Part shown: positions 1 to 64,000 of the stretch, piece after piece | Layout: every line of letters starts with the position of its first letter | Position numbering within the stretch: position 1 is the first letter of the stretch | Source: Eledone cirrhosa | Taxonomy: Eukaryota | DNA: 64,000 bases | Reading direction: 5' to 3' | Assembly (NCBI GenBank): GCA_964016885.1 | Contig: OZ024743.1 | Location: 61,318,001-61,382,000, forward strand | Made by a program: the position numbers and the translations under genes | The notes under the pieces: generated by a model | Database searches by the model: none | Seen by the model: only the letters and a program-made list of their open reading frames with translations | What the model was told of the DNA's origin: nothing

Positions 1-2009
1 GGACCACAAATTCGTGATCTGTGTGCTTGACTTAGATAGGCTTCATAGACGAGGACTCGGCTACTGGAAGCTAAACGCGTCCTTACCAGCGTGCAAGGCC
101 TACAGAGACCGGATTAGCGAACTAGTTAAGCGGGCGTTGACGGGGTCCATCGTCAACAACAAGTGGTGGTTTGCTCTGAAAAGAGCAATTAGAATAGAGT
201 CCATTAGGTTTAGTAAGGCTTTAGCAATAGAGAAAAATAGAGCAGAGGGAGAATTAGTTAGAAAATTAGACGAGGCGCTTAGCAAAGGCATCGCGACCGA
301 CGTACTTGCGGCGAAATTGGCCCTTGAACAATTCTTCAATGCAAAGCACGAAGGCTGCGTTGTCAGAGCTAGGGTGCGTGCTCTCAGACACGAGGGGACG
401 AAAGCCGTTCAATGGGCCCGGGTGGCGGAGGCGCCATAGTCACCGTAGTGGTGTCACCGTAGTGGTGTCGAACACCAAACACATCGAGGCGATCGGCACT
501 ACACTAAGAGAATACGAAGCGGTGACAGGAGCAATGATCAACCAGGAAAAGTCAGTGGGTCTGCAGCTCGGCACCTGGAGAGGCAGGTCCATGCCGTCCA
601 ACAGCGTCGTCGGGCGCTGGACGGACGGACCGGTTAAATTGCTAGGGGTCTGGTTCGGTCCAGACCTCCAGACGAACAAAAACTGGGACGAGGTGACGAG
701 CAGAGTGGCTTCTCTCACCCAGAAATGGGCCGAGAGGAAGCTATCCCTGAAAGGTCGAGCGGAGGTGGCTAACGCGTACATCGCCTCCGTCATCTACTAC
801 CGCCTGACCGTCGTACCTTGTCCTAAGCCCCGCCTGACTGCGCTGGAGCGTTTGCTCTTTCGCTTCTTGTGGAAGGGACGCGCTCCGATGGTCAGGCGGT
901 CCATCTGCTGTCAACACCCGCTACGTGGAGGGCTACGACATCTCCACCTCTTCCTCGACGGTGATCAGGTGTGGTCGCCGTTTGCTAGACACGTTTTTCC
1001 CCAGCTCGTCTCCTTGACGGAGCTGCAGTCCTGGGTCAAGCGAAGACCGAGAGGGAGCGCTTGGAGACTGGAATGTCTTCAGGCGCTCACAGCCCTCGAC
1101 CAATCGGGCAATGTGATCGGTGGAAACTCCACCTTGGCGTTCTATAGGGGATTAGTGGAGGGTAAGAGCGACGACGTACTTGGAGAAACTCTAGGCGTCG
1201 ACGAAAATCAACTAGCCAATCTCTTCGGAAGGACTTTCGGGCCGGGGCCTATGGACAACTTCCAGAAATCCCTGGCCTCGCAGTGCTACCGGGGAGCTTT
1301 GCCAGTTCGGGATAAACTCTACAGGCATGGAGGTGCCGTCAGCCGAGCATGTCCGAGATGCGCACAGGGCGACGAAACCGTCCTGCACGCACTCGTCCAG
1401 TGTCCGTGCATTGCTGACTTGTGGGTTTATGTCAAACACCTGCTGTCACGTGTAGGACGGATCCAGCTATCAGCTGAGTCCATCGTGAGGATTGCCCCGC
1501 CCTCTACCTTTAGCTGGGAAGGGCAGGCAGTTTTTATCTGTCCGGTGGCCATAGCAAAAGAGATAGTATGGTGGACACGTTTGAAAGGGCTGAAGACGAG
1601 CACTTGCCTCTTCGGTGATGCCCTGATTAACTTTTTCAAATTTCATTTGAAAAGGAAAATCAGGGTAGAGAGGGAAGTGCTCTCTTCCCAGCATTTTGTT
1701 GAAAGATGGGTGAGAGAAGCAAGTATGGCCCGAATGAATGGGCCTTCTCTGAGTATGTGTCTGTAAATTAAAGGTGGAAAACTGGGAGAGGGCACTTGCC
1801 CTGGTGGTCAGGGTCACTGTGGTCTTTTAATGGGCTTTCTCCACAAATGTCCCTCGGAAGTCTCCCCCCTATTGGGGAATTTTTCTTTGTTATTTTATTA
1901 CATCCTCTGTTTTTTTACACGCAGAAATGCCCATTTGTACCGTCCTGTATTGTCCTGTACTGTCCTTAATGTCTACTTTATCTAAACCCTTGTGGTTAAT
2001 AAAGAAAAC
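1..2009 (+). mobile_element. Tx1-group (L1 clade) non-LTR retrotransposon, defective copy (runs off window start; internal deletions in ORF2)
   Basis: Near-identical to 7073-10080 but lacks ~7507-8462 (RT core incl. YADD) and a 42-bp segment; ends CCCTTGTGGTTAATAAAGAAAAC followed by (TTA)n. Confidence 0.93.
14..1766 (+). pseudogene. Disrupted ORF2 (endonuclease C-terminus/linker fused to post-RT region and Cys/His motif)
   Basis: ORFs 14-439 and 306-1766 match parts of the 6399-9818 protein; CPRCAQGDETVLHALVQC retained; RT catalytic region missing. Confidence 0.9.
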
Positions 2010-2035
2010 ATTATTACTATTATTATTATTGTTGT

Positions 2036-4036
2036 TATTCCTTGAATCTCAGTCATTGATGTTGGTTAACTGGAAAGTCCGTTGGATTGAATATCAAGCC
2101 ACTACCTGCAGCCTCAGATATTCAGGACGTATCGGAGGGTTCTTGCTGTTCCAAGCAAGCATGCCTTTTGAAGCGTTCCAAAAAGCGTGACGGGGCCGAT
2201 TTTCTTAAACCATCCCTGGAAACTTTTGGAGATAGTCCCCAGTGCGCCTATGACAATCGGGATCACTTTGACTTCATGGCAGTTCCAAATCCTTTTCACC
2301 TCCCACTTTAGGTCCTGGTATCGGTTAATTTTCTCCCTCTCCTTCTCTTGCACTCTCGTGTCGAAAGGGCAGGCCACATCAACAATCAGACACGATCTTT
2401 TTTCTTTGTCCACAACCACCAGGTCAGGTCTATTGTGTTCCAGTTTTTTGTCCGTCTGTATCCTAAAATCCCACAGCACCTTCACCTGATTGTTCTCCAT
2501 CACCGCCTCTGGCCTATGCTCATACCATTTCTCAGAGTGTGGTAAATTGTTTACTTTGCACAGGTGCCAGTGGATCACCCTGCCCATCACATCGTGTCTC
2601 CAGCCCTTATAGTGGGTCTGGGCTAGGTGTTTACACTCGGACACAATGTGAGCCACAGTCTCCTCTCTCTCTCCACAGATCCTGCACAGTGGGCTAGCCT
2701 CCTCCTTGTAAATATGGTGCTTCAACCACTTCGTTTTGAGGGCCTGCTCCTGCGCAGCCATTAGCATTCCTTCTGTAGCCTTTTTGAGGTCTCCTCTTCT
2801 CAACCAGTTCCATGTCTGTGGATCTCTAAATTCAGTTTTCTCAAAGAAGGTACTATGAAGGGATTTTCCCTTAAGGCTGCTCTTCCTCCTTGATGTTATT
2901 TCCTCCTTGGACATCCCCTGGCCTACTGTCCCTTCCTTCAGTACAGTTCTGAGCATTGGCTCCTTACTATAGGTCACGTATTTGTATAGGTTGTTTTTCT
3001 CCATCTGAACACAGTCCTCTATGCTGATAAGACCGCTTCCACCCTCAGATCTCCTTAGGTAGAGTCTATCGACATCACTCCTCTTGTGGAACATGTAGAT
3101 AGTCAATAGCTTCCTAGTCTTCCTATCCATTTCTTTTTGTTCAGCAACATTCCATCTCAGAATTCCAGCACTGTACCTAATAATAGACACAGCTCGGGAA
3201 TTTACTGCGCTTATGGCATTTCTGCTGTTCAGATGTGACTTCAATACGCTCCTTACTCTCCGAATGTATTCAGTTCTTAACAATTCCTTCATTTTTTTGT
3301 TCTTTATGCCATCAGCCTCCAGAACGCCCAAATACTTGTATCCTTCCTCAGAGTCAATTTCCTTTATCATCTCACCTGTTGGTATCTGGATCCCGTTACT
3401 TCTGCTCAACCTACCCCTCTTCATCACAATGACTCCACATTTACTAATACCAAACTGCATACATATATCACTGCTGAAAATACGGACAGTGTCAACAAGC
3501 ACATCCAACTCCTTCTCACTTTTCCCGAAGAGCTTAAGATCGTCCATGAAGAGGAGGTGATTGATGGTAAGCTCTCCCTTTCCCAACTTGTATCCTCCTC
3601 TCACTTTTCGCAGCATAATGGTCAAGGGCATCAGGGCAAGGACAAACAACAGAGGGGACAGGCTATCTCCCTGGAAGATACCTCTCTTGATCTTCACGCT
3701 TCCCAAGGATACTCCAGTTGATGTCAACTCTGTCTCCCAGGACCCCATACTCCTGCCCAGCAACTGTCTGATGTTATCTGCCACCTTGAAGATCTCCAGG
3801 CTTTTGGTGATCCAAGAATGAGGCACCATGTCAAATGCCTTTCTGTAGTCTATCCATCCCATGGCAAGATCAGTGTGTCTCCTCCTGCAATTCCCCATTA
3901 CCATCTTATCAATAAGCAACTGGTCCTTTGTACCACGTGACTTCTTTCGGCATCCTTTCTGTTTGTCCGGTAACAAGTTGTTTGTGTGGAGGTGATGGTA
4001 GATTTCCTCAGACACAATGCTCGTCAGCAGTTTCCA
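2036..4036 (-). mobile_element. R4/Dong-like non-LTR retrotransposon (RT + restriction-like endonuclease), 5'-truncated
   Basis: Flanked on both sides by (TAA)n; short 3' UTR; truncated within RT at [11 protein letters not shown]. Confidence 0.88.
2114..4015 (-). CDS. Reverse transcriptase + CCHC zinc knuckle + PD-(D/E)xK restriction-like endonuclease (N-terminally truncated, open 633 aa)
   Basis: [37 protein letters not shown]; [18 protein letters not shown]; RHD; RPDLVVVD...IVDVACPFD...EKINRY. Confidence 0.92.
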
Positions 4037-4266
4037 TTATTATTATTATTATTGAATGCCATGGTTGACGGAGGCTCGGCTCTGTAAGGTATAGTAATTT
4101 TTAACCGTTAAAACAATTGTAAATTGTTTAAAACTTGAACCAAATTGTTGATAAAGACACCCTCCTCCTCGTGAGAGGGGTCTTTCTGTCCGTTATTTGG
4201 CCCTTCGGGGTTAAATAGCCAGTTATTGGGGTTTTGTACCCAAAATTTCATTTTAAACAAAAAAAC

Positions 4267-6363
4267 ATGGCTACCAAAAAGAAATTTCATACGTCACTCC
4301 CACTCATTCCGTCTTCTTCTTCCTCAATCATCACTACAGCAGAGAGAAGATTGTCTCTCTCCCTCCCTTCTTTAAATGTGTCTCTCTCCCTCCCTTCTCT
4401 TTCGCAAGTGACGAAAGAAAAGAAAAGTCTCGTGCAAAGCGTGCAAGGTTTCTCCACGACGACGACGACAGCGACGAAACAGGTGTGCGGGAAATACGAA
4501 AACCCAGTTCATTCGTCTGACGTCAGGAATAATAGCAGTAGCAGCCGTAATAACAACAGCAACAGTGACAATGAAAACAACAGTAGCAGCCGCAACAGCA
4601 TCACCAGCAGCATAAACAACAACAGCATTAGCAGCAGCAACACCAACAACAACCACAGCAACAGCGGCGGAGGCAGTAGTCGTAGTACCTGCAGCAACAA
4701 CAAAAGTACCAGCAGCTCTGACGACAACAACAACAGCAGAGAAAAACCAATCTCATTTGCAGGCATTGCGAAAAATTTGGAAACAATCCTCATAACAAAT
4801 GAGGAATTAGAGGAAGCGAAGAAGATGGTGACAAAGAACGGACACCGAGCAATCTGCAAGGCAGCGAAAAATTTTTTCGAAACCCAAGAGCACTGTACGG
4901 TCACGTACCGTACAGTAAGTACAAAATCCCGTAGGGTGGAAAGAGCCACAGAGGCCCAAATACAAAAAGCCTTGGGGTCTGTGTGGCAGCGGAAAACGCA
5001 CATCACCCGAGGCAAAAAATATGCCACCGTAGACGTACTTTTTGCCACACCCCAGGAGGCAAAGGCCCAATCAGTAGTGACCCTAAGGAGCGAGGAAATG
5101 GTGTTGGTGCCCTCCTACTGTGGGCAAAAAATTGTGAGGGTCAAACTGACCCACGTCCCCCCCGGAATGACCCCTTCTTGGCTGGCCGCGTCTGTCCTCG
5201 TCGGAATCGAGGACAAAACAACTGTACTGCAAGTACAGAAAAAAGTAAGAGAAGATTGGGTCGGCTCCTCCATTGAGATGCTAATCCAAACCAACCAGGA
5301 GTGCATCGAAGCTATCCCGGATGTGATAGACTTCGATAACGGCACTCAACTGCCCATAAGTGTTGAGGGCAAACGCCCGAAATGCTTTCGCTGTGGATCG
5401 AAGACTCACCTCAGGGCCTTCTGCAACGAGAAGACCCTGAGAAAGGAGAAAACCCCCCTCCTTCCGAATCCGGCTCCACGGCTACCAGCAACAGGACAAG
5501 CGGCAACCAGGAACGATAGGCCCGTGGCACCCATACCCACTCCACGGAAATCAAAAACAGCAGCAGCAGTGGAAATACTAACAACAACAACAGCAATACC
5601 AAATGCAGCTGCAACAGAGACTCCAGTGCAAACATCACCAACAACAACAAGTGAAAGAGTGGAGTTGGTACCCCTCCCCGACCTCACAGAATCAGACATG
5701 GAGTGTGAGGTGGGAGAGAGATGGCAAAAGGTCGTAAGAAGGCACAAACGCAGAAGCAGCGCATCGTCGCCTTTGAAAAGTGAGGAAAGAAATGAGAAAA
5801 GGGTAAAGTCTACTGCAAAGAGACCCACAGCAGCAACAACACCAACACCATCACCACCCACACTAGCGCCACCATCACCACCGGCGACAACCCCACCGCC
5901 AACAACACCTTCAACACCACCACCACAAGCACCAACATCGCAAACACAACAACAAAACACACACACCCAGCAACAACGACAAGAAAATAGCAGAACCACA
6001 CCCCACCCCCAGAAAAACAAATGCACGGCAATAAATACACACAACAAGAAACTAATGACTTACATAATTGAACACACAGACATTTCACAACAGGACTACA
6101 TAATACCAGCACCAATCAAAACGCCAACTAACATAAGACTGCTAAAAATAGCACAGAAACAATACACAAACATTAAAACGAAATTCCCCAACGCAGTTGG
6201 TGATTTCAGGGACCTAGGAGGAACCATCAATCGAAGAGTATACTCAGACATTCTCTTAGAAGAGCCGACGACCAGCCGAAGGGACGATTCAACGGTCCCT
6301 TCACCAGACGATCAAGTGAAAAGGGATGTAAAAACCATCCCTCCTCTACCAAAAGTACGGTAA
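4267..6363 (+). CDS. ORF1 gag-like nucleic-acid-binding protein
   Basis: First ATG at 4267 (AAAAACATGG); CX2CX4HX4C knuckle CFRCGSKTHLRAFC; Asn/Ser-rich and Pro/Thr-rich low-complexity tracts; directly upstream of ORF2. Confidence 0.88.
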   Translation: MATKKKFHTSLPLIPSSSSSIITTAERRLSLSLPSLNVSLSLPSLSQVTKEKKSLVQSVQGFSTTTTTATKQVCGKYENPVHSSDVRNNSSSSRNNNSNSDNENNSSSRNSITSSINNNSISSSNTNNNHSNSGGGSSRSTCSNNKSTSSSDDNNNSREKPISFAGIAKNLETILITNEELEEAKKMVTKNGHRAICKAAKNFFETQEHCTVTYRTVSTKSRRVERATEAQIQKALGSVWQRKTHITRGKKYATVDVLFATPQEAKAQSVVTLRSEEMVLVPSYCGQKIVRVKLTHVPPGMTPSWLAASVLVGIEDKTTVLQVQKKVREDWVGSSIEMLIQTNQECIEAIPDVIDFDNGTQLPISVEGKRPKCFRCGSKTHLRAFCNEKTLRKEKTPLLPNPAPRLPATGQAATRNDRPVAPIPTPRKSKTAAAVEILTTTTAIPNAAATETPVQTSPTTTSERVELVPLPDLTESDMECEVGERWQKVVRRHKRRSSASSPLKSEERNEKRVKSTAKRPTAATTPTPSPPTLAPPSPPATTPPPTTPSTPPPQAPTSQTQQQNTHTQQQRQENSRTTPHPQKNKCTAINTHNKKLMTYIIEHTDISQQDYIIPAPIKTPTNIRLLKIAQKQYTNIKTKFPNAVGDFRDLGGTINRRVYSDILLEEPTTSRRDDSTVPSPDDQVKRDVKTIPPLPKVR

Positions 6364-6398
6364 GTGGTCTTTCCCATCTTTTCCACTCTATTTTAAAC

Positions 6399-9300
6399 AT
6401 GACCTCACTCAGAATAGGCAGCATAAATGCGCGTGGCTTGGGGTCGTCATGGAAGCAGGGTCACCTGCTCAACGACCTCAGGTCACTAAACATAGATGTA
6501 GTGGCCATCAGCGAGACCAGAATCTCCGAAGCACGGGCCTTCGCACCGATCTTCGGCGGCTTCGATGTGTACGCATCTCCCAGCCGTCCTGGATCCGGTG
6601 GAGGAGTTGCTGTGCTTTTTCGGAGAGGTTTGGATCTCGCCATACGGGCCATCTTCCTGGACCCAGAGGGTAAGCTGGTGGTGCTGGACGTGACCAGCGG
6701 AGACGGGCAAGCTTTCAGGCTAGTGGCCGTCTATGCCCCGACAGGAGCAGGGCGGCCTGATTTCTTCCGGCGTCTGGAGACCTTTCTTGGAACGTCCCGC
6801 TCTTTAGTGTTAGTGGGCGACTGGAACGGGATCTTAGATGCACGCTGGGACTGTGTGGGATTAGCGGATAGGGGTGGAGGGTGCAAGAGCCTCACCAACC
6901 TGCTCAGGCGTTTTGAACTGTCTGACAGGTACCGATTGGATTTCCCGAATGTGCCAATGTGGACTTGGACAAACCGCATAGGGTCATCCAGATCATATCT
7001 AGATAGAGTATTTTGTAGGGAAATAGATAGGTCTAGCATAGGCTGTCCACAATTCAAGATAGTCAGCTACACGGACCACAAATTCGTGATCTGTGTGCTT
7101 GACTTAGATAGGCTTCATAGACGAGGACCCGGCTACTGGAAGCTAAACGCGTCCTTACCAGCGCGCAAGGCCTACAGAGACCGGATTAGCGAACTAGTTA
7201 AGCGGGCGTTGACGGGGGCCATCGTCAACAACAAGTGGTGGTTTGCTCTGAAAAGAGCGATTAGAATAGAATCGATTAGGTTTAGTAAGGCTTTAGCAAT
7301 AGAGAAAAATAGAGCAGAGGGAGAACTAGTTAGAAAATTAGACGAGGCGCTTAGCAAAGGCATTGCGACCGACGTGCTTGCGGCGAAATTGGCCCTTGAC
7401 CAATTCTTCAATGCAAAGCACGAAGGCTGCGTTGTCAGAGCTAGGGTGCGTGCTCTCAGACACGAGGGGACGAAAGCCGTTCAATGGGCCCGAGTGGCGG
7501 AGGCGCGTCGTGGCAACAAAGCCACGATCCGGTCTTTGGTGGACCACGACGGGCGCATGCTACTCGATCCCGGGCAAATGTGTGAAGCTTTTCAGCGACA
7601 CTTCGCTCAGCTGTTCGGGGGCAGCGGGGGGCCGGGTAGAGGGATGGACTTTAGTGTCTACCTCGACGGACTGCCGCGGCTCTCGGCCACTGAGGCGAAG
7701 TGTTGCGAAAAGCCGATAACAGCCGCTGAAGTACGGGAGGCAATGACTGGCTGCACAAGGGGTAAATCGCCTGGTTTGGATGGTCTGCCCTATGAACTTT
7801 ACGTACAGATGCCAGACTTGTTCGGAGGCCTCTTGGCGGACGTCTACTGCAACTGGCAACAGAACGGGAGAATTCCCAGTTCTGTGAGCCGAGGAGCGGT
7901 GGCACTGCTGAGAAAGGATCCGAACAAGGGGGATAACATAGACAATTTCCGGCCCATAACTCTGCTAAACACAGAGTTTAAGATTTTGGCCAAGGTGCTA
8001 GCAAAGAGGTTGGCGCTTGTCGTTGGTGGTCTGGTGGGAGAGGCGCAGACATGCGCCATTCCCGACAGATCCATCCACGACAACCTCCACCTCATGCGAT
8101 ACATCGTAGAGAGGGTAGCTAGGGAACCTGGCACGGGTGGGTCCTTGATCAATTTAGATCAGTCGAAAGCTTTCGATAGGGTCGACCATCGTTACCTAGC
8201 GGCAGTCCTGAGGGCGGCTGGCTTTGGGCCCGTCTTCAGAGGCTGGATCGCTGCCATGCACAGCGACATCTGCTCTGTGGTGAGAGTGAACGGTCACCTG
8301 TCGGAACCGTTCAACATCATGCGCTCGGTCCGCCAAGGATGTCCCCTCTCGTCCCTCTTGTACGTATTGACTCTCGAGCCATTACTGCACAAACTGGAGA
8401 CGTTGAGGGGAGTCCCGCGCGAACTAGGATGCGGAAGATCCGTGTCAGCATATGCGGACGATGTCACCGTAGTGGTGTCGAACGCCAAACACATCGAGGC
8501 GATCGGCACTACACTAAGAGAATACGAAGCGGTGACAGGAGCAATGATCAACCAGGAAAAGTCAGTGGGCCTGCAGCTCGGCACCTGGAGAGGCAGGTCC
8601 ATGCCGTCCAACAGCGTCGTCGGGCGCTGGACGGACGGACCGGTTAAATTGCTAGGGGTCTGGTTCGGTCCGGACCTCCAGACGGACAAAAACTGGGACG
8701 AGGTGACGAGCAGGGTGGCTTCTCTCACCCAGAAATGGGCGGAGAGGAAGCTATCCCTGAAAGGTCGAGCGGAGGTGGCTAACGCGTACATCGCGTCTGT
8801 CATCTGCTACCGCCTGACCGTCGTACCTTGTCCTAAGCCTCGCCTGACTGCGCTGGAGCGTTTGCTCTTTCGCTTTTTGTGGAAGGGACGTGCTCCGATG
8901 GTCAGGCGGTCCATCTGTTGTCAACACCCGCTACGTGGAGGGCTGGGCATGCCGTGGCTGATGATGCGCAGGCACGCGCTCAGGCTACGACATCTCCACC
9001 TCTTCCTCGACGGTGATCAGGTGTGGTCGCCGTTTGCTAGACGCGTTTTTCCCCAGCTCGTTTCCTTGACGGAGCTGCAGTCCTGGGTCAAGCGAAGACC
9101 GAGAGGGAGCGCCTGGAGACTGGAATGTCTTCAGGCGCTCACAGCCCTCGACCAATCGGGCAATGTGATCGGTGGAAACTCCACCTCGGCGTTCTATAGA
9201 GGATTAGTGGAGGGGAAGAGCGACGACGTACTTGGGGAAACTCTAGGCGTCGACGAAAATCAACTAGCCAATCTCTTCGGAAGAACTTTCGGGCCAGGGC

Positions 9301-9818
9301 CTATGGACAACTTCCAGAAATCTCTGGCCTGGCAGTGCTACCGAGGAGCCTTGCCAGTTCGGGATAAACTCTACAGGCATGGAGGTGCCGTCAGCCGGGC
9401 ATGTCCGAGATGCGCGCAGGGCGACGAAACCGTCCTGCACGCACTCGTCCAGTGTCCGAAAATTGCTGACTTGTGGGTTTATGTCGAACACCTGCTGTCG
9501 CGTTTAGGACGGATCCAGCTATCATCTGAGTCTATCGTGAGGATTGCCCCGCCCTCCTCCTTTAGCCGGGAAGGGCAGGCAGTTTTTATCTGTCTGGTGG
9601 CCATGGCGAAAGAGATAGTATGGTGGACACGTTTGAAAGGGCTGAAGACGAGCACTTACCTCTTCGGTGATGCTCTGATTGACTTTTTCAAATTTCATTT
9701 GAAAAGGAAAATCAGAGTAGAGAAGGAAGTGCTCTCTTCCCAGCATTTTGTTGAAAGATGGGTGAGAGAAGCAAGAATGGCCCGAGTGAATGGGCCGACT
9801 CTGAGTATATATCTGTAA
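6399..9818 (+). CDS. ORF2: APE endonuclease + reverse transcriptase + C-terminal Cys/His motif, 1139 aa, uninterrupted
   Basis: SINARGL, ISET, VYAP, GDWN, YLDRVF, TDH (APE); KSPGLDGLP, FRPITLLN, DQSKAFDRVDH, VRQGCPLS, AYADD (RT); CPRC..ETVLHALVQC. Confidence 0.97.
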   Translation: MTSLRIGSINARGLGSSWKQGHLLNDLRSLNIDVVAISETRISEARAFAPIFGGFDVYASPSRPGSGGGVAVLFRRGLDLAIRAIFLDPEGKLVVLDVTSGDGQAFRLVAVYAPTGAGRPDFFRRLETFLGTSRSLVLVGDWNGILDARWDCVGLADRGGGCKSLTNLLRRFELSDRYRLDFPNVPMWTWTNRIGSSRSYLDRVFCREIDRSSIGCPQFKIVSYTDHKFVICVLDLDRLHRRGPGYWKLNASLPARKAYRDRISELVKRALTGAIVNNKWWFALKRAIRIESIRFSKALAIEKNRAEGELVRKLDEALSKGIATDVLAAKLALDQFFNAKHEGCVVRARVRALRHEGTKAVQWARVAEARRGNKATIRSLVDHDGRMLLDPGQMCEAFQRHFAQLFGGSGGPGRGMDFSVYLDGLPRLSATEAKCCEKPITAAEVREAMTGCTRGKSPGLDGLPYELYVQMPDLFGGLLADVYCNWQQNGRIPSSVSRGAVALLRKDPNKGDNIDNFRPITLLNTEFKILAKVLAKRLALVVGGLVGEAQTCAIPDRSIHDNLHLMRYIVERVAREPGTGGSLINLDQSKAFDRVDHRYLAAVLRAAGFGPVFRGWIAAMHSDICSVVRVNGHLSEPFNIMRSVRQGCPLSSLLYVLTLEPLLHKLETLRGVPRELGCGRSVSAYADDVTVVVSNAKHIEAIGTTLREYEAVTGAMINQEKSVGLQLGTWRGRSMPSNSVVGRWTDGPVKLLGVWFGPDLQTDKNWDEVTSRVASLTQKWAERKLSLKGRAEVANAYIASVICYRLTVVPCPKPRLTALERLLFRFLWKGRAPMVRRSICCQHPLRGGLGMPWLMMRRHALRLRHLHLFLDGDQVWSPFARRVFPQLVSLTELQSWVKRRPRGSAWRLECLQALTALDQSGNVIGGNSTSAFYRGLVEGKSDDVLGETLGVDENQLANLFGRTFGPGPMDNFQKSLAWQCYRGALPVRDKLYRHGGAVSRACPRCAQGDETVLHALVQCPKIADLWVYVEHLLSRLGRIQLSSESIVRIAPPSSFSREGQAVFICLVAMAKEIVWWTRLKGLKTSTYLFGDALIDFFKFHLKRKIRVEKEVLSSQHFVERWVREARMARVNGPTLSIYL

Positions 9819-10078
9819 ACTAAAGGTGGAAAACTGGGAGAGGGCACTTGCCTTGGTGGTCAGGGTCATTGTGGCTTTTTACTGGGCTTTCTCCACAAAT
9901 GTCCCTCCGAAGTCTCCCCCCTATTGGGGAATTTTTCATTGTTATTTTCATTGTTATTTTTGTTACATCCTCTGTTTTTGTTTTTTTACACGCAGAAATG
10001 CCCATTTGTACCGTCCTGCATTGTCCTGCACTGTCCTTAATGTCTACTTTATGTAAACCCTTGTGGTTAATAAAGAAA

Positions 10079-10137
<59 letters not shown>

Positions 10138-10139
10138 GT

Positions 10140-10350
10140 TATTGTTATTCCTTGAATCTCAGTCATTGATGTTGGTTAACTGGAAAGTCCGTTGGATTGA
10201 ATATCAAGCCACTACCTGCAGCCTCAGATATTCAGGACGTATCGGAGGGTTCTTGCCGTTCCAAGCAAGCATGCCTTTTGAAGCGTTCCAAAAAGCGTGA
10301 AGGGGCCGATTTTCTTTAACCATCCCTGGAAACCTTTGGAGATAGTCCCC
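10140..10350 (-). mobile_element. R4/Dong-like element, ~210-bp 3' end only
   Basis: Near-identical to ~2030-2240 (a few substitutions); (TAA)n on both sides. Confidence 0.9.
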
Positions 10351-10351
10351 A

Positions 10352-10446
<95 letters not shown>
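10351..10446. repeat. (TTA)n-(TA)n-(TG)n compound microsatellite
   Basis: Direct reading. Confidence 0.95.
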
Positions 10447-10449
<3 letters not shown>

Positions 10450-10849
10450 CTGGTTGTCTGCCAAATACAATGCTTCACCACTCCAGTGTACATGATGCTC
10501 AGTACTGGCATGAGATTTTATATGGTCTTTTAGATCACACATATTTTTAAAAAGCCGCCAATATAAATTGCTTGTTAGTTTTTGGTGCAGCTTGGGCCGA
10601 CTGAGTATATTGCTGAAATTTGAAATGTTTTCTTGAGATCTTGTGTCATATGTGGCATTGATAATGGTGAACTGGGTTGTATATTCTATTGTCAGTTGGG
10701 GGTGCCCTTTTGTATGCTCTCATCTGAGATCGAAGTCCTCTATCTAGCAGGCAGTTTCTGCCAGAAACTGTACAAGTAGAAAAAGTTCCATTAATTTCAT
10801 GTGTCCGTGGGGGTAGTTTTTTTTTTCTAATATTCCTCTTAATATTTAC

Positions 10850-11420
10850 TTGCATGAGTCTGATTTGTTCAAAGACTTTCATCTCACATTTTTTAACGCT
10901 AGACAGAGCGATCCACTACGAAACTGTAGATTTCTAATGTCAATTCCTACGTCCTTCAAGTTCTCCTTCAATGCAACTATGAAACTTTTCTTTGGCTTAC
11001 TTTTTTTATTTTCCTTGAAAAAGTTCCCCATAAAATAGTTGGTTAGAGATACACTCATCAGCCATGCGGCAATATGTCGAGACCATTGCAGTTGCACCTA
11101 GAACGTCAGGGTCAGGAGTGAATGAATTCCATTTTATTTTCAGAATATGTCGTAAGCATCTTTGATGGAATCGTTCCAGGAGTCTAAAGAGATTTTTGTA
11201 AGACGTCCAAGTTTTAGAAGAGTACAGAAGAGATAACACAAAGGAACGATAAACAGATATTTTTGTTTCATTCTTGATATGTCCTTGTGACCAAACCCGA
11301 GAATCTAAAGTACCAAAAGATTTCGCTGCTTTTTGAATCCTTAGAGATATTTCTGAATCCAATGTTCCATCTTCATTCACTGCCACTCCCAAGTTATATG
11401 AAAGTTTCAACAACCTTAAG
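10850..11420 (-). mobile_element. RTE-clade LINE fragment (post-RT region), frameshifted
   Basis: LDSEISLRIQKAAKSFG..TKISVYRSFVLSLLYSSKTWT..LERFHQRCLRHILKIKW. Confidence 0.8.
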
Positions 11421-11862
11421 AAGAATACCTTTCACATATATTTCAAGTTACTGCACAACTTGTCCAGGTGCAGGTTGGCATAAAACTACCTTTTTCTTTA
11501 AATTCATATTAAAACCAAAGATATCACATGCCGAATGAAATGCAGAAATTAACAGGATGATTAACAGGATACAATGTATTTTATTAGTGATGTGAAGATT
11601 TTGCTCTTAACAGATAGATAAATAGAGAGACGTATAGAGAGGTTGATAGATAGACAGACTGGCTGATAAGAGATACAGACAAGTAGCTGACTACATAGGG
11701 AAATACCGGTTGGCCATTGCATCCATTTCTATATATGTATACACACACACGTACGTTCACACGTACGTACACACGTACAGACACACACTCTCTCTTACAC
11801 ACACATATATAACATGTGACAATATGACACACGTACGCTTCAGTATTGTTTAATAATATTTA

Positions 11863-12053
11863 GGGCGGTGGATTGGCAGTATCGGTAGAGGGTCGGACGC
11901 CATGCTTTGAAGCATAGAGTTACCTCCCTTTATGATCTGAGTTCAAATCCCGCCGAGGTCAACTTTGCTTTTCATCCTTACAGGGTCGATAACATGAAGT
12001 ACCAGTAATACACTGATATAATTGCTGGCCTTGTGCCAAAAGTAGAAACAATT
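11863..12053 (+). mobile_element. tRNA-derived SINE, family A
   Basis: A-box-like TGGCAGTATCGG, B-box GAGTTCAAATCCC, core TTTGCYTTTCATCCTTACRGGGTCGATAA; about ten copies in the window. Confidence 0.85.
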
Positions 12054-12780
12054 ATTTTACAAATATATTTATCTTTAAAAAAAAAAATTCATATTGCTGG
12101 TCCGCGGGATTTAAAATTATAAATTTAGTGGTTCGTGCGGTCCGAAAGGTTGGCGACCACTGTTCTATTCGACAATAAGATAGCCCAACCTCATCAAATA
12201 CCAAGACAAGGAATTAAAAACATAAGAGAACATTTATAGAGGATTAGCAACCATTAGTAAAGTTCAGGATCCTATTTAATGACATATAAAATTATTTCGC
12301 ACAACCGGATGTGGAAACACTCCTCTGTGTTATCAAACAAGAATGGTGATACAGAAACGTCACTTGTGGTCGACATTTCCTGGACAACCTAGAATGGATG
12401 AGGGAGGGGGACAACAGCTACAACAACAACAACAACGACAACGACAACAAAACAGCAACAGCCGCAATGGCAGTAGCAGCAGCAGCAACAAGGACAACAA
12501 CAGCAGCAGCAACAACAACAGCAACAACAGCAGCAGCATGGGTAACGAGCAATATTAACGCCAGTCAACCAGAAAGAAACGGAAATATTGTAAGGACATC
12601 GACAGAGTCTTTATGAACGGCAGTACATTTACGTGATATTATCAACATAGGCAGCACACAGACACATATATACATAGACAGAATAGAAACACACGTACAC
12701 ATAACAACAGCAGTAGATCATACAATACTCTCCCGTCTTTAAATTCCCACAGAGGAAGGTCTCCGTTAGATATGTTAATA

Positions 12781-13177
12781 ATTGTTTCTATTTTTGGTAC
12801 AAGGCCAGCAATTACACCAGTACATTACTGGTACTTTATTTTATCGACCCCGTAAGGATGAAAGGCAAAGTTAACCTCGACGGGATTTGAACTCAGATCA
12901 TAAAGAGACGTAACTCTATGCTTCAAAGCATGGTGTCCGACTCTCTACCGATACTGCCAATCCAATAATGGTTTCTGATTTAGGCACAAGCCCTACTATT
13001 TTAAGGGAGGGAAAAGTCGATTAAATCATCCCCAGTGAGTTACTGGTACTTTATCTATCGATCCCATAAGGATGAAAAGCTGGCTGTTAAAATCGGTAGA
13101 ATTTGAAATCAGAATGTAAAGGGACGTAACTATATGCCACAAAGCATGTTGTCTAGCGCTCACCCGATACTGCTAAC
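12781..13177 (-). mobile_element. Two adjacent family A SINE copies (~12781-12965, ~12968-13177)
   Basis: Reverse complement of the 11863-12053 core (TATCGACCCCGTAAGGATGAAAGGCAAAG...GGATTTGAACTC). Confidence 0.8.
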
Positions 13178-13371
13178 CCCCTACTCTGGAAACTGTTTAT
13201 AATTATTTCAGGGCGGATCTAAAATTGAAAAAGAAAGACATTCACGAAATTCTATAGAAATTAAGAAATGGAATGGACTTGCGTCAGTTTCGTTGATGAA
13301 TGTTCCAATTCTTCCATCAATGAAAAGGCCTGATTGTGTATCCATTACGTAATTATACCCCCCCCCCCCTC

Positions 13372-13409
<38 letters not shown>

Positions 13410-13949
13410 ATTCCCTCTCTCTCATTCTCCCTCACCCTCTCGCACACTCTCTCCCCCTGTCTCTGTTTCTCCCTCTATCTCATTCTCTCACTCCCCATCC
13501 CTGTCTCTCCTCTCTTTCTATTTTCCCTCTCTTTTTTCAACCCTCTCACTGAAACAATTTTTGTTTCATTTAGTGTCTTATTAGGGTGGTGGCTGATTGT
13601 CTATAAAATATAGCTGTGGGTTTCCGTAATTTTCGTGAAATCGTGCAAGGCTCCACCAAAAAACTAGACTGTGCCACTGCTATAGTCGATATAAATGTGT
13701 CCAGAGTTGTGATTATATTTACTTAATAATACTTTTTTGTGAGATTTTAACGTGATAAAATGATGCTCGTGGTGCGAGGCTAAGATAAACTGCCCACCCA
13801 AGGACGTAGCGTTTTCTCCTCCTTCACCTTTCCTTTTTTTAATTATTTAATTTTTTTCTCTCTCCCTGTTTTATATTTTAATTATTTTGTCTTAATAATT
13901 TCACTTTTTGCAGAATTCTATTTGCTAATAAATTGATGAATTGTTTAAT

Positions 13950-14420
13950 AACTACTTCTACGTTTGGCAGAAGGCCAGCAATTTTGAAAAGAAGAGAAAG
14001 GTCAAATAAATCGACCCCTGTGCCTTACTGGTGCTTTATTTTATAGAGCCTAACAGATGAAAGGCAAAGTTAACCTAGGTAGGATTTGAACTCAGAGCGT
14101 AAAGGGCCATAACACTATACCGCAAAGAATGTTATCCAGAGCTTTAACGATTCTGATTTTGGGAGGTGAAAGTCGATTAAATCGATCAACACAAGTACGT
14201 TACTTGCACTTTATGTTATCAACCTCGTATGGAAGAAACACAAAGCTGACCTCGACGGAATTCGAAATCAGAACGTAAAGGTCGTAATTATGTGTCGCGA
14301 AGCATGGTGTTCAACGATCTGCCAATAATAATATTATTGGTTTCTGATTTAGGCACAATGCCACCTATTTTAGGGGAGGAGGAAGACGATTGAATCTACC
14401 CAGTGCGTTACTGGTAGTTG
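13950..14420 (-). mobile_element. Cluster of degenerate family A SINE copies
   Basis: Repeated GATGAAAGGCAAAG / GGATTTGAACTCAGA / GGCACAA cores. Confidence 0.7.
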
Positions 14421-14457
14421 TGAGTTAAATTCGGTAGACGGAAACTGTAGAAACCCA

Positions 14458-14586
<129 letters not shown>

Positions 14587-14890
14587 CCGTATGTGTTGAC
14601 TGCTGAGATAAAGAAGTACTCAATACCGAAGTAGAACAGGCGAATCTCCAGAGTAACAAAACTCATTATTCAGCCTTAATAAATGAATATACATTACAGA
14701 GTCAGGTTTGATCCACAAATAGATCGTACCTCGAGCTGTTGACGGAGAAATAATTGTAATACGTTAATAAATTGTGTTTCGGTGCATCACTGATCCTTCG
14801 TTTTCCATATCATTATACTCTGCTCTGAAGGAGTATAGAGTGCTCAACCGGCATACCGCCTATGGACGCATCCAAGTAACCTTACTACAA

Positions 14891-14931
<41 letters not shown>

Positions 14932-14934
14932 TAT

Positions 14935-15152
14935 TTCGTTTCTGAATTTGTTTAGCAAGATTCTTTATCTGAAATCGTGTGTTGAAACCGATATTGTTAT
15001 ACTTTGGGAGGGTCATGTTGCCAATAAGAAACACACGCACCAGTTGCTTTCACTTCAATTTATTATTATAATAAATTTATTATAATAATAAATTGAAGTG
15101 AAAGCAACTGGTGCGTGTGTTTCTTATTGACAACATGACCCTCCCAAAGTAT

Positions 15153-15160
<8 letters not shown>
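14935..15160. mobile_element. Fold-back remnant of the PLE family at 49765-51900 (terminal ~85-bp arms plus one-sided 56-bp tail), in (TA)n
   Basis: 14991-15160 is a near-perfect palindrome matching 49765-49840 and 51770-51844; 14935-14990 is the reverse complement of 51845-51900. Confidence 0.88.
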
Positions 15161-15237
<77 letters not shown>

Positions 15238-15612
15238 TGTGTGTGTGTTTATGTGTATGTGTGTGTTTACTTTCGTGTCTGAGTTTATACCTAGCAGTTT
15301 GACAAAGAAATAGAGTGATAAAATAACTACCAACCTTGGAAATATAACTACTGGTTTCGATATAAACCTATCGCCACAATGTGAAGCATAAAACAAAAGC
15401 AATGAAAAATATCTGAAACAGATATGGGAAATAACTCCACAGCTTCTCATTGCAGCTTTGCTAATCATAAATAAGAGTTATCTCCCTTACATATCAAATC
15501 TAATTTAATGTTTCTATTTGGTCAGGCGTATTTAGAGACATACCACATACATGGCTGAAGTACTAGATATACAAAGACCACTGCGGGAATGTATTTGACC
15601 ATAGTTCTGCTA

Positions 15613-15677
<65 letters not shown>

Positions 15678-16549
15678 ACACCACTACCGCTACCGCACTC
15701 GAACATACATACATACATACATACATACATACATACATACATACATACACACATACATACATATATACATACATACATACATGATGACTGCCCCCTCGTT
15801 ATCGAGTATGGCCATTGCACGATACACCATTATTAATAATTATTAATTAATTCTATCATGCAATGCCTGTGCATGAAGAATTTTTTTTAACTGACGAAAG
15901 ATTGTGCACTGAGCCAATCCCACTCTCTGCGCGACACTAGCTATAACCCGAAAATAAGAAAATATCAGCATCATCGGTAACTACTGAGCCGCAGGTTTTA
16001 TATCGGAGTTTCCCAGTTTCCTGAGTTGCCTTCTCCTAGAAGAATGCCCTTACAAAGGCTAGGGGTCCTTCACTCCCAGTGGTTTAACGTACATACACAC
16101 ACAGAACTAAGATGGTGTGAATAATATATAAATCAAAGCTCCATCCCAGGTGTGTGTGTGGTGTCTATATGTCCTTTTCAGGGTCAGGGTTTGTGTGCGC
16201 CTGCATGTGGATGCACCTGTGTGTGCGCATGCGTTCGTTTGTGACGGTGTATACACGTGTTGTGTACTCGCTAGCGGGCGAACACAGACATCGCAACACA
16301 CCTTTCGCGACAATGTGACTATGGGCCGAAGACTCCCCCCCCCCCCACACACACAATAGTTCACTCTGTAACTTGTCCCCTCCTGCACGAAATATACCAT
16401 TTTCTTGACTTTCCCAACACGTCAATCAAATTTCTACCCCGTCTCCGTCCCCGAGGAAATAAAGTGATTTTTTGGATAGTGTATCGCCGAACAAGACTGA
16501 ACACATAGAAGCATTAAATAAATATGCAATCTAAGGGAGATAACTTTAT

Positions 16550-16713
16550 TAGCAGTATTGGTAAAGAGTCGGCCGCTATGCTTTGCAGCATAGAGTTACG
16601 GTCCTGAGTTCAAATCCCACTTAATTTAAATTTGCCTTTCATCCTTACGGGGTCGATGAAATAAAGTACCCGTAATGCACTGGGATAATTGCTGGTCTTG
16701 TAGAAACAATTAT
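16550..16713 (+). mobile_element. Family A SINE
   Basis: GAGTTCAAATCCC..TTTGCCTTTCATCCTTACGGGGTCGAT. Confidence 0.8.
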
Positions 16714-18303
16714 TATATATCTAAGGGAGTTAACTGCATATTGTGAAAAGCAAAGCTGCCAAGAGGCGCTGTGCAGTTAGTTCCTAGTTCTGTTTAGAAT
16801 ATTCTTTCATTGTAATTTTTTTGGTTTTTTGCTTTACATTGCGGCCATACGTTCATATCGAAACCAGTACTTATATTTTCAAGTTTGGTAGTTATTTTTC
16901 AATATTTTTTTCTTGCCTGATAAACCTGTGATAAACAGGCAAAACTCCAGAGTAACAAAACTCACTATTTAGCCTCAATAAAATGTATATATATTATATA
17001 TATTAATCTGTTTAGCTTGTTCCTTTTTTCAGCTAACGTGGCTTGTTGATTTCGCAACCACTATTTTCATTGTGTCTGGCCTTCATAACGCATGTTAATT
17101 GCTCTGGTTTCTTCTTAGTCCATTGAGCGCTTGCCGGCTTATCTCGAAGATTGCGTTTCGTTTTGTTTCGGCCACCGCCGAAATACGATTTCGCTAAAAT
17201 TATATTCGTATATATATATATATGAAAAGAGACAGGACCCCGGGGTCCTGACTATTTTCCTATTACTCACTATACTACCCAAAGTATCGAGTACTCTGGT
17301 GCGTTATGGTCTACCTGGTTCCTTACCACACTGCCTTCGTTATATATATATATGTATATACAATATATATATATATATTATTATTATTATGATTATTAGT
17401 AGACGGAACTAGCATAGGTATCACTGCTAGGACCGGTTGCATCTCAGCGTACTCAATGGTAATTTTAAATAAACTCCCAGAGTATACACATAGTTATTCA
17501 CTTCAATACAACACACGTAAACGGGTACATTCAATTGTTCCCGAAATCGAGTTTCCGCCACACTCAATGCAGCAGCAGAGTGCACTGCATTCTCTGTTCA
17601 GATATATTATGCAACAATGCACAATCAGTGCATGTGACTTCATCTCCCGATAGGCTACCGATTTATAAATTTACGTGATGACAGGAGACGAAATACAAAT
17701 AAATTCCACCCCGCCATAAGCACTCAGCCAACAAGTCTCAAACACAAATTAACAAGTTAGTGAAAAATTGGTTATTAGAGAAATTCAGTCTCCAATTACT
17801 GTACGATAGAATGGTAGCATTCGGCTCTAGTCACCCAGTCCCATTGCAAGAAAGGGCGTGATAGTAACAATGGTAGTGCCTAAAACCTTTAAGAACATTA
17901 AATGCTAACCGGCGATTATACAGCGAATAGCGCGTTGGTTAGAGTCTGAATTCTAGATATTACGGCGAACCACGTGTGTAAACCGGTCTATTTCATAACT
18001 TGTACGATTTAATAGGTGAGTTAAAGAGAAAATGTATAACAAGAATTAGAGTGTATATTAAAACAGAACACACAAAAAAAAAATTTGAAAAATTGTTCAG
18101 TTTATTCTCATTGTTGATCTGCTAGTTGGGAGAAAACAATAAGTTGACGGAACTAGGATACGACCGGTTGCATCTCAGCGTACTGAATAGGTAATGTTAA
18201 ATAAACTCCCAGAGTATACACATAGTTATTCGTTTCAATACAACACACGTAAACGGGTACCGTCAATTGTTCCCGAACTCGAGCTTCGGCCACACTTAAT
18301 GCA

Positions 18304-18353
<50 letters not shown>

Positions 18354-18450
18354 CACAAAATATCGCTTCTTCTAACAAGGCAAGGGCTTTTCTGATGATA
18401 CCTTTCGAATGAAACAGTTCTAGTCCTGTAGAAGCCATTTTTATATTACA

Positions 18451-18519
<69 letters not shown>

Positions 18520-19290
18520 TGAAACTTGGCGTGCTGCGTTGTTTCGAATATGAACATATGAATAAAAATAGACCGAGAAACAGGAAAAGTCCGTCATCAG
18601 TAGTCTGCTGATTATCATTGGTATTTCTTCGCATTAAAGACTAGAAACCTAAAACCAGTGCAAGCGATAACTAAATTACGTTATCGGGACAGAGGAAAGT
18701 GAACAAACATGTGACTAGAGCCGAATGCTACCATTCTATCGTCCAGTAATTGGAGACTGAATTTCTCTAATAACCAATAAACTGTTTCTCGGTCTATTTT
18801 TATTCATATGTTCATATTCGCAACAACGCAGTATGCCATTTTTCATTCACATATATTTTCCCCTCGCTTTGGTTCGTATTTTTTCTGTTACCTTACTGCA
18901 TTCCTCTTTCTCTCTCCCCCTTATCTCTTGCTTTCCTCCATCCCCGTTGCTAGTCACACACTCTCAGCTGGCCCCTTCCTTACACTTTTACTCACTCACT
19001 CTCTGCTACTCCTCCTCCCTCACTTCCTCCCGCCTGACCTGCGTTAATTCTTTCCTCTCTCACTTTTTTCGTGGCTCAGACGTGTCTGTTTTCTTCTCGT
19101 CATTTGATTTGTCGGACTTAAGCCCACAAGTTTCATTGACTTGTCTCTCTTTTCCTCTCTTTACGGTGCGTTACTACCATGTTGTTTGTTCACTTTCCTC
19201 TGTCCCGATAACTTAATTTAGTTATCGCTCGCACTGATTTTAGGTATCTAGTCTTTAATGCGAAGAAATACCAATGAGAATCAGCAGACT

Positions 19291-19456
<166 letters not shown>

Positions 19457-19569
19457 ATGTATATATATATAAAATGTAATATAGAAATGGCTTCTACAGG
19501 ACTTTCATTCGAAAGATATCATAAAAAAAACCCTTGCCTTGTTAGAAGAAGTGATATTTTGTGCAAAGT

Positions 19570-20080
19570 TGGTTGTAGTGCTGTACGAAAGTTTAATAGT
19601 GTTTCTGTTAATGATATTGTGGTAGTGGTGTTGGGGTGGGAAGTGTTTCTCCAGAAGTCTGATGAAGATCTTCCCAATTGGTGTTATGACCGTAGCATTG
19701 TGGGGCGGATTGAACCATGCTACGTGGCGTGAACGGCGGCGTCGCCTGCTAGATCCGCTAGCAGTCGAAAGGTTTGCCTTGAAGCCGCTTCTTTTGAGGG
19801 CCTGATGGTAGTGTGATGCGTGTTCATTGAAGATATTTTCATTTGCATACGGAGGGAGATTTTTTTACTAAATTATTGGTAATATTCCTGGGATGATTGG
19901 AATAGCGATGGATATAGAGTAAGTTATAGTTCGGTTTCCTGTAGGGGTAGTACAAATTGTTCTCCAGATCTAGTGTTAATTCCAAAAGTTTGTAGGGTGA
20001 TTCTGAAACCCAAATCTTGGAAGAAATCGATTAGCTGTTTACGGACCTGGGCCGTACTACTGTGAGGGTAACTAGCCCGT
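19570..20080 (-). mobile_element. Penelope-like RT C-terminal fragment
   Basis: Manual translation LLELTLDLENNLYYPYRKPNYNLLYIHRYSNHP, homologous to the PLE RT regions at 22.8 kb and 56.9 kb. Confidence 0.75.
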
Positions 20081-20682
20081 CATCTCTGTACAAACCACCC
20101 CCGAACGGAAATCGTAAATATAAAGCAAATTAAGAAACACATAAATACACTACGCCATTCCCTTTGTCTTAAATACGCCGAAATTAAAATGGTTCTCGTT
20201 TTTTTTTCCTTTTTGAACATAATGTAGTTAGGTGCAATGCCATTTTTACAGATTAGAAATATTTGATAAGGTAGAGTTCTCTCTTCATAGTGTGTGTGCA
20301 CGAGTGACTAGCTTAACACCTTCAGGTCAATAGGTCTAGTCACCCATTTTCTTTTGCTTTTTATCCTGTCAAGCCTCGTTCCTTGACGCCATGAATGTAA
20401 TAAAACTTGATAATTCAAGATATTTAGCAGGACTAAACCCCCCCATTTGAACAAAGGTACCCTCCCCCCGATCACTGACCACTCCCGGAGAAAAACTAAA
20501 CGGACGAAAACATAAGAGAACTTTAAAGATTTCTTTTTTTTTTTACTTAGACTGTCAGCCCATATATGGATTATACCCATTGAGGAGTCCAGCTAGATTC
20601 CCACCGTTCGAATACTGGCACTTTAGTTGGGATCTAGCTGTCAAAACGACAGGAGCTCACCCGTCGGGGTCCTGAATATTTT

Positions 20683-20748
<66 letters not shown>

Positions 20749-21086
20749 TAGGGGGGTGGAGGACTGCTGAACATTGAACAAAAATATCTTTTCTGGATTT
20801 GTGACTTAGAGGGGGAACTTTCTCGGTGCAAAATCCATGACCATTCGTTTTAGATAAAAACGGAGGAAAAATGCAATCATGTTCCAATAAACCGACCTTT
20901 CTTTCCTGTACCAAATTCGACAGTTGATAATCGATGATTGACTACTTAGTATGTTTTTATTGGGGGGGGGGGGGGGTCTTTAAAGTAAGAAATGGCTTTT
21001 TCCTCCATTAAGTATGTATATCTTCCTGAATATTATATTCTTTATGTATGTGTACAAAATACTATGTGTTTCTCAAACGATATATG

Positions 21087-21133
<47 letters not shown>

Positions 21134-21667
21134 CCATAAATCTTATAAATTTGAATTATTGATGCTCCGAACCAAGGTCCATTGAGCTTATTTATTGAGG
21201 AATATGATTATCATACATGTTAGATATATCTTGATACCTTAATCTTGTATATCATCTTGATCACCTTGACCGACCAGTCTGTCGGGGGCCATTCGGCGCC
21301 CCTGGTTACAGCACGTTGCTGTTTTAGCCATACGATGACGCCATCCCAATGGCTGGGCGAGCAGGCCAAACCTTGTATATATGATTATATATATATATAT
21401 TCAAATTTTGAATTTTGACTGCCAAAACCGGGGGTTACCTCCCTTCGAGAAAACCACGTGACTGCCAGCGGTGTTTACTGCTAAAATTCACAAGCGGAGC
21501 GGCTGAGAACGCAGCCAGAGCTTCGATTATGCTGTACTTCAATGTGTATATATATATATACTATGATGGCTAGTAGACCACTGATGATGGATTGTCCTGG
21601 CTTCTATTTCTAATTCTTCATTTTAATTTGTATATCACATTTGCAACAACACAGACCGCCATTTTTC

Positions 21668-21721
<54 letters not shown>

Positions 21722-21741
21722 GGTTACCAACAGTTAGTTCA

Positions 21742-21791
21742 CCATACCGAGAACAATTGTTTCACCTTAGCGGATCCTCAGCTCGTAATGG
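21742..21791 (-). ncRNA. Minimal type I hammerhead ribozyme
   Basis: ccat-ta-cgag CUGAGGA u cc-gcuaa-gg u GAAA caauug UU cucg-gu-augg; palindromic stem III, weak stem II. Confidence 0.65.
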
Positions 21792-21983
21792 GCATGGTTA
21801 TACGGAACATGAAGGACCACCGTACGAACGCGCATGCGCAGAAACCCGTCACTTCACACAGGCAATGCTAAAATGCGTGCGAGAGGTGTAAGGGAGATAA
21901 CTGCGAGAGTCCGAAAAGTTTTTAGTTGATAAGAAAAAATATTGATGTTGTTACAATAATTCATTCTATCCGGAGCTTTGTAG

Positions 21984-22960
21984 TTATTCAATAGGTGTTT
22001 CGAGACAACGTGTAAAAAATTCATTTCTCGTGTTTAGGCAATCACTATTGAATAATCTCTTTAGAATATTTATTCGTTCATCAATACACAGTCCACACGA
22101 CGGATTTCCCCTTGCGTATGGCTTAGACTTAGTGATGACTTTCCATTGAATGGAGTAGTCTATACTTGAGTCCTTGAGGGACCATATGTGGCTCGCGAGT
22201 TTCGTGGATGAACGTCTGTCCGGGTACCTAAAGGTCGACTGATGGTTCAGGAAACGTTCCTTAAATCGGCCCTCCGCCATACCCACATAGGATTTGACCT
22301 CCTGTGGTTGGTTTGGTCGGTTGGAAGTGACCACAGCTTCATAAATTGCAGCTGGTGTGTTGCATTGCTGTTGAAGGGGGCAAGCTTCGGGCTTACGGCA
22401 AGAGCACCCTGGTGGGGTGTTGCTCCTAGGGCTGCTGATGATGTGGGCCTTCATGTTCTTAGCGCAGGAGTATCCTAGTTTTATTTTGTGTCGGTTAAAG
22501 ATGGAGCGGTATTTATGACCTATGGGAAAGTGTCTATCTAAGAGGGCTAGAACTGTTTTGCCTACATTGGTTTTAACGTTGAGTGAGAAGGGAGGAGAGA
22601 ACCAAATAGTTTGTCTATTGTTACGCTTTCTTTTCTTATTGCTGTTGTTGATAGTGGGAGAGTAAGTGATAGGTTGCGAGAAGCCGCTGTTAGCCAACGC
22701 CGTGTTATAGTAGGGTGCCGCCCTGTCAAAGATAGCCTTATTAGAGGAGAGGTTTGAGATTCTAGTACTGATATTATTTACGAAGTTTCCAAAAACAGTG
22801 GGAGGGTGGCATGAGTCCTTGTGAATGTAATTGAGTTTTTCGTTTAGCCTATGGAAGGGTATGTGGGTGTGTGTGCGAAGGTCTAAATTAATGTCTAAGA
22901 AATATACGCTAGAGAGGTTGGTTGCTACTGTTATCCAAAGTCCTAACTCATTGAAGTAGA
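21984..22960 (-). pseudogene. PLE RT thumb-linker-GIY-YIG reading frame (includes ORF 21984-22697)
   Basis: WFSPPFSLNVKTNVGK, Cys cluster, IY..YVG motif, CGLCIDER, LNTRNE; upstream RT frameshifted and deleted. Confidence 0.85.
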
Positions 22961-23714
22961 AGTCCTAACTCATTGAAGGTAGAAGCTAAGTCTTTTTTAA
23001 CCGGTCGAGGTCGTGACCACTTTTATAGCTCGATAAGGTCAGCCCACCGTCGCGGTATATTCCCGTGTGGAATCTAATATGTCTAAAATAAATAGGCCAA
23101 CCAAGTCACATATGTCAGCACAGTCAAACGATCCTATGGAGACGTCCAATAGGATGGTTTTACGGCAGTGAGCGATGATTTCCATGTCTAAACCATCGAC
23201 GGTGGTATAAGTGGTAGCGAAGTCCAACGCTTTGTTTAACAGGGTCCAACGCTTTGATCGACGGGTAAAAATCGACAATGTCAAACTGTGAACTTCACTT
23301 TTTTGGATTTTAAGGAGTTAAACCACTTGGTTACGGAGTCGCTGTTCTCCCACTGCGGCAGGTTGGTCTTCCTCCTAATGGTCTTAACTATGTTTCTAAG
23401 TATGGCCTTACTGACTAGTCCCATATCTGTGCGTACCGGGTTTATTAGTCTACATGTGGGGTTAGAAGTAAAGTCTACCTTGTGATCTTTCAGGGTGAGC
23501 AACGCCTCCCGCTTAGCTAGAGATTGTAGCTTCTTATCTACCTTAAGGGTGGCGGCAAGTTCTTTGGCTTCTGTATTAATGTCGTGGTGGGCCAGAGGGT
23601 TAGCTTTCTTATATTTGGAAGTAATAGCGTTATGGGCCAGGTGGCGGAAAGTGTTGTTGTCGACTTCATAAATATTATTAGTTTTGTCGGAAAGATGGAG
23701 CGTGTCTACCTGAA

Positions 23715-24097
23715 ATAGAAAAAAACCGTTTTGTATATAGAGAGAGCTATGTGTGTGTATGTAAGTAGAAGAGTGTGTGTGCTTGTAAGTACGAAGCTGT
23801 GAGCAAAAGTATGTTATTATAAGGGAGTGTGTGTATATACAGAGCTGTGAAGAGAAAAGTAGAGGTGTGTGTGCGTATTTTGTTGGTCTGTATCAGCTGT
23901 AAGTGAATATGTTTCTGACCATCAGAGATCCATAGGAACCTAGGGGTGAATGTACAAGCGCGTGTGTGATAATGGACGGGGTAAAAGTGACAGGGCCTAA
24001 GGGTAGAGAAGTAAGAACAAATGTATATGTATAATATTAAAGAAATTGGGAAGGGGAGTTGAGTCCTTGAGGGAAACAGGGCCCAAGGCGGTAAATC
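23715..24097 (-). mobile_element. PLE 3' fragment (GIY-YIG C-terminal motif + UTR)
   Basis: [13 protein letters not shown] resembles the I..L.T..P.GLN end of PLE GIY-YIG domains. Confidence 0.5.
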
Positions 24098-24103
24098 ACA
24101 CAC

Positions 24104-24191
<88 letters not shown>

Positions 24192-24214
24192 ACACACACA
24201 CACATATATATATA

Positions 24215-24318
<104 letters not shown>

Positions 24319-24460
24319 CATATAGTAATAAGAATATTTATATTTATATATATTTAATACAGTTATAAATATGGAGGGTAGTACTAAAGTACTAAGTACT
24401 AGCCTGTTACCGGTATGACAAAAGGCTCAATGCAAGTTTTCAAGTGTTTTACAGAGCCGA

Positions 24461-24628
24461 GATACAAAGTGTTAAAACGATCAAATTTTAATTTAGAACA
24501 TTTATTTGCTGACAATTAATGTTTCGGCATTCCCTATGCTCCGATGATTCCAGACTTCCCTCTGGAAGAAACACTTTTCAGCAAATAAATGTTCTAAATA
24601 AAAATTTGATCGTTTTAACACTTTGTAT
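24461..24628. repeat. Inverted repeat (~51-bp arms) enclosing a variant hammerhead fold
   Basis: ATACAAAGTGTTAAAACGATC...GCTGA / TCAGC...GATCGTTTTAACACTTTGTAT. Confidence 0.85.
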
Positions 24629-24720
24629 ATATATATATATATATTTTCATCTTGATGTAATAGTCACTTATATATCTGAATTACTGTCGGCTTCTTGCTT
24701 ACATTAATTTCTCTATTTTC

Positions 24721-24758
<38 letters not shown>

Positions 24759-25363
24759 GGGGTATGTATATACACAAATGGAGTCTTGTGGTTTGAACAT
24801 GTTGAGTGGAGCAACATTTCTATTAACTTGACTTTCTAAGCAATTTTAAGACCGAATTTGATGTTAGATGTGTTCAAGCACGGACGGACCCTTCTATAGT
24901 CTTGTCGGATCTATGTTGTGGGGAACAATTTAACACACTTCAGGTAGAGTGAACATTGATTATGAGACATCTTGGTTAAAGCAACGGTAATGTTACTATC
25001 TTATTAGATCTCCTCAGCAAAGCATATTCATCCACCAAGTTGACTAGACTAAGAATAAGGCTAAATATATAAAGAACGGATAAGAAATTGTGTGTTTACC
25101 ATTAGAACTACAATATTTCCCGAAAACAAACGTCATGAAGTAGGAGGCAAGCAGAAAAAAACTATTGTATTGAAGTGGAAAAATTATTATTATTAATTTT
25201 CTTTCAGCCATTTGCTACATTTCTTGGGATATTGGGATAGACACTGTCTATGATTTACAAATAACTGCGAAAATTATTAATTTGGGAGGATTTAGTTGTA
25301 CGTTATAACTAACTTTCTCCATTATTAAGTTTGTGTTTTTGGAACAACTTAAGAAAGATTCTT

Positions 25364-25545
25364 ATTGGCAGTATCAGTAGAGGGTTGGACGCCATGCTTT
25401 CTAGCATAGTTACGTCCCTTTACGGTTTGAGTTCAAATCCCGTCGAGGTTAACTTTGCCTTTCATCCTTACGGGGTCGATAAAATAAAGTACCAGCAATG
25501 TACCGGGTTATTGCTGGCCTTGTGCCAAAAGTAGAAACAATTATT
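25364..25545 (+). mobile_element. Family A SINE
   Basis: Full match to 46563-46748. Confidence 0.85.
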
Positions 25546-27365
25546 ATGTGTGACTTTCTTTAGATAGATATAAACTCTTTAAAACAAACAGATTTGTATT
25601 ATAGAACCTTTGGCGGATTCGGACGTTTTGGTAACAAAAGGATTAACTGTAAAATACTAGTGCAGCGATATCTACATACAGAAAAATGGCCATTATCCTT
25701 GTTCAACTAGCCAACAGTAAATGTTAAATTTTTTCTTGCAAGGGGAGGTAACTCTTTATATCATATTCTTATCTCCCTTATATGCATATTTAATTATGTA
25801 GACTATAATTTTCTATAAATACTGTCTATGAGTATATCAGAGTCGAATGAGCATGGAATTCTGTTCATAATTATTTGGTACTAGGTTCGATACTACTGCT
25901 TCGCATCTTGGACAGGTGTCATTTACCATAGTGTCTGGTAAAACTGGGTATCTGAATAAACTGCGTTGATTAAAACTGCTTGAAACTTAGCCTTGTCACA
26001 CATTGTGTCAGGCTAAATATACCTTAAGTGTACACGTGTCTGGGAAACTCTCAGCAATTTATCCGCTTATTTCGTGAGCACAAAGTTCCATAGATATAAC
26101 GACAGGAACACTTATCTTCTAAACAGATGGTGATCAATTCAAATTTAGTATTAAGTGAACATATTTCTATAAATATTGATATTAAAATGAGTGTCTTTAA
26201 AAAGTCTTTTCACTGTTAGTTAACAGAGATGAATATTTTCGTTTAGAAAGACAGAAAGGCCATCTATAATTGAATACAAGGCTGCCTTACACAATGCGTT
26301 ACTCATCAGAAGGGAACTTATATCTAGGTATTTATCTATCTGCCTGTCTATCTGTCTATCAATTTATCTTTCTATTTTTCGCTATCTCTCGCTCTCATTC
26401 TCTTTCTCTTTCTCATCTTTTATTTTTCTTCCTCTCTCTCAGCCAGACTCTCCTTCTGTCTCTCACTCACTTTTGCTCTCTTTCTCCTCCCTCATTATAT
26501 GAGGAAAATAAGGCCAAAATTCTCCCTGATATCATGTTAATCATTCCAGCATCTTCATTCGCTGCAGCTGGCACATGTTTCAGTCTACTGGGTGAGGCTA
26601 GGCTTGGGCTGACCTGGGTACGGTGGGGTCTTAAACAGAAAACAAACAGCGGTTATAAGTCCAACAATAAGGAAGATTTTGAAGAAAAAGTAGAATATAA
26701 AAGCATAAAGAAAACTAGTCACAGAGATTCTCACAAGAGTTGTCTCCTACAGAATTATTTCCCTCTCTCCACGTTTAAAAACAAGGAAGGATATGTTTAC
26801 ACAAAAATTAAATTTAAGTTTAAAACTACTAATATACGACATGCTGTTCGTCAATATTTATTATATAAACATATATAAGCAGAACAAGGAAAAAACAGTA
26901 AAACCTCGTTTTAACGGAACCTAATAAAATGGATTTCGGATTTAGCGGATAAAATAACACCCTAAGATGGACTGGCGTCCTGTCCGGGGGAGTTTTGTAC
27001 TCTCACTCTCTTAACACCACGAAACCGAGATAAGTACTGACCTGACGAGCCTCCTGGCTTGAGAGAGTGTTTAGAGAGATAGAGAGGATAACATAATAAA
27101 ACCTAACACCATTACATTCACACACCTACGCGCCCACCAATGGGTCGCACTATTTTTGAGAAGGAATAAGATATTTAAGCCTATTTTCTTTATTATTCAT
27201 TTGAAATGTCGTTGGTGAGGGTGCTACATAGTTTGGTCTTTTAACGTTTCATATTTATTTTACCGAAACAAATCAATTCATCTGGCTCCCCAGATGAATC
27301 AATAGATGGAATTTGAAAGTCATTATCCAATATAAATATATATATGTAAATAAAAATTTTTTTTA

Positions 27366-28032
27366 AATCGCTCTCCATAGCTGAATACAATAAATGTAAT
27401 CTGAGTTTTTCGAATATTAATAATAATATTCCATACGTTTGCAATTATGCAAACAAGCCACATTTTTAAAACCTTGTCAATAGAATGAGCCCCTCATTCT
27501 TGCTCTTGTGTTGGCATGTAAACAGAACTGCAGACACTAATGTTTCTGGGTATCACCCTCCATCAGTACAAATCACTGTTCACCTGCCAACTGTCAGAGC
27601 TAGTGAAAATATATATTTTCTAAAATATACAGTGACTGATCGGCCTAATTTGCATATTAGCAGACTGGCTGATCAGTCAGATCAGCATATTAGCAGATCC
27701 ACTGATCAGACAGATTTGCATATCAGCAAACTGGCCAGTCAGTTTCCTGTATACGAGCGATAAATGGCTGGCCGGCTTTGCCATATTCAAATAACATGTT
27801 TTAAAAATATCGCTCTACATGGCTGAATTCCGACAGCTGGCAGGTGAAAAGTGAACTGTACTGATAAAGGGTGATACCCAGAAACATTAGTGTCTGCAGT
27901 TCTGTTTACATGCCAACACAAGAGCAAGAATGAGGGACTCATTCTACTGACATGGTTTTAAAAATGAGGCTTGTTTGCATAATTGCAAACGAATCGAATA
28001 TTGTTATTAATATTCGAAAAACTCAGATTACA
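27366..28032. mobile_element. Fold-back PLE pseudo-LTR element (arms ~27395-27596 / 27830-28032) with a hammerhead fold in each arm
   Basis: ~200-bp inverted arms; same family as 35705-36135. Confidence 0.8.
27854..27901 (+). ncRNA. Minimal type I hammerhead fold, core variant CUGAUAA (probably inactive)
   Basis: aacugua CUGAUAA a ggg-ugaua-ccc a GAAA cauuagug UC ugcaguu. Confidence 0.65.
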
Positions 28033-28054
28033 ATGTATATATGTATAAATCTTA

Positions 28055-28108
<54 letters not shown>

Positions 28109-28117
28109 TTATCTATC

Positions 28118-28200
<83 letters not shown>

Positions 28201-28214
28201 TATATATATATATA

Positions 28215-28468
28215 ATTAGAAAGTGAACAACACAATATATAACTACTCCATTACCAAAGGTTTCAGGACCTAGACAATATTAACATACGTCTAGTTCATA
28301 ACCCCTTTGTCTCATGAACGAACTACACGTATGTTAATATTGACTAGGGTCCTGAAACTTTTGGTAATGGAGTACTTACATATTGTGTTGTTCACTTTCT
28401 AATTAAATAGCTCTGATTTATTCATAGAGCACTCTATTTTCCTTTACATTTTATTCGGAAATACCTTA
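28215..28468. repeat. Fold-back repeat (~85-bp arms + one-sided tail) in (TA)n; related copy at ~62795-62940
   Basis: AATTAGAAAGTGAACAACAC... / ...GTGTTGTTCACTTTCTAATT. Confidence 0.85.
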
Positions 28469-28552
28469 TATATATATATATATATATGCATGTATGTGTG
28501 TGCGTGTGTGTGTGCGTGTGTGTGTGTTTAATTTATATATATATATTTATTT

Positions 28553-29092
28553 ATTCATTAGTTAAGCAAAACAAGGCCACAAACTTCACAAGGAAGACAT
28601 TATTAAAAGATTGTCAACATATTTTAGTTTGATGTAAGGAATGTAGAGAATAATAATAATAATATTAATAATAATAATGTCCGTTTACAATTGTTTCGCT
28701 ACTCCATATAATATTTCTGGATCAGATGATTATATATCATAATTGATCTGGTTCAGTTGAAAATAATTAACATATTTAAAAAACAGAGTGGCTCATCGGA
28801 ACTTCAAAGGAATATAAATTAAAATAATGGGATAATGTTACATAATATAATGTTCCATATATTGGTTTTTACTATGGTGTCTTGGTTGCATCAGTTTTCA
28901 GCCACAATCAAGCACTATTCATCTTTCGAGGCTGCATTGTGTGAGATCTGCATATGGGTAACCCATAGGCAGATATTGCACATTGAGCACATGCCTTTAC
29001 GCTTTGGTTTCTAACTAACTCACCAATCTCTCCTCTCATATCTCCTCTACTATCTCCATCTCTCTCTTTAAGATTGGTTACTCTTGAACTGT
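28553..29092. mobile_element. PLE 3' UTR/pseudo-LTR remnant, same family as 56397-59030 (28553-28960 antisense, then a sense tail)
   Basis: 28553-28960 is the reverse complement of ~58432-58848; 28971-29092 matches 58910-59030. Confidence 0.85.
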
Positions 29093-29104
29093 GTATATAT
29101 ATAT

Positions 29105-29505
29105 TTATATATTAATTTGAGTATAGACACAGTTGCTAAGTACTTCACTACCTCCTTATGGATAACTGGCGCTTCACACCAGATCCGAACACAGAAGAGC
29201 CGAACTCCCACTGCCATCACCCCCATCTATCTCGAACTTCCCATCTCTCTGTATTGTGAGCATATGGAGTCCCACGTGCTGGCCGCCCCACGGTCCCGGG
29301 GGACAGAATGGAGAAGGCGTTTCCCCGGAGGATGGTGAGGGAGATGCGCTGGAAGAGCCATTCCATCTGGCGAGGCTCACACCTGTGGCTAGCCAGCTCA
29401 GCGCCTATGGTGGTAAGTAGGGAAGTAGCCCTAGGGCCAAGGACATCAGAAGTCTCCACTGCTAGGGGCTCGACTGCAAATCTGTTGGAGAGCGACCGGT
29501 AGTTG
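29105..29505 (-). mobile_element. CRE-like (RLE) non-LTR element 3' fragment
   Basis: VEPLAVETSDVLGP..LLTTIG..WLFQRISLTILRGNAFSIL. Confidence 0.75.
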
Positions 29506-29615
<110 letters not shown>

Positions 29616-29808
29616 TACCGACCGCGGTGCCAAGCGGTTTCGGCGCCTCGGTCGGAATTTTACATATCCCTATACCGCTCTGCATTTCCCCATGAATTCA
29701 GTACTCCCATGATTAATGGTCTCCCCTGTCTCAGCACCGCAGGCTCTCATCTCACACTCACTCTCTCTATATATATCTCTCTATCTCTTTATTTCCCTTT
29801 CTCTTTTT

Positions 29809-29868
<60 letters not shown>

Positions 29869-30166
29869 CTCCCATTCACTCACTCACTCACTATCTCTTA
29901 CTATTGTGAATATATAGGCGTGAAAGAGAAGGGAGCAAATTTTTTAAAGAGAATTTTTAAAAAACAAGCTGAGACAGGGTCAAATAACAATCACAAGTAA
30001 ATGAGATAATTCTCTTTAAAATGTTTATTCTTGCATATTGTCTGCCTCTGACTAACCAGTGTATTTTGGTAAATTGATTTCATATGTTGTATATTCTTGG
30101 TATTCAGTGGTCTCTTGACGAATACACAGGGAAGAATGGAAGAAGACAATAGAAAATAGGATTTTG

Positions 30167-30250
<84 letters not shown>

Positions 30251-30530
30251 GGAATAGAATGAAGCGAAATTTCATTTCTCACTCTTAGTACGGCACTTAC
30301 GTAATTGCAAGTATGTATGTATGTATACGTACATACATATATAAATACAGACGTACAGTAGTATGTATATCTATACATACATGCACACATAAATATATGC
30401 ACCATTTATCGTTTTCGGTGCGCCCAGCCGACTGAATTCACGCGATATGCAAATTAGGCTGCTCAGCCGTTAATATGCATAGGGAAAGTATATACTTTCA
30501 GACGTTCAACCATCTGGCAGGAAGGTATAC

Positions 30531-30569
30531 GATACTGACGATAGCTAATAAGCTTGAAACTAGTACATT
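30531..30569 (+). ncRNA. Minimal type I hammerhead fold
   Basis: gaua CUGACGA u agcu-aaua-agcu u GAAA cuag UA cauu; palindromic stem III, one mismatch in stem I. Confidence 0.6.
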
Positions 30570-30799
30570 TTTCCTGTGTCAGTGTTGAACAAAAAGGTGA
30601 CGTGGTTGCCTAAACACTGTACGGCGTAATTCGTAGTTCACAAACAAACAAACCGAGCATTATAATAAATGTTCGGTAAACCGATACGTGCATATATATA
30701 TGTGTGCATGTATGTATATATATACATACTACTGTATGTCTGTATACATATATGTATGTACGTATACATACATACATACTTATATATATATATATATAT

Positions 30800-32456
30800 A
30801 ATGGAAAATTTGAACAGGAACAAAACAGAGAGGCAGTACAACGAATGTTTATTAATTTCACGCTCTGGAGAGTGGGGTGGTGGTGGGGAACGACGTTTCG
30901 GGCATAAGCCCTTCTTCAGGTGAAAAGTGTGTGGGAAGAGAGTTCAAAGGGTGTGTAGGGTAGTGGCGGAGAGACATATAACGAAAAGGGGGTGGGAGGA
31001 AACGGTGCGAATGAAATTAAAAATAAAAGCATGACAAAATAAAATAAAATTAAAATGTGGTAAAACAGGTGGTGGAAGGGTGTGGGTGTGTAGGGGTGGT
31101 GGCGGGTGGAGTGGGGAGAGGGAGACGGGGTGTCCAAGCGGGGAGGGCTGAAGGTGGTGTGTGTGTGTAGGTGTACGTGTGTGTGTGTGTGTATGTGAAA
31201 GCAAGGGTTGGGGGAAGAACGGGGTTGCATGTTCAGGAAGAGGTGAGTGTGGGGTGGGGTGTAGGTCGGAGTGTGTGTGCGTGTGTGGATAGAGGGGTGG
31301 GTGAGAGGAATCCGGAGGCTGAAGGTGTAAATATGTGGTGGAAAGTACGTGTGTGTGGGGTTTAAGCGTGTTGTGGGTGTAGGTGGCGTGTGGGAAAAAA
31401 AATGTTTTTGGGTGTTTGTGTGGGTGAGTTATAAAGGTGATTCCGTAAGAGATGAGGTTGAAAGGTTGGTAAACTCCTAGGATGGTAGTTGATTCTGCGG
31501 TCAAGCTCCACATACGAGTAATCCATGGAGAGATGGTCGGAAGAGGAGAGATGTAGGGTGCGCGCGCAACAGGAAGTGGTCAAGGCGGTAGGAGTGCTGT
31601 GTGTCTGTGTGTGCTGGGAGGTGGTCAGAAGGCATAGCAGCAGTAGGGTGGAATGGTAAAGGGGCGAGGATGGGTAGGTGTGAAAGTTGGAGTGAGGAGG
31701 GTGTGTGTGTGTATTAGTAGAGGTGTTAGTGGGATGTGTGAGTGTGGAGAAAGGGTGTGGGTGGAGCGGGGAGAGAAGGGTGTGTGGGTCGATGGAGGGA
31801 GTGTGGTGTACTGGTGTATGTGTAGTTCGATGAAGGGGTGTCAGTATACGGGAGGTGGAGAAAGGGTTGAATGCAGGTGTGAGTGGGGGTTAGTGGTGGT
31901 AGGGTGTGTAGATTTGGTGGTGTACGAGGGTGTGTGGGTACGTGTGCGTGGGGTTGGGGGGGTGTTAGTGATGTTAGTTGCGTGTGGGGTGGGTGGTGTA
32001 AGTGGGTGCGTGTGTTCGTGTGCTTGGGGTCAGGGGGTGTTATTGATGTTAGTTGCGTGGTGATGGGATGGATGTGTGGGGGTGAATGTGTGGGGGTGAG
32101 GGTTAGTGGTGGTAGTAGGGTGTGTGTTTAGTGTGAGCGCGTGTATATATGTGCCGGTGGGTGTGTGCGTGTGATAAGGAGGGGGGAGGAGAAGAAGGGA
32201 GGGATGTTAGTATGTTAGTTGGGGAAGGGTGGTCGGATGAGGGGTGGCGTGGAGGTGTTAGTATTGTTAGTTGTGGGGTGGGCGGTGAAAAGGAGGGGTG
32301 TGTTAGTGGTGTTAGTGGGGGATATGTGTGGGGGGAGGGGGGCGGTCGAAGGCTAAAGAATAAGGGTGGGGAGTTCAGGCCGGGGGGAGTGTGGGTCTGT
32401 AAGATGAAGATGGTTCTTTGTTCAACTCTGAGGAGATTGGCGGGTGTTCCGTGATA
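30800..32456 (-). mobile_element. PLE 3' region: GIY-YIG C-terminus, long C/A-rich low-complexity UTR, hammerhead core
   Basis: RVEQRTIFILQTHTPPGLN at ~32370-32430; CUGAAGA a gggc-uuau-gccc GAAA cg UC at ~30892-30919; flanked by (TA)n. Confidence 0.6.
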
Positions 32457-32602
32457 TTTATATATATATATATATATATATATTAATAAGAGGAATTCCA
32501 ACTTTGTCTGATTTACTCGTTTTATTTACAATCCTTTAAAATATATATAATATGGTATTATAATGAAATAGTATGATAGAATATTAAATTCTAAGTGTTA
32601 CT

Positions 32603-32641
32603 TGAACAAGTACTTTCATACTCTCGCAATCTTCAGGTTCA
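32603..32641 (-). ncRNA. Minimal type I hammerhead ribozyme
   Basis: ugaac CUGAAGA u ugc-GAGA-gua u GAAA guac UU guuca. Confidence 0.75.
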
Positions 32642-32719
32642 TGATATGTGGTGACAGTCGAGTTTGCAATTTTCAACTCGACAGTTGAAAATTGCAAACT
32701 CGACTGTCACCACATATCA

Positions 32720-32758
32720 TGAACCTGAAGATTGCGAAAGCATGAAAGTACTTGTTCA
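32720..32758 (+). ncRNA. Minimal type I hammerhead ribozyme
   Basis: ugaac CUGAAGA u ugc-GAAA-gca u GAAA guac UU guuca; 5-bp stem I, GNRA loop II, palindromic stem III (AGUACU). Confidence 0.8.
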
Positions 32759-32936
32759 ATTAACACTTAGAATTTAATATTCTATCATACTATTTCATTA
32801 TAATACCATATTATATATATTTTAAAGGATTGTAAATAAAACGAGTAAATCAGACAAAGTTGGAATTCCTCTTATTAATATAATCTTCTATACACAATCA
32901 TACACACCCGTGTATATTTACCTATCTATATCTATA

Positions 32937-32996
<60 letters not shown>

Positions 32997-33573
32997 CACA
33001 TATATTTTCCTCCGCTGTGACCCGTCTATTTCGTTCTTACTGCTTCCTCTTTCTCTGTATCTTTACCCTCTCTAACAGTCACTCTCTCTGTTAGCCTCTT
33101 CCTCACCCTTCACTCACTCACTCTCTGCTACTACCTCTCCTACTTCCTCCCGTTTGACCTGTGCGTAATTCTTTTCTCGCGCACGCTTGACCAGGTTGGT
33201 TGTTCCTTTTTTCTCTCTTGTCTACGATTTCACAGAACTTATCTTCACCGAATTCAGGGACTAGACTCCTTCTTCCTTTCGTTTGACATGTGCGGAATTC
33301 CTTCCTTGCTCACATTTCGACTAGGTTTGATGGTCTTTATTCTCTCTCGTTCACGATTTCACCGAATTTATATTCATGGAATCTGGGACTTGACTCTTTC
33401 TTCCTCACTTTCCGTTGCATTACCATCTTTGTTTGTTTACAGTCTCGCTCGTTCCCCTTATTTACGTGTCCCAACGACTTTCTTTAGCCGTTGCTCGCAC
33501 CAACCGGAGGTATATGGTCTGTAAAGCGATGAAATACCAATGAAGGTTGGAAGATCACTGATGAAGGACTAAC

Positions 33574-33659
<86 letters not shown>

Positions 33660-33736
33660 TGTATAGTATATTTGGCAATATACCGTATATTTAATTAAAA
33701 ACATTATATATATATATATACAAATATATTTATATA

Positions 33737-33851
33737 TATTTAATATAGAAATGGCTTCTACAGGACTAGAACTGTTTCATTCGGGAGAAATCATCAGGAA
33801 GCCCGAATGAAACATTTCTAGTCCCGTAGAACCCAATTCCATATTAAATAT
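33737..33851. repeat. Fold-back repeat with hammerhead-like core; related copies ~18350-18450 (+) and ~19470-19566 (-)
   Basis: GGCTTCTACAGGACTAGAACTGTTTCATTCG arms; minus strand CTGATGA...GAATGAAACAGTTC. Confidence 0.7.
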
Positions 33852-34096
33852 TTATACTCTGCTATCTATTGAGTACCTTACTTATTGTGGTTTTCCATTG
33901 AGTACTTTGGTGCGTTATGGTCCACCTGGTTCCTTACCACATTTCCTTCGTTATATATATATATATATATTTTTATTTATTTTAGTTGAGTTTGAATTAT
34001 TTTTCCCACATCTTACGTTAACTATTTTGACGCTATAGTCACTTATATATTATGGAATACTGTTGGCTTTTTGCTACAATGTTTTCTATACCTTTC

Positions 34097-34146
<50 letters not shown>

Positions 34147-34243
34147 AGGGGGTGTAACTTGGAGTTACTGCAGGTTCACCCGGGAGAGCACTCGATGTTT
34201 AGGTTCTCTTCTGTGATGAGGTGTAGAGCTATACAGAGTATAA

Positions 34244-34557
34244 TATATTGAAAGGATAACAAGGACGATTGGTTACTTCTTCATTACATTTATTGGTAGG
34301 TGACGCGTGTTTCGCCACTGATCAGCTCAAGGTTCGATCTGTATCGATCCTACCCGACTCAATGAATTTCTGTCTTTACCAGATAGCATGTATTTCATTT
34401 TCTTATAGCATTTTAAAGGGTCCGTCGAGCTGCCGATCATTGAGTCGGGTAGGATCGATACAGATCAAACCTTGAGCTGATCAGTGGCGAAACGCGCGTC
34501 ACCTACCAATAAATGTAATGAAGGAGTAACCAATCGTCCTTGTTATCCTTTCAATAT
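34244..34557. repeat. Fold-back repeat (~120-bp arms) containing a degenerate hammerhead
   Basis: Arms ~34244-34365 / 34437-34557; GGC GAAA CGCGCG TC. Confidence 0.9.
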
Positions 34558-34638
34558 ATATATATAATATATATAATGATTTACATAGAGCACTCTTCAC
34601 TCCTATGACTTTTTCAATTTTCAACGGAAACTTCAATA

Positions 34639-34743
<105 letters not shown>

Positions 34744-34906
34744 TATTTGAATTGTTGGAAATCCAACAAATATAGATGTTTATAACTGATTCAGAGCACT
34801 CGACAGTTTCTGGAGTAAGTATTCAATGATATTAAATAAATGGAAACTATATTTATAAAACCATATTTATTCTATTATAAATATCAAATATTTATAAAAC
34901 ATTTTG

Positions 34907-34968
34907 TATTTTATCTGATGATAGCGTACCAAAATTGTTGGTACCCCTGAAATATATATAATAGAATA
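34907..34968 (+). ncRNA. Type I hammerhead ribozyme (within fold-back ~34824-35010)
   Basis: uauuuuau CUGAUGA u ag c guaccaa-aauug-uugguac cc cu GAAA uauaua UA auagaaua; 8-bp stem I. Confidence 0.82.
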
Positions 34969-35005
34969 AATATGGTTTTATAAATAGTTTACATTTATTT
35001 AATAT

Positions 35006-35062
<57 letters not shown>

Positions 35063-35134
35063 TGCTCCAAGATAGCGCATACACACTTATATGACACTTA
35101 TATGAATGTATAGTTACACACATACATACATACA

Positions 35135-35166
<32 letters not shown>

Positions 35167-35552
35167 CTATATACATACAAGCATAAATACATACACACGT
35201 ATATATATATATGTATTTATATCAATTAAAGTATTCGTGGTGCATCATTATGTTTATTCGCGTATGGAATACTGATGATGCTCAAGTTATACACTTATAA
35301 ATAGATAAACATATAATGCAGACCAACATTATATGATAGGCGGGAAAGTTGGCATCAAACTGACGAGAGATAACGTTCCCGAAACTGAATATATAACCTT
35401 TAGGTCGTTTAGTCGAGGTTAGTAATTTTCTCTATTCGTTTACGTCTTGAACTAGTGGCGTAGCCTCATATAATTTAATGAAAAATACTTGTTATCACAA
35501 ATCATGGTGAAGCCCGTGATGCAACTATGTTTCTTATTTACAAGTGTATATG

Positions 35553-35654
<102 letters not shown>

Positions 35655-35704
35655 TGTGCGTGTGCGTGTGTGTATGTGTATGTGTGTGTGTGTAATTTAA
35701 AAAC

Positions 35705-36135
35705 AAATCTCGCTCTACATGGCTGAATACAATAAATGTAATCTGAGTGTTTCGAATATTAATAATAACATTCGATTCGTTTGCAATTATGTGAACAAGC
35801 CTCATTTTTAAAGCCATGTCAGTAGAATGAACCCTTCATTTTTGCTCTTGTGTTGGCATGCGAACAGAACTGCAGACACTAATGTTTCTGGGTATCACCC
35901 TTCATCAGAACAGCTCACTGTTCACCTGGCAACTATCAGAGCTAGTGAAAATATATGCTATTTTCTAAAATATACAGTGACTGATCGGCTTGATTTGCAT
36001 ATTAGCAGACTGGCTGATCAGTCAGATCTGCATATTAGCAGATCCACTGATCAGCCAGATTTGCATATCATCAGACTGGCCAGTCAGTCTCCTGTATACG
36101 AGCGATAAATGGCTGGCTTGCCACATTCAAATAAA
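35705..36135 (-). mobile_element. PLE pseudo-LTR family copy (as 27366-27790)
   Basis: Colinear similarity to 27366-27790. Confidence 0.8.
35870..35913 (-). ncRNA. Minimal type I hammerhead ribozyme
   Basis: cuguu CUGAUGA a ggg-ugaua-ccc a GAAA cauuagug UC ugcag. Confidence 0.72.
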
Positions 36136-36139
36136 AAAA

Positions 36140-37113
36140 CTAACGATCGAAAATTCCAGCTAAGCATTCGGTATGTCGGAGGGACGGGTCTTGTCAGACA
36201 GGGGCATTTCGTTTGGCACTAAGATAAGTGTCGTCTGCGAATCCTGTGACCTGACTGCTTTCTTGTACTCTTCTGAGACTCGGATCACATACCGACATCA
36301 TATCAAGACATTGGAAAGATTCCACCAAAAATACCTACGGCGTAATCTGAACATTAAGTGGCAGTTATTTACAACCGACACCATTGTTTTGCAACGCGCC
36401 AATACACCCAGCATAGAAAACTACTCATTCGAAACCAACTGCCTTGGGCAGGGCGTTTAAGGTAGATGGGAGATAAGAGGTTGCCTAAGCGAATTTTGTA
36501 TGGAGAGTTATCTCTTGGTAAACGCCCCAGACACAAACCCAAGAAACATTTCAGAGATGTCCAAGTCAACCTGACGACTCTTGGTATTAGTGTTGAGAAT
36601 TTAGATGACGAGGCAGAGAATAGATCTGGCCGGAGAAGTTTAGTTTATGATGGTTGTAATCGTTTTGAAATCAAAGGGATGGAACATCCGGTGTTTAAAA
36701 GAGCACTCAAGAAAGGTGATGTAGGCTCGGACCTGGATGATATCCGGTTGGAGCATGTCTAAAACATCTATGGAAGGGTTGTTCTTTCTCGTGCTGGGCT
36801 TGTTAGTCAGTCATTTAAGAGCTCAAAGAAATCAGCAGTGTGGGACCGATAACGTTGGTCGCCACCCTGAAAAGCCTGTGGTATATTTGTGTCTGTTTTG
36901 CAACAAAGCCTGTAGGTCTGCTGCTGAACTCAAGCAGCTATGAGAGTACATATGCAGGAGGTTACATTCAAGACTATCCGAGCGGCCTCGTGTATGTCAC
37001 ATCCGTAAAACAGTATACAGGAGCGAGGCAGATTTGTGGAGTCATTTGCGGGCTCATGGCCGTTCAGCACAAGGTTGAAGAAATGCTTCTCTTCTGCAAA
37101 GAAGTGACAGTTA
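36140..37113 (+). mobile_element. RTE-clade LINE 3' fragment, frameshifted
   Basis: TKISV..LYSSET..HIKTLERFHQKYLRRNLNIKW; MGDKRLPKRILYGELSLGKR; degenerate C2H2-like CLFCNKAC. Confidence 0.8.
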
Positions 37114-37184
<71 letters not shown>

Positions 37185-37385
37185 CACACACAGTTTGTTC
37201 GCTTTTTACGCGAATTTGAACTACGCGAATTCGCTCTAACGTCTCTTAAAAAAATATTATTAAATATTCAATATGCACGAGTAACTCGGTATAATGTGTG
37301 TGTTTTTTATTTTTTTTATTTACGGTAAAATTAAACCTCAATTAGGCGAATTTGCTTTACGAACGGATCTTTGCGTAAAAAGTGT

Positions 37386-37425
<40 letters not shown>

Positions 37426-37576
37426 TATATATGCATATATATGTGCATCAGTTGCATTGGGGCGGTGGTGAAGTATTGACAAAGTCAATTCAGAGTCCCC
37501 AGTAGAACATTGCAGCACACAGATCTGTTCCTTTGAGGCCTTTTTCTATGTACTAACGAGCACACGAACACACACG

Positions 37577-37620
<44 letters not shown>

Positions 37621-37621
<1 letters not shown>

Positions 37622-38164
37622 GGACAATACATGTGTCCCTATACACTTTTTGCGTGTAGGGATATATACTTTATTATTATTATCCTCCTCTTGGTCGAGA
37701 TAAAGTTTGGTCGTTCTGACTGCTGCTAGTTATAGTGGTAGTAGACTGACCTCCTTGCCTCTGCTTCTATCTTTACACTCGGCACTGGACAGAATTGCTT
37801 CCACATCATTCATTCTCATCTCGGGAACAATTTTGAATAGCGCCAGTTCGTAATTTGAACTCGGGAATTTTATATTCTCCGAGTGAAAAGATCCTTCTGA
37901 CGAGAGTTTATCTTTGCAATGGATGGCGCATGGACTGTCCATTTATTTTTGAGACTCGAAACCGATTCGGTAAAGGTAACAATAGTGAGTGCAGTGAATT
38001 TTTTTAAATTTATTTTGAAACTTTTTCTTATTTGCTAAACCTTGATTATATATGTTCTGGCTCGTTAATTTATTAGCCTGCCATTGAACCACATTGGCCT
38101 ATGGTTGGACAATACATGTGTCCCTATACGCTTTTTGCGTGTAGGGATATATACTTTATTATTA
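37621..38164. repeat. ~59-bp direct repeats flanking ~425 bp, in (TA)n
   Basis: TGGACAATACATGTGTCCCTATAC..GCGTGTAGGGATATATACTTTATTATTA at 37621 and 38106. Confidence 0.85.
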
Positions 38165-38208
<44 letters not shown>

Positions 38209-38476
38209 GGGAAAGACACAGGAGAGAGTGTCTTTCATTACAGGAATTTCGAACCACCAGCGTGAGAAGAATATAAGCTACTAGAGGCATTGCTAAAACA
38301 TTAAAATTATAAGTATAAATTGAAATGAAAAACCATCCTCACCTAATGAAAAACACACTCTCCCGTGTCTTTCCCCTCTATATATTGTATTTTAAAGTGC
38401 CCAGGAAAACTATTTCCTTTGAGCTCATTTAATTACAGGATTATACGCGAGTCCTTTGCTACGTTATTTTTACTTG

Positions 38477-38509
<33 letters not shown>

Positions 38510-38853
38510 GGTTTGTGTGGTGTGTTAGTACATGACTAAATTCGCATAAATAAGGAAAAAAATTAATTGTCTTTGACAATAGTAAGTAAAACATCTGTTA
38601 ACGAGTAGAGAAGTGACTATATTGTGGAGTCAGCGCTTTGAATTTCTTCACTTGGCTTCATATAATATGTGGATACACACACATATACTCATACACATGT
38701 TCTTACATACACACAACTACACACAAACACATATAGCTGGACATTAAACTGACTTCCGCATTATATGTGTGATGTATTTATAAGTAAAAAAAGATTATAT
38801 ATATATATGTATGTATATGTGTAGGTATTTATGTATGTATGTATATGTATCTA

Positions 38854-38924
<71 letters not shown>

Positions 38925-39187
38925 CGTGTGTTTCTGTGTCCACACGTACATAAGTTGCATAAGTTAATATACAGTATTCAGATATGATTATTCACGCCAT
39001 GATAAACAGCCCCCTCCTCCTTATATATACATAAATAAATACAATTTATATACAAGTTTTTAACATGTACTCATAAGAATGCGTATCAACTTGTCCTAGT
39101 CGTGTCTCCATTTATCTGCCTCTCATTCCCCCTCTCTCTCTGTCTCTCTCTCTCTCTATATATATATACATATGTATATATATATAT

Positions 39188-39258
<71 letters not shown>

Positions 39259-39413
39259 ACTGAACAAAAAGGAAAAACGAACACAGACATATACATATAT
39301 GTGTTCAAAGAGACTATTTTGAGTTTCTAACTCAATACATGCCTTTGATATATATATATATGTGTGTATTTATATATATATATGTATTTATATATATTTA
39401 TATACATACATAT

Positions 39414-39448
<35 letters not shown>

Positions 39449-39877
39449 AACACACATACCTATACATACAAATACATATATATAATATATATGGTGGTGT
39501 ATAGACACAACCCACGCGATTGCGCCTGCGCAGATATAGAAAGCCTACTAAGAATCGAAATATTTGCCCTTGACAAAGACCATTCTCTTCAAAACACAAT
39601 TACTTTTTTTAAAAGGCAGAAGGAAAAGAGAAACGTAATCGTTAAGAAAACAAAATGAGACGATAAAACTAAGGAAACCTAAATATATTAATGAAACAAC
39701 GACACATACCATAGAACTAAATTTATTTTTAGACACCTTCAAATAAGACGTATGTTACAAGGCATTAACTGATGTTTTTAATGATTGGTAAAGCAGTTCG
39801 CATTTAAACCAATTGGGTTTGGGTTCAGTTTCGACCAAATGCATTAACTAAATAATTGTTTGATTTCTGTTTATAGG

Positions 39878-40084
39878 TACGAGGGGGTGCTAAAAGTTCC
39901 TGACTTGACCGCTGCTACAGAGGCTGGAGGCCCAACATTCCGAGTTATGGCTTAGAAAAACTGAAGGACCGCTGCAATAAGTGTGTGAATCGGAGTAGGG
40001 AATGTGATGAATAAAATCATAATTAACTGATCCTCCTGTATTTTCTTTTACCCAAAGCCAAAAACTTTTCAGTAACCACTCGTA
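39878..40084. mobile_element. Tc1/mariner-type MITE
   Basis: Imperfect TIRs TACGAGGGGGTGCTAAAAGTT / AACTTTTCAGTAACCACTCGTA with terminal TA. Confidence 0.65.
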
Positions 40085-40242
40085 AAGTCCTTTGTAGAAA
40101 AGTGATCCTCGCATCCCTTTGTGTTTGATTGAACGGATCTCCATCGGTTTCGGCGATGAAGGTTGTAGTTGTTCGATCAACGAAACTACATGCTTATGAA
40201 ATTAACGTGTGGCTGATCAATCCATAAACACATTAAATAATG

Positions 40243-40457
40243 ATTTCTAGTATAGGCACAAGGCCAGTAATTTGGGGGAGGGAAAAGTCGATTAAATCGA
40301 CCTCAGTACGTGACTGGTACTTTATTTTATCGACCCCGTAAGGATGAAAGGCAAAGTTAACCTTGGCGGGATTTGAACTCAGATCATAAAGGGCCATAAC
40401 TCTATGCTGCAAAGCATGGCGTCCGACCCTCTACCGATACTGCCAATCCACGGCCCT
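40243..40457 (-). mobile_element. Family A SINE, full length
   Basis: Reverse complement of 11863-12053. Confidence 0.85.
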
Positions 40458-40539
40458 AAACACATTAAATAATGCAAGTGGGGAGAAGGAGACCAACTCT
40501 ATACTCTTGGTTGGCGAAATAATCTCAGTTGTACCCCGC

Positions 40540-40720
40540 TGTGAAGACAACGAATGGGTTGCCGCTTAGAACAGCCAGCAACACCTGTTCCATCAGCCCT
40601 TCCACCTCGCGGAGTTTCTTCTTCAAACAAGATTCACTCCTGTCGATGTTGTGACTGTAAAGGTCAGTTCAGGGCCCGAGGACACCGAAGGTCTCGACTG
40701 CAACTCGCACGAAAAGGAAG
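40540..40720 (-). mobile_element. Degenerate CRE-like RLE C-terminal fragment
   Basis: Manual translation VAVETFGVLGP*...LMEQVLLAVLSGNPF aligns with the 29.3-kb fragment. Confidence 0.5.
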
Positions 40721-40807
40721 GGAGTGGTTAAATACTGGTTTGATTATTTCACACACCTGTCTAAACCATACGATAAGCAATATTTTTCACACAGTGTTCG
40801 ACAAATC

Positions 40808-40838
<31 letters not shown>

Positions 40839-41439
40839 CATTGATTCATTCATTCATTCACCCATTCGTATATTCATTCACACATTCTTTTGTTCATTCG
40901 TTCATTTTTGAAATTCTTCCATGTATGATATGATTTTCTGTTAGCGCGGGAAACCACTAGCCTACACAACAATATACAATTGTTTCGGGGCTCTAACATT
41001 TAACCATTCCCTTCCACTAACTTCTCCTCCCCTCTACCACCCACCACCCACTCTACTCCAGACAGAATAAATACAATTGAGTGGATAGTGACGACAGTTG
41101 AGCCAAGAGGCTAACAGCACCTCACCCAGTACGCCATAGCAACATATCCATAACGTTTGATAACGCTAATTTAACTACGGCAGAATTTGAAACCAGGAAT
41201 GTAAGAGAAGAAAGCACTTGTCAGTTAGGTTAGATAGATAGTTTGTCACGAATACCCCAGTACGTAATAAAATTACTAGGGGGTCGTAATAGTTCAATGG
41301 TTTGTACTGAGACCAATCTGACAGTATATCAAAAAATGACTACACCACTTAACGCCCACATTCTATTTCAATTAATTTAAATAGTATTTCTTGAGTAGAA
41401 TTAGTAATTAGGATAATACGGTCTTTATAGATATAAATG

Positions 41440-43330
41440 AACATCCGTTGATTTCAACGATGAGTGTACCAGCTGTTCGATCTACAGTATTTACGTGTAG
41501 GTGGCTGTATATTCCATAATTACGTGTATCCTTAATTCTTTACTTACGTGTACCCTTAACATAGACAAGTATAAATTGCCACACGGTGAGATACAAAGCG
41601 ACACAGTGTGAGAAAAATTGTCCTTTGAATTACAGGCAGAATGAATCCGGCAGCTTTCCAAACAATTTCTGTCTACCCAATTTTACTCACAAGGCACGAA
41701 TGAAGTCGAGGCCAGGATAAAAATCATTTGCTCTAGACGCCATGCAATGAGATCAAACCCACAACTTTATAATTGTAAAGCGAAATTCTTAACAACTTGA
41801 ACCACTCCACATAATTAACATTAAAATTATAGTGAGGAGTAAATAAATGTTTATGGCTCACTATGTTAAGCAGAGTGAAGGTGCGTAGCTTAGTGGTTAG
41901 GATGTTCGTAGTATAGTGGTTAATAAAATGGTAAGTTCGCTTCTTAGTGCTGCGATGTGTCCCGGACCAAGACATATATTTCACATTCTCCAGTTCACTC
42001 AACTAGTAATTCGAAGCGCCAACATTGCCACACACTGTACTGTGTCTTCACGAGAATAACATTAAGGGTACATGTGTCTATGGTATGCCTAGTCACGTGC
42101 ACGTTAATTTCATGACAAACGAGAAAGATGGTTAGATAACAGCCATGCTTGGCTGGTCACGCTTGGGGATCCAGCCGGAGACGGTTGCTTCTGACAGGAC
42201 TTGATGGAAGGAGTATTAGAGGAATCTCTCCCCACGACCATCTCAGGCAGAAGAAGAAGAAGAAGAAGAAGCTCTTCCGTTGTTCGAACAATTGCAACTC
42301 ATCTCATCAGATCTGATGTAGATCGAACAACAACAAGTAGAAAAGGACTGACTTTAATATATATATACAGTTCAGCCTGGAACAAAGGAAATGATTCTAC
42401 CGTGAGATTGAACCATTGTTGACTCTATCAGCCGATGGCAACTCCTGAAAGATGTGCCACCACTCTTCTGGTGAAAGGAGGTGGGATTTGAACTCAGAAC
42501 GGACAATTTTGATTTTTCGAGACCCTCTGACATAATTTTCGACTCTTCAAATATTTTGTGCTACATTTTATGAAACTGATCTGGCAACCCTGTTGAACAG
42601 TTTTCCAGTCTGTGATAGCTGTGACCAGTCATGACGTGCCGTGTCATCGTGTCATCTTGTTTATTGACACGGCAACCAATAGTCCGTGAACAGCACGTAG
42701 AGGGTGTTTAATGAATCTATCACGAAATGGGATTATCATGCTCCATTACAGGCTCGATTTTACGTACTTGAGAATCAGCGAGTTAATGTGATATAAAAAA
42801 GATAATAATTCTCAGGAATATGCAGCATGACACTGTGTGACAAGCCAGGCTCTTTGTATTACATGTACTATCCACTCGAGGGTCTTCCAACAGTTTACCT
42901 TTACTCAGTTTCAGTCATGGGTCGTCCCGAGTATGTGCCAAATGATATTTTCTCAATATCCCACACAGTGGAAATGAACTTGAGCCGATTCTAATGGTTG
43001 TGTCCCCAGGAAGGATGTTAAACACTAGTAGTATGAATATGTGTGTGTTGAACCTCTGTCGGTTACGACGAAGTGTGTTCCAGTTGTAAATAATAGAACA
43101 GCCTGATCTTGAAATTAACGTGTACTCTTAACGTAATTCTCAGCGTAATACGGTGTTTGACATGGTTGGCCCTTTCAATCACAGGCAGGACTCAGTTTAT
43201 ATGCAGCTCAGTGGACTAAAGCAACGTGAAATAAAGTTTCTTGCTCAGGGATAAAATGCGCCACTGGAAATCGAACCCATAACCATATGATTGTGAACCG
43301 AACATCATAAAGATTAAACCACACACCATT
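41440..43330. mobile_element. Cluster of degenerate family B SINE copies on both strands plus an RTE 3' end (~42125-42272, (GAA)n tail)
   Basis: Segments resembling 44601-44933 (TTAAGGGTACA..GTGTCT..CACGTTAATTTCA); 42125-42272 resembles 45710-45860. Confidence 0.6.
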
Positions 43331-44129
43331 CCAGGACACACACACCATTTACATAACGGTTACGATACTATATAATACTAGTACAATTTATCACCAGAGA
43401 TTGAATTAACTGAAAGTCTATTTCGACGGAATTAAAAGAAAAGTAAAAACTTCTCATGAGAAGAAACCCAATGTCTTAGACCAGATCTAATAATTCCACA
43501 TTGTAGCAAATTATCGTCTAAATAATATTCAGTTGACTTACAAATTATTGAGAAATTTAATGTCCTATAATCTAATCAGCACAATGCAGATAAATATAAC
43601 AATAATTGTTAAATAAAAATAATAGTTGAATAAATCGGGTAAAGTACCACGAGACGGAAAACAGTGGAGAGAGACGACTCGTTGAGCATACGATGGATGC
43701 ATTGTTGGCTTTCTCGCTGGCGTTTCTGTCCAATTTACCCGTCTCCAGGTGTAATTTTACCTATTTATCCAACTATTATTTATTTGTCCATCTTGAACAA
43801 TGTGAAATGAAGTATTTTGCTAGGGGTCTGTACACATACACATATATGAAATAACCTCTTAGAAGTATGTGTCTTTTGGTAGTTGTGTTGCGAAGTCCAC
43901 ACAAACGACACGGGAGAGGCTGTTTTTCTTTATCTCGGGTGGGCGCCTGTAGTCTGGAGAAATTGGCCAGCTTGGGGTTAAATGAGATAAAATTCTCTTA
44001 AAGAAATTCCACCCTGTTTTCTCGGAAGAGAAGGGCATCACTTCCAGTTGCTGAAGCAATAGAGAGATATAGTGCTTAGCCAAATACTGCCACCCTATCG
44101 ACAGGATTAGGCTACTTTGATAAAGGTTA

Positions 44130-44350
44130 GTTCAGTGCATCAATTCAGGGAAGTAGCGGCTCTACCTGAAGCGATTCTCTGATCTCCGAGCTACGCACTC
44201 TATCGAGTAACGTTACTCCAAAGACACTTCGGAGGAACCCCATTTCGGCCGCTTGTATTCTAACTAATATCGGAGCTGGGATCTCAATTCGAAGAAATAG
44301 TGGCTCTACCTGAGCTACGCACTCTATCGAGTTATGTTACTCCAAAGACC
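44130..44350 (-). mobile_element. RTE-clade LINE fragment with small local duplication
   Basis: IQAAEMGFLRSVFGVTLLDRVRSSEIRESLQVEPL; same family as 45130-45860. Confidence 0.7.
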
Positions 44351-44600
44351 GTGTTTGTTTTGTGTGTGTTTCTGTAATTTTCTATTTATTCTAAATTTTG
44401 TTTCCTCATTTGTATTGTTTGTATTTTTTTCGTTATTTCCCTTTTTATCTATTTTAAATACTTTTCTCATTTGTTTATTTTCTTCCATTTTTCTTTTTTT
44501 TTCTTTTTGTTTTCTTAATTTTATAATTTTCTGTGTATTTTCAATATATAAAAATGTTATTCTTTTCTTTTCATGTACTTTTAATATTTTCTGTGTGAAT

Positions 44601-44933
44601 GCGCGTGGTCTTGTAGTTAGGGTGTTGAACGAACGATCATAATGTCGAAGATTCAATTCCTTGCCTATGTGGTGCATTTTGTCCTTGAGCAAGACACTTT
44701 ATTTCACTTTTCTCCAGTCCACTCAACTGGCAAAAATGAGTTCTACCTGTATTTCGAAGGGCCAGGCGTGTCACATTTTGTGTCATGCTGAATCTCCCTG
44801 AGAACTACGATAAGAGTACGCGTGTCTGTGGAATGCTCAGCCACTTGCATATTGATTTCTCGAGCAGACTGTTCTATTCATAGTATCATAATATCAATAG
44901 GAACACTCGTCTTCGTAACCGACGGAGTGCCAG
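44601..44933 (+). mobile_element. tRNA-derived SINE, family B
   Basis: tRNA-like head GCGCGTGG..TAGTTAGG..TTCAATTCC, TGTCCTTGAGCAAGACACTT core; further degenerate copies at ~25880-26110 and ~63840-64000. Confidence 0.78.
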
Positions 44934-45129
44934 TTAATATTTTTTTATCTTTTATTTCTCAATTTTTATGTTTTTATATTTTTTGCAGTTTTTATCTTAT
45001 TCTCATTTTTTTCTTTATTCCATTTTCCTACTTTTTTTATTTTTTTTATTATATCTAATTTTATATTTTTTTATAATTTTATATATTTTTAAAATATTTT
45101 TTAAAGGTTATTTCTGACTTACACTTGAT

Positions 45130-45860
45130 AGGTTTGATGCCGAGTGCTGCATGGCTGGAATAAAAATCAGTGCTGCGAAAACTGACACATTCGTCCTCTC
45201 AAGGAAGCCTGCACAGTGCACTGAATGGATCTCTATTGAAGCAAGTGGAGAAGTTCAAGTATCGCGGGGCCGTTTTCACAAGTGATGGAAGGCAGGAGGC
45301 TGAATTAAGTGCTAGAATTGCAGGAGCTGGTGCTGTAATGCGTCAGGGGTCAGCATTCGGTAATCAGAAGAAGGTAGGTAGGTGTAAAAGTCAAACTCGC
45401 TATCTTCAATTTGGTATTCATCCTAACCCTTACCTATGGCCGTGAATCTATGGTAATGACCGAAAGAATGCTATCACGAATTCAAGCGTCCAAAACGGGG
45501 TTCCTCCGAAGGGTCTTTGGAGTAACGTTATACGATAGAGTGCGTAGCTCGGAAATCAGAGGTTCATACCTGCTATTCTTCTACTGCTCCGAATTGAGAG
45601 ATCACAGCTCCTATACTATGGGCATGTGGTTATAATGTCTCAGGAAAGAATCGCTGGACAGATTTTATGGGCAAAACCAACCGACAGGAGACTCAGAGAT
45701 AGACCCTTGTCAAGATGGTTGGATATCATCCATGAGCTTGGTTGGTCTCGCTTGAGGATCCAGTCGGATCAGTTGGAGACAGTTGCCTCTGACAGGAGCT
45801 GCTGGAAGGAGTGTTTATCGACTTTGCCACCACGATCCTTTCAAGAAGAAGAAGAAGATA
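45130..45860 (+). mobile_element. RTE-clade LINE 3' fragment with (GAA)n tail
   Basis: LKQVEKFKYRGAVFTSDGRQEAELSARIAGA; LTYGRESMVMTERMLSRIQAS..FLRRV; frameshifts. Confidence 0.82.
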
Positions 45861-46562
45861 TATATATATATATGTGTGTGTGTGTAGATGGCCGGAGGAC
45901 GCTGAATTAATACCAACGATCTTCGTTACTTTTATTATATTATACTTCCAGCTGTGCTGATTTAGGTTAGACTTTTCAATATTTCTTGTTTATGTTTCCT
46001 AATATTAAATTTTGAATATCACAAATCAGATATTATTTGCTTGTATATGTGTATAAATGTATGAACCTCGTTATGTATGTATGCTAGAGGTCGGTTGAGT
46101 GATTTGTTTTGGCGCGAATTCCTTTGTTTGAATTCAACCACCAAACCACGTGTTTTAGTCAGCGATAGAGTCTTTCTCTTTTCATTAGAGGCAGAGTGTG
46201 GAATGCCGTGAACTGTTGGATAGCTTATCCAGTAGTAATGGCTAACTCACACTGCACGAACCTATCGTATGAGTTGGGCCACCCTGCTGAAGATGTGTAA
46301 TAGTCCGCTGATTTTGCGTGATTTTCTGAACATTGCGAATGTAATATCTGCATTTGTAAAGTTATAATACACAGAAACGACGTCGTCCTGAAGATGAGAT
46401 ATTGACTTGTATCTCTACCAAAACACAGCCAGCGTATCTGCTATTAACTAAATGTGAGCACTCAGAACAGGTGATTGCAGCAACATTACTGCATTTCACT
46501 AGACGATGGCCGAAGGACGTTGAATTAATACTTAACGATCTTCGTTGCTTTTATTATATATA

Positions 46563-46748
46563 CGGTGAATTGGCAGTATCGGTAGAGGGTTGGACGCCAT
46601 GCTTTCTAGCATAGTTACGTCCCTTTACAGTCTGAGTTCAAATCCCGCCGAGGTTAACTTTGCCTTTCATCCTTACGGGGTCGATAAAATAAAGTACCAG
46701 TAAAGTACTGGGAAATTGCTGGCCTTGTGCCTAAAGTAGAAACAATTA
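46563..46748 (+). mobile_element. Family A SINE
   Basis: A/B boxes and core intact. Confidence 0.88.
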
Positions 46749-46811
46749 TATATATATAGAGTGATAGATATATAATAGATAGTTACAGATAGATAGATAG
46801 ATAGATAGATA

Positions 46812-48415
46812 AATTTCTTTATTACCCACAAGGGCACAAAAGTAGGGAACAAATAAAAATGGGGAGTTTACATACAGGTATATGAAAATAAAACCATTAA
46901 TAAAATAACAAATAACAATTGAAATCCCCAATAGGGGGGAGGTGTTACACAGGGGTTGTACACACCCCGAAAAAATGTACAACCCTCATCTCCAGGAGCA
47001 CCTAGAGTGAGTACTCCCTTCCTCTCTTCCTCTTTTTCCCCACCTACAGGCTGATATAGAGAGAAGGCCCAACCACTCGGGCCGTCTTTGCCACATTCTC
47101 CCACCTTTTATAAAATTTGCTGGGGTAAAGCACCTCTCTCTCCACCCTGATTCTTCTTCCAAAATGATATTTGAAAAAACGAATCAGCAGCTCGCCGGAG
47201 AATAAGGTGTCTGACCTCAGCCCTTTTAACCTCGTCCACCATATAACCTCTTTCACCATAGCCATAACACATAGGATAACCGCCTCTCCCTCGTTTTTGA
47301 AGGAGGGTGGCGGTTTGATCATGACAATGGATTCGGTGGTCAACTGGATTGGTTCCACCCGCGACAATAGTCGTTCTACATAGCCCCACAGGTCGGTAAC
47401 GCCAGGGCAGTGTACAAATGCCTGCGGGACGGTTTCCTCGTCGCGCACGCACCTCGGACAGATCTTTTTCGAAGGGTCCCTTCCCGGGCGCCCGTGTCTG
47501 TAGAGCTTGTCTCGAACTGGTAGAGCTCCTCCGTAGCACTGCCAGGCCAGGGACTTTTGTAAGTTGTCCATTGGTCCCGGGCGGAAGGTCCTACCGAACA
47601 GACTGGCCAGTTCGTCCTCCTCTACGCCTAGAGTTTCTCCGAGCGCGTCGTCACACTTGCTGCGGACCAACCCTCTATAGAATGTCGAAGTAGAGTCTCC
47701 ACTGATCGCCGGGTCCGTTTGCCAGAGGACTGTGAGCGCCTGCGCACATTCGATGTGCCAGTCGCCCATTTTCCTCGGTCTTTGCTTGAACCAGGACTGC
47801 AGCTCGGTCAGCGAGACGAGTCGTGGGAAGCCTCGCCTCACGAACGGGGCCCACACCAGTTGTCCGGTGAGGAATATGTGTAGGTGCCGCAGCCTGAGCG
47901 CGTGTTTGCGCATCGTCAGCCACGGCATCCCCAGCCCTCCGTTTGAAGGGTGTTGGCAGCAGATGGATCTTCTCACCAAAGGAGCCCGTTTCTTCCACAG
48001 GAATTGGAAGAGCGAGCGCTCCATTTCGGCGAGCGTTTTGGCTGGACAAGGCACGACGGTCAAGCGGTAGTAGATGACGGACGCTATAAAAGTGTTCGGC
48101 ACCTTCGCTCGACATTTCAAGGATAGTTTGCACTCGGCCCACTTCTGGGTGAGCGCAAACACCTTGGCCGTAACCTTGTTCCAGTTCTTTTCCACCTAGA
48201 GGCTCGGACCAAACCAGACCCCGAGCAGCTTTACCGGTCCTTCCGTCCAGCGTCCGACGACGCCATCGGAAGGCATCGGTTTGCCTCTCCACGTTCCGAG
48301 TTGCAAACCGACGGATTTGTCCCGGTTCAGCTTCCCTCCTGTGAACCTTTCGTGTTCCTCCAGAAAGGTGCCGACCTCCCCTATTTGCGAGGTGCTCGAC
48401 ACCATTACTTTCACG
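46812..48415 (-). mobile_element. Second Tx1-group family, 5'-truncated, with (TATC)n at its 3' end
   Basis: ORFs 48196-48415 and 47044-48195 (one stop between) are colinear with the C-terminal part of ORF2 6399-9818; ends CCCTTGTGGGTAATAAAGAAAT. Confidence 0.92.
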
Positions 48416-48967
<552 letters not shown>

Positions 48968-49458
48968 AGTTAATATAAATTAATATATATGATAAAACAC
49001 AAATACCAACATATAAGTGTTTGTACTGTAAATGACTAAGTTAGCTAGAATGAAAAATACTAATTATAATAATACAGTTTGCCTGTCTCGATTTAAAATA
49101 ATAAATCAATAAAAACAAACGATATTGGCAAAAGGGCGTGGTACTTAGACAAATTTAAATTTCAAAATCAAACCTGTTCCGTAGATAAGTTTAAACTTCA
49201 AAATCCAAATAAGTATCGAGATGAAAAAGTGAAAGAATACCCCGTTCAGCTCTCCTCAGTAAGTACCCTGAACAATTGGTATGCTTCACTTCAAAATATT
49301 TAAAAAGACTGTTTAACGCACATGGTTTTCCAGTTTCTAGCTGCCGCATACTCGTTCTGCTAGAAATAACAGCCGTTTATATGGGGCTAAAGTTAGCTCT
49401 ACATTGTAAAGGACCGCTTGAGTTTAGAACTCATTATTCTTAGTATATATATATATAT

Positions 49459-49573
<115 letters not shown>

Positions 49574-49939
49574 CATATATACATATATATAAATATATAT
49601 ATATATGTATATATATATATACATATATATAAATATATATATAATATATATATATACATACATATATATATATATATTATATATATATATATATATACAT
49701 ACATATATATATATATATTATATATATATATATACATACATATATATATATATATATTATATATATATTGTTATACTTTGGGAGGGTCATGTTGCCAATA
49801 AGAAACACACGCACCAGTTGCTTTCACTTCAATTTATTATATATTTACAAATTTATAAATTTACAAATCTACAAACTTATAAATTATAAATTTCTGGTTG
49901 GTTGGTTGGTTCCACAACCAGATAGTTGTTTATATATAT

Positions 49940-49984
49940 AGTCATAGTCCTTTCGTCACACACTCTGTGACCTCTTCAGTGACT
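49940..49984 (-). ncRNA. Minimal type I hammerhead ribozyme (left arm)
   Basis: Reverse complement of 51625-51669. Confidence 0.78.
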
Positions 49985-50239
49985 GGGAATTCCTTTCTTC
50001 GTTTCTGTGCCTTTTCTTTCTTCTATCCTACGCCATTTTGTTTCTGTGTGTGTGTTGTGTGCTCAGTTTGCGCATGTGCCACATCCGGGTGTCTGTGTGT
50101 GTTTGTGTTCATTTTTCTATTTGTTTATTTATTTATTGTTGGTTGGTTGTTTGTTCTATGTGTGTGTGTGTTTTCATTTTGTGTGTGTTTTCAATTGTAA
50201 GTTGTTTGTTCTATGTGTGTGTGTGTTTTCATTTTGTCC

Positions 50240-50772
50240 TTAACTGTAAGTTGTGATGTTGCTGTTCCACTCATATTTTCTATTTAATTTTGGTTTTAAT
50301 TCTTTTATGCTTACTGCCTCTGTAATTTGCCTAAACATTGCGTCTTTTCTGTGCGTGGATTCTATTTTTATTTCTATGCTCTCTAATCTACCCCTGTGTT
50401 CTATCTTAGCATGTTGGTAGAGCACAGATGATTCTTTATTATCTTGGAGGTCTCGCCAGTGTTCATTTATTCGTTCCCCTATACTACGAGCTGTCTCACC
50501 TATGTACACTATATTTTTGTTTCTACATTGTCCTTCAGTACATCTTATGCTATACACTACATTTCTAGTTTTACAGTTAATATGGGGGCTTATTTTACAG
50601 GTTATACATTTCTTATCTATACATGAGGGTCTTTGGAACGGGTATGTCTTGCTAATAAGTGTTTTTACGGAGGTACCAGGTCTTTCTACTATCTTAATAT
50701 TGAGATTATGTTTATTTAGGGCCCTTCTAAATTTGTAGGCTAGTTCACCTCTAGGGGTTGTATTGATGAACA
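50240..50772 (-). pseudogene. GIY-YIG endonuclease domain, 5'-truncated (left arm)
   Basis: CIDKKCITC..CKTRNVVYSIRC..C..VYIGETARSIGERINEH..RQITEAV..LN. Confidence 0.9.
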
Positions 50773-50807
50773 ATGTAATGAACAATGTAATGAACAATGT
50801 AATGAAC

Positions 50808-51347
50808 AATGTAATGTTCATCAATACAACCCCTAGAGGCGAACTAGCCTACAAATTTAGAAGGGCCCTAAATAAACATAATCTCAATATTAAGATAGTA
50901 GAAAGACCTGGTACCTCCGTAAAAACACTTATTAGCAAGACATACCCGTTCCAAAGACCCTCATGTATAGATAAGAAATGTATAACCTGTAAAATAAGCC
51001 CCCATATTAACTGTAAAACTAGAAATGTAGTGTATAGCATAAGATGTACTGAAGGACAATGTAGAAACAAAAATATAGTGTACATAGGTGAGACAGCTCG
51101 TAGTATAGGGGAACGAATAAATGAACACTGGCAAGACCTCCAAGATAATAAAGAATCATCTGTGCTCTACCAACATGCTAAGATAGAACACAGGGGTAGA
51201 TTAGAGAGCATAGAAATAAAAATAGAATCCACGCACAGAAAAGACGCAATGTTTAGGCAAATTACAGAGGCAGTAAGCATAAAAGAATTAAAACCAAAAT
51301 TAAATAGAAAATATGAGTGGAACAGCAACATCACAACTTACAGTTAA
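50808..51347 (+). pseudogene. GIY-YIG endonuclease domain, 5'-truncated (right arm)
   Basis: Same protein as left arm except one residue (HWQD vs HWRD). Confidence 0.9.
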
Positions 51348-51624
51348 GGACAAAATGAAAACACACACACACATAGAACAAACAACTTACAATTGAAAAC
51401 ACACACAAAATGAAAACACACACAGGACAAAATGAAAACACACACACACATAGAACAAACAACCAACCAACAATAAATAAATAAACAAATAGAAAAATGA
51501 ACACAAACACACACAGACACCCGGATGTGGCACATGCGCAAACTGAGCACACAACACACACACAGAAACAAAATGGCGTAGGATAGAAGAAAGAAAAGGC
51601 ACAGAAACGAAGAAAGGAATCCCC

Positions 51625-51669
51625 AGTCACTGAAGAGGTCACAGAGTGTGTGACGAAAGGACTATGACT
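51625..51669 (+). ncRNA. Minimal type I hammerhead ribozyme (right arm)
   Basis: aguca CUGAAGA g gucaca-gagug-ugugac GAAA ggac UA ugacu; 5-bp stem I, 6-bp stem II, vestigial stem III. Confidence 0.78.
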
Positions 51670-51957
51670 ATATATATAAACAACTATCTGGTTGTGGAAC
51701 CAACCAACCAACCAGAAATTTATAATTTATAAGTTTGTAGATTTGTAAATTTATAAATTTGTAAATATATAATAAATTGAAGTGAAAGCAACTGGTGCGT
51801 GTGTTTCTTATTGGCAACATGACCCTCCCAAAGTATAACAATATCGGTTTCAACACACGATTTCAGATAAAGAATCTTGCTAAAAAAATTCAGAAACGAA
51901 TTATATATATATATTATATATATATTATATATATATATATACATACATATATATATA

Positions 51958-52025
<68 letters not shown>

Positions 52026-53657
52026 AGAATGATCGAGTATCGAAAAATCGGCGCACGAGTTCACGATAAACAAAATTCGAAATGAGCGGCAGAGGGCTCA
52101 ATGATTCAGATAAATCAGAGCTATAACTATCGTTAAAATACCGTCACACATAGAACAAGTCTAAAATCAACCGTACGATAAAAAAAATCGATAATAGAAG
52201 ATTCGGGACAATCAGATAAAAAATATCAATAAATCAATAAATCAATAAATCAATAGTTTAAATGAATGTAAAATCATACCCGGACCCACTAGAAAGGTGT
52301 TAAATCTAGCTTCTTGGGTTTCTGTAAATCCTTAGACTATATTCTATCAGCTCACATATAAATATATAAGACTTCTAGAACAAGCGGACTGGATATACTT
52401 CTTCAACGAGCTTCGTCCTAACGGAAAAGAGGCTAACCACAAGCAAAAAACGCACATGGAATTTGGCAAGGGAGATAACCTCTATATCCGCGAAAACTAT
52501 TCGAGGAAATGTGGAAATACACATATCGAATAAAAGTGCTCAATAGACATGTTAAAATAAAACAGGAGCTATTCATCACTCAATAGAATCGACAAAAAAT
52601 GAGCAATAAAATTAACTGGTGGATAGCTATGTCCAGAGCTAAAAATATTAGAATGATCGAGTATCGAAAAATCGGCGCACGAGTTCACGATAAACAAAAT
52701 TCGAAATGAGCGGCAGAGGGCTCAATGATTCAGATAAATCAGAGCTATAACTATCGTTAAAATACCGTCACACATAGAACAAGTCTAAAATCAACCGTAC
52801 GATAAAAAAATCGATAATAGAAGATTCGGGACAATCAGATAAAAAATATCAATAAATCAATAAATCAATAGTTTAAATGAATGTAAAATCATACCCGTAC
52901 CCACTAGAAAGGTGTTAAATCTAGCTTCTTGGGTTTCTGTAAATCCTTAGACTATATTCTATCAGCTCACATATAAATATATAAGACTTCTAGAACAAGC
53001 GGACTGGATATACTTCTTCAACGAGCTTCGTCCTAACGGAAAAGAGGCTAACCACAAGCAAAAAACGCACATGGAATTTGGCAAGGGAGATAACCTCTAT
53101 ATCCGCGAAAACTATTCGAGGAAATGTGGAAATACACATATCGAATAAAAGTGCTCAATAGACATGTTAAAATAAAACAGGAGCTATTCATCACTCAATA
53201 GAATCGACAAAAAATGAGCAATAAAATTAACTGGTGGATAGCTATGTCCAGAGCTAAAAATATTAGAATGATCGAGTATCGAAAAATCGGCGCACGAGTT
53301 CACGATAAACAAAATTCGAAATGAGCGGCAGAGGGCTCAATGATTCAGATAAATCAGAGCTATAACTATCGTTAAAATACCGTCACACATAGAACATGTC
53401 TAAAATCAACCGTACGATAAAAAAATCGATAATAGAAGATTCGGGACAATCAGATAAAAAATATCAATAAATCAATAAATCAATAAATCAATAGTTTAAA
53501 TGAATGTAAAATCATACCCGGACCCACTAGAAAGGTGTTAAATCTAGCTTCTTGGGTTTCTGTAAATCCTTAGACTATATCCTATCAGCTCACATATAAA
53601 TATATAAGACTTCTAGAACAAGCGGACTGGATATACTTCTTCAACGAGCTTCGTCCT
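52026..53657. repeat. Tandem repeat, ~620-bp unit x 2.6, bounded by (TA)n
   Basis: AGAATGATCGAGTATCGAAAAATCGG at 52026, 52650 and 53265; units nearly identical. Confidence 0.95.
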
Positions 53658-54745
<1,088 letters not shown>

Positions 54746-54906
54746 AAAAAAACAAAAACAAAAAAAAAACCCTTTTGGAGGGAGACTACTCTTTATCCAC
54801 CTAAATTTAACTCTTTGACATTAGAGAAAGAACAGATAGTCTCTACCATTTCCTGTCAGCATGACTTGGCAAGCTATTTCGAACACTGGTTTGAGAGCTT
54901 TACTTC

Positions 54907-54941
54907 CCTCTGAAGAAGAGATATTATCTCGAAAATTAAGG
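54907..54941 (+). ncRNA. Minimal type I hammerhead ribozyme
   Basis: ccu CUGAAGA a gagau-auu-aucuc GAAA au UA agg. Confidence 0.68.
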
Positions 54942-55100
54942 ACATTTAAATAAATATAAGGTAAAAGACTAATTATCAACAATATCTTTTGCATTTGCAT
55001 TCTTTATTCTATGTCCATACCTGCATTGTTTTGGCTTTATTATACATATACAAACGTTTATACCTCATTACACAATGCTTCAAGTGAACTATAACCTCCT

Positions 55101-55183
<83 letters not shown>

Positions 55184-55766
55184 GTGTCATCAAATGTTGT
55201 ACACACATGAGTGTCATCAAATGTTGTACACACATAGATATTTTTTTCAATTTCCAATTGAGTTCTTAGCACGTGGCCTGAATTCCCTTCAGAGTTCATT
55301 GTCATGCGCATGTATTGTTTTTTTTTGCGGTAATTTACTTCCTCATTTTAGAATCAGTTTGAAAACTTCTTTAGAACTGCTGGACTGGCAACCTGACAGA
55401 TACCTCAGGCACAGATGATGATTATCGCTAAATACGGTTAGATTATCAATATTAGTATTATTGGGTTACCCACTGATGAATTATAGGAGCCCACTTGAAT
55501 ATATATCTATTGATGGTATACAAGCTCCTACATAAATTGGTATAAATTCACCCAAATTGTAGGAATCCTATAATGAAACGAGACGTCAGTCTGGGAAAAG
55601 ATATATTCGATATGTCTCATATGAAATAATACAGCCAATTTTCCACGCAATACTTTTAGTTAGCACCCCGACCGCATAATTGGGAATATAATCACTTATT
55701 TCCTAATGTTTGTTGAGTGAGTTGGAATTTGGCCGGAGTATCGCTAAAAAGCTTTCTCCAATATTG

Positions 55767-59706
<3,940 letters not shown>

Positions 59707-60743
59707 CTGTTTCGACTCTGTTTCGACTCTGATGCTTATGATGAACTTGGCAATATATTGTCAATTAACTTTGAAAGGCTGATCTCTGTGGCCGATTTGC
59801 GTTGCATACTATGTTTTATTTTTATTATTTTTTAATATTTTGTAATATTTTTTATTTTTAATATTAAATGTTTTAGTTTTCTGTTTATTTATTTATTTTC
59901 CTGTCTCTGATATTTTTATTTTTATTTTTATTTTTATTTTTATTAATATATTGAAATCTGTTCTCTATTTCTGCTTGATCGACAATCATGTAGAGTAAAA
60001 ACAAGAATAGTATTGTTAAAATTAATATAGACTCTATATATATGTGTATATATACACACATATATGTATACTTGAATTTTTATAGCACAATGAGAATGTT
60101 TTCGTGTGAATTGGGAGTTTGTTTATAATTATGATATAAACATATGAATTTTTAAAAACTAGACATAAGATCATTACTTTTCACACATTATAGATACATG
60201 TCTCATTCATGAATACTGATATTTACATTATAATGCCTGTTTTATACGAACTAATATTTTCTACAGGATGAAACATAGCGTTTTTAAATTCTGCCTCGTT
60301 TATGTCTGGTTATTTTTCATTTTCTCTTTTTCATTTTCTCTTTTTTCTCTCTATATAACGGCTATTTTCTCTCTTAACTACATACATCTCTCTTTACATT
60401 AATACTAGAGCTAAATAAATAAATAAATAAATAAATAAATGTATCAACCGATACTCAACTTCCTAGTTTCTCTATCTATCTCTATCTATCTCTTTCTTTT
60501 TTCCTCTCTCTATATATATTTCTCTCTGTTTTTTTACATGAAGTTCTTCTCTTTATCTATCTTTCTATATCTCTCTATTTAGTCACATGCATTTCTTCTT
60601 TTTCTTCGTTTCTCTTTCTTTCTTTCTTTCTCTCTTTCTTTTTACAACTGTCCACAAAATTTTTTACTGCCAAATCAACCTCCCAAATGCAAGGTGATTG
60701 AAAGGTATGTCGTATCTATTTATTTATAAGACTGTTTATATTG

Positions 60744-60809
60744 TATTTTGTCTGAAGAAGGCATAACATATTGTTAATATGATATCCCTGAAATATATAT
60801 AACGAAATA
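60744..60809 (+). ncRNA. Type I hammerhead ribozyme, same family as 34907-34968
   Basis: uauuuugu CUGAAGA agg..cauauu-guu-aauaug..ccu GAAA uauaua UA acgaaaua. Confidence 0.72.
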
Positions 60810-60869
60810 AATATGGTTTTATAAATATAGTTTCCATTTATTTAATATCATATATATATATATATATTT

Positions 60870-61173
60870 TGAGCTGACTTTTGGGATGCTCCCATACAGC
60901 TCTGAGTTTTTCATCCTCAGTGTATACTGATTAATGTTCAGAGCCATCCTCAGCATGCTCAGCATTCTCCACCATCTGAGTGAGTTTCTTGGTCAGTGTC
61001 CAAGTCTCAGACCCATACAGCAGCACAGACTCCACTACAGCAATGAAGAGGCGGATTTTCAAGTCTCTACGAAGGTCCAACTTCCACACCGATCTCAAGC
61101 TGTGGCACTTAGAGGAGACTGAGGTTGGCTGGACATGCTCACCGACATCCAGAGTTGACATTGCACTCAGTGC
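60870..61173 (-). mobile_element. RTE-like LINE fragment
   Basis: [38 protein letters not shown]. Confidence 0.8.
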
Positions 61174-62790
<1,617 letters not shown>

Positions 62791-62965
62791 TTTAATTAGA
62801 AAGTAAACAACACAATATAAAACTACTCCATTACCAAAGGTTTCAGGACCTAGACAATATTAATATACGTCTAGATCTTTCATCACTTTCTAATTAAATA
62901 GCTCTCTTTTTTCCTTTGCCTTTTCTTCGGAAATACCTAACACACACACACACATACACACACAC

Positions 62966-63003
<38 letters not shown>

Positions 63004-64000
63004 CACTCTCCAAAATTTTCTTTTCTCCTTAACTTGTTTTTCTAATTTTCCCCGTTTTTTCTTCTCATCACTCTTTACTTGCTATTTACATTCTATTTCT
63101 AACTGTATCTAACTCTATCTTCTGATGACGGACTAGTGTCCAAAAAGTTAAGACTCTCTTCCTGCTATTTCAAGCGTTAAACTATTATATGTTTCTATGT
63201 ACCCATGTACTGTGTCATTTTGTTAATTTTGATCTTTTTGTCTATTTAGGTAAATTTACCAATGTATCTATTTTCGGATGAAAACAAAAACAACAATAGC
63301 AGTCCAAAGATAGATAGATAGATTGTGGAACACATTTCTTTAATAACAATTAATGAGGAGCAATAAAAAAACCCCGTACAATGAGAGGTAATAGAGGAGG
63401 GTAAGACATTGTAAGACTGATTATGATCTATCACGATTGTGATTTAACAAAAACCTTATCAGGTGTTGAAAACATTTCATCCACAACAAGATAACTTCTT
63501 GTATTGAAAAAAACAAGATATAGGCATGATATAAATATGGATTATCATTTATGATATGAATATGGATTATCAAATCAAGGACCAAGAAGCTGCAGATATA
63601 CGGGGTCCATGGGGCTATAGACACATACAAATATAATATCAGTGAGGTATACAATGTAATAAAATATTTCGGTGATTATAACTTATACTTACTTATTTGT
63701 CCTTTTGGCGGCGTTCACTTCTATAGAGAAGAGCTCGAACAGGTTAACTGCATGACATCTTGAGCACGTATCTTTAACTCGAGCCCTGTGCATTAAGTTT
63801 GGTGAACGGAAATGTCGGGCAGGCGATCAGATGGACTGTATCTATAATTCAAAGTTCAGTCTCGTGCTACACTGTGTCAACTGAATTTCATTGATTATGA
63901 TGCTAAGAACACACGTGTTTGTGGAATGCTCAGTCACTTACACATTATTTTAACGAGTAAGTCGTTCCGGTGATCAAGCAAAAAGAACACTCAACGGAGA

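Follow-up and report, generated by a model that had tools for sequence, protein, structure and literature searches.

Tandem 12-mers at the seam of a palindromic Penelope-like insertion in Eledone cirrhosa: a likely scar of repeated, aborted DNA end joining

Insertions of EN+ Penelope-like elements, as described in the available sections of three reports (PMC8557442, PMC3846280, PMC11167929), comprise head-to-head arms, a tail at one end and an AT-rich target, and the elements carry an ORF of reverse transcriptase (RT) and C-terminal GIY-YIG endonuclease with two known RT start sites; the locus analyzed here resembles them in its arms, tail, target and parental ORF. The one-sided tail is documented in the accessible parts of PMC8557442 and PMC11167929, and the available text of the latter reports that the Penelope-like protein PAc, for which dimerisation is predicted, cuts and extends both strands in vitro, with two start sites at the boundaries of the tail. 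Inversions are ascribed in the accessible text of PMC3846280 to self-priming on an antisense template, whereas the counts presented below favor two cDNAs made from one RNA. Reiterated seams are not described for EN+ Penelope-like insertions in the available sections of PMC8557442, PMC3846280 and PMC11167929.

Other systems share parts of this picture. In L1 twin priming, a single RNA serves two priming target ends, and the ends of the resulting cDNAs are joined through microcomplementarity, as we propose here (accessible part of bioRxiv 2024.08.27.596794), but the second L1 primer lands internally and the arms barely overlap, whereas here both cDNAs start near the RNA 3' end and yield a palindrome. 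At R2 snap-back junctions, according to the available portion of PMC11371274, further DNA-templated synthesis is primed from the cDNA ends before these are joined. Neither the L1 nor the R2 RT belongs to the Penelope/telomerase group. Telomerase recopies one dedicated, contiguous RNA template, adding many repeats onto a free end. The array described here is like telomerase products, as generally understood, in its short perfect tandem repeats and in a proposed realignment through a few terminal bases, and unlike them in having a unit without an RNA template that is specific to one seam. DNA polymerase theta (Pol theta), in the accessible sections of the reports cited, produces complex inserts made of multiple overlapping copies, the product of several rounds in which synthesis alternates with dissociation (PMC2943611, PMC2895639), extends cyclically on the opposite end, switching between primer and template as it does so (PMC5068794), and alternates between untemplated, cis and trans extension (PMC4912351). 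Compared with the Pol theta and SD-MMEJ inserts in the available parts of these four sources, which arise at chromosome ends and are often imperfect repeats of 5-8 nt, the ends joined here would be cDNAs of identical sequence, and the insert is a perfect 12-mer present four times.

The locus lies in a 64,000-nt stretch of E. cirrhosa contig OZ024743.1 (the window, to which all positions without a locus or reference label refer), with the following features.

49444..49764, no strand: (TA)n target, left flank (TRF)
49765..50772, minus strand: left arm, a 5'-truncated, untailed Penelope-like copy comprising endonuclease region, 3' UTR and pLTR (reference 3286-4307)
50240..50821, minus strand: mirror endonuclease-only ORF, 193 aa (ORF list)
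50766..50816, no strand: seam array, 4.25 exact 12-mer copies (TRF and sequence), unique in the genome and not in the parent
50766..51347, plus strand: endonuclease-only ORF, 193 aa plus stop, reading MNNV four times and then the native MFIN... (PF01541, E 8.2e-05)
50810..51844, plus strand: right arm, the same region as the left arm in sense orientation, from reference 3281
51624..51669, plus strand: hammerhead-like motif in the pLTR (core seen by eye; one stem folds)
51845..51900, plus strand: tail (about 56 nt) corresponding to early codons of the element ORF and confined to the right arm
51902..52025, no strand: (TA)n target, right flank (TRF)
14931..15160, no strand: second, much shorter head-to-head insertion of the same Penelope-like family, one arm tailed

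The inverted arms, about 1 kb each, encode the GIY-YIG endonuclease (PF01541) and are identical at 1005 of 1030 alignment columns, differing by three substitutions, two of them at CpG, and by one 22-nt UTR repeat unit (51405-51426) that is missing on the left. A target-site duplication of the 49765-51900 insertion was not definable inside the (TA)n repeat. At the second palindrome (14931..15160) the seam is 18 nt long and locally templated (17-mer x2.2). By eye, about three copies of a tandem repeat of about 620 nt lie between TA tracts at about 52030-53660. The core of the hammerhead-like motif, which is mirrored at about 49940-49985, was matched by eye to what we take to be the hammerhead consensus; an Rfam search yielded no hammerhead family match at this motif, and its matches across the centre were miRNA hairpin models under their gathering scores, reflecting the palindrome alone.

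A previous reading of this DNA from its sequence only (hereafter the sequence-only reading) had credited the central repeat with supplying in-frame ATGs that create a 194-aa endonuclease-only ORF. The four in-frame ATGs are indeed present, but the ORF has 193 aa and a stop codon, and the arm's native ATG at 50814 opens a 177-aa endonuclease ORF even without the array. The additional ATGs look incidental. A role for the 193-aa ORF was considered and is unsupported: the arm comes with a native ATG, and any read-through RNA would fold into a hairpin of 1 kb. Nothing in the sequence appears to point to expression of, or selection on, this ORF.

The source of the arms is a young and abundant Penelope-like family, with 2,500 exact matches in the genome for one 26-mer and at least 4,220 for the anchor of another haplotype. 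The tandem copy L031, used as reference, contains a 1270-aa ORF with RT and C-terminal GIY-YIG. Searched in parts, its protein matched RVT_1 (E 0.0055, under the curated cut-off) and GIY-YIG (E 0.0002); the whole 1270-aa protein had no Pfam match at E 0.01, and a PDB sequence search with the RT region returned one weak match, to a bacterial defence RT, and none to telomerase. The full-length ORF (L031 132-3944, minus strand) has a long insert rich in Asn, reminiscent of the N-rich inserts that rotifer Penelope elements carry (accessible part of PMC3846280). The family presents the hallmarks of EN+ Penelope-like elements: a single ORF of RT and C-terminal GIY-YIG, partial tandems or pLTR, an inverted truncated copy and a one-sided tail. 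Within the ORF, a CIDKKCITC linker (CX4CxxC) and the pattern VVY..C....C..VYIG fit the Neptune/Nematis definition, which in the available text of PMC8557442 comprises a CX2-5CxxC linker before the endonuclease and two cysteines within GIY-YIG.

At the seam itself, exact copies of ATGAACAATGTA start at 50766, 50778, 50790 and 50802 and are followed by ATGTTCATC, so that the array reads (ATGAACAATGTA)x4.25 at 50766-50816, all copies being exact; TRF reported a period of 12, 4.2 copies and 100% identity. The fourfold 12-mer described from sequence is thereby confirmed. Its unit combines the antisense arm end ATGAACA, one A and the sense arm start TGTA[ATG], the ATG being common to both arms at the joint, as had been proposed; the antisense match extends through ATGAACA (50772), and the sense arm begins at TGTAATG (50810). 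The single A may be untemplated or may come from a 5-nt slip on the sense AATGT. The chimeric nature of the unit and its antisense half (ATGAACA) therefore stand, but the sense half had been given as the presumed upstream sequence AATGTA in the frame N-V-M-F, and this is not parental, because intact copies have CAGAG before the right-arm start: the parental sequence is CAGAG-TGTAATGTTC (frame S-V-M-F), and CAGAG precedes TGTAATGTTCATC in 138 of 140 occurrences.

The array was born at the seam. In line with the expectation that it would be missing from the full-length parent, neither the reference copy nor any of 131 other family loci contained the unit in any rotation, and the longest piece of the array present in the reference copy is 11 nt, some 640 nt distant. 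Within the 3.0-Gb genome the 12-mer is arrayed at 50766-50816 only; the 15-mer ATGAACAATGTAATG has nine matches there, four in the array and five dispersed singles, against three for its reversed control. An identical 12-mer array was also seen in seven of eight runs compared, in contig sets of other organisms (X1, X4, X5, X14, X2, X10, X17), with unrelated flanks and no cover of the arms. A search of sequence runs for the seam returned contig sets sharing just 0-3 of 10 words, and in run X15 the Penelope-like family occurs at great depth, with none of the pieces listed crossing 50766-50816. Among the runs compared, none is shown spanning the seam, as might be expected if the repeats were sequencing or assembly stutter at a long hairpin, yet the arms differ and only one is tailed, as in 87 of 90 pairs across the family, which argues that the palindrome is biological, and similar seams recur at other loci; stutter is accordingly a scarcely credible source.

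Head-to-head pairs were collected from the listed matches of five pattern searches and from DNA-search loci, and parsed against L031. The resulting 106 seams include the one at 50766-50816, the second palindrome of the window and two complex joints of L113; L001 and L002 (the window itself), L025 and L027 (duplicates of L032 and L033) and one duplicate L066 seam were left out. The sample is biased towards loci with an anchor on both arms and towards the first contigs or first matches of each pattern. Both outer ends were scoreable in 90 pairs, the other 16 having met a tandem copy, a locus edge or a break, and 87 of the 90 combine one tailed with one untailed arm (p about 1e-22). Among these 87, 31 have arms that end at most 20 nt apart, 37 have a longer tailed arm and 19 a longer untailed arm. 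Of 2262 polymorphic calls, 2249 are the same in both arms of a pair, where about 769 disagreements would be expected for random arms. Tail asymmetry and the common arm haplotype thus point to pairs of cDNAs that were primed from opposite target strands and joined end to end through their 3' ends, and we infer that a single RNA templated both.

Snap-back of a single cDNA was rejected as the general origin of the palindromes. The untailed arm is longer in 19 of the 56 asymmetric tailed/untailed pairs, and one cDNA folding back therefore cannot make those pairs. The centre of the array locus, previously read as a fold-back point, is on this family-wide evidence probably not a single-strand fold-back, although this near-symmetric locus, taken alone, might be one. 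The two cDNA ends appear to be coupled, since both arm ends lie at most 20 nt apart at 31 of the 106 seams, where permutation expects 2.6; with the hot spot at reference 4030-4045 removed, near-symmetry persists at 20 of 95. At eleven short palindromes (L076, L079, L081, L082, L085-L087, L089-L091 and L167), ten of them of one haplotype, both arms end near-identically at reference 4028-4045 and the seams are all different, which suggests a short pLTR RNA with both cDNAs running off its 5' end. Arm 5' ends also cluster at reference 3200-3399, the array locus included (33 of 186, against 6 and 7 in the adjoining 100-nt bins); the RT may stop, or the RNA break, within this stretch, the count being subject to some selection bias. 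A target-duplication script flagged 4 of 69 pairs as non-simple, and the head-to-head units at L060, L078 and L083, which lie outside (TA)n, are flanked by apparently real duplications of 10-13 nt.

The 106 seams comprise 44 with microhomology of 1-6 nt (a raw count), 14 blunt joints, 25 inserts of 1-7 nt and 23 inserts of at least 8 nt. A new exact tandem, defined as a unit of 7-45 nt in at least two copies, absent from the reference and overlapping the seam, was found at 11 of 106 seams, whereas simulations with the same ends and random inserts gave a mean of 1.1 and a maximum of 2. Inside the arms such tandems occur at 2 of 187 sites (Fisher p 0.0004 for seam against arm; p 0.0009 without the 50766-50816 locus), and reiteration at other junctions, on which the sequence-only reading depended, was thus detected by this strict test at 10 of the other 105 seams. 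A local template of at least 8 nt was identified for 18 of the 23 long inserts, where shuffling expects 3.2. Each reiterated seam carries its own distinct unit. Units bridging both arms are also duplicated at L112 (19-mer x2.2) and L182 (54-mer x2.0), TRF adds near-perfect tandem seams such as L182 and L081 (12-mer x2.1), and three progressively shorter re-copies make up the L172 seam; snap-back inserts are present at L032, L088 and L098, and direct duplications of one arm's end at L051, L077 and L172. More than 2.5 exact copies are found solely at 50766-50816, the other ten exact-tandem seams ending at 2.0-2.4 copies. Seam reiteration is therefore a regular minority feature of these insertions, and 50766-50816 is its extreme case. 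As a control, copies of a young LINE with AP-type endonuclease and RT that begins in (ATT)n (window 4036-10110; several of its loci are tandem arrays) were truncated within range at 2 of 30 loci, too few seams for comparison, and all 20 copies fetched reach the full-length 5' end in ATT repeats.

The model put forward by the sequence-only reading had a telomerase-related RT realigning on a short RNA template and adding repeats. Penelope and telomerase RTs are sister groups (accessible text of PMC8557442), and slippage of the RT on RNA could account for the single-arm duplications seen at other seams. The unit at 50766-50816, however, is half sense and half antisense and has no contiguous element template, so that repeat addition from RNA would have to alternate between RNA and DNA templates, starting and stopping at identical points in all four rounds; moreover, no contiguous template with more than one unit exists in the reference copy or the 131 loci, and no fixed repeat is found at many ends. 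We consider this model very improbable, and for this seam it is largely refuted. Of the reiterative synthesis that it invoked, re-copying at the seam survives and telomerase-style RNA templating does not. Because the sense/antisense unit has no contiguous element template, perfect re-copying needs a DNA template spanning the seam, and the newly formed seam DNA likely served as that template. The array is thus likely the scar of repeated, aborted DNA end joining and not of telomerase-like RNA copying.

With about even confidence, we propose that the 12-mers arose at insertion, when two Penelope-like cDNAs were joined by repeated DNA-templated priming, probably through host end joining of the Pol theta type. 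Both strands of the cut TA repeat would prime the RT, at the tail site and about 60 nt upstream, and both cDNAs would halt at most 5 nt apart. One 3' end would then prime on the other cDNA via 1-3 nt and give the first unit, either with one untemplated A or through a fully templated 5-nt slip on AATGT, with the same outcome. Once both ends carried the unit, their tips may have melted and re-annealed via ATG/CAT, further rounds adding units; with the top strand ending in ATG and the bottom in CAT, two tip-to-tip rounds would take the array from 1 to 2 to 4 units, and fill-in and ligation would fix the palindrome. The composition of the unit, its absence from the parent, the tail asymmetry, the common arm haplotype and the seam statistics are observed directly; the steps and the enzyme are proposals. 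The seam scars match Pol theta end joining, with microhomology of 1-6 nt (44/106), local cis or trans templates and multiple rounds (18/23 inserts; L172, L112, L182), and the genome carries a POLQ-type gene with POLQ_helical exons upstream of DNA_pol_A exons on one strand (G000:C23:21159745-21181658, minus strand). Against host Pol theta, the sequence names no enzyme, the single-arm end duplications at L051, L077 and L172 equally fit an RT slipping on RNA, and group II intron-type RTs perform both snap-back synthesis and microhomology joining (available part of bioRxiv 2022.03.14.484287).

The same activities, shown by related RTs in the accessible part of that preprint, would allow the RT of the element, perhaps acting as a dimer that grips both cDNA ends, to carry out the repeated DNA-templated re-priming and the joining, a reading that we regard as possible but tentative. 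The RT already sits at both 3' ends, PAc extends both strands and is a predicted dimer (accessible text of PMC11167929), and the ends are coupled (31/106 seams against 2.6 by permutation). At L057 (1383-1416), a seam T19 run adjoins a short A tract, with error-rich re-copies, a pattern of homopolymer stutter. Such stutter is frequent with RTs. The spectrum of the seams, on the other hand, fits published Pol theta scars, truncated 5' junctions of R2 insertions can involve host Pol theta (available part of the review PMC13586686), and no joining activity of a Penelope RT is shown in the accessible sections of PMC11167929.

The number of copies bears on timing. As the sole seam with more than 2.5 exact copies among 106, the locus may owe part of its array to later slippage, and the same 12-mer array in unrelated contexts elsewhere indicates that it is able both to arise and to expand elsewhere. 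If one or two units were laid down at insertion, replication slippage in the hairpin loop could have expanded them to four. The locus is slightly aged, with three substitutions and the loss of a 22-nt repeat between its arms, the ten other exact tandems all stop at 2.0-2.4 copies, and the 12-mer is arrayed in other organisms. All four copies are nevertheless perfect, new tandems are rare inside arms (2/187) and enriched at seams, and the three rounds with shrinking ends at L172 are unlike whole-unit slippage; we judge expansion after insertion to be improbable.

Together, these results identify the array as an ordinary kind of scar in an unusually repetitive example, and the single locus matters little, multi-round templated inserts being known repair scars. 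A full-text literature search combining Penelope-like elements, polymerase theta and junction, in a collection with few subscription papers, gave no match, and no title or abstract opening among the papers listed describes reiterated Penelope seams. The 106 natural seams constrain how Penelope insertions finish, a step still unvalidated according to the available text of PMC11167929, with the array as their extreme case, and they provide exact substrates for deciding whether host Pol theta or the telomerase-related RT joins the cDNAs. It is conceivable, though in our estimate unlikely, that a dimer of Penelope RT, working from both sides of the cut, copies one RNA into two cDNAs and then stitches these itself through repeated rounds of realignment and extension on DNA. 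If so, this would supply the missing joining step of Penelope transposition, and the seam would record a primitive realignment activity in the sister enzymes of telomerase.
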